64,000 bases of DNA from Mytilus edulis (Eukaryota), in contig NC_092344.1 of NCBI RefSeq assembly GCF_963676685.1, forward strand, positions 76,818,001-76,882,000, read 5' to 3'. Below, in pieces: positions 1 to 64,000 of the stretch (positions are counted from its first letter, which is position 1; each line of letters opens with the position of its first letter). The translations under genes were made by a program, and so were the position numbers. The notes under the pieces were generated by a model. The model saw nothing but the letters and a program-made list of their open reading frames with translations. It did not search any database and was not told the origin of the DNA.

Positions 1-731
1 CTGCAAATATATCTTTCAATTTGTGTTTTACACTTACTTTTCTATGTTTTAGTTAATTTAATGTTTTAATTTACTACAAAATGGGACATCGTTCTCAAAG
101 ATGCCGCAGAAAAAATTATAGGTGGCGCTGTTTGTGGGCGTGAACATTTTACATACGGGTTCTTTTTTTGTCGACAAATTGACCTCTATCTGTCAGATTC
201 AGGCGTTTGCCTTCCAACTGTTGGTTATTGCGTTACACGATAATGTCATCACCCCTTTATCGCGTTAAATTGGATCCTTGAAATACTAGCGCATTTGGAC
301 GGTATGTCGATATATTTCCTCATCAGTCGTATCAGTTATTGCACGGATTTCTTCGTTATTTAGATAAAATAATAGTCTACCGTCAATCAAGTTTTCAATA
401 TAGCTGACTGCCGTTTATATTTTCCCTCCACTGTCTGAATCAAGTATATTCCTCTTCGAATACATGTGTTCGCGCGATGCAATATAAAACATAGTCTTAC
501 TTATTGTTTCTTTCGATACAATAACAAGCTGAAATACCTAAGACGAGGATTTGACGACTTTATCACGTCTAATTTTTCAAACATTTTTATTTGTAGCTTG
601 ATTTCAACGGCAATCCTTATTTCAAACGATAGTTTCCCTACTGATTTAATCACTGATGATTCATTTTGGATCAACATGGATTTTGAGCTAAAATTATTTT
701 TACTGTTCTATATATTCTTGTAAGACAATTA

Positions 732-850
732 GGAGATAATTGTGTTGTATTTTAAGCTCCGACGGCATTAATTGGGGATTTGATGGTTGGAACTTAGGTT
801 TACTTGCGACGCGTTAGCGTCGGAGCTTAAAATACAATATTGTTATCTCC
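732..850. repeat. Hairpin-type dispersed element with ~33-bp inverted arms
   Basis: GGAGATAATTGTGTTGTATTTTAAGCTCCGACG (732-764) is the near reverse complement of CGTCGGAGCTTAAAATACAATATTGTTATCTCC (818-850). Confidence 0.8.
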
Positions 851-1865
851 ATTCTAATGAAACTGACAGAAAACAACGTTAAAAAATGAACGTTACAAAC
901 GTTGTTGCATTAGAAATAGGATAATTAACCATGGTAATCCCTTGACCAACATACGATATTCATAGATTTGTAGTGGTCGCATTTTCTTATTATGGTATAC
1001 AATCTTCTTTTATGACCAATAGAGCGTAATTCAGAAATAATTTCTTACTCTGAATATTGACTACTTCCTTTTAAACGACGGCTTACAGTTGATTATGTTG
1101 ATTAACTGGAATTTTAGAAATAAGTCTTTTTCTCGGTGTTTCCATCTTAAACCTGAAGTATACATTTATCAAACACTTTATCACTTATATTTTTATCTCT
1201 GTATTAGTATCACATATTTTGACCTATTTCTTTATGCGAGTCACAGCTTTAGCCTGCCGTTTAGAATTAATTTGTAGAAAACATTAATATATAAATATAA
1301 ACGAAATTGTGCTTTTCCGTTAAAGTTAAAGTTCAAATACATTTTGTTTTAGATCTAATGATCATTAAAAAAAAGGAAGAAAAACGTATCTTGAAATCTG
1401 GTACCCCTATAATGTTCAGGTAGGCACAAAAAAAGGAAATTGAATGCCCAACAATTTCATTTGAATAGATTTAAATCATGATTGCTATTTATGTTAACAT
1501 CGTATTTGCTAGAACTTTTGTTTAAACACTAAAATCGACGTTTGTTATCGAAAAAACAAAAATTAGGCAAAGGTGAGCCGAAATAATTTAATGGTTCATC
1601 TAAGTTCGTAGTACGGTTGGTACAGTATGAAATCTAGAAGGCATTTATTGATTTTTAGTAAGTTGTACCATACACATTATGATGAAAACCGCTGTCAAAT
1701 AAACAAGCAACGGAGTTTCATACGGTAATCAATGAAAGAGTGTTATGCTGTTTTTATATTTGACTAAATGTATTAAATAAAGTTTTTGGATTCAATACTA
1801 TATTGTTTTGCTTGATTGATTTGAGGGAAAACATTCTCTTTTGAAACATAACGTCAATAAATACA

Positions 1866-1952
1866 ATGAACAAAACTAGAATAGTGTGCTCATTATTCCT
1901 TTTTCTTATTGCTTTTATTTTACACAATATTTGCAAAAGAAACTACGTTAAG
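1866..1952 (+). CDS. GT92-family glycosyltransferase, coding exon 1 (signal anchor)
   Basis: MNKTRIVCSLFLFLIAFILHNICKRNYVK: basic N-terminus plus hydrophobic stretch (type II membrane protein). Ends AAG|GTAATT, phase 0, compatible with the acceptor at 2432. Confidence 0.65.
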
Positions 1953-2432
1953 GTAATTAGTCTTTAGTCTATTTACTCAATTGTCGCATACACAAAGAAA
2001 CACACACATACTGATGCAACGATTTCATATATATCTGCCGAAGTTCGATAGTTATCTCCAGGTACTCCGCCAATTACAGCCGCCATAAAAAAAAAGTCCG
2101 AGGTACAGAAAGTTGTGCTAGAAACTTATAACTAATCAACCTTAAATAGTTATTATGGACGTGAACGTGGTATTATGGACGTATGCGCTCTAAATTATAG
2201 AGAGTCACACATATGAAGTATCAACAAAAAGAAAAAAAACATTTACCACTTGAGTTTTAAATGAAACCAATCCCCACTATGATGCTTTATTAACTCGCTT
2301 TAAATTATCAGCAGTGTAAATTGCAAAATGAGTTAAGTGAAGCATCATAAAGTTTCACAAAACCTAACATAAATTGAACAAGAAAATAATACATTTGAAA
2401 TTGGTAACTTACAGGATTTTGTATAATTTCAG

Positions 2433-2997
2433 AATATCGAATCTTGTTTTGAAACTGTACATGTATTCTCTGCAGTAGCGGAAGCAAAGACAGAATGGAG
2501 TTTTATAGAGAATATTGTTCTTAATGTCCTGGATGGCTCTAAACAGTCTAATTGCGACTGTTGTATATATGGGTATCAAGGAACACCTATTTATCGTGTA
2601 AATGCTGTCGTGAAAGAGACCTATATCCATAACAGTAAATTTACTGACTTAATAGCAAGACAATTCCAGTGTTCTGTAAGAAATATTGGTTTTAGGATGA
2701 TCAATATACAATTAATTGGAAAAATGGAATCATGTAGTATTTCGTATAATGTTCATCCTGTGTTATACCCAGAGATAAAAGAAAACGGATTCGGAATATG
2801 TGCAAAAATAGCTTACAATTATCTAAATCCATTGCACCTTATTGAGTGGTTCGAATATCAGAAAATGATGGGTGTAGACATGGTTCTTATATCTTTACAA
2901 TCCTTAAATAAAGATGCGTATAAAGTTTTGAGATATTATGAAAGAGAAGGGATTACAACAATAATTTCTTTTCCAAATGATATGCCTGGGAAATTAG
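2433..2997 (+). CDS. GT92-family glycosyltransferase, exon 2
   Basis: ATTTCAG| acceptor; open frame NIESCFETVHVFSAV...FGICAKIAYNYLNPLHLIEWFEYQKMMGVD...VLRYYEREG; G|GTAAGT donor (phase 1). The LIEWFEY..MMGV and VLRYYE.EG motifs are typical of GT92/DUF23. Confidence 0.88.
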
Positions 2998-4215
2998 GTA
3001 AGTACTTGAAAAATATTTAAACAACGACAACAGTAAATTCAATAATCACTTTCAAATTAGGTTTATGTTTCTTCCGAAAATATCATGTCACGTACCTACA
3101 AGGAATGACATAACTAATGACAGATAATTAAATGACAAATGACATACACGCAAAGAATATCAACTGAATCATCTGCATATGTATAATATTTTGAACATGG
3201 ATATATTATACATGGTGTGTACTACACACTACAAATTCCTACAAAAGAGGGACAGGAATGTAGATGAAAAACAACACAATGCAAGGTAGACAACAACAAA
3301 ATAAAAAAAAAGAAAGACCAAGCAGCATGGCCCTAAATAAGAAAACTGCTAGATAATGGCCAATAGCAGCTAAAAACAAATTTATCTGTAAGGTCATTTT
3401 TTTAACCACTCCAAAATATAATTAGCATTGCATAGTATATGAATATACATTCTCATAAACATAATAGACAAAAGATCGAGGGTTTGTTATGTAATTTAGG
3501 TTTAGTTTGAATCAACAAAAGTGACGTCAATAATCATAATAAAGTTGAGATAAAAGTTGATTAAAGGGATGTTCATAATATAAAAGATTTGGTAAAAAAT
3601 CGAAAAAATGACGTCTATAATTGAAAGGGCTTTGACAGTGTTCGAAAGTTAAGAAAAATAAAAATAACGGAATATTAAATAGTTGCACTAAAGTCTATTA
3701 CTATCGTTAGCTGGGAAACGTTTCTAAATGCTTTTAATTGCAATATAATAAAAAAAAATGAATGGTATGTTCGGTAGTTTGAAAATAAATAACGTGACTT
3801 ACAAGGTATTGAAATAAATAACTTGACAAGTCTTTTAATCCGTTATATAAAAGCTATTTCAATGTATGAGATGGCACAAGGTTCTACCAAAATTCGTTTT
3901 TCTTTAATATTATTTAAAAAAAAATAACGAATCATTCATACCCTACAAAAAGACCAATGCGACCACTAGCATTGACTTATGCGGTAATTGATTTATTGTA
4001 CTATGAATATATTTCAATGTCTTAAAAAATACACTTAAATCTAAACACAATACTAGACTAGAAAAGACAAATCTGTGATTAATCAGGCGGTATAAAAACA
4101 GCACATACATGTAGCAATGAGGTATAAAAAATGTCTTTGAGTCTACACTTATTATACAAGTACACTTATTATACAAGTTAGGAACTACATCGTTTAATTG
4201 TAATGTGTTATTTTA

Positions 4216-4902
4216 AAAAAGAGGGACCAAAGATGCTAGAGGAACAGTCAAAATCATAAATCGAACATAAACTGACAACGCCATGGCTAAAAATGAAACA
4301 GACAAATAAACGTACAAAAGAAACAACATAGAAAACTAAAGACTGAGCAACACGAACCCTATCAAAAACTGGGGATGATCTCAGGTGCTCCGGAAGGGTA
4401 AGCATATTCTGCTCCATATGTGTCACCCGTCGTGTTGCTCATGTTATTATTAACCCGGTAAATAGCCTAATTCGGTAGGTCACACTCATGAAAAGGGGAG
4501 GGGACTGTAGTCACGACGTAAGAAAATTTTCGATATCATCTGGGACACGGTTATTCCATAACGGTCAACCAACTTGTAATGGCGTCTGTAAATTTTACGA
4601 AGGGATGATTTCAACTTCACCATTTGGAACACTTGGTTTAATAGAATCCTTGTGAGCAGCAACCCTCTATCCAGGAAATCAAGATATGAAATACAAGCGC
4701 GGGAATATCGTATCAATTTGGAGATATAAACTCCGTATGCAGGCGCTGCTGGAATGTTGCTGCATAGAAATAAAAAGTTCAGAATTGAGAAGCTAACATT
4801 ATCTGGTTTGTCGTAAAGTTTTGCTTTCAACAGACCCTCATTGTCAATATCTAAGTAAGTCAAGATATGAGGTAGACTAAACTGTTTTAGTTGTATCCTT
4901 TA
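4216..4902 (-). mobile_element. 5'-truncated Penelope-like retroelement (RT C-terminus plus 3' end) in GT92 intron 2
   Basis: YLDIDNEGLLKAKLYDK..F.ILNF.FLCSNIPAAPAYGVYISKLIRYSRAC is homologous to the RT thumb region of the element at 39759-40388. Confidence 0.85.
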
Positions 4903-5445
4903 TATAAATGAAAACTATTAACTGTTTTTGATAATGTATTTTATTTGCAACCTCCCTGTCACCCCCCCCCCCCCCCCAAAAAAAAAAAAGAAGAAAACAA
5001 CACAAAAAAATAAAAGAAAAACAGCCAAATACTTAACTTTGTGTACAAAAATTTTGCTTTGTCCTACATATTGGTCTTTTGATATTTCACTTCAAACTAA
5101 AAGTCTTACACTGAAACACTGAATGTATACATTTTACTTTGAGACCAGGATATTCATTAGAAAATTAACTTAAAGGATTCTGTTAATATTATACTAGCAT
5201 ATAAAAATCTATTAATCAATTCTGTTATATTTTTTTTCTAGTTTATCTATTTGATCACATTTAATTATACCTTTCATGTCAGTATTATTTTATTTTCTCA
5301 TATCACATTATATTTTCTTCCTAATGTACATGTAATACTAACCACTTTATATGAACCCTTTATGTATGTACTGTTAAAGTGACAAATTAATATTGAAAAC
5401 ATGTTTATCTACTGAAAAATGATCAATTGTTTTTTCGTGTTTTAG

Positions 5446-5615
5446 ATAGAGGATTTACATTACAACAATGGCATTACCATCAAAGTTCCCACGATGAACA
5501 GGTGGCTGTTTACTCATGTAAAGAATTTTTACAGGGATTTGCTTTTGTGGCGATCATAGATTTTGACGAAATCATCGTTAACGATAGATTTTCTAAATAC
5601 ACACACATACTAATG
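5446..5615 (+). CDS. GT92-family glycosyltransferase, exon 3 (DxD motif)
   Basis: TTTTAG| acceptor, phase 1 join (G+AT = Asp); DRGFTLQQWHY..HDEQVAVYSCKEFLQGFAFVAIIDFDEII; ATG|GTAACT donor. Confidence 0.88.
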
Positions 5616-6619
5616 GTAACTATACGTAGAAAGTAGATTTCATATTTTGAGGATTTAAACGATTAATTTAAGAAAGAGAAAGATAACGTAACAATGTAAA
5701 ATGAGCTAAGAATATTAAACATCAAAATTTGAAAAAAGGAAAAGAATAATTTAAATCTTACTTCAGGATATTTTTTATTGTATTCTTTATCGGATTTTTT
5801 TATGTAATAGAATAATGATTTTTCTTTAGAGTTCATTAAACATTATTTACCATCATAAACTGTGCTGCTGACGTGTCCGTCGTTGAGTCTCAAATCCACT
5901 GCATACATAATATACATTTGCAAGTGCCAATGCGTTCTTCGCACATAAAAAAAGCTCTGGCCATTACTGACCTCAGACGAAATTGATTTATAATAGGCAC
6001 TAGAATGCAACTTTAGGAATCAAAACAAAGGCAATGAAAAACGACTTTAGTTATGTAGACATTCCACATTCCGGTATTAAAATCTACTGTCAGGACGGAC
6101 ACAGATTTGGTAAGGTCGACATGCGATTTGGAAGACCACCATAGAAACATTTTTACATTTCGTTTCTTTTATTCATAAAGGAAATGTAATTTTTAATAAG
6201 CTATAACCGCATATATAGTAATGTGCTAGTATGCGTATATCAAGTGCAGGATGTCAGATCACTCGTCAGTTGAAATCAAAGATGTGAAAATAGGAATTTG
6301 CTGATTTGTGCTAAGTACGAAAGGTTTACAAGAATGAAAAGTAGTAAAAAACAGTCGGTTCGATGTTCGATTCTTTTGGATGCCATTTGTGGAACAAGAA
6401 GCGCATGATATCCAGTGCATCAAATATATCAATTTGATTATTTTAGAAGAGTTGTTCTTTTTGATTTTGATTCAGTGTTCAGTATAATATGTTTTGATGT
6501 GTGTGTTTTTTTTTAATCTATGTTACCGTATCATCTTTTCTTAAGCCTTGCAATATTGTGAAGTTAAGAGATAAGATAATTAAACTGCTTTGTTTAGAAA
6601 TAGAACAAGGCATAATGTA

Positions 6620-6824
6620 TTGTTAAATTCTGACATTATTGCGAGGTTTTTATTAATGCGACTTGGTGAGTACTGCAATAATAAGAACTCGCATTTAAAT
6701 ATCTGATTCATGTATATATAGCTGTAGGCAGATTTTCTTGAAATGACAATAATTTATCTCGAGTTGTTGTTCATTTTACCATATTCTCAATAATAAATGC
6801 ACGCACTAATTTCAGAATTTACAG
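6620..6824. mobile_element. Tc1/mariner-type MITE
   Basis: Imperfect TIRs TTGTTAAATTCTGACATTATTGCG / CGCACTAATTTCAGAATTTACAG, flanked by TA on both sides. Confidence 0.65.
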
Positions 6825-7014
6825 TAAATAATATTTCAGTTTCTATAATTGAACAACACAACATTAATTATGTAAGAAAATGAAACTACCCTTAACGGGT
6901 GCATATCGTGTTACCAGAAGCGTACATAAATTCTCGCATTTTTTTTTATTATTACAATAACATAATTCCTCCTTCTCTTCCTTCACAATAATCTATGTAC
7001 AATTTAATTTTTAG

Positions 7015-7232
7015 TCTGAGATCTTACCGTTATATCCGGATGCGTCTGCCTTTACCCTGAATGTGTCGTTCTTTATAACGGATTGGGGAGTATCAGGCGT
7101 AGAACCTCTGATAACCAGTAAATATATAAGACGAACATGTCCTCTTGCATATCGATATAAAAATATTTATATGCCAAACAGAACAGAAACAATTGATACA
7201 CATAGAATATGGCCAAAGAATGGATACCTAAG
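7015..7232 (+). CDS. GT92-family glycosyltransferase, exon 4
   Basis: TTTTTAG| acceptor, phase 0; SEILPLYPDASAFTLNVSFFITDWG...YKNIYMPNRTETIDTHRIWPKNGYL; AG|GTATGA donor. The homologous exon is present in the minus-strand paralogue. Confidence 0.85.
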
Positions 7233-7838
7233 GTATGAAGTAACAAGTTCATTATTAAATAATTGGAAAACATATACATGTATGTATGTTTGACAGGTTA
7301 AATGTAGACGTGTATTGGGCTTGACATTAATTCGTTTAACATATAGCTATATACTTCAAGAACGACAGAAAAACACCAATAGTTATATTTGTATTCAAAG
7401 ACCACGAAGCATTCTTCATTTTTATGCCTTATAATACATTTTGATAAAGTATTCAGTCACATGTTAACCCTTCTTATCATTAACAAAAAGTGGTGTTACA
7501 TTTTAGGCCACTTTTGAATGATACATAACGAAACATTAAGAAATCTATCCCGCTGTATACAGCACATGTTCTTTAAATTAGTTTAATTTCGGGTATTCGA
7601 CGAAACGACATAAGTTATGTACAACTACACTGCCATGAAGTGTAATGTAAACTAATGTGTGGTAGGTTGTGATAGGCAAATGAAAGTATTCACACTAAAA
7701 TGTCTCTTGATGCCGTTAAGTACCAATAAAAAAGTCAACACACAACTTAAACGGACAAACACACAAACTTTTATTCTATTTACATTACGCACAATGAGTA
7801 TTTCGAGTCTTCAGGCTCCGCCAAAGACAAATATAGTA

Positions 7839-8736
7839 CAGTCAAACCTGATTAAACCGGACCCTGAATAAACCGGTTTCCTGTCCATTTCGGCCGAAAA
7901 TGAAATTCCAATATTTTTCCATCCAAAGTCTTTGTTAAAATACCCTTTGTAAACCGGACCCTTGTATTATGAATTCCGGTCAAATTATGAAGTCCCAATA
8001 CTCTTAATTACATGAATTATTACCTGTCAAAACCGGTTTGTCTAATTAATTTCAATGATCGATATGCAATCAAAACAGATTTGTTTATACAATATGGCTT
8101 TTCGTGAGAATCAATTAGTCAGGTGTCAAACTGTAAACCTACAATCGTACAGTAGTGAGCTGTATTATTTATCAAAACATTATAAACGTGTCAATTAAAC
8201 GAAAAGACACACCGAATACATCTTGGATTGAACTTACGTTTTAACTTGGATAAACAAATCAAAATAGCGGAGTAAGAAATTCACATCGTGATTTCGAAAT
8301 TCTGGGTTCCCTGTTGTGAACCCCTAAACAAATGACCTTGATATTGAAAAAAACCCGGAAGACAATAGTCAATGGATATTGTATACTGTATAACAACGTT
8401 TCGAAAGTGATGAAACTACGTTTGATAATATTCTGGCTTTTTTATCGGCCATTCCAACATTTCAAATTATTGATCATGGGAGTAAATAGAAACTATCGTC
8501 TTACAATCCAAACAACGCGAGCATTATGATGCAAATGCAAACAATAAAAAACGAAGTGAAAGTATTTTAATTTATCAGATAAAATTTACAAACAGAGAGA
8601 ACTTTTACATGCAAAATTTAGGACTTCACAAGTCATTAACTTCCGGTCAAAACGGAAATCTGAATAAACCGGCTCACTGTCCAAACCGGCCCTTTTTCAT
8701 AGTCCCGTAGCCGGCCGGTTTATACAGGTTTTACTG
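7839..8736. mobile_element. Non-autonomous Tc1/pogo-type DNA transposon (898 bp)
   Basis: TA|CAGTCAAACCTGATTAAACCGG ... CCGGTTTATACAGGTTTTACTG|TA, with subterminal AAACCGG repeats at both ends. Confidence 0.85.
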
Positions 8737-10544
8737 TACTGCATTAGGTGACTTCTATATACTTCTCTTAACTAAATAGCACTGCATCACTTGGTCTCTG
8801 CTGGAGAGTTATCTAATTGGTAAACATACCTCATCTTCTTATTTCTATATAAAGTACAAGTCGTTTGAATATTTTCTACTATATGTATAGAAACATTAAT
8901 AAAAACCGGGACTTTAGGAAAAAGTAAAATCACAAAAATACTGAACTTCGCGGAAAATTCAAAAATGGAAAGTCCTCAACTAAACGGCAAAATCAAATGA
9001 CAAAACACATCAACTGTCACATTCCCGATCCGGCACATGCATTCTTAAATGTAGAAAATGGTGGAACATGCAAGAAATAATTATATAAATTTTAATTTGG
9101 CTATATATAACGTTAATTGGTCATCATTAGTTGTGAAAAGAACTAACCAAAGAACACTTTACCAAAATGCACTAAACATGTAGGCCTACGTGCAAACATT
9201 AACAGCAGAAAACATAGTAGCGGCTTTTGTTTTCTTTACAACCACATAAGCTTACATATGTGTTTCAACCCCTTTGCTAAGAAAAAATATGTGAAAAAGT
9301 TTAAATAGATGTTTTATTTTTGTTTTCAAAACAATGGAAAAAATCTACTTCTAACCACAGTCTTATACTTCTTGAAGCAATGTTCATGTATACGATTTTT
9401 TTGTAAATTTAAGTTAAATTTAAACGTATTGAAATAAGAATGTATTGTTTGGTTTCTAATGCACATCAACGTATTTTCTTTCTCGTTACAGGGTCTCACT
9501 TCAATCTCACAATATAATCCTTCATCACTACAGAGATTGCAATAAATTAGATATGTTTCCTGGTGACTGCATGTCATATCCAAAATATACAGATAATAAA
9601 ATGATTAAAATAATGCCAAAATTGTATGCTCGAGTCGTCGCTACTAAAAAGAGATGTAAACTATAATATTCCTTATTTTTTCAAGATTGCATCTATAAAT
9701 ATTGGGTACACCCAAATCGATGATTTTATTCATGCCTAAGTATTTTACTTAGTTATATTAATCTATACAACTAAGAAAACCAATTCTTCTCTGAACAGTT
9801 AAAAGTCCATCAACCCAAATAGTCATATCTAGATAGGAAAACATTATGTTTTAGTTTAAATTGTCAATTTTTGTGCCAGATAATAGCTAAATTAATGATG
9901 ATTCCGAAAATATATCGTTTTTATATATTTTTCTTGAACAAAATACGAAATCTGGTTTTATTGCTTACTAGAACTCCAGCTTATATGCCAACCTATTTAT
10001 ACAATTTTAAACTTTTTATTCAAAAAATAAAATCTTTTTTTAGCGCTCTTTGAACGTGAACTTGTAGGATAGTTCTAGCTTCTATTCATTCTAATGCAAA
10101 AGACCCTATATTTAGTCTGTCTCAGATGAATAAATAAACAGGCGTCAAAAAGATAAGCACAGTTTGCTGCAAATGAAATACCAATTTTCAAAAGAAAAAA
10201 AAACACGTTTTTCAAACGTAACAAACAAATTATTACTTAAAAACAATCATCTTAATAATAATGTTTTGTCTAGATCATAAACTTTTTTTGTTTTCAAACT
10301 TTCAGTCTAATTTTTGTGTTATGCCATGGCTTTTGTTTATCTTTTAGTTAAACAAGATATTTGTATCTACGATGTCCATTTTTTATGAATCATTTTATTG
10401 TCTTATTCTGTCAAACAGTTTATAATGAGGAAACAGTTGTCAAGTACCCAAGTAAAGACACTTAAATTGCATGCTTTCTTAAAGATTTTTATGTATTAAA
10501 CTTGCATAACGTATATGTGTGTTACGGGTGGATTTAATTGAATG

Positions 10545-10668
10545 ATTGATTTTTTTGTGTTTTTACGCCACTTTTAAGCACCGATTTTCAAAAGGCTTTT
10601 TCGTGGCAGCCAGTTGTTATTGGTGAAGGGAGCCAAAGTGCCCGGAGAAAACCACCGATCTTCGATAG
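10545..10668 (-). mobile_element. SINE fragment (conserved central-domain type)
   Basis: The reverse strand reads GGTGGTTTTCTCCGGGCACTTTGGCTCCCTTCACCAATAA, resembling the conserved core of molluscan tRNA-SINEs (recognised from memory). A more degenerate + copy lies near 2050. Confidence 0.45.
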
Positions 10669-10709
10669 TCACCGAGGCCTTCGGGTGGATTTAACATACA
10701 TAAATAAGT

Positions 10710-11172
10710 ATAACTGTGAGCTACTGCTCACTGATGATTCCCCCGTCGAAGTATTTCGGCAAACAGGAAGATGTTGAGTGATGAATCTGAAAACCCTTCA
10801 CACATTTATTTAAACCCTGAAACCAAATTAGAGAAGTCCTTGTATTATGGTTCCTGAGGAAAATATGTCGAAAATGTTCAGCTTGACTATGACGTGTAAA
10901 GTGATACAAGTATTAGGTAAACAGGAAATTGTTGAGTGATGAATCTGAAAACGCATCACACAGTATAGCTGAATATGCGGTATGGGGTTTGCTCATTGTT
11001 GAAGGCCGTACGGTGACCTATAGTTGTTAGTTGCTGTGTCCGTTTGGTCTCTTGTGGACAGTTGTTTCATTGGCAATCTTACCACATCTTCTTTTTTTAT
11101 ATTATATGAATCCTGAAACCAAAATTAGGTAAAACAGTATACCCTTCACTTTTTTTTAAAGCGGAATAAAAT
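10710..11172 (+). mobile_element. Helentron-associated (HINE/DINE-like) non-autonomous element with nested insertion
   Basis: Internal ~160-bp direct repeat (AAACAGGAA..TGTTGAGTGATGAATCTGAAAAC at ~10760 and ~10919) and a terminal GGTAAAACAGTATACCC..GCGG motif. Interrupted at ~10974-11103 by the common PLE 3'-end repeat. Confidence 0.5.
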
Positions 11173-11269
11173 AAAATAATCAAAGCAATGAATGAGGTTG
11201 TTAAATTTTATATATGCCTTTTTGTGCTTGTTTGTTAAATACTTGTTTGTTTTTATTGGGATAAAGATT

Positions 11270-11550
11270 ATGACACAATGTTGATTGCTCTCAACCTATT
11301 TTGACACTTTAACTTTTATGTCTGTTTGTTTTGTTAACGCATCGTTGTCAATATAATGGCTTATGATACGACTAACATACACGTCAGAGGTTAAGCTAGC
11401 TATTAAACCGGGTTCAATCCACCATGTTCTACATAATACAATGCCTGTACTAAGTCAGGAAAACGACAGTATTTATCCATTCGTTTGATGTGTTTGAGCA
11501 TTTTACTATTACATTTGATGAGGGACTTTCCGTTTTTAATTTTCCTATGT
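11270..11550 (+). repeat. Dispersed repeat family B copy (GGTTCAATCCACC...CCTGTACCAAGTCAGG...)
   Basis: Homologous copies at 8920-9065(-), 12940-13216(+), 60640-60860(-), 60950-61150(+), 61755-61970(+) and 62337-62596(-). Fixed T-rich 3' end and variable 5' truncation suggest retroposition. Confidence 0.8.
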
Positions 11551-12319
11551 TTTTCGAAAAACAATTTATATCATGCTTTTTACAAAAATATATAAAAAAA
11601 ATATGGATTACTATTTGAAGCTACAACTGGTTATGCACTATTGTCAGATTGGGAAAGACTAAACATTTAAAAACAAAATAGATAGAAAAAATGTCGACGC
11701 TTTATAAATAAAACAGAAGATATGCACCAAGCCAGGAATATGACAGTTGTTATCTAATAGTTCATATAAATATGTTGCATTGTTGTTTGTTTTTTGTTGC
11801 ACTTATGCGTTCTGTTATTTCGTTGGTTTTCCTTTTATAGTTGATGTGTTTCCTTTTGTTTTAGTTTGTAACCCGGATTTGTTTTCTCTTGATCGATTTA
11901 TGACTTTTAAACAACGGTAAACTAATGTTGCTTTGAACCAGGGGTATGTCAAAGAACGCCTCGTCCTTTTTCATCTGAAGGTACCAGGGCCTTGTTAATA
12001 ACTATTCCGTATCAACTTCACAAATAATACATGATGGTCTTGATGTATAGATTTTGCGTATTGAAGTTGTTTATCATCTTAACAACGTGTTATATCGTTC
12101 TTCTATTTGTCTTTGTTCTATTATTAATATTACTTTTACTGTTGGATTGTTGTATGTTATATGCATTTAACGTGGCTCGGTACTTAAACATCCAGTCAAT
12201 GTGTTTGTATTATCTTTCATGTTTTGCTGTTGTGTTTTGTATATGCGACTTTTTGTGTTTCTTTGATTCTTATAACGTAACTCTTTACTTTAAAATATCC
12301 CGTCAGCATGCTATTGTTC

Positions 12320-12610
12320 TATTATATGTCATTATGATATATTTCATAATATATTATATGTCATTATGATATATTTCATAATATATTATCATGATTATAT
12401 GTCATTATGATATATTTCATAATATATTATATGTCATTATGATATATTTCATAATATATTATATGTCATTATGATATATTTCATAATATATTATATGTCA
12501 TTATGATATATTTCATAATATATTATATGTCATTATGATATATTTCATAATATATTATATGTCATTATGATATATTTCATAATATATTATATGTCATTAT
12601 GATATATTTC
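12320..12610. repeat. Minisatellite, 32-bp unit, about 9 copies
   Basis: TATTATATGTCATTATGATATATTTCATAATA repeated almost perfectly; one unit has a 9-bp insertion near 12390. Confidence 0.95.
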
Positions 12611-14690
12611 TATTATGAATTAGAAAATACGTTGAACCACAAACGTCAAAATTATTCAATTGCGTAGTGGAATTACCTATTTGTGGATTCTTATAAATTC
12701 TATAGAACTTTTGGACTATTTTAAATCTCGGTCCATTAATGCTGAAATTAATTATAACATACTTTTAATTTTTTAACTCTGTACGCTAATATTGCCCATG
12801 TGAAATTTTCGAATTGTTTGTATATACATTGAACGACAAATATATTTGACGTATAAAAATTTCTGACGTCAAACACGCGAATCAATGAACGTGTTTGTAG
12901 ATAGATGATTTTGTGTTCTTTTGAATTGTTCCTTATAAAATTGTTACACGGTGATGACTGCTGTACCCATATTATGACTATTTTATGTATCATGTCTGTT
13001 TAGTTCACTCATCATTGTAAATATAACGGAAAGTGATGAGACTGTCATCAAAGTGAGAGGTTTAGCGCTATAAACCAGGTTTAATCCACCATGTTCTTCA
13101 TTTGAAAATACCTGTACCAAGTCAGGAATATGACAGTTATTGTCCATTCATTTTTGATGTGTTTTGTCATTTGATTATGGACTTTCCGATCAGTATTTTT
13201 GTGATTTTACTTTTTACTTGTCCTCAAACTACCAATCCAATATGGGTATATACCAATAAACAAATGTAATTTTTCAGTTATTTGATGAAACCAAGAAGTT
13301 TTGTTCAACAATTCTTAAAGAAAGACAGAAAACTAAAAAAATATTTAATAAAATTCTCATATTTCTGAATACATTATCTGTGTTATTGATGATCGCAATA
13401 TCCTTCATAGCAATTTCAACGTGATAATATAATATGGGCATAACCTTAAACATTTTAAAATCCAAGGTCTTTGTGTATGTTAAACAGAATCTCCCCTGAA
13501 AGCTTGATTGACATTTTCTGTATCGGTGAAGGACAACACTTGATGTTAGTACAATCTTGAAATAAAACCGAAAATTTAAGAGCATCGTAAAAGAAAAAAA
13601 AAACATTTTTTTTTCTAATGCTTGACATGTTGTTGTATTTAAATAGATACCGCATTCTCCTGAAGGATGCCGACATAATCAGTTTTTCTTATATTCAAAT
13701 CATACCAAAATAATGAACACAATATATTTATCCAAAATCGGTCTACCAATGTTATTTGCTAATTAAAAATTAAAGTTAACAAATCAATTTTAGACAACAG
13801 AGAAGATAATTGTGTAATACTTGTTTATATCTAACACTTAAATAAAAATAAAGTTTATTCCTATTTAATTAAAAGATACATTTCACTTATGACCATGCAT
13901 TGCATGCTTGGATTACATCTTTTTTCTTGGTCATTGATATTTCGGGGTCATCACGAGTTCGCGTATACGAGCGGTATAACCACTTTCTTTTATCATCAGC
14001 ATTTGATGAGTTAGTTTGTTATTCTTAAAAATTGAAATATACTTTTATGGTTTTTGCTATTTTTTGCTTGCATTCTGCACAAACGTATCAATAATTTTTT
14101 TAACATTCTTCCATTCGGACAGATATCACGATATTGATTTAAGCAACACATGTAGCTGTTGGTCACATTTATCTTTTTGTGAAAGTGATATTGAGTAAAA
14201 TTAATTGTGTTGTTTGTTGCGAAACTGTGAATTTGCGAACAAAATGCACTTATTTTGGTTGCTTGAACTTGATCTCTGTGTATTTCCTTTTGGAATTATG
14301 TTTTTTGTGTATTCTGCATTGTTTTATGTCAAGTCACGAAACTCATACTACTCGTAAATCTCGTCAAGGTACTTTGTTTTGAATAATTTTGTAAGTTAGC
14401 CTATTTGCTATGATTGTCATTATTTAATTTATGCACGTGTACCTTGTTTTCTTTATGTTAACGGTATTAAAAGGAATATGTCTCTTACCTATATCGTAAC
14501 TCAATGTATATTTATCACACACAAATTTACCTGAATTTGCCTGTTTGGGTAATAATGACGATATAGTAGTTGTAGAGACCGGGGTAGCTTTGACTTATTA
14601 CCTTTGTGTGTTTTCATTTGGCCAATCTGTTATTATGTAGTGGGTATTGTTTTATTATTCGTCATGCAACTAATGCTACTTTGTTATTAA

Positions 14691-15075
14691 AGATGTACTT
14701 AGGTGAGGTCTTGGAATTTGTGTCAAATGTTCGGACTCCCTGGTGTTTTTCCATACAATACAATGTAAACTATTTTGCCCTATAACACCCATTTATTTTT
14801 TCATATTACACTTAATAGCTCATGAAAGGTCATTTACCAAAATTTTAGAAGATTCTTTCTTTTGTTTTGAGACCCAATTAAAACCAATGCAAATATAAGG
14901 TAAAAGTCCGAGTCAGCTTTTCCCGCTATATTTTAAATCTCAAATATCTTGAAAAGGAGATCCATGACCTATCAATATTTTTAGCTTATCTTTATCCTTA
15001 ATTGATGCTCTACCAGTCTGTAGTATCAATTTTAATTTCTTATTTTTTTTTACCTAACCTCACTTAAGTACATGC
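14691..15075. mobile_element. TTAA-specific MITE (Kolobok-like)
   Basis: TTAA|AGATGTACTTAGGTGAGGT ... ACCTCACTTAAGTACATGC|TTAA. Partial relatives start at 23935 (TTAA|GGATGTACTCAGGTGA) and end at 45873 (TCACCTAAGTACATCC). Confidence 0.75.
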
Positions 15076-17473
15076 TTAAGTCATGTTGATTCGTTTTGAA
15101 TAAATCATTTATCCTTTTGCTACATAAACAATTGCCAGTATTTTGAGACATGTATACGTAGCTTGTTTTACATGTTTGTCTGTATGGTAATAATGTTTCT
15201 TATGTATTTGTTAAAGAATGCTTACTGGTATAATTCATATAGTTTTGTTTGCGATGGACTTAATTGTTAATTCTTATACCAATACCTATGCATTGTAAGT
15301 TCGTTTGCTTTTACTTTATACTAGATTTATTATTAGAAACAACAATGATGATTGACTGATTAAAGCCTACTTTGTCTGTTTAATAGATATTTATTTACAT
15401 AAGACGGCTTCGATCAGCACTTGGATACACGACTGGACCCCAGTGTCAATGAAAATCTGAAGCAAAATTAAATATTTTAAACTCTTGGTACTATAGAAAC
15501 ACATAATTTTAGAAGAAAAATACTTCAGCTGCAGCTCATAGATTGAATTCTCGTATCCGTGATTCTAGTTATATTTACTGCGGTATTATTGATATGAGTT
15601 ATTACTATTAATATCGAATGCTGGTATTCACCAATCTCATAATTATTAAACAGCTGAATTTTCCAAATTATAACTAAAAAGTCTCATATCATTTGGCAAC
15701 ACAACAACAAAAAAACGATAGTGAAAAAGTTCTAAATGAGATACTTCTTAACTTTTTAATTTTAAAAACTTATTTCCTAAGAAAATTTCTTACATTATAT
15801 ATATATATATATATCTATACAATTTCGATAAAACGAATCCCAATTATAAAAAGAGAATATAACTGAAAAAAGCGACGACCTAATAAAAATACTTCAATTT
15901 TAATGCAAATAAATTGCGTTTTTGCACCACAGAGAGATAATTTGGAGCTTTTTGAAGTTTTAAAGTTATCCTTGGCCAAAACGAATGGATTTTTTTGTTG
16001 ATTTTTGTACCATATGATAAAGTAACAACTAATGAAGAATTAATTAAAATTTGTAATGAAAAGAAAAATGTTAAATTTTTGCTGAATTTTTGTACCCTCG
16101 AGCTTTATATTTAATATGTGGTATTTCCTTATTTTTATTTTTATTTGCGCTTTGTAATAATTGTACAAAAATGTGTTGTTCTTTACTTTCTTTTTTCAAT
16201 ACATTTGAAAAAAAAATCATGCATTCATTTGCTTACTTTCTGTGTTATTTAATCAAGTTTAGTCAACAATTGTTTTCAAACACAGCTTGTTTATTTCCTC
16301 CACGACCTGAACTATTGTACATATATTTTGTTCTGTTTTTGACTGTAGTGACGCAAGAGGGATTAGATATAGTTAGTGTATTGTTTGACCTGTCGTTATT
16401 TTGTTTAACTATGTTAAACTTTTTATTTGATAATGGGTAATAATATTCAAGCTTATCACTCGTCAATAGATCAATTCTACTGTAAACTTAATACAATATT
16501 CTGTAGACAAATGATGCATGTAAGATAAAGACAAACCTATTCATTTGAACTGTTCTTGCGTATTATGAAATGCACATGTTCGAAAGTATTAGTCGATGAA
16601 GCCAATGTGATTTGTTTACACAAAACGCATCTTGACGAAAAAATGAGGATATTATTATTGAGGGTTATATCGAGATCCTTATAGAAAAGACCGCAATAGG
16701 TCAGGTGGAGGAATTATAATTCATATTAGTAAATCTATTCAAGCCAAACTAAGACACGATTTATATTTTGATAATAAGGCGTTATGGCTTGAAATCAACT
16801 TCCCTTCACACAAATTACTCATTTGTGTTGTATATCGACAACCTTCCAACAATAATACTTTTTGGGATTAATTTCATTTTTCCATGGAAAATCATTGAGA
16901 TATACATGTACTTGAATATTGTAATAACTGGTGATGTAAATGTAGATTTTCTTACTGATCATTCACATACAATTTTTGACATTATGAGACTAAACGGACT
17001 TAAACTTTTCATAAACGAACCAATTAGATTTTCTGCCACACTCCAGTCATTGTTAGATCCTATTTTGGTATCAGATGCATGTAATGTCTACGATTCCCGT
17101 GCAATACAAATAGATTGTACATACAGCGAGCATGATGGGACTATTATATTCTTGAATAATCTAACTAGGTCAAAATATAATACTACTTATAAACGAATGA
17201 TTTAGGACTATCGAAATTTCGATTTTGACAAATGTAACGAGCTCATTGCTACTTTTGATCGAGACCCAATAATTAATGCTGAAAATAATATAGATCAATA
17301 TTGTAAAAAATTAACAAATAAATTTATTGAATATATTTATGACTGTATTCCACAAAACGAAGTAGTTATACGACCAATTGATAAAATCTGATTCAATTCT
17401 GACCTACGTAGAAAAATGCATAAACATGAGAGACTACACAAACAAACCCGTAGATGCTAAAGTATTCCTTGCT

Positions 17474-17603
17474 TTGAAGTCATAAAACTTTTGAGTCAGC
17501 TTTTTGTACTCATACTCGAAAATCAACCAATCAAAATGTTGGATTTCAAGTTTCGAGCATGCTATTTGTGCTCCAAGCACTGGACAAAGTTTTATGACTT
17601 CAA
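17474..17603. mobile_element. 130-bp MITE nested in the LINE
   Basis: Perfect 18-bp TIR TTGAAGTCATAAAACTTT / AAAGTTTTATGACTTCAA. Confidence 0.8.
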
Positions 17604-18152
17604 CCCCGGTTCTAAGTAAGTATAATAAGCAAGGAAATCATGTGAATAACTTGGAATGATACACGAAAGATCAATTTTACTTAAACGCATTAGTTTGTTG
17701 GACGATTTCGGATGAGGAAATTCTAAATCGTGTTGGTTAGTAATTAAAACAAATGGTTAAGACATCGGGTTATTGTACTCATATTACTCAACTTAAAAAT
17801 GAAAATGACGAATTAGTCACTGGACAACTACAATAAAGCATGTCTTTTGAATAAGTATTGTTTGTTCTATATCTACTATAGATGGGAATAAAAATAGATT
17901 TCAAGAATTTCTGACCAGATTAAGTTAAAAAAAAAAAAAGGATATTGTTTATACAAACTCAAATCAAGTTCTTAATATTTGTAGACTTTAACATTGTAAA
18001 AAGCTTCAGGTAATGACTCACTTAGTCATCAAATGTTAAAAAGGACAAGTTATACTGTCACTGCGCCGTTATTAATGTTTTTTAATTTGTCATTTGAAAA
18101 AAAGCAGAACTTCCTAGCCAAAACCTGAGACAAATCACTGATTATCAATTAT

Positions 18153-20027
18153 AGATATAGGAAGATGTGGTGTGAGTGCCAATGAGACAACTCTCCATCC
18201 AAATAACAATTTCAAAAAGTAAACTATTATAGGTCAATGTACGGCCTTCAACACGGAGTCTTGGCTCACACCGAACAACAAGCTATAAAGGGCTCAAATT
18301 ACTAGTGTTAAACCATTCAAACGGGAAAACCAACGGTCTAATCTATATGAAAAAACGAGAAACAAGAAACAAGTATAAATTACATAAACAAACGACAACT
18401 ATTGTACATCAGATTTCTGACCTAGGACAGGCGCAAACATTTGCAGCAGGATTAAACGTTTTAATGGTATCAAATCTTCTCCCTTTTTCTGAAACAATAG
18501 CATAACATCACAACATAGAAAAACACACGATAAAATATAATTGGCATGCTTAACTCAATCAAAATACGAAAACTAATACACTATGAACGAATAAATTTGA
18601 TCTGCGATATCTGAATGTAAATGCACAGTTAATAAAATATTAGGGACAAACATTCAAGGCCAAAAAGCAAACAAACAAGTCCAAACAAAGCCATGGCAAG
18701 ACACCACAGCGAAATATTTAACCCTACGAAAATTATCACTATTGAAAAAATACAGGTTTAAATAATACAGGTAAATCTTGAAGTTTATACAAATGTAGTA
18801 AGTGAAAATAGAACATATTCCAAATAATCACACCTGATATATAAACAAATTCCATATTAATATAAAATAACAAAAAAGCATTATAAACAGTATCGACAGG
18901 TCGAATTAACAAGAAAATACGATTTGAGAGTACTCGTAGTTACTGACAGCTAGTTAAAAGTCAAAAACAATTAATAATAAAAAAAACATGCATCAAAGAC
19001 TAAAATCAACTAATACACATCGCAGGGATTTAGTATTCTAACGTCATGAACAGTCAGAGAAGACATGACTTGTTCAATGCCAAAAATAAATGTATCGACA
19101 GGTAGTAGGATAGTGAGGAGCGACTTATATAGAGATAAAAATTAACGTGTCTGTGTCTCTATACATCCCGCCTTAAAAGAAGATACAGTTTAGTAATGTT
19201 TTATTTACTAATCACAAAATCGATATTAGTGTCAATGTAAACTATATTCAGAGAACTAATTACAATATTGGTACGATAACCATTACTTATAAGTTTGTTT
19301 AAAGATTCGATAAGTTTACACGGATCACATAGTGATTTCCTCGCTTTAAGTACAATATTACCATAAAATTTAGGTTGTGAAATACCATTTTTAATAAGAT
19401 TTCTACAGGTACAGCCAAATTTACTTATTAAATCTTTGTATCTATGAAAGAATTTAGTAAAGGTTTTAAGTCATTTATGGTATCGAAATCCCTGACACAA
19501 CAATTTCCCAGTGATGCATTGATAACGTTCGTTAAAATATATGACATCAGAACGGGCAAACCAAACGAGTTGGGATATATAAACACCGTATGATAGAGCC
19601 AAAGGCACATCGCCGTCTAAAAAGGGAAAATTCACAATAGGAAATGAAAAAAATCGTCTCTTTCGTCGTTAATTTTAGTATGAAGTTTCCCGTTTTAAAT
19701 TGAAATGTATAAATCTAGAAAATAAAATGCTACTGTTTTATTTTAGATTTAGTTAAATTAAGTTCTTTTGTGTAAATTTCGAAAGTATATTTAGAGAACT
19801 CTGGATTATTCAACGAGAAAATATCATCCACATAACGGTAGGTATTTTTTGAATGTATCAACCAAATATAACAATGATGGGTCTTTACTGAGTTTGGTCA
19901 TAAACTGAGATTCATAGCAATATAGAAATAAATTTGCTCTTAAAGGGGTACATTTAGTGCCCATAGGAATACCTACTACCTGACGATACACTTTATCGCC
20001 GAAACGTACACAATATGTTATAGACAA
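18153..20027 (-). mobile_element. 5'-truncated Penelope-like (Naiad-type) retroelement nested in the LINE
   Basis: VRFGDKVYRQVVGIPMGTKCTPL.ANLFLYCYESQFMTK; the C-terminus and ~1.1-kb 3' region are homologous to 39759-41320. Confidence 0.9.
18998..19057 (-). promoter_or_regulatory. SECIS-like element in PLE 3' UTR
   Basis: Minus strand: GACTG-TTC-ATGA-CGTTAGAATACT-AAA-TCCCTGCGATGT-GTATTAGT-TGAT-TT-TAGTC. Confidence 0.55.
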
Positions 20028-20872
20028 ACCTCATTAATATCAGCAGCTAATAGAAATTTGTTATAGGATATTTATGTCACTTAATTATCTCTGTATAACA
20101 TATCTTATATTATGTGATATCTAGAAAGCTTTTGATAGGGTATGACACACTGGCCTATAAATAAAGCTTAAAGCGTATGGTATTGATTGAAATCTGTACA
20201 AATGGTTTGAAAGTTAGATTTCAAATAGAAAACAAAGCTCTTTTGTTTCAAATGCCTATTTGCCTTTGGGAATACTAATTCAGGAGTTCCGCAAGGCTCT
20301 ATTTTAGGTCCCGACTATTCCTTATTTAAGCAAATGACAAAGCTGATTACTTGACAAGTCTAACTCCATGGTTTTTTGATGATACATCCCTTTCGTAATC
20401 AAGTAATAATTCTTTCACTATAGAGGATGTCTTAAATAGTGATTAAGAATTTCAGTATGGTTTAAAGATTGCTTTATTATACCTTTTGTATACGGGCGTA
20501 TAAAAACGAAAGACAGGATTAACACGATAACTTTCAAACAACTTAAATTTGTAAGTAAATTTGATTTGCATATTAATAACAAAAAATATAATCTTACACA
20601 GGTTATTTAATGCTTTGAAGCAAATTGAATTGAAACTTGGTATCATGCAGATTCATTTTTTAAAAGAAAACATGTTGTTTTAAAAGAAAATAACTCAACA
20701 TAGTTATATACATGTAAAACAGCAAAAAACCAAGAAGAACCATCGTGTAAAAGAATACAAATGACTATATATGCCTCTTATATCCCTTCTTTGGGTGTAT
20801 TGTATACGTATGTAATATTTTGGTCCTTCTTGGAAGATATATGTGTTTGAAACGTTGATATCGTGAATTAGT

Positions 20873-21129
20873 AAGTCAGATTTGTTTCATATAAATCACG
20901 GTACTTTTCTATCCCAAAGTCATGTTTTTGGTTTTGATGTTATATCGGTTATTCTCATCGGATTTTGTCTTATACTTAGTCGTTGCTGTGTGTGTTACAT
21001 TTTTATGTTGTGTCGTTGTTCTCCTCTAATATTTAATGCGTTTCCCTCAGTTTTAGTTTGTTACCCCGATTTTGTTTTTTGTCCATAGATTTATGAGTTT
21101 TGAACAGCGGTATACTACTGTTGCCTTTA
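20873..21129 (+). mobile_element. Short retroposed repeat inserted in pseudogene exon 4
   Basis: Ends GATTTATGAGTTTTGAACAGCGGTATACTACTGTTGCCTTTAT; relatives near 11730-11935, 27385-27453 and 34130-34340. Flanked by a diverged 27-bp duplication of exon sequence. Confidence 0.75.
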
Positions 21130-24100
21130 TTTAGAACATTTTTATCGTGGATTAGTGCGTTGAATATATTCGTCATATTTCCAGTTCCAGAAATTCCCAG
21201 GTCTGTTAGAAAGAAGGATATATTGAGAAGAAATCCTGCAGAATCCGGATGCAGCGGTAATAATTCTGACTACAAGTATATATATATATTTATTATATTC
21301 TTTAGCTCTCAAATACATATCTTCAGTATTGCACATAATTACATATTTGGAATAAAATGAGCATTATAATAAATAGAGGTATCAACATCCCAGCGCTTCT
21401 ATCCAACATGGGCATATCATCATGTAGTCATGTTATGTTTATCGTTTTCTACATGAATTATACCGTTTGTTTTCTTGCTTTCTTATTTAACGTTTGTTAT
21501 TTCGGGGCCTTTTATAAATGAATATGCGGTATGGGCTTTGCTTATTATTGAAGGCCATACGGATACCTATAGACGATAATTTCAGTGTCATTAGGTCTCT
21601 CGTGGATGTTTCAATGGCAATCATGTCGCATCTTCGTTTTTGTTATATTTATATTTGCAAAATATCGTGCTATCTTTTTTCAACTTATGCAACTAAAAAG
21701 ATGTTCCTGAACTATTTATTTTATATAGAACTGATTTATTAAATATGGCATACTTTTGTCTCACAGTCTCATTACTTTTACCTCTTAACATCATAAAAGT
21801 TTTTTATATATTAACACATAGACTGCATACATAATGCATTAAATTATTGTTGCCTGGGTCATCTTCAATTTTGTGGGAATTTCTAGCTATTGTTTCAAAT
21901 ATATATGTGCTACAAAATAAAAGTTTAGAAGAGTTAAACTGCCTGTGTACATAAATCCAAAGTGTACATCATTGTGTCTTTTTAAGTTCAATCATTACTT
22001 TAATGTTTGTAAAAGTTTCTTTTTTTTCAAATATTGTGGTCTCGAGTATCGCAACATATGTTGTCGAAATGAATATCTAGTGCAGTAGGATTGGTACAGT
22101 AAATAAACTCATCATATATACCAGGACTAAATTTTGTATATACATAAGACGTGCGTTTAGTCTTTAGTTATTTTCTCCCTTTTCGGATTCAAAGTATTCA
22201 TAGTTTAGGAGATTACAATACGTACATTCGTGAATCTCATTACCTTCATAAACTCTGAGTATGTCATGAATTTGTCATGTATGATGAATTCGTCAAAATC
22301 AATTACTGCAACACAAGTGAATCCCTGTAGAAGTTGTTCACATGTAAAGACTGCAAGTGCTCATCATGAACACTTTGAAACATATGCCACCGGTTTTTCT
22401 CAAACCCACGATCTAAAGAATAAAAATGATATGATATTTGAAATAATAAATTTATACTACTTTTTTTACAAGATCAAGACATTTTTATGATATAATATAT
22501 TATTGACAATTTGTAATAATAGTATAAGCCTCGCTACTTTACATCTGAAATACAGGCGTATTATTATTAAGGGAGAATTAAGAACTAAAATGTGTCAACT
22601 TTACCACTATTATTTTCCATCATTTGTGATCATTTTAAAACAAATATATTTTACTCTTCGTTTTATATATAATTTTTATTGTTATTCATGAGTTTCAATT
22701 GACAATAACAATCTAAACCCGTTAATAAAGCTTTCAATTGTTCGAAAAACTAAGCACTAGTAATCAAAATTTAGATTGATGGTCAAAATTGGTATCAACC
22801 TTATTTGTGACAAACCGCAGCCTTTATTGCCATTCAATGAAACTGAATAAACATGCCCATTTAAATGTTTCTTACTATCAATGTATTTCAACTGATCGGG
22901 CGGAGCTTACGTTTTAATTTGCATGAGGACAGTCGGTTTGAAAATGTGTGTGATTACGATGATTGCCGTTACAGTTATTATTGATTTCTAATCACCTATC
23001 AGTGACCTCAAGGGAATTTACAAAAGAACGACTGGACAATTGCAATGCATTGATGAGTGTATTCTTAAACACCTATCTATAGATGGACTGGTTTATTATG
23101 AGCGAACTGGATAAACTTCGCCAAGTCAAATGAAATAAATTTAGTAATATCTGTTGGCAAGATATGTTTAACTACACAAAGTCATTATGTTGCATAATAA
23201 AGATTGTTAATAAGATTCAACGGCTGTCAATCAATTGAATCAATATCAAGTTTTACTCCGTCATACATCAAATAATTCAGACTAAAATTTTATACCACAA
23301 AATATAACATCTAGACCAATTTCGTCAAAAATAAAAAAGTAAATTCAAACATTCATATTTAAATGATTTTTAAAGGTTATGAAAAATGACAAAATTAAAA
23401 AAAAATGCTTTACAGATAAATGATATAGTATTTACATATATATCAATGATATCCTTTTGGTGAAGGATCGAAGAAGATGAAAAGAGCTTTAAATGAGAAT
23501 GCATGTATGAGTCATTGTTGCTACAGTTATGTATATCTAGATATAGGAAGATGTGGTGTTTTGTTCATAATTAAACAAAAACGTAAAAATTAACTGTAGC
23601 GCCTATCATACTTGGAATGAACTTTTGTTCAATGAAAAGTAAAATAACAAAAACACCTAACTCTAATGGAAAATTCATATCAGAAAGACACTAAACATTA
23701 TTTAAAAAATCAAAAATTGGGGTATTTGCTGAGTTGCAAAATATATTGGCAAAACCTAATTCCGCTTTTATAAATTTATGCAACATGTTTATTCAAATAC
23801 CAAATTATAACTTGTATTCACGACCGCAAAATCTTTCTAATGAAATGCAAATTGTTTGGTCATATGTGTCGACCGATAGTAGGATCGGTTTAACATACGA
23901 AACAATGTATTTGTGTAAAAAAAAGTGTATTTAAGGATGTACTCAGGTGATATAAGGTCAAATAAAATAAATCAAGAATTCCAAATTGATACTTTTAGTT
24001 GGAAGTGTATTAGTTGAGGATCAAAATAAACCAAAAAAATTGATAGGTCATGTAGCTCCTTTTTGAGATATTTGACTTATGGAATATGGCGGGAAAAGGC

Positions 24101-24354
24101 TGACTCTGACTTTTACCTTATATTTGCATTGGTATTATTTGGGTCTCAAATCAAAAGAAAGAAAATCAAGAATCTGCTTCGACTGAATTATTTCCTTAAT
24201 CATGAATTCAATTCTTGTGATTATGGTCAAATCAGATTTGAAGAGGCAACATTTATCCCCCACTTCTAATTTATATAAATATCAAGCGGAATTCCGTAAA
24301 AGAAAAACTTAAAATTAAAACAACTGATTTTGTTTGCAAAATCATGAATTATTC

Positions 24355-24560
24355 AAAGTATTGAGGTTTTTCTTATCGCAGGTATAGAGTGCCTTAGCCG
24401 TAAATGGCACATCTTTTTTGAATTTTGGGTCCTCAATGCTCTTCAACTTTGTACTTGTTTATCTGTTTAACTGTTTTGATCTAAGCGTCACTGATGAGTC
24501 TCAATTAGACGAATCGCGCGCCTGGCGTTTTAAATTGTAGGCATGGTGCCTTTGATGACC
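24355..24560 (+). mobile_element. Retrozyme-like repeat with degenerate hammerhead ribozyme
   Basis: GCGTCA-CTGATGA-GTCT..AGAC-GAAT-CGCGCGCC-TGGCGT at 24485-24528; GAAA is changed to GAAT and the GUC cleavage triplet to GCC. Confidence 0.75.
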
Positions 24561-24731
24561 GAATAGCTTATTTTTTGTTTCACTCGTACCTGGACAATAC
24601 TATGTGACATATGGTTAAGTTATGGTATACTAGTATAATGGTTATTATTTAAATGTTCAAATATTATGTAATAACAGTTTTAATTTTAATATCTGTTAAT
24701 AGTTATCAAATGTACCAGGATTATAATTTAG

Positions 24732-24778
24732 TACGCCAGACGCGCGTTTCGTCTACATAAGACTCATCAGTGACGCTC
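24732..24778 (-). ncRNA. Type I hammerhead ribozyme with intact core, inside retrozyme-like repeat 24697-24980
   Basis: Minus strand GAGCGUCA-CUGAUGA-GUCU-UAUGU-AGAC-GAAA-C-GCGC-GUC^UGGCGUA: stem I GCGUCA/UGGCGU, full catalytic core, stem II, short palindromic stem III, GUC cleavage triplet. Confidence 0.88.
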
Positions 24779-26449
24779 ATATCAAAATATTCATAAAGCC
24801 AAACAAGTACAAAGTTGAAGAGCATTGAGGATCCAAAATTCCAAAAAGTTGTGCCAAATAAGGCTAAGGTAATCTATGCCTGGGATAAGAAAATCCTTAG
24901 TTTTTCGAAAAATTCAAAGTTTTGTAAACAGGAAATTTATAAAAATGACCACATTATTGATATTCATGTCAACACCGATGTCTTAATATGCACGTTTGAA
25001 TTGTTTTACATTGCCTTATCGGGGCCTTTTATAGCTCACTATGCGGTATGGGCTTTGCTCATTGTTGAAGGCCGTACGGTGACCTATAGTTGTTAATGTC
25101 TGTGTTATTTTAGTCTTTTGTGGATAGTTGTCTCATTGGCAATTATACCACATCTTCTTTTTTATATTATACAATACTTTCACTGAATAACATCTTATGT
25201 TCGAAATTAAAAAGATGTTATCGTCAGAGATTTAAAGTAATAATATCGCAGAAGATTAACTTCCTTTTCAATTTATAACAGAATTAATCTAAGTGTAGAA
25301 AAAGGTAGCATCAAGGTATTCTCAACTCCTACAAAACCCGCTAGCAATGTTTATCTAAATGTCTTAATTAAATTCTCAACTTTACAGTTTGCTTGAAAAT
25401 TAGATATAGGTCAAGAGTAACACCTAAATTCAACTCACAAAAAATCCAACTGAAATGAGATTGCCTTTTTGTGTCAAGTTTTTTCAAACTTCTATAATTT
25501 GTTTAAACAGGGTTAATAGTTTTGTGGTCGTCCATCCCAAATGCTGATCATAAAGAAATGTTTTCTCTATCTAGAACTATTTCCAGTAGCCATTTTTGGC
25601 ATTGTGTTTCGGATAGTTTGGTTGGTTTTTAGCCTTATTAGTGTTTGTTTCGATCGCCACAGAGACGACCTATACAGTGAAAAGGTCATTTTCCGAAACT
25701 TATATAATTGAGAATGGAAATTGAGAATACGTCAATGAGACAACAACTCGACCAAAAAGCAAAACAACATATGAATGCCTCTCTTATACCTATATAGCCA
25801 TTGTTGATTAAAATATAACACACACACAGTAATACGCAAAGTAAAACTTAGTTTGAAAAAATTCCGAGTCCGATGTCACGAAAGAATCAAAGAAAAATGA
25901 CGATACATGAATTAACAAAGGAATACTAGCAGTTACTGATATGCCATCCCCAGGCCTCAGTTAAACTGATTGAAACATTATATCGTCATCCTATGAAAAT
26001 TCAGCATAACCCCTCCAGTTACGGTAAATGATCATACCATCATAAATATATGAGAAGAACATAACCAGTATCATGCCAACAACTGGTTTTTGAATAAATA
26101 TTTGTATATTTCCGATGCAAAAACCATATGAATGAAGCAATTTTATAACCAAACTACATCATATTTAAGGACATATCGTAACTATATCCCTTTTGAATAC
26201 CGCTGTTTATTAAAATTGTTTATTTAAATGATGCTCTTTTTAAAACCCTAAGCTATTTCTACTCAGGTATAGATAGCATCAACCATATTTGGCACAGTTT
26301 TTCAAAGATATTTGTTTAAAATGCAATGCAGCTTCAAAATTGATTTGTTCTAACAACTGTTTTGCATACCATGCAAATTTATAAGCTTTGTATCTTTGCT
26401 GATTTTTCTCTTTACCTGAGGTATAACCAAATATCTAGAATGCTTTGAT

Positions 26450-26645
26450 CTAAGGCATACATTACCTTAGCTGTATTTGGCAAAACGTTTAGGAATTTTG
26501 GTCATCAACGCTCTTCAACTTCGTACTTTATTTTGCCTTTTAAACTTTTTTGGATTCGAGCGTCACTGATATGAGTCTTTTGTGGACGAAACGTGCGTCT
26601 GGCGTATATACAAAATTTAGTCCTGGTATTTATGATGAGTTTATT
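26450..26645 (+). mobile_element. Retrozyme-like repeat; hammerhead has a 2-nt core insertion
   Basis: GAGCGTCA-CTGATATGA-GTCT..GGAC-GAAAC-GTGC-GTC-TGGCGTA at 26558-26606; flanks are homologous to 24355-24560. Confidence 0.78.
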
Positions 26646-27477
26646 TGAAACCTACTAACACTTTTTTGTAATAAAACTCTTGATTTGTTATAAAATAAAT
26701 TATTATAAAAGTGTAAGAAAAGGACAAAGTGTGTGTTTGAAAAAACATCACCAATGCATCCAGGTAAAACATCGGGGAATGAAAGCAACTGAACAATTCC
26801 TTCCATTTCGTTGTGGTAAAAAAACTGGATAAGCTTCGAGGTTCAGGGCCTGTAACATTATTAACACTGTGTCAACACCCATGTGTTTCTGATATTCAAA
26901 CCACTCTATTAGGTGTATTGGATTGAGATAATTAAAAGCAACTTTTGTACATATCGCTTTCGAATTTTCCTTCATCTTTGTGTAGATAACATTCGTCATT
27001 TGTGCTCCAGGATTGCAAATTGCATGTCTCTCTACTAATATTATGTACAATGGTTTAAAGTTTATATCCTGGCAGCTGCAATAGTACTGTGTGGCAAACA
27101 CATGACATTCCTCATCAACTGTTTATTTGTGTTTAATATGTGCCATTGTTCTGTAAACGTTCTCATGGTTCCGTCCATAAATACAGTAATGTCCACAGAT
27201 CCGTCAAGTACGTTAAGTACTATATACTCAACCGTATTTTATATTAATTTTGGTTGAGCTACTGCTGACAGAACATAAATTGGATCATAATCACAATTTT
27301 CCCAGATCGGTACACTTAACAAAAACAAACCTATACCTCAACTAGTTGTTTTAATTATATTTAATTGATTATTATGTATTTCATATAACCCGGTTTTGTT
27401 TTTTTCTCAATCGATTTATGAATTTCGAACAGGTATATTACTGTTGCTTTTATTCATGAATATACATATATAAGTTA

Positions 27478-28918
27478 GCGGCAATAAGTGAAATGAGGCA
27501 TTAAACTAAAATCCTAGGCAATCAGCTAACGCCTAGGCATTAAGTTATTGCCTGAAATTTTCAGGCATTAAGCCCATTTCCTGAAATTTGATGACGATTA
27601 TTCATCCTATTGCCAAACATTATTTTAGGCAATAAGTAAACTCTGGAATGTATGCATATTTAGTGATTTATTCTTCATATAAAGTCGTTTCTTAATAATA
27701 TTTCTAAAAATACATGTATTAATATACATTAATTTGATAGATCTTTAAAAGTATGTTTAATTAGGTATTTTTTACAGTTTAACAAAATATTAAAAAGATT
27801 TAAAATGAAAAAAGCGATTGTATCCAATTAAAAAAGGAGGGTGATTCTATAGTATAATTATAATATTTATTTGAAAATTTGTACACTTCACTAGTCGACC
27901 TGGTTAGAACTGCACAAAAGTAGGCAACATTAAGATATGATTGTTTGCTCACACTATTTTCCAATTTTTTTTATTGGAAAAGTAAGTTTTCTTTGTTCAC
28001 AGTTCCAGAACTTGTGATATCAAAATTAATTCGACACAAATTTCTATTAAGTTTTCATATTTTTAGATTATTATTTGAAGCGTTCAAATACAAATAACAT
28101 GTTTTATTAGTGTTTCTATTTGCGGCCATCTTGTGGACAATTGTCTCATTGGCAATCATACCACATCTTCTTATTTTATATATTTAGGATGAAATTGGGC
28201 CCTGTAGATTTGCATCAGTACAATATTATTTTTTTTCTTTTGCAGTAATAAAATAAAATATTTGAAGTACTCAGTATTTGAATGAAAGATGTATGATTAT
28301 ATTAACTATTTTCTTTTCAATTCTAATATAAAACGTAGTTATATATTTTTTTTTTACTTATTTTTTTTGTTTCAAAGAGTTTAAACGTACAATTATAATA
28401 TCAAAATTATTTACTACCCTTAAATTAATTTTTTTTTAAATTTAAGTTCTTGGTTAAATTTGACATAATATTTCAATTTTTTCATTTGCTATTTTCTTTT
28501 ACGCCAGAACAAAAGACAGCGATAAGAACAATCTAGCTAAGATAATCCTCAAAGGTAAAGCTCAGATAGCTTCGATGTGCATGCTGGGACATGTCGTAAG
28601 TCGGTCCTTACTTTATCCTAATTTCTGTCCTAAGAATATAATTTTACAGGACCAATCACAGGACAGTTAAATTTCAATAAACCTAGTTCTCATATGTTAT
28701 TATGTAACAAATATATTTTTTATTTAAATGAATAAATGTCTTTTATTTACTAGCATTTATACTTCAGGCATAATGCCTGTACATATTTTTCAGGATTTAA
28801 GCTTAAATCCTAGGATTTAAGACTAATGCCTAACATCATTTAGGCAATATACTTACTGCCTAGGCGTTAGCTTATTGCCTAGGATTTAAGCTTCATGCCC
28901 AATTTCACTTATTGCCGC
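27478..28918. mobile_element. Non-autonomous DNA transposon with long (>100 bp) internally repetitive TIRs
   Basis: GCGGCAATAAGTGAAAT..CCTAGGCAATCAGCTAACGCCTAGGCA at left versus TGCCTAGGCGTTAGCTTATTGCCTAGG..ATTTCACTTATTGCCGC at right; no transposase ORF; TSD unclear. Confidence 0.82.
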
Positions 28919-31063
28919 ATATACATACATAATGATATGTTTTGATAATTTGTTTGGTATTTACTCTAATTCCGTTTTTTCATACATTTAAATTTTAGCT
29001 ATTAGACATACGGCATAAAGAACTAGTTTCAAACGAAAGACCTGTGTAGATATAACACAACTAATGCATAGGCCTAATTGCTTTCTATGCTAAAATTATG
29101 CAAGTTGAAGCTCAATGGCTACTTTGTGTTAAGTTCAAACAAAGTGGCAGTAACTTCATGCCAAAGCTTCACCTAATCCTGAATTTTGTTGAAAAATAAA
29201 ACATACCTTTCATTGCATATCAGAGCGTACTAGTTCCCGGAAGTTTGATAGTACAAAAAAAACAGATACTTCTGATCTGAACAACAGGGGAAATGTGCAC
29301 TCTTATTAATTGTTACATACTTTTTTGTTATTCCAAAGAACCGTTCAACAAGATTTTTACAGTGGTTTAAGTCCCAAAGCTATCATTTATTACCAAAATT
29401 CCACAAATATTTCACATATTGATAAATATGTGAAATACGTAGGAACTATTTTGTTTTGAATAGGTACTACTTTCGTGTATGTTTTTTTTCCAACAGGGCC
29501 TGAATTATTGGTTCTATACCCTTATTTAGTAAAAATTTAAAAAAACTTATACAAATTTCATGCGACCGAATAAGCTTCATTAGGAACAATAAAAGCCAAA
29601 TATTTGAAAGCAGAAATTTAAAAGAAACGAAACAATAGAAGAGCCATATGACTAAAAAGAACTAAAAACAAAAAAAGGAACAAAATCTATCAAAGGGAAA
29701 AGATAAATAGATAACACAAAATCATTCATTATGCATTCTGTTGCAAACTAGATTAAACTGGTAAGAAGACATGTCTAAACAAAAATGTTTAGGTTATGAT
29801 GCTCGAGTTGTGTAATGCGATATGATGCATATAAAAGATATATATGAAGTGAAAGTTCTCTTTGCCCGTTTTTTATTACATTAATAATGAAAACGATACC
29901 AGTTGTTCTACACCAGATTCGCATATTAACAATCAATGTCCCATCAGTGAAGTTTATTTAAAGAAAGAGGAGCAATACACAAAAAAAAGGACAAAAAAGT
30001 ATAGCCAAAGCCTGGCAAGCAATCAGAGCTATGCATGAGGGAGATATATTCCTTAATTCAAAATAACATCCAAAGTTTTGTAACAGAAAATTTTGACAAC
30101 ACGAAAACAGTATTTTCATGGGTACAACTAGGCTTGTGATACCCTCGAAGACAATCAGTCCACCAGTACAGACATTGATTTAAAATGTGATAATACCCAA
30201 TAGAGTAATAAGCGGTAAAATCTTTTGTAATACTAACAAATTGTAACTTTATAACAAGTCGCATTTCATCAATAACGGTCATAATGCCACTGTATATAGG
30301 GCAACATTTCTAGATTTCTCTTAACGACAAAAGGTAACTGCAGGCTTTTTGTTTCACGAAGTTGAGTGGTCACTTCCATTGGTCATGCCAAACATTGTTT
30401 CATGAACTTTCACTTGACAGGTTCAACAGTGCTCGATGATATCTTTAAAATCTTCAAAAATGATATTTCTTGGATAGTATTAACATAAATGAAAACAAAA
30501 TAAGAAAAATAAAATAAAATAAGAAAATAATACTTTTGGGTTTGAGTGTTCCTGATGAAGGTAAATATAGAGAAGCGCTTTGGACGTATGCCATTTAAAA
30601 AGGTTTTTTTTCTTCATTTTTTTATCATGCCTATATAAATTAGTTGGTGACATTTGCTTTTAGATCATAAGCTGTATTGTGTATTTTTAGCCGAAAGCAA
30701 TTCTAAGAGGACACATCTTTACATAATATTAACATATGGAGATGCAGTATGATTGCCAAAGAGACACCTATCGACCAAAATACAAACGAAGAAACAGTTC
30801 AATTGTTAAACGAACGGCCCAAATTTTTGACAAAAGAATTAACAGAAAAACTAACGAATGAACCAACAAATACCACTGAACTACAGGCTTCTGATTTCTG
30901 TTAGGCACAAACAGAATGTGGCGGGATTAAATATGTTTGTGAGCACTCAACCCTCCCCTAATCTGGGAAAGATGTGTTACAATACACCGTAAGATTGGTA
31001 AATACTTATATTAACATTCAAAATATACATAAAATAATAATACATTACTACTATCATTGTTAC

Positions 31064-31128
31064 CTTTATATTTGTATCAGGACAAGTCAGCAAGAACCAG
31101 AGAAAAAATCCCACCATACATCACTATC
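31064..31128 (-). pseudogene. Possible signal-anchor exon of the GT92 pseudogene
   Basis: ATTTACAG| acceptor, MVGFFLWFLLTCPDTNIK, AAG|GTAACA donor. Hydrophobic, but homology cannot be demonstrated by eye. Confidence 0.3.
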
Positions 31129-31800
31129 CTGTAAATGATTATTTTTTTCATATTGATTCCAAACTGTTGACTTTTCAAATTTGTGTATAAATCGATATGA
31201 AAAATCGTTCCAGCGAAAACAAAATAAGTTTACTACTTGTACATTTTATAGTTTTATCGGTTTTGATGTCAAATTATTATGGATCAAAAGGGTTTATAAT
31301 AGACGTGTTAGATAAATGATGACTGTTGACAAACAACAAACGAGAGTCGAGGGACGATAAACATTTTAAAGGGGTCGTCTCCAAAAAAGTTCTGATTTTT
31401 TTCTATCGTTAATATGATGCATTATGTAAAATCCAATGAAACATTTCATTACTTTCAGTCAATTAAATTCTACCAAACCAGCGCAAAACTTAACACTCAG
31501 ATTTATTTAACATTTAAGTCTGCGAATAGCATGTTTGACATTAACTCGTCATTTAATGTTTGTATATATCTTATACGCTAATTCTGGAGTCAGGTTGAAT
31601 TATTGTGCATCATTTTGGTGACCAGGAAACCGCTGCGTACAAGTCGTATTGGTGTTCGGTTGTAAATCAAAACCTGTTTTGTATCGATCTGATTAAGCCA
31701 TTTTCAACCGTTTCTTTACATTATGTTTTTATGTTATGTTATTACACCACTGTCTCGGTTAGGGGGAGGGTTGAGCGCTCACATGTGTATATATACGATA

Positions 31801-32970
31801 TCTTGGAGACCAGTTGCAAATGACCGATTCATAAGGAAATGAGTTCCAAATTTCTATAGGTTTTTGGTATTGACTTAAAATCTGATTCATATTCTTATTA
31901 AAATAAACAGAATATGTTAGTTTATGAGTCATTTATTTTTGTTAATATATCGGTATTTCATAAAAAAAAAGAAAAGAAATATAATACATGATATGTAGTT
32001 TGGCTCTGCTCCCTTAACTGCAAAATATTATTTTCGAGTGAGATAGCATTGGCTAATCCGAAGTTGGAACTCCCCCATATCTTCCGATTTTTTTTTATAT
32101 ATGAACGTGTCATATGTATACATATGTATACATATGCATACATAATGTTGCGGGGTGATATATATATATATATATCACCCCGCAACATTATGTATGTGAC
32201 TGTCCGTATTCAGGAGCATGTAGTTTAGTGGTTGTCGTTGGTTCATGTCTGTCATATTTTTTTTGTATATTGTTTTGATTATAATTAGGCTTTTTTTTTA
32301 TATCGTTTTCTTAATTGAATTGTTTCATTTTTTTTCATGGAGGGGTCTTGTATATTCGACTTTTACTTTATGGTATGGATTTTTCTCATTATTGAAGGCT
32401 GTATGGTTTTCTATAATTGATTACATTCACTTTATTTGAACTTTGGTGGATAGTTGTCTCAATGTCAATCGTACCTCATCTCGTTACTTTATACTGGGTG
32501 CAAATCTAATGAAGAAAATATCTCCCACAACAACGGTACTATACCATCAATTGTATAGAACATAGTGAATGAAGAAACACCAAAACACAAAGACAAAATC
32601 CATTATCACGAATAAAACTTTGTTCTTAGCAACAAAATGACCAGCAAATGGCGATTTCTTGGAGACCAGTTGCAAATGACCGATTCATAAGGAAATGAGT
32701 TCCAAATTTCTATAGGTTTTTGGTATTGACTTAAAATCTGATTCATATTCTTATTAAAATAAACAGAATATGTTAGTTTATGAGTCATTTATTTTTGTTA
32801 ATATATCGGTATTTCATAAAAAAAAAAAAAAAAGAAATATAATACATGATATGTAGTTTGGCTCTGCTCCCTTAACTGCAAAATATTATTTTCGAGTGAG
32901 ATAGCATTGGCTAATCCGAAGTTGGAACTCCCCCATATCTTCCGATTTTTTTTATATATGAACGTGTCAT
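31801..32970 (+). repeat. Near-identical ~313-bp direct duplication (31801-32113 and 32657-32970)
   Basis: Both copies run TCTTGGAGACCAGTTGC...ATGAACGTGTCAT; the differences seen are in homopolymer runs. Confidence 0.95.
32137..32196. repeat. Perfect 60-bp palindrome
   Basis: CATACATAATGTTGCGGGGTGA-(TA)8-TCACCCCGCAACATTATGTATG. Confidence 0.95.
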
Positions 32971-35659
32971 GTTGTTCCTGGTGTTGGAGTACCCCTCCCT
33001 TTTTTCAAATTGGCTGAATCCGCGCCTGTGTAGCAATTTCATACAAATATTATTGTACCGAGTAAATCAATAATAAGTTCTACTCTTATGAGATGGTCCC
33101 TTATTTAAATGTCTCAATTGTAGACTCTCGACTCTTTATTGTCAACAATAGTCAGTTATCTAAAATGTCTATTATTCAACAAAATAAGACAATAGATATA
33201 GTCACAAGGGAATTATTGTCAATAACTATTACATATTTTTATCTCATTTCAATCTTATATACAAATTCATACATCTGAAGTATCATTATGCAATGCTATA
33301 GAGAAAAACATTTGTATAGGCACTTTAAGCTATTAGCACTATGAATTGCAATGACAGTATACAGCATAGTTATGAATTTGCATTATTATGCAGTTTTTAC
33401 AAAAATTAAATATTAAAACTGAAAACTTACATAAGAGACAAAATCTAGACATTCATAAATTAAATACACATAGCACATTCTTTACCATATTGCATTGGTT
33501 GCATACACAGGCTGGTAATGAATAAAACCGTCAGCAGAAACAATGACAGGAATGTGTATATTGACTTTCGATATTTTATAATTTAACCTGAATAAAATGA
33601 ATATAACAATCATAAGACGAATGATATGGACATTACTCTTACAGGAATCTAAACACAAATATACATATGTTTCCCAGTTTCTAAAATTTACATTGGTTTA
33701 CATATATTCTGTTTTACATGAGTTATACTATGCGAAAATGACCAAATATGATTTACACCACTGCATACTCAGTCCCAATTATATATTCTTGTACGTGCTA
33801 CACTAAAACTAATATATTTTATTTCATCTGTTATGAAATAAACGTGACAAAGAATACGTCAATTTCTTTTTGATAAATTCGCGAGACGTACATCGCATGA
33901 CGTACAGCTTATATTTCTCGTTTACAGTTTGCTGGTGTACTGTCGTCAATTTGTAGGAGGTGTCCGTTGTTATTTTTTGGTTAACAGGTTTTTATGTACA
34001 AGTTCTGTTCTAAGTTGTCTTGTGTTTATTTGTATTGTATTTTTGTCGCATTATGTTGTCATTTTAGGTATTTTTAACATTGTAATAAATGTGGGAGGTT
34101 TAACTAGCCATTAAACAAGGCTTGATAGTACAGTTTCAAGTCAGGGGTATGGCAGGTGTTATCAAATAGTCCGTTTCAATGCATGCTGTTATTTTATTTG
34201 ACATTTTAGTGTTTCTGTTGTTCCGTTGTTTTCTTATTACAGTTTGTGTTTTCCCTCGGTTTAAGTTAATGATCCGGTTTTTTTTAATAAATCGATTTAT
34301 GACTATTGAACCCCGGTATACTTCTGTTGCTTTTATTTACCAATATAATTTCACATTTTGATACGTACAATGTACGTTATTAGTTTTTTTTCTACCTACT
34401 CGCATTTAAATAGTTCATCTTTCAAGCAAAAGGTTAAAACATTAATATGATAGATCCTGTAACAAACATGAAATGATTGACCTGTAGAAATAAGAAGTGA
34501 ATCCCAACACTAATTAAAACTTCATCAATGCAAGAATTAACATATTGTACGCCATACATGATGCGTTTTCTTAAATGATAGATATAATAAGATCTAGATG
34601 CGGTATGAGTGCCAATAAGACAACTTTCCATCAAAGTCACACATTGTAAAAGAAAGACCAGTATAAGTCAAAAGACGTTTTTCAACGCAGAGCCTTGCCT
34701 CACACCGAACAGTCCTAAAAATTTAAAAGCCCTAAAAATAACTAGTGTAAAACAATTTAAACGGGAAAACCAACGGTCTAATCTATATTGAAACACAAGA
34801 AACACTTTAAACCACACCAACAAACAACAACTAATGAACATCAGGTTCCTGACTATATGTCTGTTTGGATTGCTAAAGTTTCGCATAAAACATGTATAAA
34901 AGAACCATATGTGTCACTCGAATTAAAAAAGTTAAAAAGGCAAAATAAAGTACAAAGTTAAAGATCATGTAGACACACAAGTCCGAAAGGATTTGTCCAG
35001 TTCAGCCAACACTACAAACCAGTTACAGTCTGAAATGGTCTATATCCGTACTCGAAAGTACTAATTTTGACTCAACCAGTCCGAATTGGTCTGAATTTTA
35101 CTAGACATTACTTGACCCCAGTCTTAACAAAACTCGACTGTTCTGATTTGTACTTGACCAATATCTTTGACATTGAAAATAGTATGAAGTATTACTCGAC
35201 CAATCTGAAACAGTCTTACTCTGTTCTCACCCTTACTCGACCTTTTTTCAGTCTTAACCATACTCGACCAAAGGTCTGAACAATACTCGATCTGTCTGAA
35301 CCATACTTGACCAAATAACCTCTACTTTTTTTTTAAATTTCAACTGTTAAATTAAATTTCTTTTTAACTGACATGACAATAGCCATAATACAATAAAGAG
35401 TTATATATAAAATCAGATTTTTACATCCTTACATGATTCTCACAATTATCACAGAGAGAAGATTAAATCAGATCATCTTATAAAATAAATTTATTTTATT
35501 AAATTTAAAGTTTGAGAGTTTAGTTAAATAACAGATTATCTTTTATCTAAAACTTCACTTATACTGCAGGTAATAAAACCTCATTAAGGTGCTTCTCGTT
35601 GGGCATGTTTTTTTTAATCTTAATTTCCCAAAATGTCTAAATAAAAACAAAATAACAAA

Positions 35660-35734
35660 AATTAAATATTCTCTGACCAGGTGATGCCCCCCTCCCTCAG
35701 GTGGGGGCATCACCTGGTCAGAGGATATTTAATT
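35660..35734. other. 75-nt near-perfect hairpin
   Basis: 32-bp arms AATTAAATATTCTCTGACCAGGTGATGCCCCC / GGGGGCATCACCTGGTCAGAGGATATTTAATT, one U-G pair on +, 11-nt loop. Confidence 0.9.
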
Positions 35735-36284
35735 CTAAATAACATTCAACATTATATACAAATTAAATCGCAAGGCCTTTTGAATTCACTAGATAAGTAA
35801 TGCACGAGTTTGAGAACAGTACTGTTTTCTTTGTACCTGTAAAACACACTGATGTCATTAAATCTTTTTCACAAAAAAAACTCTTCACCAAAGCCAAACT
35901 ACAAAATTGAATACACACAATCATTTACTGGTTAAACTAAAGATGTACTTAACTTGGTCAATATTCACGAATCTAAAAAAGAACGAATACATTGTACTAT
36001 GACACATTATACATACAAAATTAATAAAAAAATTAAAAAAAAAGAACAAAATGGCGTTAAATAAAATACAGAAAACAGGTAAATTAAAATATAAAAATTT
36101 TGTTGTTAGGAGTACGGAATTTACAAAATAACCAAATGTGATGTTCATAGTACAAAAGTAAAATTGTATCATCATACTAAATACTCAAAGGTACATATTA
36201 CAAATAGTGAGACGAAATAACACACGAAGTAAGTACATGTAAACATGCGTTTCAAATTGTGAAAACTTCTCAAATTATCAAAAA

Positions 36285-37560
36285 AGTACGACTTGAGAGT
36301 ACTCGCAGTTACTTGCAGCTAGTCAAAAGCCAAAAACAATTAAGGAATGACAAATAACTTTTCTGTCTGTGAAGAAATAACATGAAAAATGAGGTGCACA
36401 CTGAATTACGCGCGTAGCACCACACTTTTTATGCTATTTCGAATAGACAGAAAAAAATATTACAGTCATTTCTTTTAATTCAACTTTTTATGCTATTTCG
36501 AATAGACAGAAAAAAATATTACAGTCATTTCTTTTAATTCAACTCTCAATTCCATTTTAAACCGTAGAAAACCATGAAAAAACGTTGATGACGTCACTGT
36601 CACATGACTTAATCATATCTATGGGCTGATAACAAAATAACGTCAGCCAATCAGAAGACGCATTACATCTTAAATTAAATTATTTACTAATATAAAAAAT
36701 ATGCATCAGAGAATTATATCAATTGAAACACGTTCAATGGATTTATTTTATTTTAAAGACATGAACAGTCAAAGAAGGCAATCCTTGTGTAATGCCAAAA
36801 TAACAGTATCGACAGGTAGGATAGTTAGGATTTGACCTAATAATAAATATGTTTCATTTTATATATAGATAAATCAACCTCTATTAAGAAAACAAATGTG
36901 GACGTGTATTTGTATGTATATATAATTTATTTATTCATTTGTACATGTATCGTAACGATCCAGCGCCCTCGTGGGGAAAATTGTTGACTACTATTCAGAC
37001 GTTTTATATAATATATATATATATATCCAAAAGAATAGAATACAAAGGTAGTTATGTTTTAATTTGTTGATGACAAAGTCGATATTTGTGCCAATGTAAA
37101 CAGTATTCATAGATCTTATTACAATAATTATAAGATAAACTTTACTAATAATAAATTGTAAAATGGAAATGAGGAATGCGTCAAAGTGACAACAACCCAA
37201 CCAAATGGCAGACAACAACTGTAGATATAGTAAATGCTTTAAGTTATTTATGGTTAATAAATCCCTGACTTAATAATGTACAACGCATTTATTACGTTTG
37301 TTAACATCTAAATTTATTTAAAGAATTTAAAGAAATTAACTTGGGTAAATTTCGATAGTAAATTTAGAGAAATCTAGATTGTTTAACGAAAAGCATCATC
37401 AAGATATGGTAGGAATTGTTAAATGTGTCAACCAAATGTTCCTATGGCATGTATTTACTGAGTTTGATAGCAATACAGGAATAAGTCTGCCATTTAAGGG
37501 GTGCAATCAGTACCCATACATTTTGATTATACTATTGCCTTTTAACAATATATATGCATT
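36285..37560 (-). mobile_element. Old Penelope-like remnant with nested hairpin element (about 36340-36685)
   Basis: MGTDCTP RT motif, C-terminal VIRSMNTVYIGTNIDFVINKL, and a 3' UTR homologous to 18900-19110. Confidence 0.7.
36424..36541. repeat. Perfect 59-bp tandem duplication
   Basis: ACTTTTTATGCTATTTCGAATAGACAG...CTTTTAATTCA occurs twice. Confidence 0.9.
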
Positions 37561-38782
37561 GATACCAACCCTGGGCGAAGTAGCAAAGACTATTTGTAAC
37601 AACTATCATAATAGGTTAATGTATTAATATATTAATTAAACAAATGTATTTTATTAGTTAATTTTACTTAATATTCCCTCTGAGTATTCAGTGGTAATTA
37701 AATAGAGAAACTTGTTGAAATGCTGTTCACCAAGTTTAATTGTTATATAGCGATATGTGCAATAAAGAATCAATTAGAGAAAAAAAAATATTTACCCTGG
37801 GAAGAATGACGTATATTTCAAAAACCTATTGGTGCAGAAAGGATTAAAATACAAACTACTCAACATATAAGTAATTAAGAAAACAAACGATTTAGACGTA
37901 TATTAGGTTATGTTCATTAATCAATACATTGGAAAAAGAAATTTATTTACCAATATATTTGATACAGTTCCATGAATTCTATTGTACCCATGTAAAAGGT
38001 AAGTTTCAAAATTCATAAAAATTTTGAAGAAAACAGCAGTACTATTCCATGCAAGTGTATCTCTTATTAAAAACATTATATCTTTATGGAGTGATTATGA
38101 TATGGAGTGATCATGACTTTTATAAAGTGTAGTTGTCATATATATAGTTTTAGTTTGTACCTGTGTATTTGTATTCATGATATTTGATTCATTATTTGGT
38201 ACAACGAATTTGACTTTCACTACATGTTCTGTTGTGCTCCTTTTGTAACTCCTCAATTCAATATCAAAAACTTGCAGTGTTTATGTACCTTTCAAAGTTA
38301 AAAGGCTTATAAGTGGTTACTTTCCAAACCAAATAAGTATTTCGACCGTATGCGTGTAATCTTACGGTCGGGCCATATGAGTACACTTATACGGTCTAGG
38401 GCGAACTGGACCATGTTGACCATATTGGTTGTTTTTAGACAAACATGTCTCAAAATCTGTTATTGAATTCACAAATCAATATTATTACAATTAGACGAAT
38501 AACATGAAACATATCATCAATCTCCTATAATAGTCGAGAAAGAAACTTTCAACAACTGGTATTACAGTAACAAAACTACTTTATCCATTCTTTGCGTTAG
38601 TTTTCAAAACGTTTCTATTATATTTTCTCATTGTATTTTCAATGGACTTTTTTAATAGATTTTGTCCAGTATCTTTTTTCGGTTTTTGGTAGTACGGTTC
38701 CAAAAACATTCTAAAATCTTTTCTTCTAACATTATGCTTACTAAATCTGATATATAATAAATACTGACAAACTAAATACGGA

Positions 38783-41320
38783 AACTGTGAATCATCGGAG
38801 TTTAGATATGTTCCCTATGGCCATGTTATTACAGAGGACCTCAATATCGTCCAGGACAGAGAGGTTAAAAATTTTTTGAAAAAAGGACCAGAATATCGTC
38901 CTCCATCTAAAATAGATTGGAAAGAGTGTCGTCAAGTCACCAAAGATGCTCTTTTCTCGTTTTGTAAAAAAAAGGTGTAAACGTGAAAAATCTGATAAAA
39001 AATCTCCTGATTCTTATTTAAATAAATGTATGAATGTGGTAGATAAGAGAATATCACATTTTGAAAATAATTTAGAAGTAAATAATAGAATACATAATAC
39101 ACCTATTTCCAGAATAAGAAATAAACTTCAAATACTTTCAAAGCGGTTTGTGTTTGTACCGGCCGATAAAGCAGCCAACAATGTGGTGGTGGTATGTAGT
39201 AAATACTACACGGACGTTCTTAAGAAATTTTAAATTCATCTACATTTAAGTCCATCCGCTCCACAGAGAGTCATATAGTAAATAAGCATATCACAACTAC
39301 ACCAAAGCTTAAGGCTTCTTTTGATCATATGAAGGTCCCTACTATGTATTGGCTACCTAAACTACACAAAAAAACATTTAAATATCGTTTCATCTCGGTC
39401 TCTAGTAAGTGTTCTACAACTATTCTTTCAGTGCTCTTAACTAGTTCATTAACTACTATTAAAGAGCTTATCATAAACTATTGTAATAAAATATATGAAC
39501 ATAATAGTATAAACCATTTTTGGATGTTTTAGATAAATTACATGCTTATGATGGTCCTTTTGATTCTGTTTATAGATTTGATTTTTCTACTCTTTACACT
39601 ACACTTCCAAACTATCTTATTAAACAAAAGTTTTCCTATTTAATTAAATGGTCGTTTGGTAAAGCTGAATGTAGATATATTTGCTGCAACTCATTTAAAG
39701 CCTTCTTCTCTAATGAGAAGGTAAATATGCTAGATATACTTACTGGAGGTGTGATGAGATGATTGAAGCTATTAATTTTCTCCTTGATAACATTTATGTA
39801 CGTTTCGGCAACAAAGTTTATCGACAGGTTGTAGGCATCCCCATGGGCACTAAGTGTGCCCCTTTGATAGCAGACTTGTTTTTGTACTGTTACGAATCAC
39901 AGTTCATGACTAAGATCAGTAAAGACGCGTCGAAATTGCATTTAATTGATAAATTTAACAACACCTACCGTTATCTTGATGATATATTTTCGTTAAATAT
40001 TCAAGAATTTTATCAATATACTGCGGAAATTTACCTCAAGGAACTTACTTTAAATAAATCAAATTTATTCGGTAATAACTGTCCTTTCCTGAATTTAGAT
40101 ATTTCGGTTTTAAACGGGAAAATCCACACTAAAATTTACGACAAAAGAGACGATTTTTCGTTCCCTATTGTTAATTTTCCATTTTTAGATGGTGATGTTC
40201 CTTTGGGACCATCTTACGGTGTTTATATTTCACAACTTGTTCGCTATGCCCGTGTCTGCTGTGACGTTTTTTATTTTAACGAACGCAACCTATGTATTAC
40301 TGGTAAATTATTAAACCAGGGATATCGTTACCATAAATTACTTAAAACCTTACTAAATTTTTCCATAGATATAAAGATTTGGTTTTGAAGTTTGGTTGTA
40401 CTTGTAGAAAACTTATTTCAAACGGGATGGCACATCCTCATTTTTACGGAAATGTTGTTAACCGTGCCCGGAAATTTAGAAATGATCCATGTAAACTTGT
40501 CGCTCCTTTAAATAAACTTATTCTAAAAGGTTACCCATTCAACACTGTAATAAGATCATTGAATATTGTTTTTATTGGTATAAATATTGATTTTGTTATC
40601 AGTAAATAAAAAGCTAACTAAATATACATATTCATGGAACTACAATCTGTCGATACCTGTAACTTGCCATTGCATAAGGTCATGTTTTTCTCTGGCTATT
40701 TATGACGTCTTTACACTAAATCCATTGGATGTTGAATGTGTACGAATTGATAGTTTAGTCTTAGTTGCATGATTTTTTTATTAGTTGTTAGTTGCTTTGA
40801 ACAAGCTGTCAGATAACTGCGAGTGCTCTCAGATTTGTTCATTGTGTCTTTATGTGTCGGGATGTAAAGGTACCGGGCCACGTCCACTGTATTTTTGTCC
40901 ATCTGATGAGTTAAGCCTTTTTCAACTGATTTTTATAGTTCGTTCTTATGTTGTACTGTTATACCACTGTCCCAGGTTAGGGGGAGGGTAGGGATTCCGC
41001 TAACATGTTTAACCCCGCCACATTATTTATGTATGTGCCTGTCCCAAGTCAGGAGCCTGTAATTCAGTGGTTGTCGTTTGTTTATGTGTTACATATTTGT
41101 TTTTCGTTCATATTTTTTTACATAAATAAGGCCGTTAGTTTTCTCGTTTTAATTGTTTTACATTGTGTTATCGGGGCTTTTTATAGCTCACTATGCGGTA
41201 TGGGCTTTGCTCATTGTTGAAGGCCGTACGGTGACATATAGTTGTTAATTTCTGTGTTATTTTGGTCTTTTGTGGATAGTTGTCTCATTGACAATCATAC
41301 CACATCTTCTTTTTTATATT
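38783..41320 (+). mobile_element. Penelope-like retroelement (Naiad/Chlamys-type architecture), 5'-truncated and frameshifted
   Basis: Frameshifted ORF 38783-40609: NCESSEFRYVPYGHVITEDL, KGPEYRPP, FVFVPADKAANN, MYWLPKLHK, FDFSTLYTTLP, RQVVGIPMGT.CAP, RYLDD, YDKRDDF, YISQLVRY. No GIY-YIG domain follows the RT, consistent with the N-terminal-endonuclease clade. About 700 bp of 3' region. Confidence 0.92.
40694..40760 (+). promoter_or_regulatory. SECIS-like element (type II) in PLE 3' UTR
   Basis: GGCTA-TTT-ATGA-CGTCTTTACACT(12 nt)-AAA-TCCATTGGA-TGTTGAAT-GTGTACGAAT-TGAT-AGTT-TAGTC: helix I, UGA/GA core, ~10-bp helix II, unpaired AAA, mini-helix III. Starts about 85 nt after the ORF stop. Confidence 0.65.
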
Positions 41321-42299
41321 TGTATCCAATAATCTTAACTTACATCTTAAAAATAGGCATACCGTACGCGTACAGTCCGACCGTATAGTCTGGAATAGTT
41401 ACACTTACATTAAGATGTTATTTTCATGAATCGAATTACACAATCGACATTTTGCTAAATTTTGTAAGGGCTGGTATGTTGAAATAATTTCTGATGACAA
41501 CCTGCCAATGCTGTAAATATATCAAACGAGTAAAAGAAAAACAGCAAAAAAAAAAAAGAATGTATACGTGTCATTATAAACATAAATGTATACGTATAAT
41601 GTATAACTATTGATATAGCATTCTTCTGTTTTCATTGGATATCACGATCACTTGTTTCAAATAGTATTTCATGTATCTGAAGACTTGTTTCTATTTTAAA
41701 GTTTATTGCCGCTATATTTCTATTGAAATGTATTTTGACGGTCAATATTAAAAACCTGTGACATCTCACAAAAATTATGGCGGGACCGCCAATAGACTGA
41801 AAATCGTCCCTTTTGCATTCTTATTGTTTCCAAACAAAAAAGAAATGTTATGTTTTTTGTTAACAATTACACAAGGTAGTCTAATTTCTTAATATTTTCA
41901 ATAGCATTTGAAAAATCCTGTCATTTTTTTTAAATACACAGAAGGTGTTGAATTATTTTTTTTAAATACATCATTTATATAATATGTAATAAAAGGATTA
42001 AGGACTTTTCGTCCTTGGTGAATATAATCTTAACAGGTCCATATATAACGTATTGACTTGGTCAAAAGTCCATTATTGATAATTAATGATCATGCTGATA
42101 TGTTTTCACTGGAAAATTCAAAGACTGGCGTAAATACAAAAATTAATCCTGGTATTTATGAATCTAATGAATTTGAGGGACTATCCAATTATTTTCATGT
42201 TTTCAATTTTGTATAAAGCCGTCAATAACTATATTCCCGGTTTTCACATATTTAAAACTAAACAGCTACAATTTTGTATAAGCCAAATTGACAAAGCTA

Positions 42300-44040
42300 T
42301 AAATGGTATATAGACCCTACAAAACCTCCGAAGATGATTCCCAGTCGTCTATATCTATCATTTTAGACCACAAAAACGGCCCTACAGTTTTCTGATCTAG
42401 GTACCTACTTTAGTTGTACAATGCCTCCTTCTGGCGAACAAAATTTTAAATTGTCACATGTGGAACACTGTTAATGCATTTAAGTGATATTTTATTCCTT
42501 TTACACAGTTCTAGAGTAAAAGCAGATACGGCTACGTAACTAGCACCTGAATACACCACTATATTTGGTAAAGTGTCATTCACAGAAATCTTTTGATTAA
42601 ATTTTAACTCTGCTAACACACAATCAGTGTAACCAATATTTAATGTACCATCCCATGATTTTCTGTTCTCAGTTGCAAAATATGAATGTCTTGTCATTAG
42701 GCTAGTGACATTGCCCATACATGTAACTGGAGACATAGAAGCTATTCACCTCAGAACTGTGCTAACCCACCTGGCAACTTACTTGTATTGTGTTACTATT
42801 CAAACTATTGGAAAGTGACTCAGAGGTTTCATTTTATCAACGATCAGGAACTGCTAAACTACAGTTTACCGAATCCGAAATAAATCCAAGACACTCCAGG
42901 CACTGAACAAGATTAACAATAGTATTGATTGTTGTCCGAATTCAGACATATTTTGACATTCTAAATACCCTTCTGGCATACCCAAACAATCATCCATTAA
43001 AGTCCTATGTTGTCACTGCTTTCACGCCAATATTTAACAATTAATCGAAAACATTATTCAAACAGGAGAATCAACCGTCTTATCTATATTAAAAAAAAAA
43101 CAGAAACGAGAAGCACATCAACAAACGACAACCACTTAACATCAGGTATATGCGGCTCTTTACAATTGAAAATAAATTTAAATAAATATACATGGTATAT
43201 GTCTATCTTAAAACCTGCACTGTTTCAATCTTCGAATTCAAGTTAATATTTCAAAACTTCAGATAAATCTAATATTAATCTCTTTTTTTTCGAGTTTTTT
43301 TAATTGCAAGGCTTAATGAGTTCACTACAACAATTATGATATGGTATTTAATATAAGCATTCGTTGCTCGAAAGATCAGAAACCGCCTGCTTTAAAACAT
43401 CAGTATTATTTATTGCAGACTTATGATGGCAAAAATTCAGAGAGGGGGGGACTTACAAATGGAATCAATTAATTAACTTTTATATTATCAATTATGAAAT
43501 TGCTAGATCTAATATAATCCACAAAAGCTACATTTTATATATGGTACATTTAACGCATTTAGCGAATTTACAACAGTCACTTTTATAAAAAAAAAAGTTT
43601 GACTATGTTTCACTTTAAGATAAGTCCAGATATTTAATTATTGAAACGCAATCTTCCCTCGAAAAGCATTTTTGTAGATTATGTTGGTCAGCACGAGGAC
43701 TTCTGAATTGAAGTTAAATTGAATTTGATTACTGTCACTATTGAGTTTCACTGACGCTATTTTTTCCACTTGGTGGTTAGCTTGTTCTTCAATACAGATA
43801 TTTTATGATCAAACTACGACGTCAACAATCGAAAGGTACTGTCACTTGATTGTTGCTGTGGCACAGTTTCTGGTGTCGGTATTGGTGCAGACAAACTAGG
43901 AAATACAGCTTCTCTTTTAAGAAGTAATAGAGTTTTATACTTGTACAGTAGTTGTTTGTCTTCGTTTTCAGAACGGTGGACTGTCATGGTAAATAGAGAC
44001 AAGGCAGTTGTAAGGAGTATACTATTCAGCTACTCAGCAT
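42300..44040 (-). mobile_element. Decayed DIRS-like (tyrosine-recombinase) retrotransposon remnant
   Basis: Minus-strand fragments SNQIQFNFNSEVL (gag-like), LMDDCLG, ECLGFISDSVNCSLAVP, IASMSPV..MGNVTSLMTR..ENRKSWD, VVYSGAS (RNase H DAS site decayed) and MIDIDDWE. Confidence 0.65.
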
Positions 44041-44053
44041 AAGACAGATCGTA

Positions 44054-44307
44054 CAGCCGATTGCATTGAGTTTGTAGGGAAAGGTAGAATCCTTGGTTAG
44101 CTTTCTTGTCAGCTAAATCGTGTAGGCATGATTAGGTAAGGTGAACTATCATCCTTTATGAGTACACTAGTGCGACAGATAATCAATTTATCTGCCTGTA
44201 AGACTAGGCTACTTTAATAGGAGGTAAGTTTATTTTACCTAATAATGACTAACAAGCAAGCTTACCAATGATTCTACCTTTCCCTACACACGCAATGCAA
44301 TCGGCTG
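44054..44307. mobile_element. 254-bp MITE with ~60-bp TIRs
   Basis: TA|CAGCCGATTGCATTG..GTAGGGAAAGGTAGAATC ... GATTCTACCTTTCCCTAC..CAATGCAATCGGCTG|TA. Confidence 0.88.
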
Positions 44308-45290
44308 TAATAGTTACATTACAAATTGCATTTCGTTTATATTAAACCACAAGCACAAGCGAAACACGAGCCAAATCATTAGAGACAGAATACCTGTTTG
44401 AATCAGACAATTATACTTGCAGTGCACACATTTCATCAAATGAAAAACCATGGCTAACATTACAGGTGTTCTAAAACATGTTGATGGAAACACGTGTTTT
44501 ACCAAAAAAAAATATACGTGCTTTCGTACTATCAATAAATATATCTGTTTATGATATAATTTAAACTAATGATCCGACAATCTGATAATAATATTCATGT
44601 GTATGTTAGCACGGATCGAATTCATACTTTTCTAGCTGTTTATGATGTCTTTGTACTTAATTTGTTGGACACCTTAATCTGGGAGGGCAAGATTTATTTA
44701 TTAGCTGATGCTTGCTTTGTATTAGCTTTCAGAAATAATGGGTTCCCTCAGATTGGCAGTTTGTATCTTCTTTCTCAATATTACTATTTCTGTGTGCTTC
44801 AAGCCGATCTTATGAATAAAGCCATTTCTTACTGAGTTTAACAGATTTGTTCTTACTTTATGATGTCACGTTATTGTTCTATTGTGAAGGTATAGTTGTA
44901 GTACTAGGGGGTGTACCCTGCGTTTTTCTCTACCTTCTTTTCTCAAGTAAGGAGCCTGAAATTTATTGATTGTCGTTTGAGTATTTTGTCAAACAGTTTA
45001 AACTGTGTCGCAGTTTGTCAGGTTTTTTTTTATAGCTGACTATACAGTTTTGGGTTTTCTCATTGTTGAAAGCATTATCAAGACTTCCTTGATTATGTTG
45101 GATAGATGAGTCCTTAAATGAATATCATATCATACATGTTTCGTAATTTGGAAATTTGTTTATCATATTTTCTTGAAAAGGTAAAATGATTTCATCTTAT
45201 ATGAATCAATATCTACATTTAAATTATCATTAACGTTGGAAAGACACCATGTCTAGTTTTTATATATTTCAGCTAACTGAGGATCTTGAA

Positions 45291-45352
45291 ATGGTGGCTC
45301 GATTGTGTAATAGACAAGTCTTTTTCAGAGTAAGGAATTTCCAATTAAAACT
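45291..45352 (+). CDS. GT31 glycosyltransferase, putative first coding exon
   Basis: ATTTCAG| acceptor at 45272; MVARLCNRQVFFRVRNFQLK then CT|GTAAGT, a phase-2 donor that joins in frame (CT+A = Leu) to the exon at 59591 and supplies a basic cytoplasmic tail. Confidence 0.55.
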
Positions 45353-48300
45353 GTAAGTTTTACTTTATATGCATAATACTAAAACTAATATTAACTCTAC
45401 CTATTACATTGTTTGCCTCACAAATTATTTTGTTATTACAAAATTGAATTTTGTGTACACAAAATTGATTTTGATAACAAAAAGTTCAACTCCTACTCGG
45501 CGCCCTGTAGGACGTAGTTGAGGATTTTGTGTCCTTGTTTATTTTCCCTATGATTCAGGATAAAATATTATTATTCATTGCAACCATTTTTCTTCTCAAA
45601 TAAATTAAACGCTTGAATAGCTCATAAAAGGTTACTTTCCAAAATTGTTAGCCGATTCATGATTTTGTTTCTTTCGATTTTAGACCAAAATATGACAAAT
45701 GTAAATATAAGGCAAAAATCAGAGTCTGGCTTTTTTTCAAAAACTACAATATCTCGAAAAAGAGCTCCACAAACTTTTAATACTTTTGGCATATTTTGTT
45801 CTTTAACGTATGCTGTTCTTAATGGTATCAATTTTTTATTCTTGTTTTTTTTTTAATTCACCTAAGTACATCCTTGATAGGTACTAAACCTTAATGTCAG
45901 ATTCTGTACTAAGTCAAACATCTATACACAAATATTGATACAAATCTATATTTATTCTTATTTACAAAATTAAAAAAAAAAATATTGAGGTGAAAATATT
46001 CTAATATGACGTGCGTCTTTCACGTTGTGAATAAACCCATGCTCTTAATCCAATAAAATTTGTTTGCACATGCGTATATTGACTTTTGCAGAATAATGAA
46101 GTTTATCAAACTGGCATTCATTTAATATATTTCATTAAGTAAAACAAATATAAACTCTAACGCAAATTTTGTTACTAATTCATTATGACTGTAATATGTT
46201 GCAATTCGAAATTGACATATTTAACCTAGATACGAAAATCGTTCATGCTGGCTGTTCAAAACTCGTCCCTCTGAAAAATCACTTTGCCAGTTTGCTTGTT
46301 AACAAACAAAAAAGGGAGGTTCATGGAAGAGCCTACATATCGGACATAGAAATTACCAAAATTGTCCTAACCAGAATCGAAATGATTGATGCAAGCTATA
46401 TTTTATTGTAGTTTTAACATGGGTAGGCATTATATTCGTGTTATTTAAGCCCTCACTATCGCTCGGGAAAAAATATCATTAATATAAAAGCATAAAAGCA
46501 AGTAGAACTGCCATATCATTTGTATATAATGAATATTATAAACAAAGGCTTGTAAAAAGTTGTATGCTCTGTTAAACTTAAACATGTGTATATTAAAACT
46601 TCCTTAGTATAACTGGTTGTTCATCTATTGTTTTGTCAAAATGGACTACGGGATATACATGTAAAAATCTAATATACTTTGACAGAAGGTAAGACTGAAA
46701 AATTGCCACAAGCAATCAAAATTCTTTTAATTCACTCCATATATTTTTTCATATGATATTCACGTTAGAATTAGAATAACCACTAATACATTACTCTTTC
46801 GTTTTATTACAAATATTTGCTGATATATTCATTCAGGAATAAGTTATAAGCGTTTCTGTGTTTGATAATGAAAAGATGTTTGTTTTACACTATGGGAAAA
46901 CTCTACGACAGGGCAAACATGATAGTATAATGTTTACTCTATCATCATGAGGATTTTCACACCGTTTGATCTTATGCATGCATCAGCATAGTCAAAATGT
47001 TAAAAACAGGATTGTTAAATTAAAGGACAACATTTTAATAAAGGTATTACTCATATTACATTTTTAATGTCAAAAATTCGTTGGAAGTACTTGATAAATT
47101 ACAAATAAAAAAGAAGATGTGGTATAATTACCAATGAGACAACTGTCCACAAGAGTCCAAAATGACACAGACATTAACAACTATAGGTCAACAATGAGCA
47201 AAGCCCATACCGCATAATCAGCTATAAAAGGCCCCATTATGACAATGCTTATACTATTGATTTTGAATCTGTTCAAACTTTTGATTTTCTACCCTATATA
47301 CCACTTTGCCTCATATCTTATTAAGAAAACATTCACTCACTTAATCAAATGGGCATTTACAATCATGCTAATACATATGTTCTAACTCTTTTAGTTCATT
47401 TTAGTAGCAATACACAAAATAACTGTGTCAGTTGGACATGCTTTGATATTATAACTTGCATGTGTATTAGATACTATCTGTGTTCGCTTTTGAGATTCCG
47501 TTTATCGTCAAGTTATCGAAATTCCAATTGGGACGAACTGTGCAACACTTATTGCGGACCTGTTTCAGTATTTTTATGAGTTACAATTTATGTCTAAAAT
47601 CAGTAAAGGTTCATCGAAACAACATCTGATACACAAATTAAACAATACTTTAAGATATTTGGATGATATATTGGCACTCAATAATGATGGCTTCAGTATG
47701 TATACTAAAGCAATTTATTCTGTTGAACTAACGTTAAAAATGGCAATACTTATAATGAGCACTGCCCTTTCCTCCATCTTGATATCTATATCATTAAAGG
47801 GAAACTCAATACCAAAATTTATGACAAAAGAGATGATTTTTCTTTTCCTATCGTTAATTATCCATTTGTGCATGGTGACTTCCCTTGTCGCCATCTAATG
47901 GTGTTTATATATCTGAACTTGTAAGATTCGCTCGCGTATATAACAACGTGTCAGATTTTAGCGATAGAAATTTATGTAATTCTGAAAAGTTATTACATCA
48001 GGGTTTTTGACATCACAAACTAGTTAAAACATTTACCAAATTTTATCATCGGCACAAGGACATCATTCACAAAAATAAATCAACAGGTAGACATTTTATA
48101 CGTTCAGGTATTTCACATCCAATTTTTTATAGTAATATTTTACAAAGCACACACATGTCGGCATTAACCTCAAAAGCTAACAAAACCTTTAAACAAACTT
48201 ATTACATTTTGTAAGAAGGGAAATGGCAACGATACTGTTGTCAGGTCATTAAAGATTGCATATTTTTACTCTGATATTGAATCACTTTTTTGCATCAGAA

Positions 48301-48354
48301 ATTAACACATTCATTGTAAAACCAGTTGTTGGCATGATACGGGTTATGGTCTTC

Positions 48355-48420
48355 TCATATATTTGATGAAGGTATAATACTATCCCCCTAACGGGAGGGG
48401 TTGTACTTGATTTTCATATG
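48355..48420 (+). promoter_or_regulatory. SECIS-like hairpin of the second PLE subfamily (apical AA decayed)
   Basis: CATAT..ATGA-AGGTATAATACT(12 nt)-AT-CCCCCTAACGGGAGGG-GTTGTACT-TGAT..ATATG; helix II GGTATAAT/GTTGTACT. Confidence 0.5.
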
Positions 48421-48711
48421 ATGAAGACATAATCTTTCAATCAGCTTAATTGAAGTGTGGAGCTGGCTTGTCAATAACTGCTAGTGGTCCTTTGTTAATA
48501 TATGTATCATTGTCATTTTGTTTAGTTTCTTTTGTTACCTATTCAGACATCGGACTCCGACCTTTTTTTAACCGAGTTTTACTTTTCGTATTGTTGTGTG
48601 TTATGTTTTTTCTACATTTGATAGAGGTATAGGGGGAGGGTTGATATCTCAAAAACATGTTTAACCCTGTCGCATTGTTGCGCCTGGACCAAGTCAGGAG
48701 AATTTGGTTAG

Positions 48712-51700
48712 TGTTGTGAACGTGTTTTGGTACATGTTCATTGTCCGGTATTTGGATAAACCGAGATGTTTTGACTATAAAATTCAGTGTTAAACGTAAT
48801 TTAGTCAATTCAAAATTATGATATTATTGTGATCACGTGGGACTTTATTAGTTTGTATAATTGCTCAAACCTGAGAATGCTTAGTTAATTAGAGAGGCAT
48901 ACTTTTAATAAATTCACCAAAGTTCATTACAGGTTTTCATGTACGAGTTATCCTTTCCTGAATAGTAAATATCTCAATCTAGGAATATTTAAATAATAAA
49001 CCGGTTAAATGTATGTTCATTGTTTATTGAATATGGTAAATATTGTATGAAGTATTTTAGTTACTTTCAGTTCCTATTGATATGAATTCCGCGAGTCATT
49101 TGGTTTTAATGGAAAAAAGGCTTGTTTTGGCGTAAACCGTCACTTTGAAAAACAAACTCAGGAAGCAACGCTTGACTGCCCAGCTGATCGGATGTTTTTC
49201 TGATAGCAAAGCCTTTTTTTATAAATTGAGGATCCATTTAGATTGAATATTCAATTCGCGAAAGTTTGGTTAAAGTACGTATGTGTATTTTATTTACAGA
49301 CTTCCAGTATTTATTTTGTCATAAAACGGTGAAATCCGTGACGGATATTTTCTGGAATCTGGGTCAATGTTATTCAAAATTAGAGAGTTTCGAAATCTTG
49401 ACATAAATTCAAAAAATATTTTTGTCCGCTGTTTGTTCCGATTTTAGGTGTGAAAGTGGGAACGCTTCCATCCATAGGGTAAAAAAATAACCAATAACTA
49501 AAATAAATTTACTATTTTTCCGACTCTTAGGTAAAGATTCTATCACATCTAATGTAACTCTATCCATGGGATGACACACAACAAAATTATGCAACGCAAC
49601 TCTTGGTTTCCAATCTAAAGCTTTAGTTTGGTTACAAACAGTACAGTTATATACATGTAATTTTATTTCTTCATTCATTTTGTACCAGTGGAAGCTTGTT
49701 CAATTTTTCAAGCGTTTTATGCATTTCAAAATGTGCAGAGGATAATGTATCATGACAGGTAGTAATAACTTCTTTCTACAAAATTTTAGGAATCAATAAC
49801 TGATATGAGACCTCGGATGTTTCTGGATAGGCACGCTTTTGATATAAGACCACATGTTTCCTATCTGGAAGATTAAAATTAGGCCAATATTTTCTTGCTG
49901 CTTGACTCGAAGATACAGTATCGTCTCTGCGAGGTAGACAAATTTTATCAAACCATACATATATGCATGTATTGGCTTTGATCATTATCTTTCTTTTTTT
50001 ACAAAATCAATATTTGAGTCACTGTCCAATCAATTTGACTGATTGAATCTCTTATTTTGACTTCTTGTCACCACCATGACGTTTAAATTACTTCCGACTT
50101 TACCTAACTAAATCAACTAGTTATCTACAGAATCTTTAAATTCTGACCATTCGTCAGCAATTTCAAGGCATTCCTTACAATGAGGATCAATTTACCCCTT
50201 GTTTTTGTGTGTACATAATAAAATATTCCCGTATTTTCTGGACACTGCAGCCGCATTTTGATGTTTTATTCCAGGTCTATGTTCAACATCAAAAGTATAT
50301 TGGGACAAAGTCATCAACCAACGAGCCAGATGTCCCGGTGGATATTTGAAAGCAAAAAGTCATTTTAATGACACATGATCTGTACGTAACAGAAATTTTC
50401 TACCCTAAAAATAATGCCAAAATTAATGAATGAATTTGACCATTACGAGCAGTTCATGCCTGGTTACACTATATATATTTGTTTTGTCTTGTCACGTTTT
50501 TTCGAGCCACAAGCATTATCTTCTCCCTGTTATTTTGAATCTGGGAAAGGAAGGCTCCAATGCCTACATTGGAAGCATCAATGTCAAGAATATAACCACC
50601 ACGTGGACGCGGATTAGCCAAAACTGGAGCTTCATACAGTGCCTAACTGACACTATATTGACCAGTTAAAACAAACGTCCTTTCGAGTTAATTAGCTTAT
50701 TGGAGAATCTTCATCGCTGAACCCTAATATAAACTGACGATAATATTTACATTATCTAAGAAACTGTGAGACTTATTGAACATTCATTGGAACTTTCCCT
50801 TTTTTTATGACTCAACTATTTTAGGATTTGGGTGAATACCTTTTTCACTCACAATGTGACCTAAATACACCACTTCATATTCAAGGAATTCACATTTTGA
50901 AGTTGAGGCCCAGAATTGTGTAGACGTCGTAGAACTTTACTAAATTGAACAAAATGATCGTCAAGGTTGAACTATATATTATTATATTGTCCAGATACAA
51001 AAGAAGTGTTTTCCACTGTAAACCCCTAAATATTAATTACATACAACGTCGAAAAGTATAAGGAGCATTGTTCAACTCAAATGGCATTTTAGTGTACTCA
51101 ATTGCAAACAATCCATATTTGGTGATAAACACTGTCTTGTGACGGTCCTCTTACGCTATTTGTAACTGCCAGTAACCTGACTGTAAATCACAAACCGAAA
51201 ACAAACCGATGCATTTGCCAAGCAATCGAGACAGGAAGCTATTTCAAGACGACGATACGCATCTTTAATTCTACTTTGGATAAATATCCTGTAATCAATG
51301 CGCCACCTCACAGTCCAATATCCAGTCGATATTACATTATTTCTCCCATCAAAAGATTGGGGTTGGGTAAAAGGTCTGGGTCGAGGTCCCAATTGCTATT
51401 AACGCGTTTTGACATTTCAAATATTTCAACAACTGAGGTTTTTTACTGCCAAAAACCAAATCAATCAAATCTCTTCAATATCAAAATTAATACTGGCAGT
51501 GTTCACTACTTATATATGTAACCAATAGGTCTCACTACTAAAAATATAAAATGTTCACTTCTTATAGATTTAATCTGTAGTTTTAACTACTTGTAAATTT
51601 AACCTGTAGTCTTCACTACGTATATATGTAACTTACCAGTCATGTTATCTATAGTTTAAACTACTTATATGTGTAAACTGTAGTTTTCACTTCTTATAGA

Positions 51701-54103
51701 TGTAAACTGTAGTTTTCACTACTTTATATGTAACCTGTAGTTTTCACTACTTTATATGTAACCTGTAGTTTCCAATTTTCATATATATAGCATGTAGTTT
51801 TCACTACTACAAATTTAATCTACTCTTTTTTTTCAGAAAATTAAAATGATAAACTCTTGATGTTTTTCTTTTTTTTTTTTTTTCTTATGAAAACCTGAAT
51901 ATTTCCAGTTTTCTTACAGTTTTAATAGCTTGAATTTTATTATTTCCAAGAACATTTCGATTCTTTTTTAAAATAATTCTTATTTCAAGTTTAAAAAAAA
52001 ATACCAACATAAAAGAGCAAGCTGCCACCAGTATTTTGAATGTATGCGTTTTGCATGCGGATTGTCACACCTATTCAAAATGCAAAGAAAAAGTCAAGAA
52101 AGTTCTGCAATTTCTAAGTCGTTATTATTACTTTCAACTTTTATGAAAACATATAAGATAACATTTAATCTTAACACAACAGTTAAATAATCAAATTATC
52201 TGCGTCAAATATGCTGAAATAGTTATAAATATCAATAGAATATCAATAGGTTGCCAAATATAAATGTTGAAACCCCCTAGCTTTAAATCCCATTGACCCA
52301 GACTCCAGAAAATATCACTCACAGATTTCACCGTTTTATGACAAAATAATTACTGGAACTTTATAAATAAAATAGCCACACGTATTTTAACCAAGCTTTT
52401 GCTTATTGAATATTCGATCTAAAGGGACCCCAATTTAGAAAAGGCTTTGATATCACACAAAAATTCGACCAGCTGGGCAGTTAAGTTTTGTTTCCCGAGA
52501 TTTGGAACACCCTTAGCGATCCATACAGATCAAGGTCGTATTTTTGCTGGCAAAATATTCACACAGTCAGGTTTGCAAACTTTTTGAAGTTAAAAAACGA
52601 GGTCTATTTCTTAAAAGCCATGTTTAAATGTAATTATAGAAAGGTTTATCGCAACTTTAGAAAAAATGATCCAAACTTTTCTTAATAAAAATATTGACAA
52701 TTGGGATATTTTATCGGGGCATTGTTGGCTGCATATATAAGTACATCTCATTTCGCCACTGGATATACTCCTTACATGCCTATGCTAGGTAGAGATGTTA
52801 TTTTGCCTCATAAAATTTTATATCCCCTGAGAAAGAGAAAATGATTTCATATCCCCTATTGACTACGTTGATAATTTACATTCCAAACTTGAAGAAATAT
52901 ATGCTTTTGCCAGAGATAAAACTGCAAATTGCAGCAGAACGTCAAGAGAAAGACTATGATACCAGATTATCTCAGTTAATTTTCAAAGTTGGTGATTTAG
53001 TTTTCAAAAATAATAATATAACAAAATAGTTACAACCGATCGCGAGGTGGATAGGTCCTTTTCTTATTTTGAAAGTCCTTAATCCAGTTTTATATGAGAT
53101 TTGCAGATTATACAAATATTTTGACTGAAGGGCAACACGTTATGTTACAAAAAACTTCCTTGGCGTCATTGAATAAAAAGCGATGAATGTAAACTAACTG
53201 ACGCCAACATTTTACTTAACTATCAGAGCAGTGTGCGCGGCATCCTGTGTAACATAATGTTTATAAATTATAAAATGAACAATCAGTAATATTTTTGGGA
53301 CAAAATACATTCTGAGGGTGGGAGTGTTGTGAGTGTATTTTAGGACATGGTCGTTGTCCTGTATTTGGATAAACTGCGATGTTTTGAATATAAAATTCAG
53401 TGGCGAACGAAGTAAGTCAATTTAAAACTATAATATTCCTGTGATCACGTAAGACTTTACTGGTTCTATGATTGTTAAAACCTGAGAATTCTTAGTTAAT
53501 TAAAAATGTTTACTTTAAATAAATTGGCCAAAGTTCATTACGGGTTTTTATGTACGAGTTATTCTTTCTTGAATAGTAAATATTTCAATAATGAACCGGT
53601 TGAATGTATGTTATTTGATTTGACGGGAAAAGGAAAACAAATTTGGGAAACAAAACTTGACTGCCGAGGAGGTCGTAAGTTTTTCTGATAGCAAAGCCTT
53701 TTTCTAAATTGAGGATTCATTTAGATCGAATATTCAATTAGCGAAAGATTGGTTAAAGTACATATGTGTATTTTATTTTCAGAGTTCCAATATTGTTTTG
53801 TCATAAAACGGTGAAATGCGTGACTGATATTTTTGGGAGTATGGGTCAATGTTATTTATAACTAGGGTTTTTTCACATTTATACTTGGTACCCTATTGAT
53901 ATTCAATTGTTATGTATAACTATTTCAGCGTATTTGACGCAAATAATTTGATTATTTAACTGTTGTGTTAAGATCGATTGTTATATTCTATGTTTTCATG
54001 AATGTCTAAAGTAATAATAATGATTTAGAAATTGCAGAACTTTCTTGACTTTTTCTTTGCATTTTTTTAAGGTTTGACAAACCGCTCGCAAACAGGCATA
54101 CAT
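48712..54103. mobile_element. Decayed Ty3/Gypsy LTR retrotransposon with internal inversion
   Basis: LTRs begin TGTTGTGA at 48712 and 53325 (the latter after PPT GAGGGTGGGAG). RT (MPFELNNAP, LYLDNII), RNase H (LRTDH, LARW, HRPG) and the integrase N-half lie on - at ~49381-51330; the integrase C-half (IHTDQG, IER, TGYTP, GPF) lies on + at ~52491-53110. PBS TGGTGGCAGC is on - at 52021-52030. Confidence 0.88.
51500..51822. repeat. Degenerate ~29-bp tandem repeat inside Gypsy
   Basis: Consensus approximately TGTAGTTTTCACTACTTATATATGTAACC, about 11 diverged units. Confidence 0.8.
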
Positions 54104-54871
54104 TCTTGTATGATTTTAAATTTTAGATCTTGTGTATATATTGGAATTTAATATGACGTCCGTTATCACTGAACTAGTATGCAATTTTGTTTAGGGGCCA
54201 GCTTAAGTACGGCTCCGGGTGCGGGTGTGTCTTGCTGCATTGAAGACCCATTGGTTGCTTTCGGCTGTTGTTTGCTCTTAGGTCGGGTTGTTGTCTCTTT
54301 GACACATTCCTTATATCCAATTTTGAATTTCATGGTATAAAATTTAACTTAAATTTTCCAGTTCAATAACACTTAAAAATATTAAAAGGCTACGCAATGA
54401 TTATATGTACTTTGTTTATAAACTAGATTCCTAAGAATGTCCTCGGCAGGCTGATAAACGAATCTTTATTGACTGCTTCTGAGTGTTATCACATGCCTTT
54501 CTGTTAATGTTCGTGACTCTTATCACATGCAACTTCGTGCATTTCTGGAAATTTGTTAAACATGATGATGACATGGCTGCGTTTGTCGAATCTTTGAAAA
54601 ACGACTCCATAGTTAATACTTTTCACAAATTTATTGAGGAGCAACAATGAATTAAGATTAAACATGTTTTGAAAGACATATCACATGCTGAGTCCAACTC
54701 TAGACAGGTATCAACCCAAACAACTTCAGGCATAAATAAAATGCCAGAAATTGTGAATTGTCCATGACAATTAAAGAATAAAAAAATATTTCCGGGGACA
54801 ACCATCACATGCAAGGTAACAAAGAATTTTTCAAACTTAGAACATGATAATTGTTGTGAAAAGATATGTAT

Positions 54872-57007
54872 AGGTTGCATTTTTGTAAATATTGGCAATG
54901 CAATTTCCCATAGGAACTCCTTTTACGGCTAAAACTGTACCACTTTTACTATGAAGTTTTGAAAAAAATCTTATCCTAGAATTGAAAGTTCATATGCACC
55001 ACAATTTTTTTCAAAGGTCAAAATATAGGGCTGTGCGGCATATTTTCAACGTTTATATGCCCTGAACTTCTCAGAGTTTAAACTTACACTAATTTTCTTA
55101 ACTACCCCTACCTCGAATGAAAGGTTACCACAGATTTCAATGTAAACAATATGCACGTGTTTATTTACTGGTAACATTCCCAAGTTCTGTCTCTGCGATA
55201 TGGAACACAGAGAGCATAACTGGGAACCAGTATGTAAACAAAATTAATTTTCTATGAATATTCAATTACTCCCCAAAAGAGGCGTGTTTTTGAGAAACAG
55301 CTGTATTTACAAAGTGCAACCTATACAGACATTTATTGAAATAGAAAACTCTCTAAAATCAGTTTTTCTCACATTAATACTCATTTATCAGAATTAAAGT
55401 CTTAAAGAAATCACTGTGTATGCTCTAATTTTTTCTTTACTATACATCTTATACCCCCTCCCCTGTATCAATATTTTAAAGAATTTGAAAACAAGACTTT
55501 AATTATTGCCAGCTTACCCTATTTGCACATTTTCTGATAAAAAATGCCTAGAACCTGTTAAAAACTGTTTTGATAACATATTGAAAGCATATCAGAATAT
55601 CATAAATGTAATGTTTAGCAGTCAAGCATTACAACATTCAAGATTATATAAAGTATCCAATCCAGCCTCTATCTCCAGTCCACATCTTACTGTATGCCTA
55701 TTTGTCAATTAAAGAACACATTTTCTGCCTCAAATGGTCAATTTAGAATTCTTGTCACAACAGTATCATCTATAACCATATATCTGACACAATTTAGCTA
55801 ATATATATACTAGAAGTGTTCAAACAAAGCCATATTTGCAATAGTTGTATGTATGCAGAAACCAGTCTGAGATATAAATTCACTTAAAATGTTGTAGAGA
55901 TGACTGCTAACATCTGATTTTTGCATAACTTCTAAGCATAGTTATTGTTTTCTATATCAAAAACTTTAAAATCATAAAATCATAGCATTTACAAGTTAAA
56001 TTATTTGTTTTATGATCAAGGGGGTAGGCAATTTTCTATGTTTTTTGCCCCTGGGGCCTCAAATTTCCTAAATCATTCTGCTGTTTCTAGCAATTTTGAA
56101 TATTTAGTACATATTCAGGATAGAACACACTATTGTGAGTTTTCTTGAGATATTTTTGTTTTTCTAGCTTGTATTTATTATGCCGTGGTGACAAAAAAGC
56201 AGATTTAGGTGTTGCGGTTTACTTTTGGGTTATCGAAAGGACACAAATACCCCATAAATAATATTCCGGAAGGATCTATGAGTTTCAATGACTGCGAAGA
56301 GTTAATATAGGCACTTCTGAACAATTTAACTTACAAATATGCAAATATTATGATTTAATTTTGTATCCAGGACTTTAAGTAAACTATGCATACTGTAAAC
56401 TGTTAATTTATACTGAGTCATCATATTTAAGGCCCAGGATTCTATCAATCTTCATTAAATATTTATAAAACTTCTTATTTGAGTTAATTTCTTTAAAATC
56501 TGTGAAATAATGCAAATTTGGTTAAATTCTGAATGTTCCCCTTTTTTACCCTATATAGGTTGCATTTTTGTAAATATTGGCAATGCAATTTCCCATAGGA
56601 ACTCCTTTTACGGCTAAAACTGTACCACTTTTACTATGAAGTTTTGAAAAAAATCTTATCCTAGAATTGAAAGTTCATATGCACCACAATTTTTTTCAAA
56701 GGTCAAAATATAGGGCTGTGCGGCATATTTTCAACGTTTATATGCCCTGAACTTCTCAGAGTTTAAACTTACACTAATTTTCTTAACTACCCCTACCTCG
56801 AATGAAAGGTTACCACAGATTTCAATGTAAACAATATGCACGTGTTTATTTACTGGTAACATTCCCAAGTTCTGTCTCTGCGATATGGAACACAGAGAGC
56901 ATAACTGGGAACCAGTATGTAAACAAAATTAATTTTCTATGAATATTCAATTACTCCCCAAAAGAGGCGTGTTTTTGAGAAACAGCTGTATTTACAAAGT
57001 GCAACCT
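54872..57007. mobile_element. Composite DNA element: two identical 451-bp TIR-bounded direct repeats around a 1.23-kb core (non-autonomous KolobokP-like)
   Basis: 54872-55322 and 56557-57007 are identical by eye; each begins AGGTTGCATTTTTGTAAATA and ends TATTTACAAAGTGCAACCT. Junctions are TATA|GG..CC|TATA and TATA|GG..CC|TAAA. Confidence 0.85.
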
Positions 57008-57086
57008 AAAATGCTTGTAATATCAATAAAACCAATTAAATTTAAGAAATTTGTATTTGGTTGTTTGTAAATTATAAACTTAGATT

Positions 57087-58022
57087 GGTCTGATATGAAA
57101 CATGCCATGTAATAATCTAAACTTATCATATATTTAGTAGTACATTTAAATACAGTTGTTTTAAATATTGGATTTATAGTCTGCTGTTTAATCCGTATCG
57201 CTCAACTTTGATGCAGACCCTTTATCACACCCTTTATCGAATGTCTACAGTTTATCACACCCTTTATCGCAGGCCTACCCTTTATAACTACATTACACGT
57301 ATATTTCAGAAGAATCCGTTATTTTAATTGGAAAACAAGCATTGTGCGTCATACTTAAATTCACCTTCATATCCTAATGAAGTTTAACATTCATGATGTT
57401 ACGTGCTTTCACAAAAAGCTGACACTCAGTTTATATATTTATAAAGAAATAAATGGGAAAAAAAACGATTTTAAAGTATCAATGTAATTATGCGTATTGA
57501 ATGCTTACTTTCTTAGGGTTGTAAAAGCGTTGACCGTGCGAACATCTAGATAAATATAAAGTTAAAACAAAGACACATTTTAATAGTTCTTGTCTGTATT
57601 CCTTCTGCTGAAGTATATGACAAAAAGATCATTACATGTCATTGTTCATATTAAATTCTTTATCGGCCCTCGTTCATAATATCAACCCTCGAACCTGTGC
57701 CTCTTAGACTGATATCATGACCTAGGGCCGATAAAGGGTCTGATATGAAACATGACATGCAATAATCTATACTTATCATATATTTTGTAGTAAATACAAT
57801 AGTTTTGAATATTTGATAAATAGCCTGCTGTTTAAACCGTATCGCTCAACTTTGATGCAGACCCTTCATCACGCCCTTTATCGCATGTCTTCCCTTTATC
57901 ACACCCTTTATCGCAGGCCTACCCTTTATAATAACATTACATGTTTGTAGCAGAATAATCCGTTATTTTAATTGGATAACAACGCTTGTGCGTCATACTT
58001 TCATTCACCCTCATATCCTAAT
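57087..58022 (+). repeat. Diverged ~290-bp direct repeat (57087-57378 and 57737-58022)
   Basis: Both run GGTCTGATATGAAACATG...CCGTATCGCTCAACTTTGATGCAGACCC...CATATCCTAAT; the second is preceded by the hairpin at 57631-57763. Confidence 0.85.
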
Positions 58023-58293
58023 ATTTCGCGATTCATCCAAAATGTACTTCGGTCAACGCTTTCACATCTTATTGAATTTATAAAAAGAATATTCCGTTTT
58101 TTCCGTGAGCCGCTTCCCGCCAAATAATTCTGAACCTTTCTTACTTTATCCCGATTATTAAGACAACATGTTTAAGCACTATTGATTGTATTTAACCGTA
58201 AACTGTAAACTTAAATTTCAGAGATATGATACATATAAAAGGGGGGAAAGACGTCGATACAGTTTCGATTAAAATCACTTTGCGGTGTAATTA

Positions 58294-58437
58294 AACAGAT
58301 ATATCTATTATAGAGGGGTATTTGCGAAAAATACCAGTCTTGGGACCAGATTTTCCTCGCTTAGTTGCTTGGGAAATTTCACAGTCTCTTGACTGGTATT
58401 TTACGCAAATACCCCTGCATAACATGATAAATCTGTT
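58294..58437. repeat. Hairpin-type dispersed element
   Basis: AGGGGTATTTGCGAAAAATACCAGTC (58314-58339) / GACTGGTATTTTACGCAAATACCCCT (58391-58416), 25/26 complementary. Confidence 0.85.
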
Positions 58438-59590
58438 CAGTATACTTGTTATTAAATAGTTTATTGTTACTATTTTTTATATTGATAGGTTTTATTCAGA
58501 ATGTGTTTTTTATACTTCGACTAATTGTGTTTATTTTTCTAAATATAGTAACACAGCTAGATTTTTGCAACGTCAATGTCATCATGAAACACTTTCGACA
58601 CAATCAGGGGTGATTAAGGGATGAAAATAATTCTAATATTTGTGAACGATTTAAAAAAAAACTATCAATGTATTGATTTAATTTAGAACAATTTTAGGTC
58701 AATGTCGATTGGTCAAACGCCCTCTCGCAGTTTCACAACCTCGTGCAAAAAAGTTATATTTTTCAGACATTGACCTAATAGTATAACATAACTAAAGAAG
58801 GAAAAAGACAAATAAACACCAAAAATACATTAAATCAAACATTTCTATGCAATACAGGTGCTTCGGATGAATAATTAAGCAGTGCCTTTATATGATTAAG
58901 CTGTTAAAACAAGGCAAAAATAAATCTGAATGTGACCAAGGTGCTTTGGATCAGTAAGCAGGTACGACATACTCACCGATTTAAATATATGATAAAGCGT
59001 TTAAAATCTGGAAAAATCCGTATCACATCCCGTATCACCCGTGACCAATATCACTCCTCGGGTCTTAAGGCCCTGGGGCAGATTTTGGTATCTCGGGATG
59101 AAAGGAGATTGTGAGTCAAACACACTCACCATTTCGTGTATTCCGGCAGAAACTTTTAATATCAACTTCTTCATGAAAAAAAGTATTAGAAAAACCCAAC
59201 CGTCATGGTAAATTAAAAAAGGGGACGACCGAAACCAAATGAACGGCTATATCGGCCACTTCGACACAACAGTTAAAGTTATGACTTGATACAGGCATTT
59301 TCGAAAAAAATTGTGGATTATAACGTAATATTATAGAATGCAACCTATGATATAACAAATATTAGTATATGAATACCCAAACCACCTAAATATAATGGAA
59401 ATAAGAAATATAATGACATGGTAGGATTTTTCATCCTTGAAAGACCAATAAAGTAGCGTACATATTTAAATATCATTCACAATTTGAACGTGGTAAGCAG
59501 TATCTTAGTAATTTTGTTAATTTGGTCTTTTTTTTATAACGTCGATATTCATTTCATATATCTTATTGTTTTTCTTTAATTTCATTGCAG

Positions 59591-60572
59591 ATATCAATTC
59601 TTCATTTGTTTCCTGTGTGGATTTTTCATATTTCAACTTACTTACTTACTGAAAGATGTACAGTACTCGATAGATTTTGATAAACAAAAACCATTTTGGA
59701 ATAATACTGCCAAAATTTTATCAGATATCAAAGAAACAGGAAGATCTAACATCATGCCTTTGAACTCATTTTTACTGAATAAAGTATTTAGGGAAGATCC
59801 GATGAAATTGTTTGAAGCATTTGAATCCATTCAAATATTGTTTATTGTGAAATCACATATACTTAATTTTGGTAAACGAGAAGCTATTCGTCAGACGTGG
59901 GGAAATGTAACAAAACTTCGAATAAAAACTATCTTTGTCCTAGGTCACTTATACAATAATGACCATTTTGCTGATTTGGAATCAAAACTACATAAGGATA
60001 TAATTCAACTAAACATAGAAGATAAATACGAAAATTTAGTTTATAAAACTATTTATGCATTGCTTTCCTTATCGAAACTAAATTTAAGAACTGAATATGT
60101 ACACTGTGTAGATGATGATCGCTTAGTTAACGCAAGAAATGTTTACGATATAGCAAGACAAAACATTGCACAATCAGATACGGTTATGTTAGGATTTATG
60201 GTTAATTTGTCAAGACCAAACAGATCAATGAACTCAAAAAATTATGTTTCATTCGAGGATTATCCTTTCCTTTATTTTCCGTCTTATATTATAGGAGGAA
60301 CTATATTAACAAATATGAAAACGATACACATACTTTCAATTGGGATAGAATATGTACGATTAATCCACATAGAAGATGTATATATTGGAATGGTTGCAAC
60401 AGCTTTCAAGATAGAATTGCAACATCATTCAGGGTTTCTTCCCTTTAAAAAACCCGTTTTAATGTTTAACAGTTTTTTATCATCCCCTGGATATGATCAT
60501 GCATATACAATATTAAGAGACTGGAAACTTATTGATCAAAACGAAAATATCAATACCAAACGTCAACTTTAA
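59591..60572 (+). CDS. GT31 beta-1,3-galactosyltransferase / Brainiac-like glycosyltransferase, main coding exon
   Basis: TTTCATTGCAG| acceptor; the frame is open upstream of the track ORF and gives a TM segment (YQFFICFLCGFFIFQLTYLL). Motifs IVKS..NFGKREAIRQTWG, IFVLG, ESKLHKDIIQ..EDKYENLVYKT, VDDD, YPFLYFPSY, IEDVYIG. About 347 aa with the upstream exon. Confidence 0.93.
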
Positions 60573-62249
60573 AAATTCACGAACTTAAGTAAGAAAAAAC
60601 TCTGTTTTGATCCAGAAGGAAAATATAACATTACCTCATTCCAAGGAAAAATCTTTATTCAAATGGCAAAATCAAACGCTCATACAAATCAAACGAATGG
60701 ATAACAATTGTCATATTCCTGACTTGGTACAGACATTTTCTGATGTAGAAAATGCTGGATTGAATCTTGTTTTATAGCTAGCTTAACTTCTTACTTGTAT
60801 GTCAGTCGCACAAAATTCAATTATACTGACAGCAATATGTGAACAAAACAAACAGAAATAAGACTTTATGCATCCAGCCATTGTGTATGGTCATTTTTTG
60901 TATTCTTATCTTTTTTGTTTGTTTTTTACATTTGTACGTATAATGTCTTTCGTTTTGTAAAGTGAGAGGTTTAGACAGCTATAAAACCATTTTTAATTCA
61001 CCATTTTTGCCTAAGGATATGCTTGTATAAAGTCAGGAATATGACTGGTATTTTCCATTCGTTTGATGTGTTTGAGGTTTTGATTTTGCCATTTGTAGAT
61101 AGACTTTCAGTTTTGAATTTTCCTTGGAGTTCGGTACTTTTCTTTTTACCATACACTTGATAATATATAGGCTTTAATTTTAATTCTATTGTTTCAAATT
61201 AAATCCAAAATGACTAATTTTATACAAATATTATGTTAACCACAGTACTTGTCCATTTTAAAATTTGGATATTTTAGATCCATATCGGAAATAGTTTCCT
61301 ACAATATACTAAAAAAGAGACAATTTTTTTGTTTCCTATTGTTTATTGGTCATAATTTGAGTTGATGCTCTTTTTGGCTCCTTCAAACGGTGAGTATTTT
61401 CTCTAACATGTGATCTGAGGAAGGGTCTGTTTTGACGTTACATATTTAAGTGCACATTATATTGGTATACATTGTAACTTATAAATTATTTTGTCAGTGA
61501 TTTGGTTAACATATATTACTTAAACCCTTTAATAATATATTCATAGATACAAAATATTGGCTTTTGTTGTATCTGTAGCTGTAAATGTATGAATTGTTGA
61601 ATTACAACAAATAGAAATCATAACATGAGGACATATCAAGACACATTATAAAAAACAACTACAAATAAAAAATCCATGTTAATGTCATGTAAACGAACTA
61701 ATTTTCTAGAAAAAAACTGTAGTTGTGTTTGAAACTTGTCAATGTAATTAAATTTGATGCAACTGTCGTACAATTTAGAGGTTAAGCATTATAAAACTGG
61801 GTTCATTCCCCTATGTTCTACGTCAGAAAATGCATGTACCAAGTGAGTAATATGACAGTTGTTATCCATTTGTTTGATTTGTTTAAACTTTTGATTTTGC
61901 CATTTGATTCGGGACTTTCCGTTTTAAGTTTTTTTACTGAGTTCAGTTTTTTTTGTGAATTTACTTTTTGCGCTTAAATATTTAATGATGAGCACGTCGA
62001 AAAATGAATACGACAATAATAATTTAATAATTTATTACCATTATTATTTTCTTAATTGAACTTACTTCATCAGTTTTCTGGGTTTGTTTACATAACAGGT
62101 TTGATGCTTCCAACATACATTAAATCTTAAATCAGCTGGGGAAGGTCATTGTTCGTTCATAGAGGAAATCGAAGTTATATTAAAAGTAAAATATAAAATA
62201 ACTGATTTGAAATGTAATCTTAAACACACGTACACCATACAGCTTAAAT

Positions 62250-62725
62250 ATAAAATAGAAGATTTGGTATGATTGCCAATGAGACAACTGTCCACAACAG
62301 GTCACCGTACGGCCTCAACAATCATCAAGGCCCATAAAAAGTAAAATCACAAAAATACTGAACTCAGAGGAAAATCAATTCGGAAAGTCCATAATCACAT
62401 GGCAAAATCAAATAACAAAACGCATCAAAAATGAAAGGACAAGAACTGTCATATTCCTGACTTGGTACAGGCATTTTCAAATGTAGAAAATGGTGGATTG
62501 AACCTGGTTTTATAGCTAGCTAAACCTCTCACTTGTATGACAGTCGCATCAAATTCCATTACATTGTCACCGATGCGTGAACAAAACAAACAGACGCATA
62601 GTCAGCTATAAAAGGCCCCGATTTGACAATGTGAAATAATTCAAACGAGAAAACTAACGGCCTTATTTATATAAAAAATTGAACGAAAAACAAATATGTA
62701 ACATATAAAATAACGACAACCACTG
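62250..62725 (-). mobile_element. PLE 3'-end repeat (family A) interrupted by a family B copy at 62337-62596
   Basis: The family A sequence GCCCAT|ACCGCATAGT is split by a 260-bp family B insert; no clear TSD. Confidence 0.8.
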
Positions 62726-64000
62726 CGGTTTTAAAAGGTCATCACTGAAAACAAGATAACTTGCGGAATACGGAGTAATTCTATAATATATTGTCTCTCT
62801 TAATAAAAGCACCATCTTAACTCGATTTTAAATGATATATACTTTATGTGTAATACAACCAAATCGTTGTACGTCACATCCGGTTGTATACTAAAATAAG
62901 TCGTAAACAAATATTCCCTTGAGATTAAGAGTTGTAGGTAATTAATTCGACATTTTATTGTGGTAAACATTTCTGTGGCATGAACATATTTCTTGAGTAT
63001 TTCAAAACACCATTTTTTTTTTTATTTTAGATTTCTGTAGAATATTTTGCAATCTTTGGGTTATATTGTTACTAAACCTTGTCACGGGTAGTAAGGTCAT
63101 CATATCGAGGAGCGTTTAGTACAGTGATTTTGTCATAGTTTGGATAAGTTTGACATGGTTAATTTATGTTGCTTCCCTAAACTATTGCCTCAGTTCTATT
63201 CACACGAGCAGATAAAAAGCAAATAAGATGCTTGAATCTGTATTGGAGGTCAAACGATCTATATTGGAATTGTTGTTTCACGAAATTAACGCAGAATGAG
63301 CAAGATATCGGAATTGCTATGGTTTGGTTAAGCGATTGACATTGTTCGGTTAAGAGTCTAGAAATTCGTCATGGTTTTGGTCAAGATTGTCATGGTTTAG
63401 ATCGAAATAAATATATATGTGTTTCACTTTTAATACTGAAAAGTTGATTGATAGCGCCTGTTATTGAACTAAGTTACACTATATATTAACTGTCTGAGAA
63501 GAAAAAAGCCTGTTTAACCAAATTTAGTGTGTATAATCGTCAAAGCGTACAAATATATGTTAAACATGTCATGTTACTTTTCGTAAGTTTTCTACAATAT
63601 AAATTTAAATGTCACTGCTCTTTTAAACTAGCTTTCGATATAATTTAACAAAAAAAAAGATAAAACTTTGCTTCTGTTTCACATATAATCGTTTGTCCAT
63701 ATGTCCATGCTTGACTCTACCGGGGATATCATGAGCGGCATCACTAACCAAATAGCTAAAGACATCTATTCAAAAGTGGCAGCCAGTCAAAAAGTAATTC
63801 TTGTTTTTCATTTTCTTTTCTAGAAAACTATTCATTTGTTGGTTTTTCTTTATTGTAAATTTTGAACTAGTTAATGATGAATAAAAGGAGATGTGGGGTT
63901 AAAGGTCCATGATACAGTAACCCAACAACTACAAAACTAACCAAAGGATATTAAGAAGACATCATAAGTTTTCAACCATTTACGAAACCGAATAGTTACG

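What the first reader, a model, noticed from the sequence alone, without database searches (positions are those of the whole stretch)
54872..57007. Very young composite transposon: identical 451-bp direct repeats, each with its own TIRs
Seen: two apparently identical 451-bp units, each bounded by ~19-bp TIRs, with GG...CC ends in TATA/TAAA context and an internal hairpin (CCCAAGTTCTGTCTCTG..CAGAGAGCATAACTGGG). They enclose 1234 bp with no long ORF. They lack TG..CA ends, PBS and PPT, so they are not LTRs. Established: this architecture, like a bacterial composite transposon, is described for KolobokP DNA transposons, which are common in molluscs. Inference: a recently mobile non-autonomous derivative whose core is either cargo or a deletion product. 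A possible minus-strand terminal exon (TTTCACAG|..FKEINSNKKFYKYLMKIDRILGLKYDDSV*) lies at about 56409-56499. The outer 4-mers differ (TATA vs TAAA), which may bear on the transposition mechanism.
Basis: partly seen in the sequence, partly recalled or inferred. Interest (0 to 1): 0.7.

Follow-up and report, generated by a model that had tools for sequence, protein, structure and literature searches.

The report
KolobokP transposon rewrites its target site
This is a young, gene-less copy of a known shellfish jumping-gene type (KolobokP); in about three of ten young sister insertions one end carries the element's own TATA instead of a clean copy of the target, which likely means the element arrives with four-base sticky ends, as piggyBac does.

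Summary
Confirmed: two identical 449-bp repeats (GG..CC, imperfect 19-bp TIRs) enclose a 1,236-bp non-coding core. It is one copy of an abundant non-autonomous KolobokP family: 1,137 exact repeat ends, 191 repeat-core junctions, plus solos, multimers and core-core arrays. Independent MITE insertions and assembly duplication are excluded. The closest autonomous family found (transposase plus His-Me nuclease, matching KolobokP-5_MyEd by eye) shares the extreme termini but only 64% of the repeat, and has no detectable homology to the core, so it is a likely helper, not the parent. The proposed exon looks neutral.

The TATA/TAAA mismatch is informative. Of 41 young insertions, 12 have unequal flanking 4-mers, all 12 with TATA on one side (point mutation predicts 5%). 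In 4 of 4 testable cases empty sites show TATA is the intruder, once replacing TGAA. Core-core junctions keep a single TATA. Best reading (inferred, about 55%): a piggyBac-like 4-nt overhang carried into the new site. Rival: later recombination copying the inner TATA. I found no printed account in the searches run; this scan noted similar junctions on other genomes. Verdict: new member of a known kind with a testable mechanistic clue.

The parts
54869..54872 (+). Left outer 4-mer TATA; likely replaced the target's TAAA
   Evidence: 9 of 13 paralogous empty sites read TAAA, 1 reads TATA
54873..55321 (+). Left long terminal direct repeat (LTDR), 449 bp, GG..CC, imperfect 19-bp TIRs
55322..56557 (+). 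Non-coding interior (INT), 1,236 bp, TATA at both tips; shared by the family
56558..57006 (+). Right LTDR, identical to the left
57007..57010 (+). Right outer 4-mer TAAA, the likely original target
55179..55225 (+). Imperfect hairpin inside the LTDR (second copy 56864-56910); not conserved in the autonomous relative
56408..56497 (-). 29-codon frame behind an AG; no coding constraint seen, rejected as a functional exon
54472..54868 (.). Old dispersed host repeat (71-90% alike copies) that the element interrupts; continues at 57011 to about 57087

Best explanation
This is a gene-less KolobokP DNA transposon (repeat-core-repeat) from a family with over a thousand repeat copies, likely moved by the transposase of a related autonomous family, and it likely enters new sites with a four-base TATA overhang that can overwrite one copy of the target. 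Shown: the architecture, the family, solos, multimers, core-core arrays, a T-N-N-A target, and TATA replacing the target 4-mer at one end. Inferred steps: (1) a KolobokP-5_MyEd-like transposase binds the shared termini of either one repeat or the outer ends of two; (2) it cuts so that 4 nt of donor flank stay on each end, mostly TATA because inner junctions, arrays and the commonest target all read TATA; (3) the donor's complementary overhangs rejoin without a scar, leaving one TATA between two cores; (4) at a non-TATA target each end is either trimmed and filled (clean duplication) or ligated as a mismatch and later fixed as TATA, at roughly 0.3 per end. Confidence: identity as KolobokP about 0.97, this helper family about 0.6, the overhang mechanism about 0.55.
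For: Family: 1,137 exact right ends, control 0; 191 repeat-core junctions; 57 core matches at 96-100% from 40 of 763 candidates scored. Helper: L081 has 459-bp repeats, PF20700 (E 2.5e-43) and PF05551 on the opposite strand (E 4.6e-16); its repeat is 301/467 identical to ours, last 17 and first 7 nt identical; 15 of 74 transposase matches cover the whole 591-aa frame without a stop. Flanks: 12 of 41 young insertions unequal, 12 of 12 with TATA on one side, 6 left and 6 right, 14 of 15 mismatches central; point mutation predicts 5.4%, P=1e-6. Empty sites give the non-TATA 4-mer in 4 of 4 testable cases, including TGAA in 3 of 3 sister copies of L220's host. Two TATA/TATA insertions sit where empty sites mostly read TAAA (12 of 12 hits; 6 of 9). 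The match to the core tip stops at 4 nt in 11 of 12. Solos and monomers are affected alike (7 of 14, 5 of 11). Family A shows the same in 2 of 5 copies. 17 of 17 core-core junctions in four arrays keep one TATA; 26 such junctions at 9 loci. piggyBac's 4-nt overhang and seamless excision: PMC7351741, passages.
Against: No biochemistry exists here; all mechanism is read from junctions. The sample is not random (best hits plus the first 100 exact hits on one contig), and many empty-site hits come from overlapping loci. One of 13 empty paralogues of the window site reads TATA. Both-side TATA cases could be variant targets picked by preference; L032 reads TTAA/TTAA where 9 of 9 empty sites read TAAA, which TATA carry-over does not explain (a TTAA-flanked donor would). 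In older copies only 4 of 8 unequal pairs have TATA on a side. Random donors would give non-TATA overhangs more often than 0 of 12, since 15 of 28 clean duplications are not TATA. PMC9587614 reports 1-5 bp one-sided deletions after repeat excision, which is not seamless. The helper's repeat is only 64% alike, and a closer parent is not excluded (150 of 542, 74 of 844, 114 of 1,476 candidates scored).
Confidence: 0.7

Rival explanations
1. The element integrates with an ordinary clean duplication; later recombination between two repeats (single-strand annealing, unequal crossover, or repair after a His-Me nuclease cut) copies the inner TATA over an outer 4-mer.
For: Explains why the intruder is always TATA (12 of 12), since inner junctions read TATA; solos and multimers show that repeat-repeat recombination is common; PMC9587614 proposes such crossover.
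Against: Monomers are affected as often as solos (5 of 11 vs 7 of 14, Fisher p=1) and 0 of 3 counted multimers are affected (small numbers); two-base replacements (TGAA, TTAA) lie beyond the end of homology; monomers with unequal flanks do not have visibly more alike repeat pairs (0-3 differences vs 0-5).
Confidence: 0.25
2. A circular intermediate joins the two ends across a 4-bp TATA spacer (IS3/IS256-like copy-out, or a circle opened by the His-Me nuclease); opening it gives the same TATA overhangs without a hairpin step.
For: PMC9587614 proposes circles with a spacer of TSD length; one head-to-tail repeat junction with a TATA spacer exists in the genome; a fixed spacer source fits the TATA-only bias.
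Against: Only 1 exact head-to-tail junction among 1,137 ends; no circle was observed; copy-out would not by itself explain scarless loss of a repeat between two cores. It shares its end product with the best explanation and cannot be told apart from genome sequence.
Confidence: 0.2
3. The unequal 4-mers are ordinary point mutations after insertion.
For: A few per cent of duplications should be hit at this age; L038 and older cases may be such.
Against: 12 of 41 against 5.4% expected (P=1e-6); all involve TATA; 14 of 15 mismatches central; empty sites show TATA is gained, not lost; two-base changes occur.
Confidence: 0.03
4. Two independent MITE insertions around host intron DNA, or an assembly duplication.
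For: Solo repeats are the commonest form; the two repeats are identical.
Against: The core is multicopy and bounded by the same repeats on many contigs; left and right flanks are contiguous in empty paralogues.
Confidence: 0.01

Closest known systems
KolobokP non-autonomous families (Kojima and Bao 2022, PMC9587614), e.g. KolobokP-N1_MyEd (2,070 bp, LTDR 663) and KolobokP-N5_CGi (1,738 bp, LTDR 445)
   Same: LTDR-INT-LTDR, about 450-bp LTDR class, RR..YY ends, short TIRs, 4-bp TSD, TATA at both INT tips, solos, multimers, INT-INT joints with one TATA.
   Different: 2,134 bp with a 449-bp LTDR matches no row of Table S1 part 1 (part 2 not read); the LTDR's first 9 bases occur in Data S1 only inside three unrelated interiors. 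INT-only runs reach 8 units here against 4 in the paper's text.
KolobokP-5_MyEd / KolobokP-3_MyCo (autonomous; Data S1 and Fig. S2 of PMC9587614)
   Same: The genome's family A matches them by eye in length (4,533 vs 4,532 and 4,518), LTDR ends and INT start; our LTDR shares its terminal 7 and 17 nt and several inner blocks.
   Different: Only 301 of 467 LTDR columns identical; no detectable INT homology; no coding capacity.
piggyBac (mechanistic analogue only; PMC7351741 passages)
   Same: 4-nt palindromic target preference, scarless joints after loss, and, by inference, 4-nt flank overhangs on the excised element.
   Different: Different transposase family (PF20700 here), GG..CC ends, loose T-N-N-A target, composite layout; hairpin chemistry not shown for Kolobok.
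Bacterial composite transposons; TRIM retroelements
   Same: Two like units around a core; solos and shared-repeat tandem arrays.
   Different: No gene in the repeats; no TG..CA ends; partner genes are a DDE transposase and His-Me nuclease, not a reverse transcriptase.

Membership tests
KolobokP | Two long terminal direct repeats of about 450 or 660 bp | tested here: met
   449 bp, identical
KolobokP | Each LTDR has its own short TIRs and 5'-RR..YY-3' ends | tested here: met
   GG..CC; 7 bp perfect, 17 of 19 gapped
KolobokP | 3-5 bp TSD | tested here: met
   28 of 41 young insertions have a clean 4-bp TSD, 1 a 5-bp; this copy has a 4-bp duplication by spacing with one mismatch
KolobokP | Solo LTDRs, multimers and INT-INT joints | tested here: met
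KolobokP | LTDR homology to a family coding DDD/E transposase and opposite-strand His-Me nuclease | tested here: met
   L081: score 221 vs best of 100 shuffles -43; PF20700 and PF05551
Autonomous KolobokP | INT encodes transposase and nuclease | tested here: not met
   longest frame 69 aa; no tblastn or tblastx hit
KolobokP-5_MyEd family proper | LTDR and INT ends derived from that family | tested here: not met
   64% LTDR identity to family A, no INT match; published consensus compared by eye only
LTR retrotransposon / TRIM | TG..CA ends | tested here: not met
   GG..CC; PBS and PPT not tested
piggyBac-like chemistry | Hairpin ends opened to 4-nt overhangs | not testable with these tools
   only junction statistics

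The most novel reading that the evidence does not exclude
KolobokP transposases, unrelated to piggyBac's, excise with four-base flank overhangs and ligate them into the target, so they leave scarless donor joints and rewrite non-TATA targets to TATA; the fixed TATA at the core tips would be what lets a repeat, a monomer or any stretch of an array leave cleanly, and would keep the composite layout working.
Probability: 0.5. Interest if true: 0.62.

Novelty: new member of a known kind. Interest (0 to 1): 0.42.

Why it matters
The element itself is an unlisted member of a lineage described in 2022. The junction pattern matters more: the 2022 paper states that the molecular pathway of KolobokP is unknown. 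The unequal duplications give a direct, cheap prediction (a marked donor flank reappears at the new site), and this genome holds both an abundant young substrate and stop-free candidate transposases. If true it would be a second, independent scarless cut-and-paste chemistry in animals, of interest for transposon tools, and it would mean TSD-based annotation undercounts these insertions.

Tried and rejected
Closer autonomous parent: not found among 30 nuclease loci, 20 wider regions and 9 transposase regions, nor as a second shared interior beside fetched repeats; the searches scored only part of their candidates. Core origin: no tblastx hit at E<0.05 against 29 loci, one 32-nt blastn hit; no Rfam match. 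Terminal exon: of 58 distinct cores 9 have an in-frame stop and 2 an indel, 8 synonymous vs 22 other changes, best phmmer E 1.6; my first frame check was out of frame and is discarded. Hairpin as a conserved signal: not kept in family A. Orthologous empty allele: not shown. Contigs of two runs of one study reach from the left flank 26 nt into the repeat, under the tool's 31-letter bar, so not counted as bridging. No RNA run was examined. The pattern was mistyped and its zero is void (corrected). The piggyBac paper on non-canonical sites (Li et al. 2013) and Mitra et al. 2008 are not held: I saw titles only, in a reference list; two searches and passage search 87 gave no substitute.

Full report
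Observation. The two units are identical, 449 bp from GG to CC (54873-55321, 56558-57006), and enclose 1,236 bp that begin and end with TATA; the outer 4-mers are TATA and TAAA. The TIR is perfect for 7 bp and 17 of 19 with one gap. The core's longest stop-to-stop frame is 69 aa and Rfam finds nothing.

A family, not an accident. The unit search scored 40 of 2,272 candidates, all 99-100% alike. A 22-nt right-end pattern has 1,137 exact matches, control 0; the repeat-core junction has 191; the core gave 57 matches at 96-100%. Fetched loci show monomers with this core, solo repeats, shared-repeat multimers, one-sided forms and core-core arrays. In 12 of 14 fetched paralogous loci of the interrupted host repeat the left and right flanks are contiguous. 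Independent MITE insertions and assembly duplication are thereby excluded. Raw reads of one public run (about 3 in 100 read, 1,934 million letters) cover the repeat about 2,000-fold against 0-20 in low-copy flank, in line with a copy number in the low thousands.

Identity. I read parts 1-5 of 6 of PMC9587614 (abstract to start of references), Table S1 part 1 of 2, Additional file 2 parts 1-2 of 7 and search hits in files 3 and 4 (file 4 is cut in store). Every defining structural feature of KolobokP is met. Non-autonomous families, solos, multimers and INT-INT joints with one TATA are described there. Data S2 lists unnamed mussel LTDR pairs 1.6-1.75 kb apart at about 91% to other consensuses, so such elements were in the authors' data. 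Our repeat's start is not among their LTDRs by motif search; Repbase could not be checked.

Partner. PF05551 gave 150 matches of 542 candidates. The repeats beside one group are 67-78% alike to ours in local hits. Its copy L081 is 4,533 bp with 459-bp repeats, a 591-aa PF20700 frame and a His-Me nuclease frame downstream on the other strand. Global identity of the repeats is 301/467 (score 221, best of 100 shuffles -43), with the first 7 and last 17 nt identical; the interiors share nothing detectable. By eye it matches KolobokP-5_MyEd and KolobokP-3_MyCo, which points to a mussel genome. Fifteen of 74 transposase matches span the frame without a stop. No closer family appeared in the 59 loci compared, but only part of the candidates was scored. 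Cross-mobilisation by this family is inference.

The unequal 4-mers. From fetched loci I kept insertions with both outer ends intact and inside the locus: 86 chains, 74 after merging shared flanks, plus the window. Dropped were chains cut by a locus edge or lacking an end, among them the L175-176 array (clean TCTA by eye), and L206, merged with L148. Among the 41 at least 97% alike to the window's repeat: 13 clean TATA, 15 clean other, 1 five-base, 12 unequal. All 12 have TATA on one side, 6 left and 6 right; 14 of 15 mismatches are in the two central positions; L038 is atypical. With 0.70% mean divergence among 85 young repeats, point mutation predicts 5.4% (P=1.2e-6). Among the 34 older insertions 8 are unequal and only 4 have TATA on a side. 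All 53 clean duplications start with T and 52 end with A.

Which side changed. Empty sites read TAAA at the window site (9 of 13, one TATA, two out of register), TTTA for L037 (9 of 9 hits, partly overlapping loci) and L016 (7 of 13, none TATA), and TGAA for L220 (3 of 3 sister copies, one identical over 26 nt each side). TATA is the intruder in 4 of 4; the other 8 had no empty site in my data. Clean non-TATA duplications agree with the commonest empty site in 6 of 7 cases with hits; L032 does not (TTAA vs TAAA). L013 and L148 are TATA/TATA where empty sites read TAAA in 12 of 12 and 6 of 9 hits. A per-end overwrite rate of 0.29 predicts about 2.4 such cases among the young set. The match to the core tip ends at exactly 4 nt in 11 of 12, at 6 in L196. 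Two of five family A copies show the same pattern, and I saw several such lines by eye in the paper's Figs S2-S3. Its main text has no 'mismatch' or 'hairpin' and uses 'overhang' only for I-PpoI.

Mechanism. Core-core joints keep one TATA (17 of 17 in four arrays; 26 exact at 9 loci). Scarless loss plus flank bases appearing at new sites is what piggyBac's chemistry yields: a cut 4 nt into the flank, a 4-nt overhang on the element and complementary donor ends (PMC7351741, passages). That piggyBac mutates non-canonical sites I take from a title in that reference list and from recall. I commit to overhang carry-over at about 0.55. A circle with a TATA spacer gives the same product and is the paper's own suggestion; later recombination copying the inner TATA is the main rival, weakened by equal rates in solos and monomers but not excluded at these numbers. 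The TATA-only bias needs donors to be mostly TATA-flanked, which is unexplained beyond inner junctions and arrays.

Exon and hairpin. The 29-codon frame is broken in 11 of 58 distinct cores and changes look neutral (8 synonymous, 22 other). The hairpin is modest and absent from family A's repeat.

Novelty. 'KolobokP' occurs in 2 held papers; the 2026 review says the model awaits experiment (passage). Searches pairing Kolobok with hairpin, excision or imperfect TSD terms found no account of this pattern; a Xenopus Kolobok paper has no 'excision' passage. Subscription journals and Repbase Reports were not searched. I stated the overhang reading before seeing earlier notes; the scan had noted interior-like spacer bases beside insertions on other genomes (e1-9930450, e1-9518377, e1-9938817), which is agreement, not independent proof. 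Verdict: new member of a known kind; interest 0.42, 0.62 if the mechanism holds.

Noticed in passing
G000:C6:57193635-57203934 (L125, L126); G000:C2:63254547-63273396 (L127-L129): Arrays with long runs of cores lacking repeats (8 in a row on C6), 1,232-1,233-bp period: a satellite in the making.
   Followed up: partly
L226:1064-1963 (G000:C4:87.21 Mb): Two repeats head to tail with a TATA spacer, the only exact case found.
   Followed up: partly
L220:1921-4050: A copy inserted inside another Kolobok transposase frame; the host itself is duplicated about 2.8 Mb away.
   Followed up: yes
L148 and L206; L016 and L170: Pairs of insertions at the same position of the same host repeat, suggesting target hot spots.
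   Followed up: partly
L032 (G000:C5:56.92 Mb): A three-core array inserted in a repeat found beside His-Me nuclease loci; outer TTAA/TTAA, empty sites TAAA, inner right junction TAAA.
   Followed up: partly
L154-L160 (G000:C1:24.3-27.7 Mb): One older solo repeat copied seven times with its host segment.
   Followed up: no
L034 (G000:C12:13463286-13465418): Sister copy whose repeats are identical to the window's while the core differs by 1.1%, hinting at repeat homogenisation or core exchange.
   Followed up: no
e.g. G000:C2:54.19-54.23 Mb, C7:17.72-17.76 Mb, C6:79.99-80.02 Mb; L086-L088: Many His-Me nuclease loci in tandem arrays of 3.2-4.8 kb period, and nuclease-bearing elements of about 2.6 kb without a long transposase frame.
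   Followed up: partly
window 59580-60572 (+); 2427-3020 (+): Galactosyltransferase (PF01762) exon 2.6 kb downstream of the element; glycosyltransferase 92 (PF01697) exon.
   Followed up: no
window 57087-57378 and 57737-58022; 39717-40388; 49409-49699: Two diverged copies of a repeat with a 30-bp tandem unit; weak reverse transcriptase and integrase zinc-domain fragments below Pfam cut-off.
   Followed up: no
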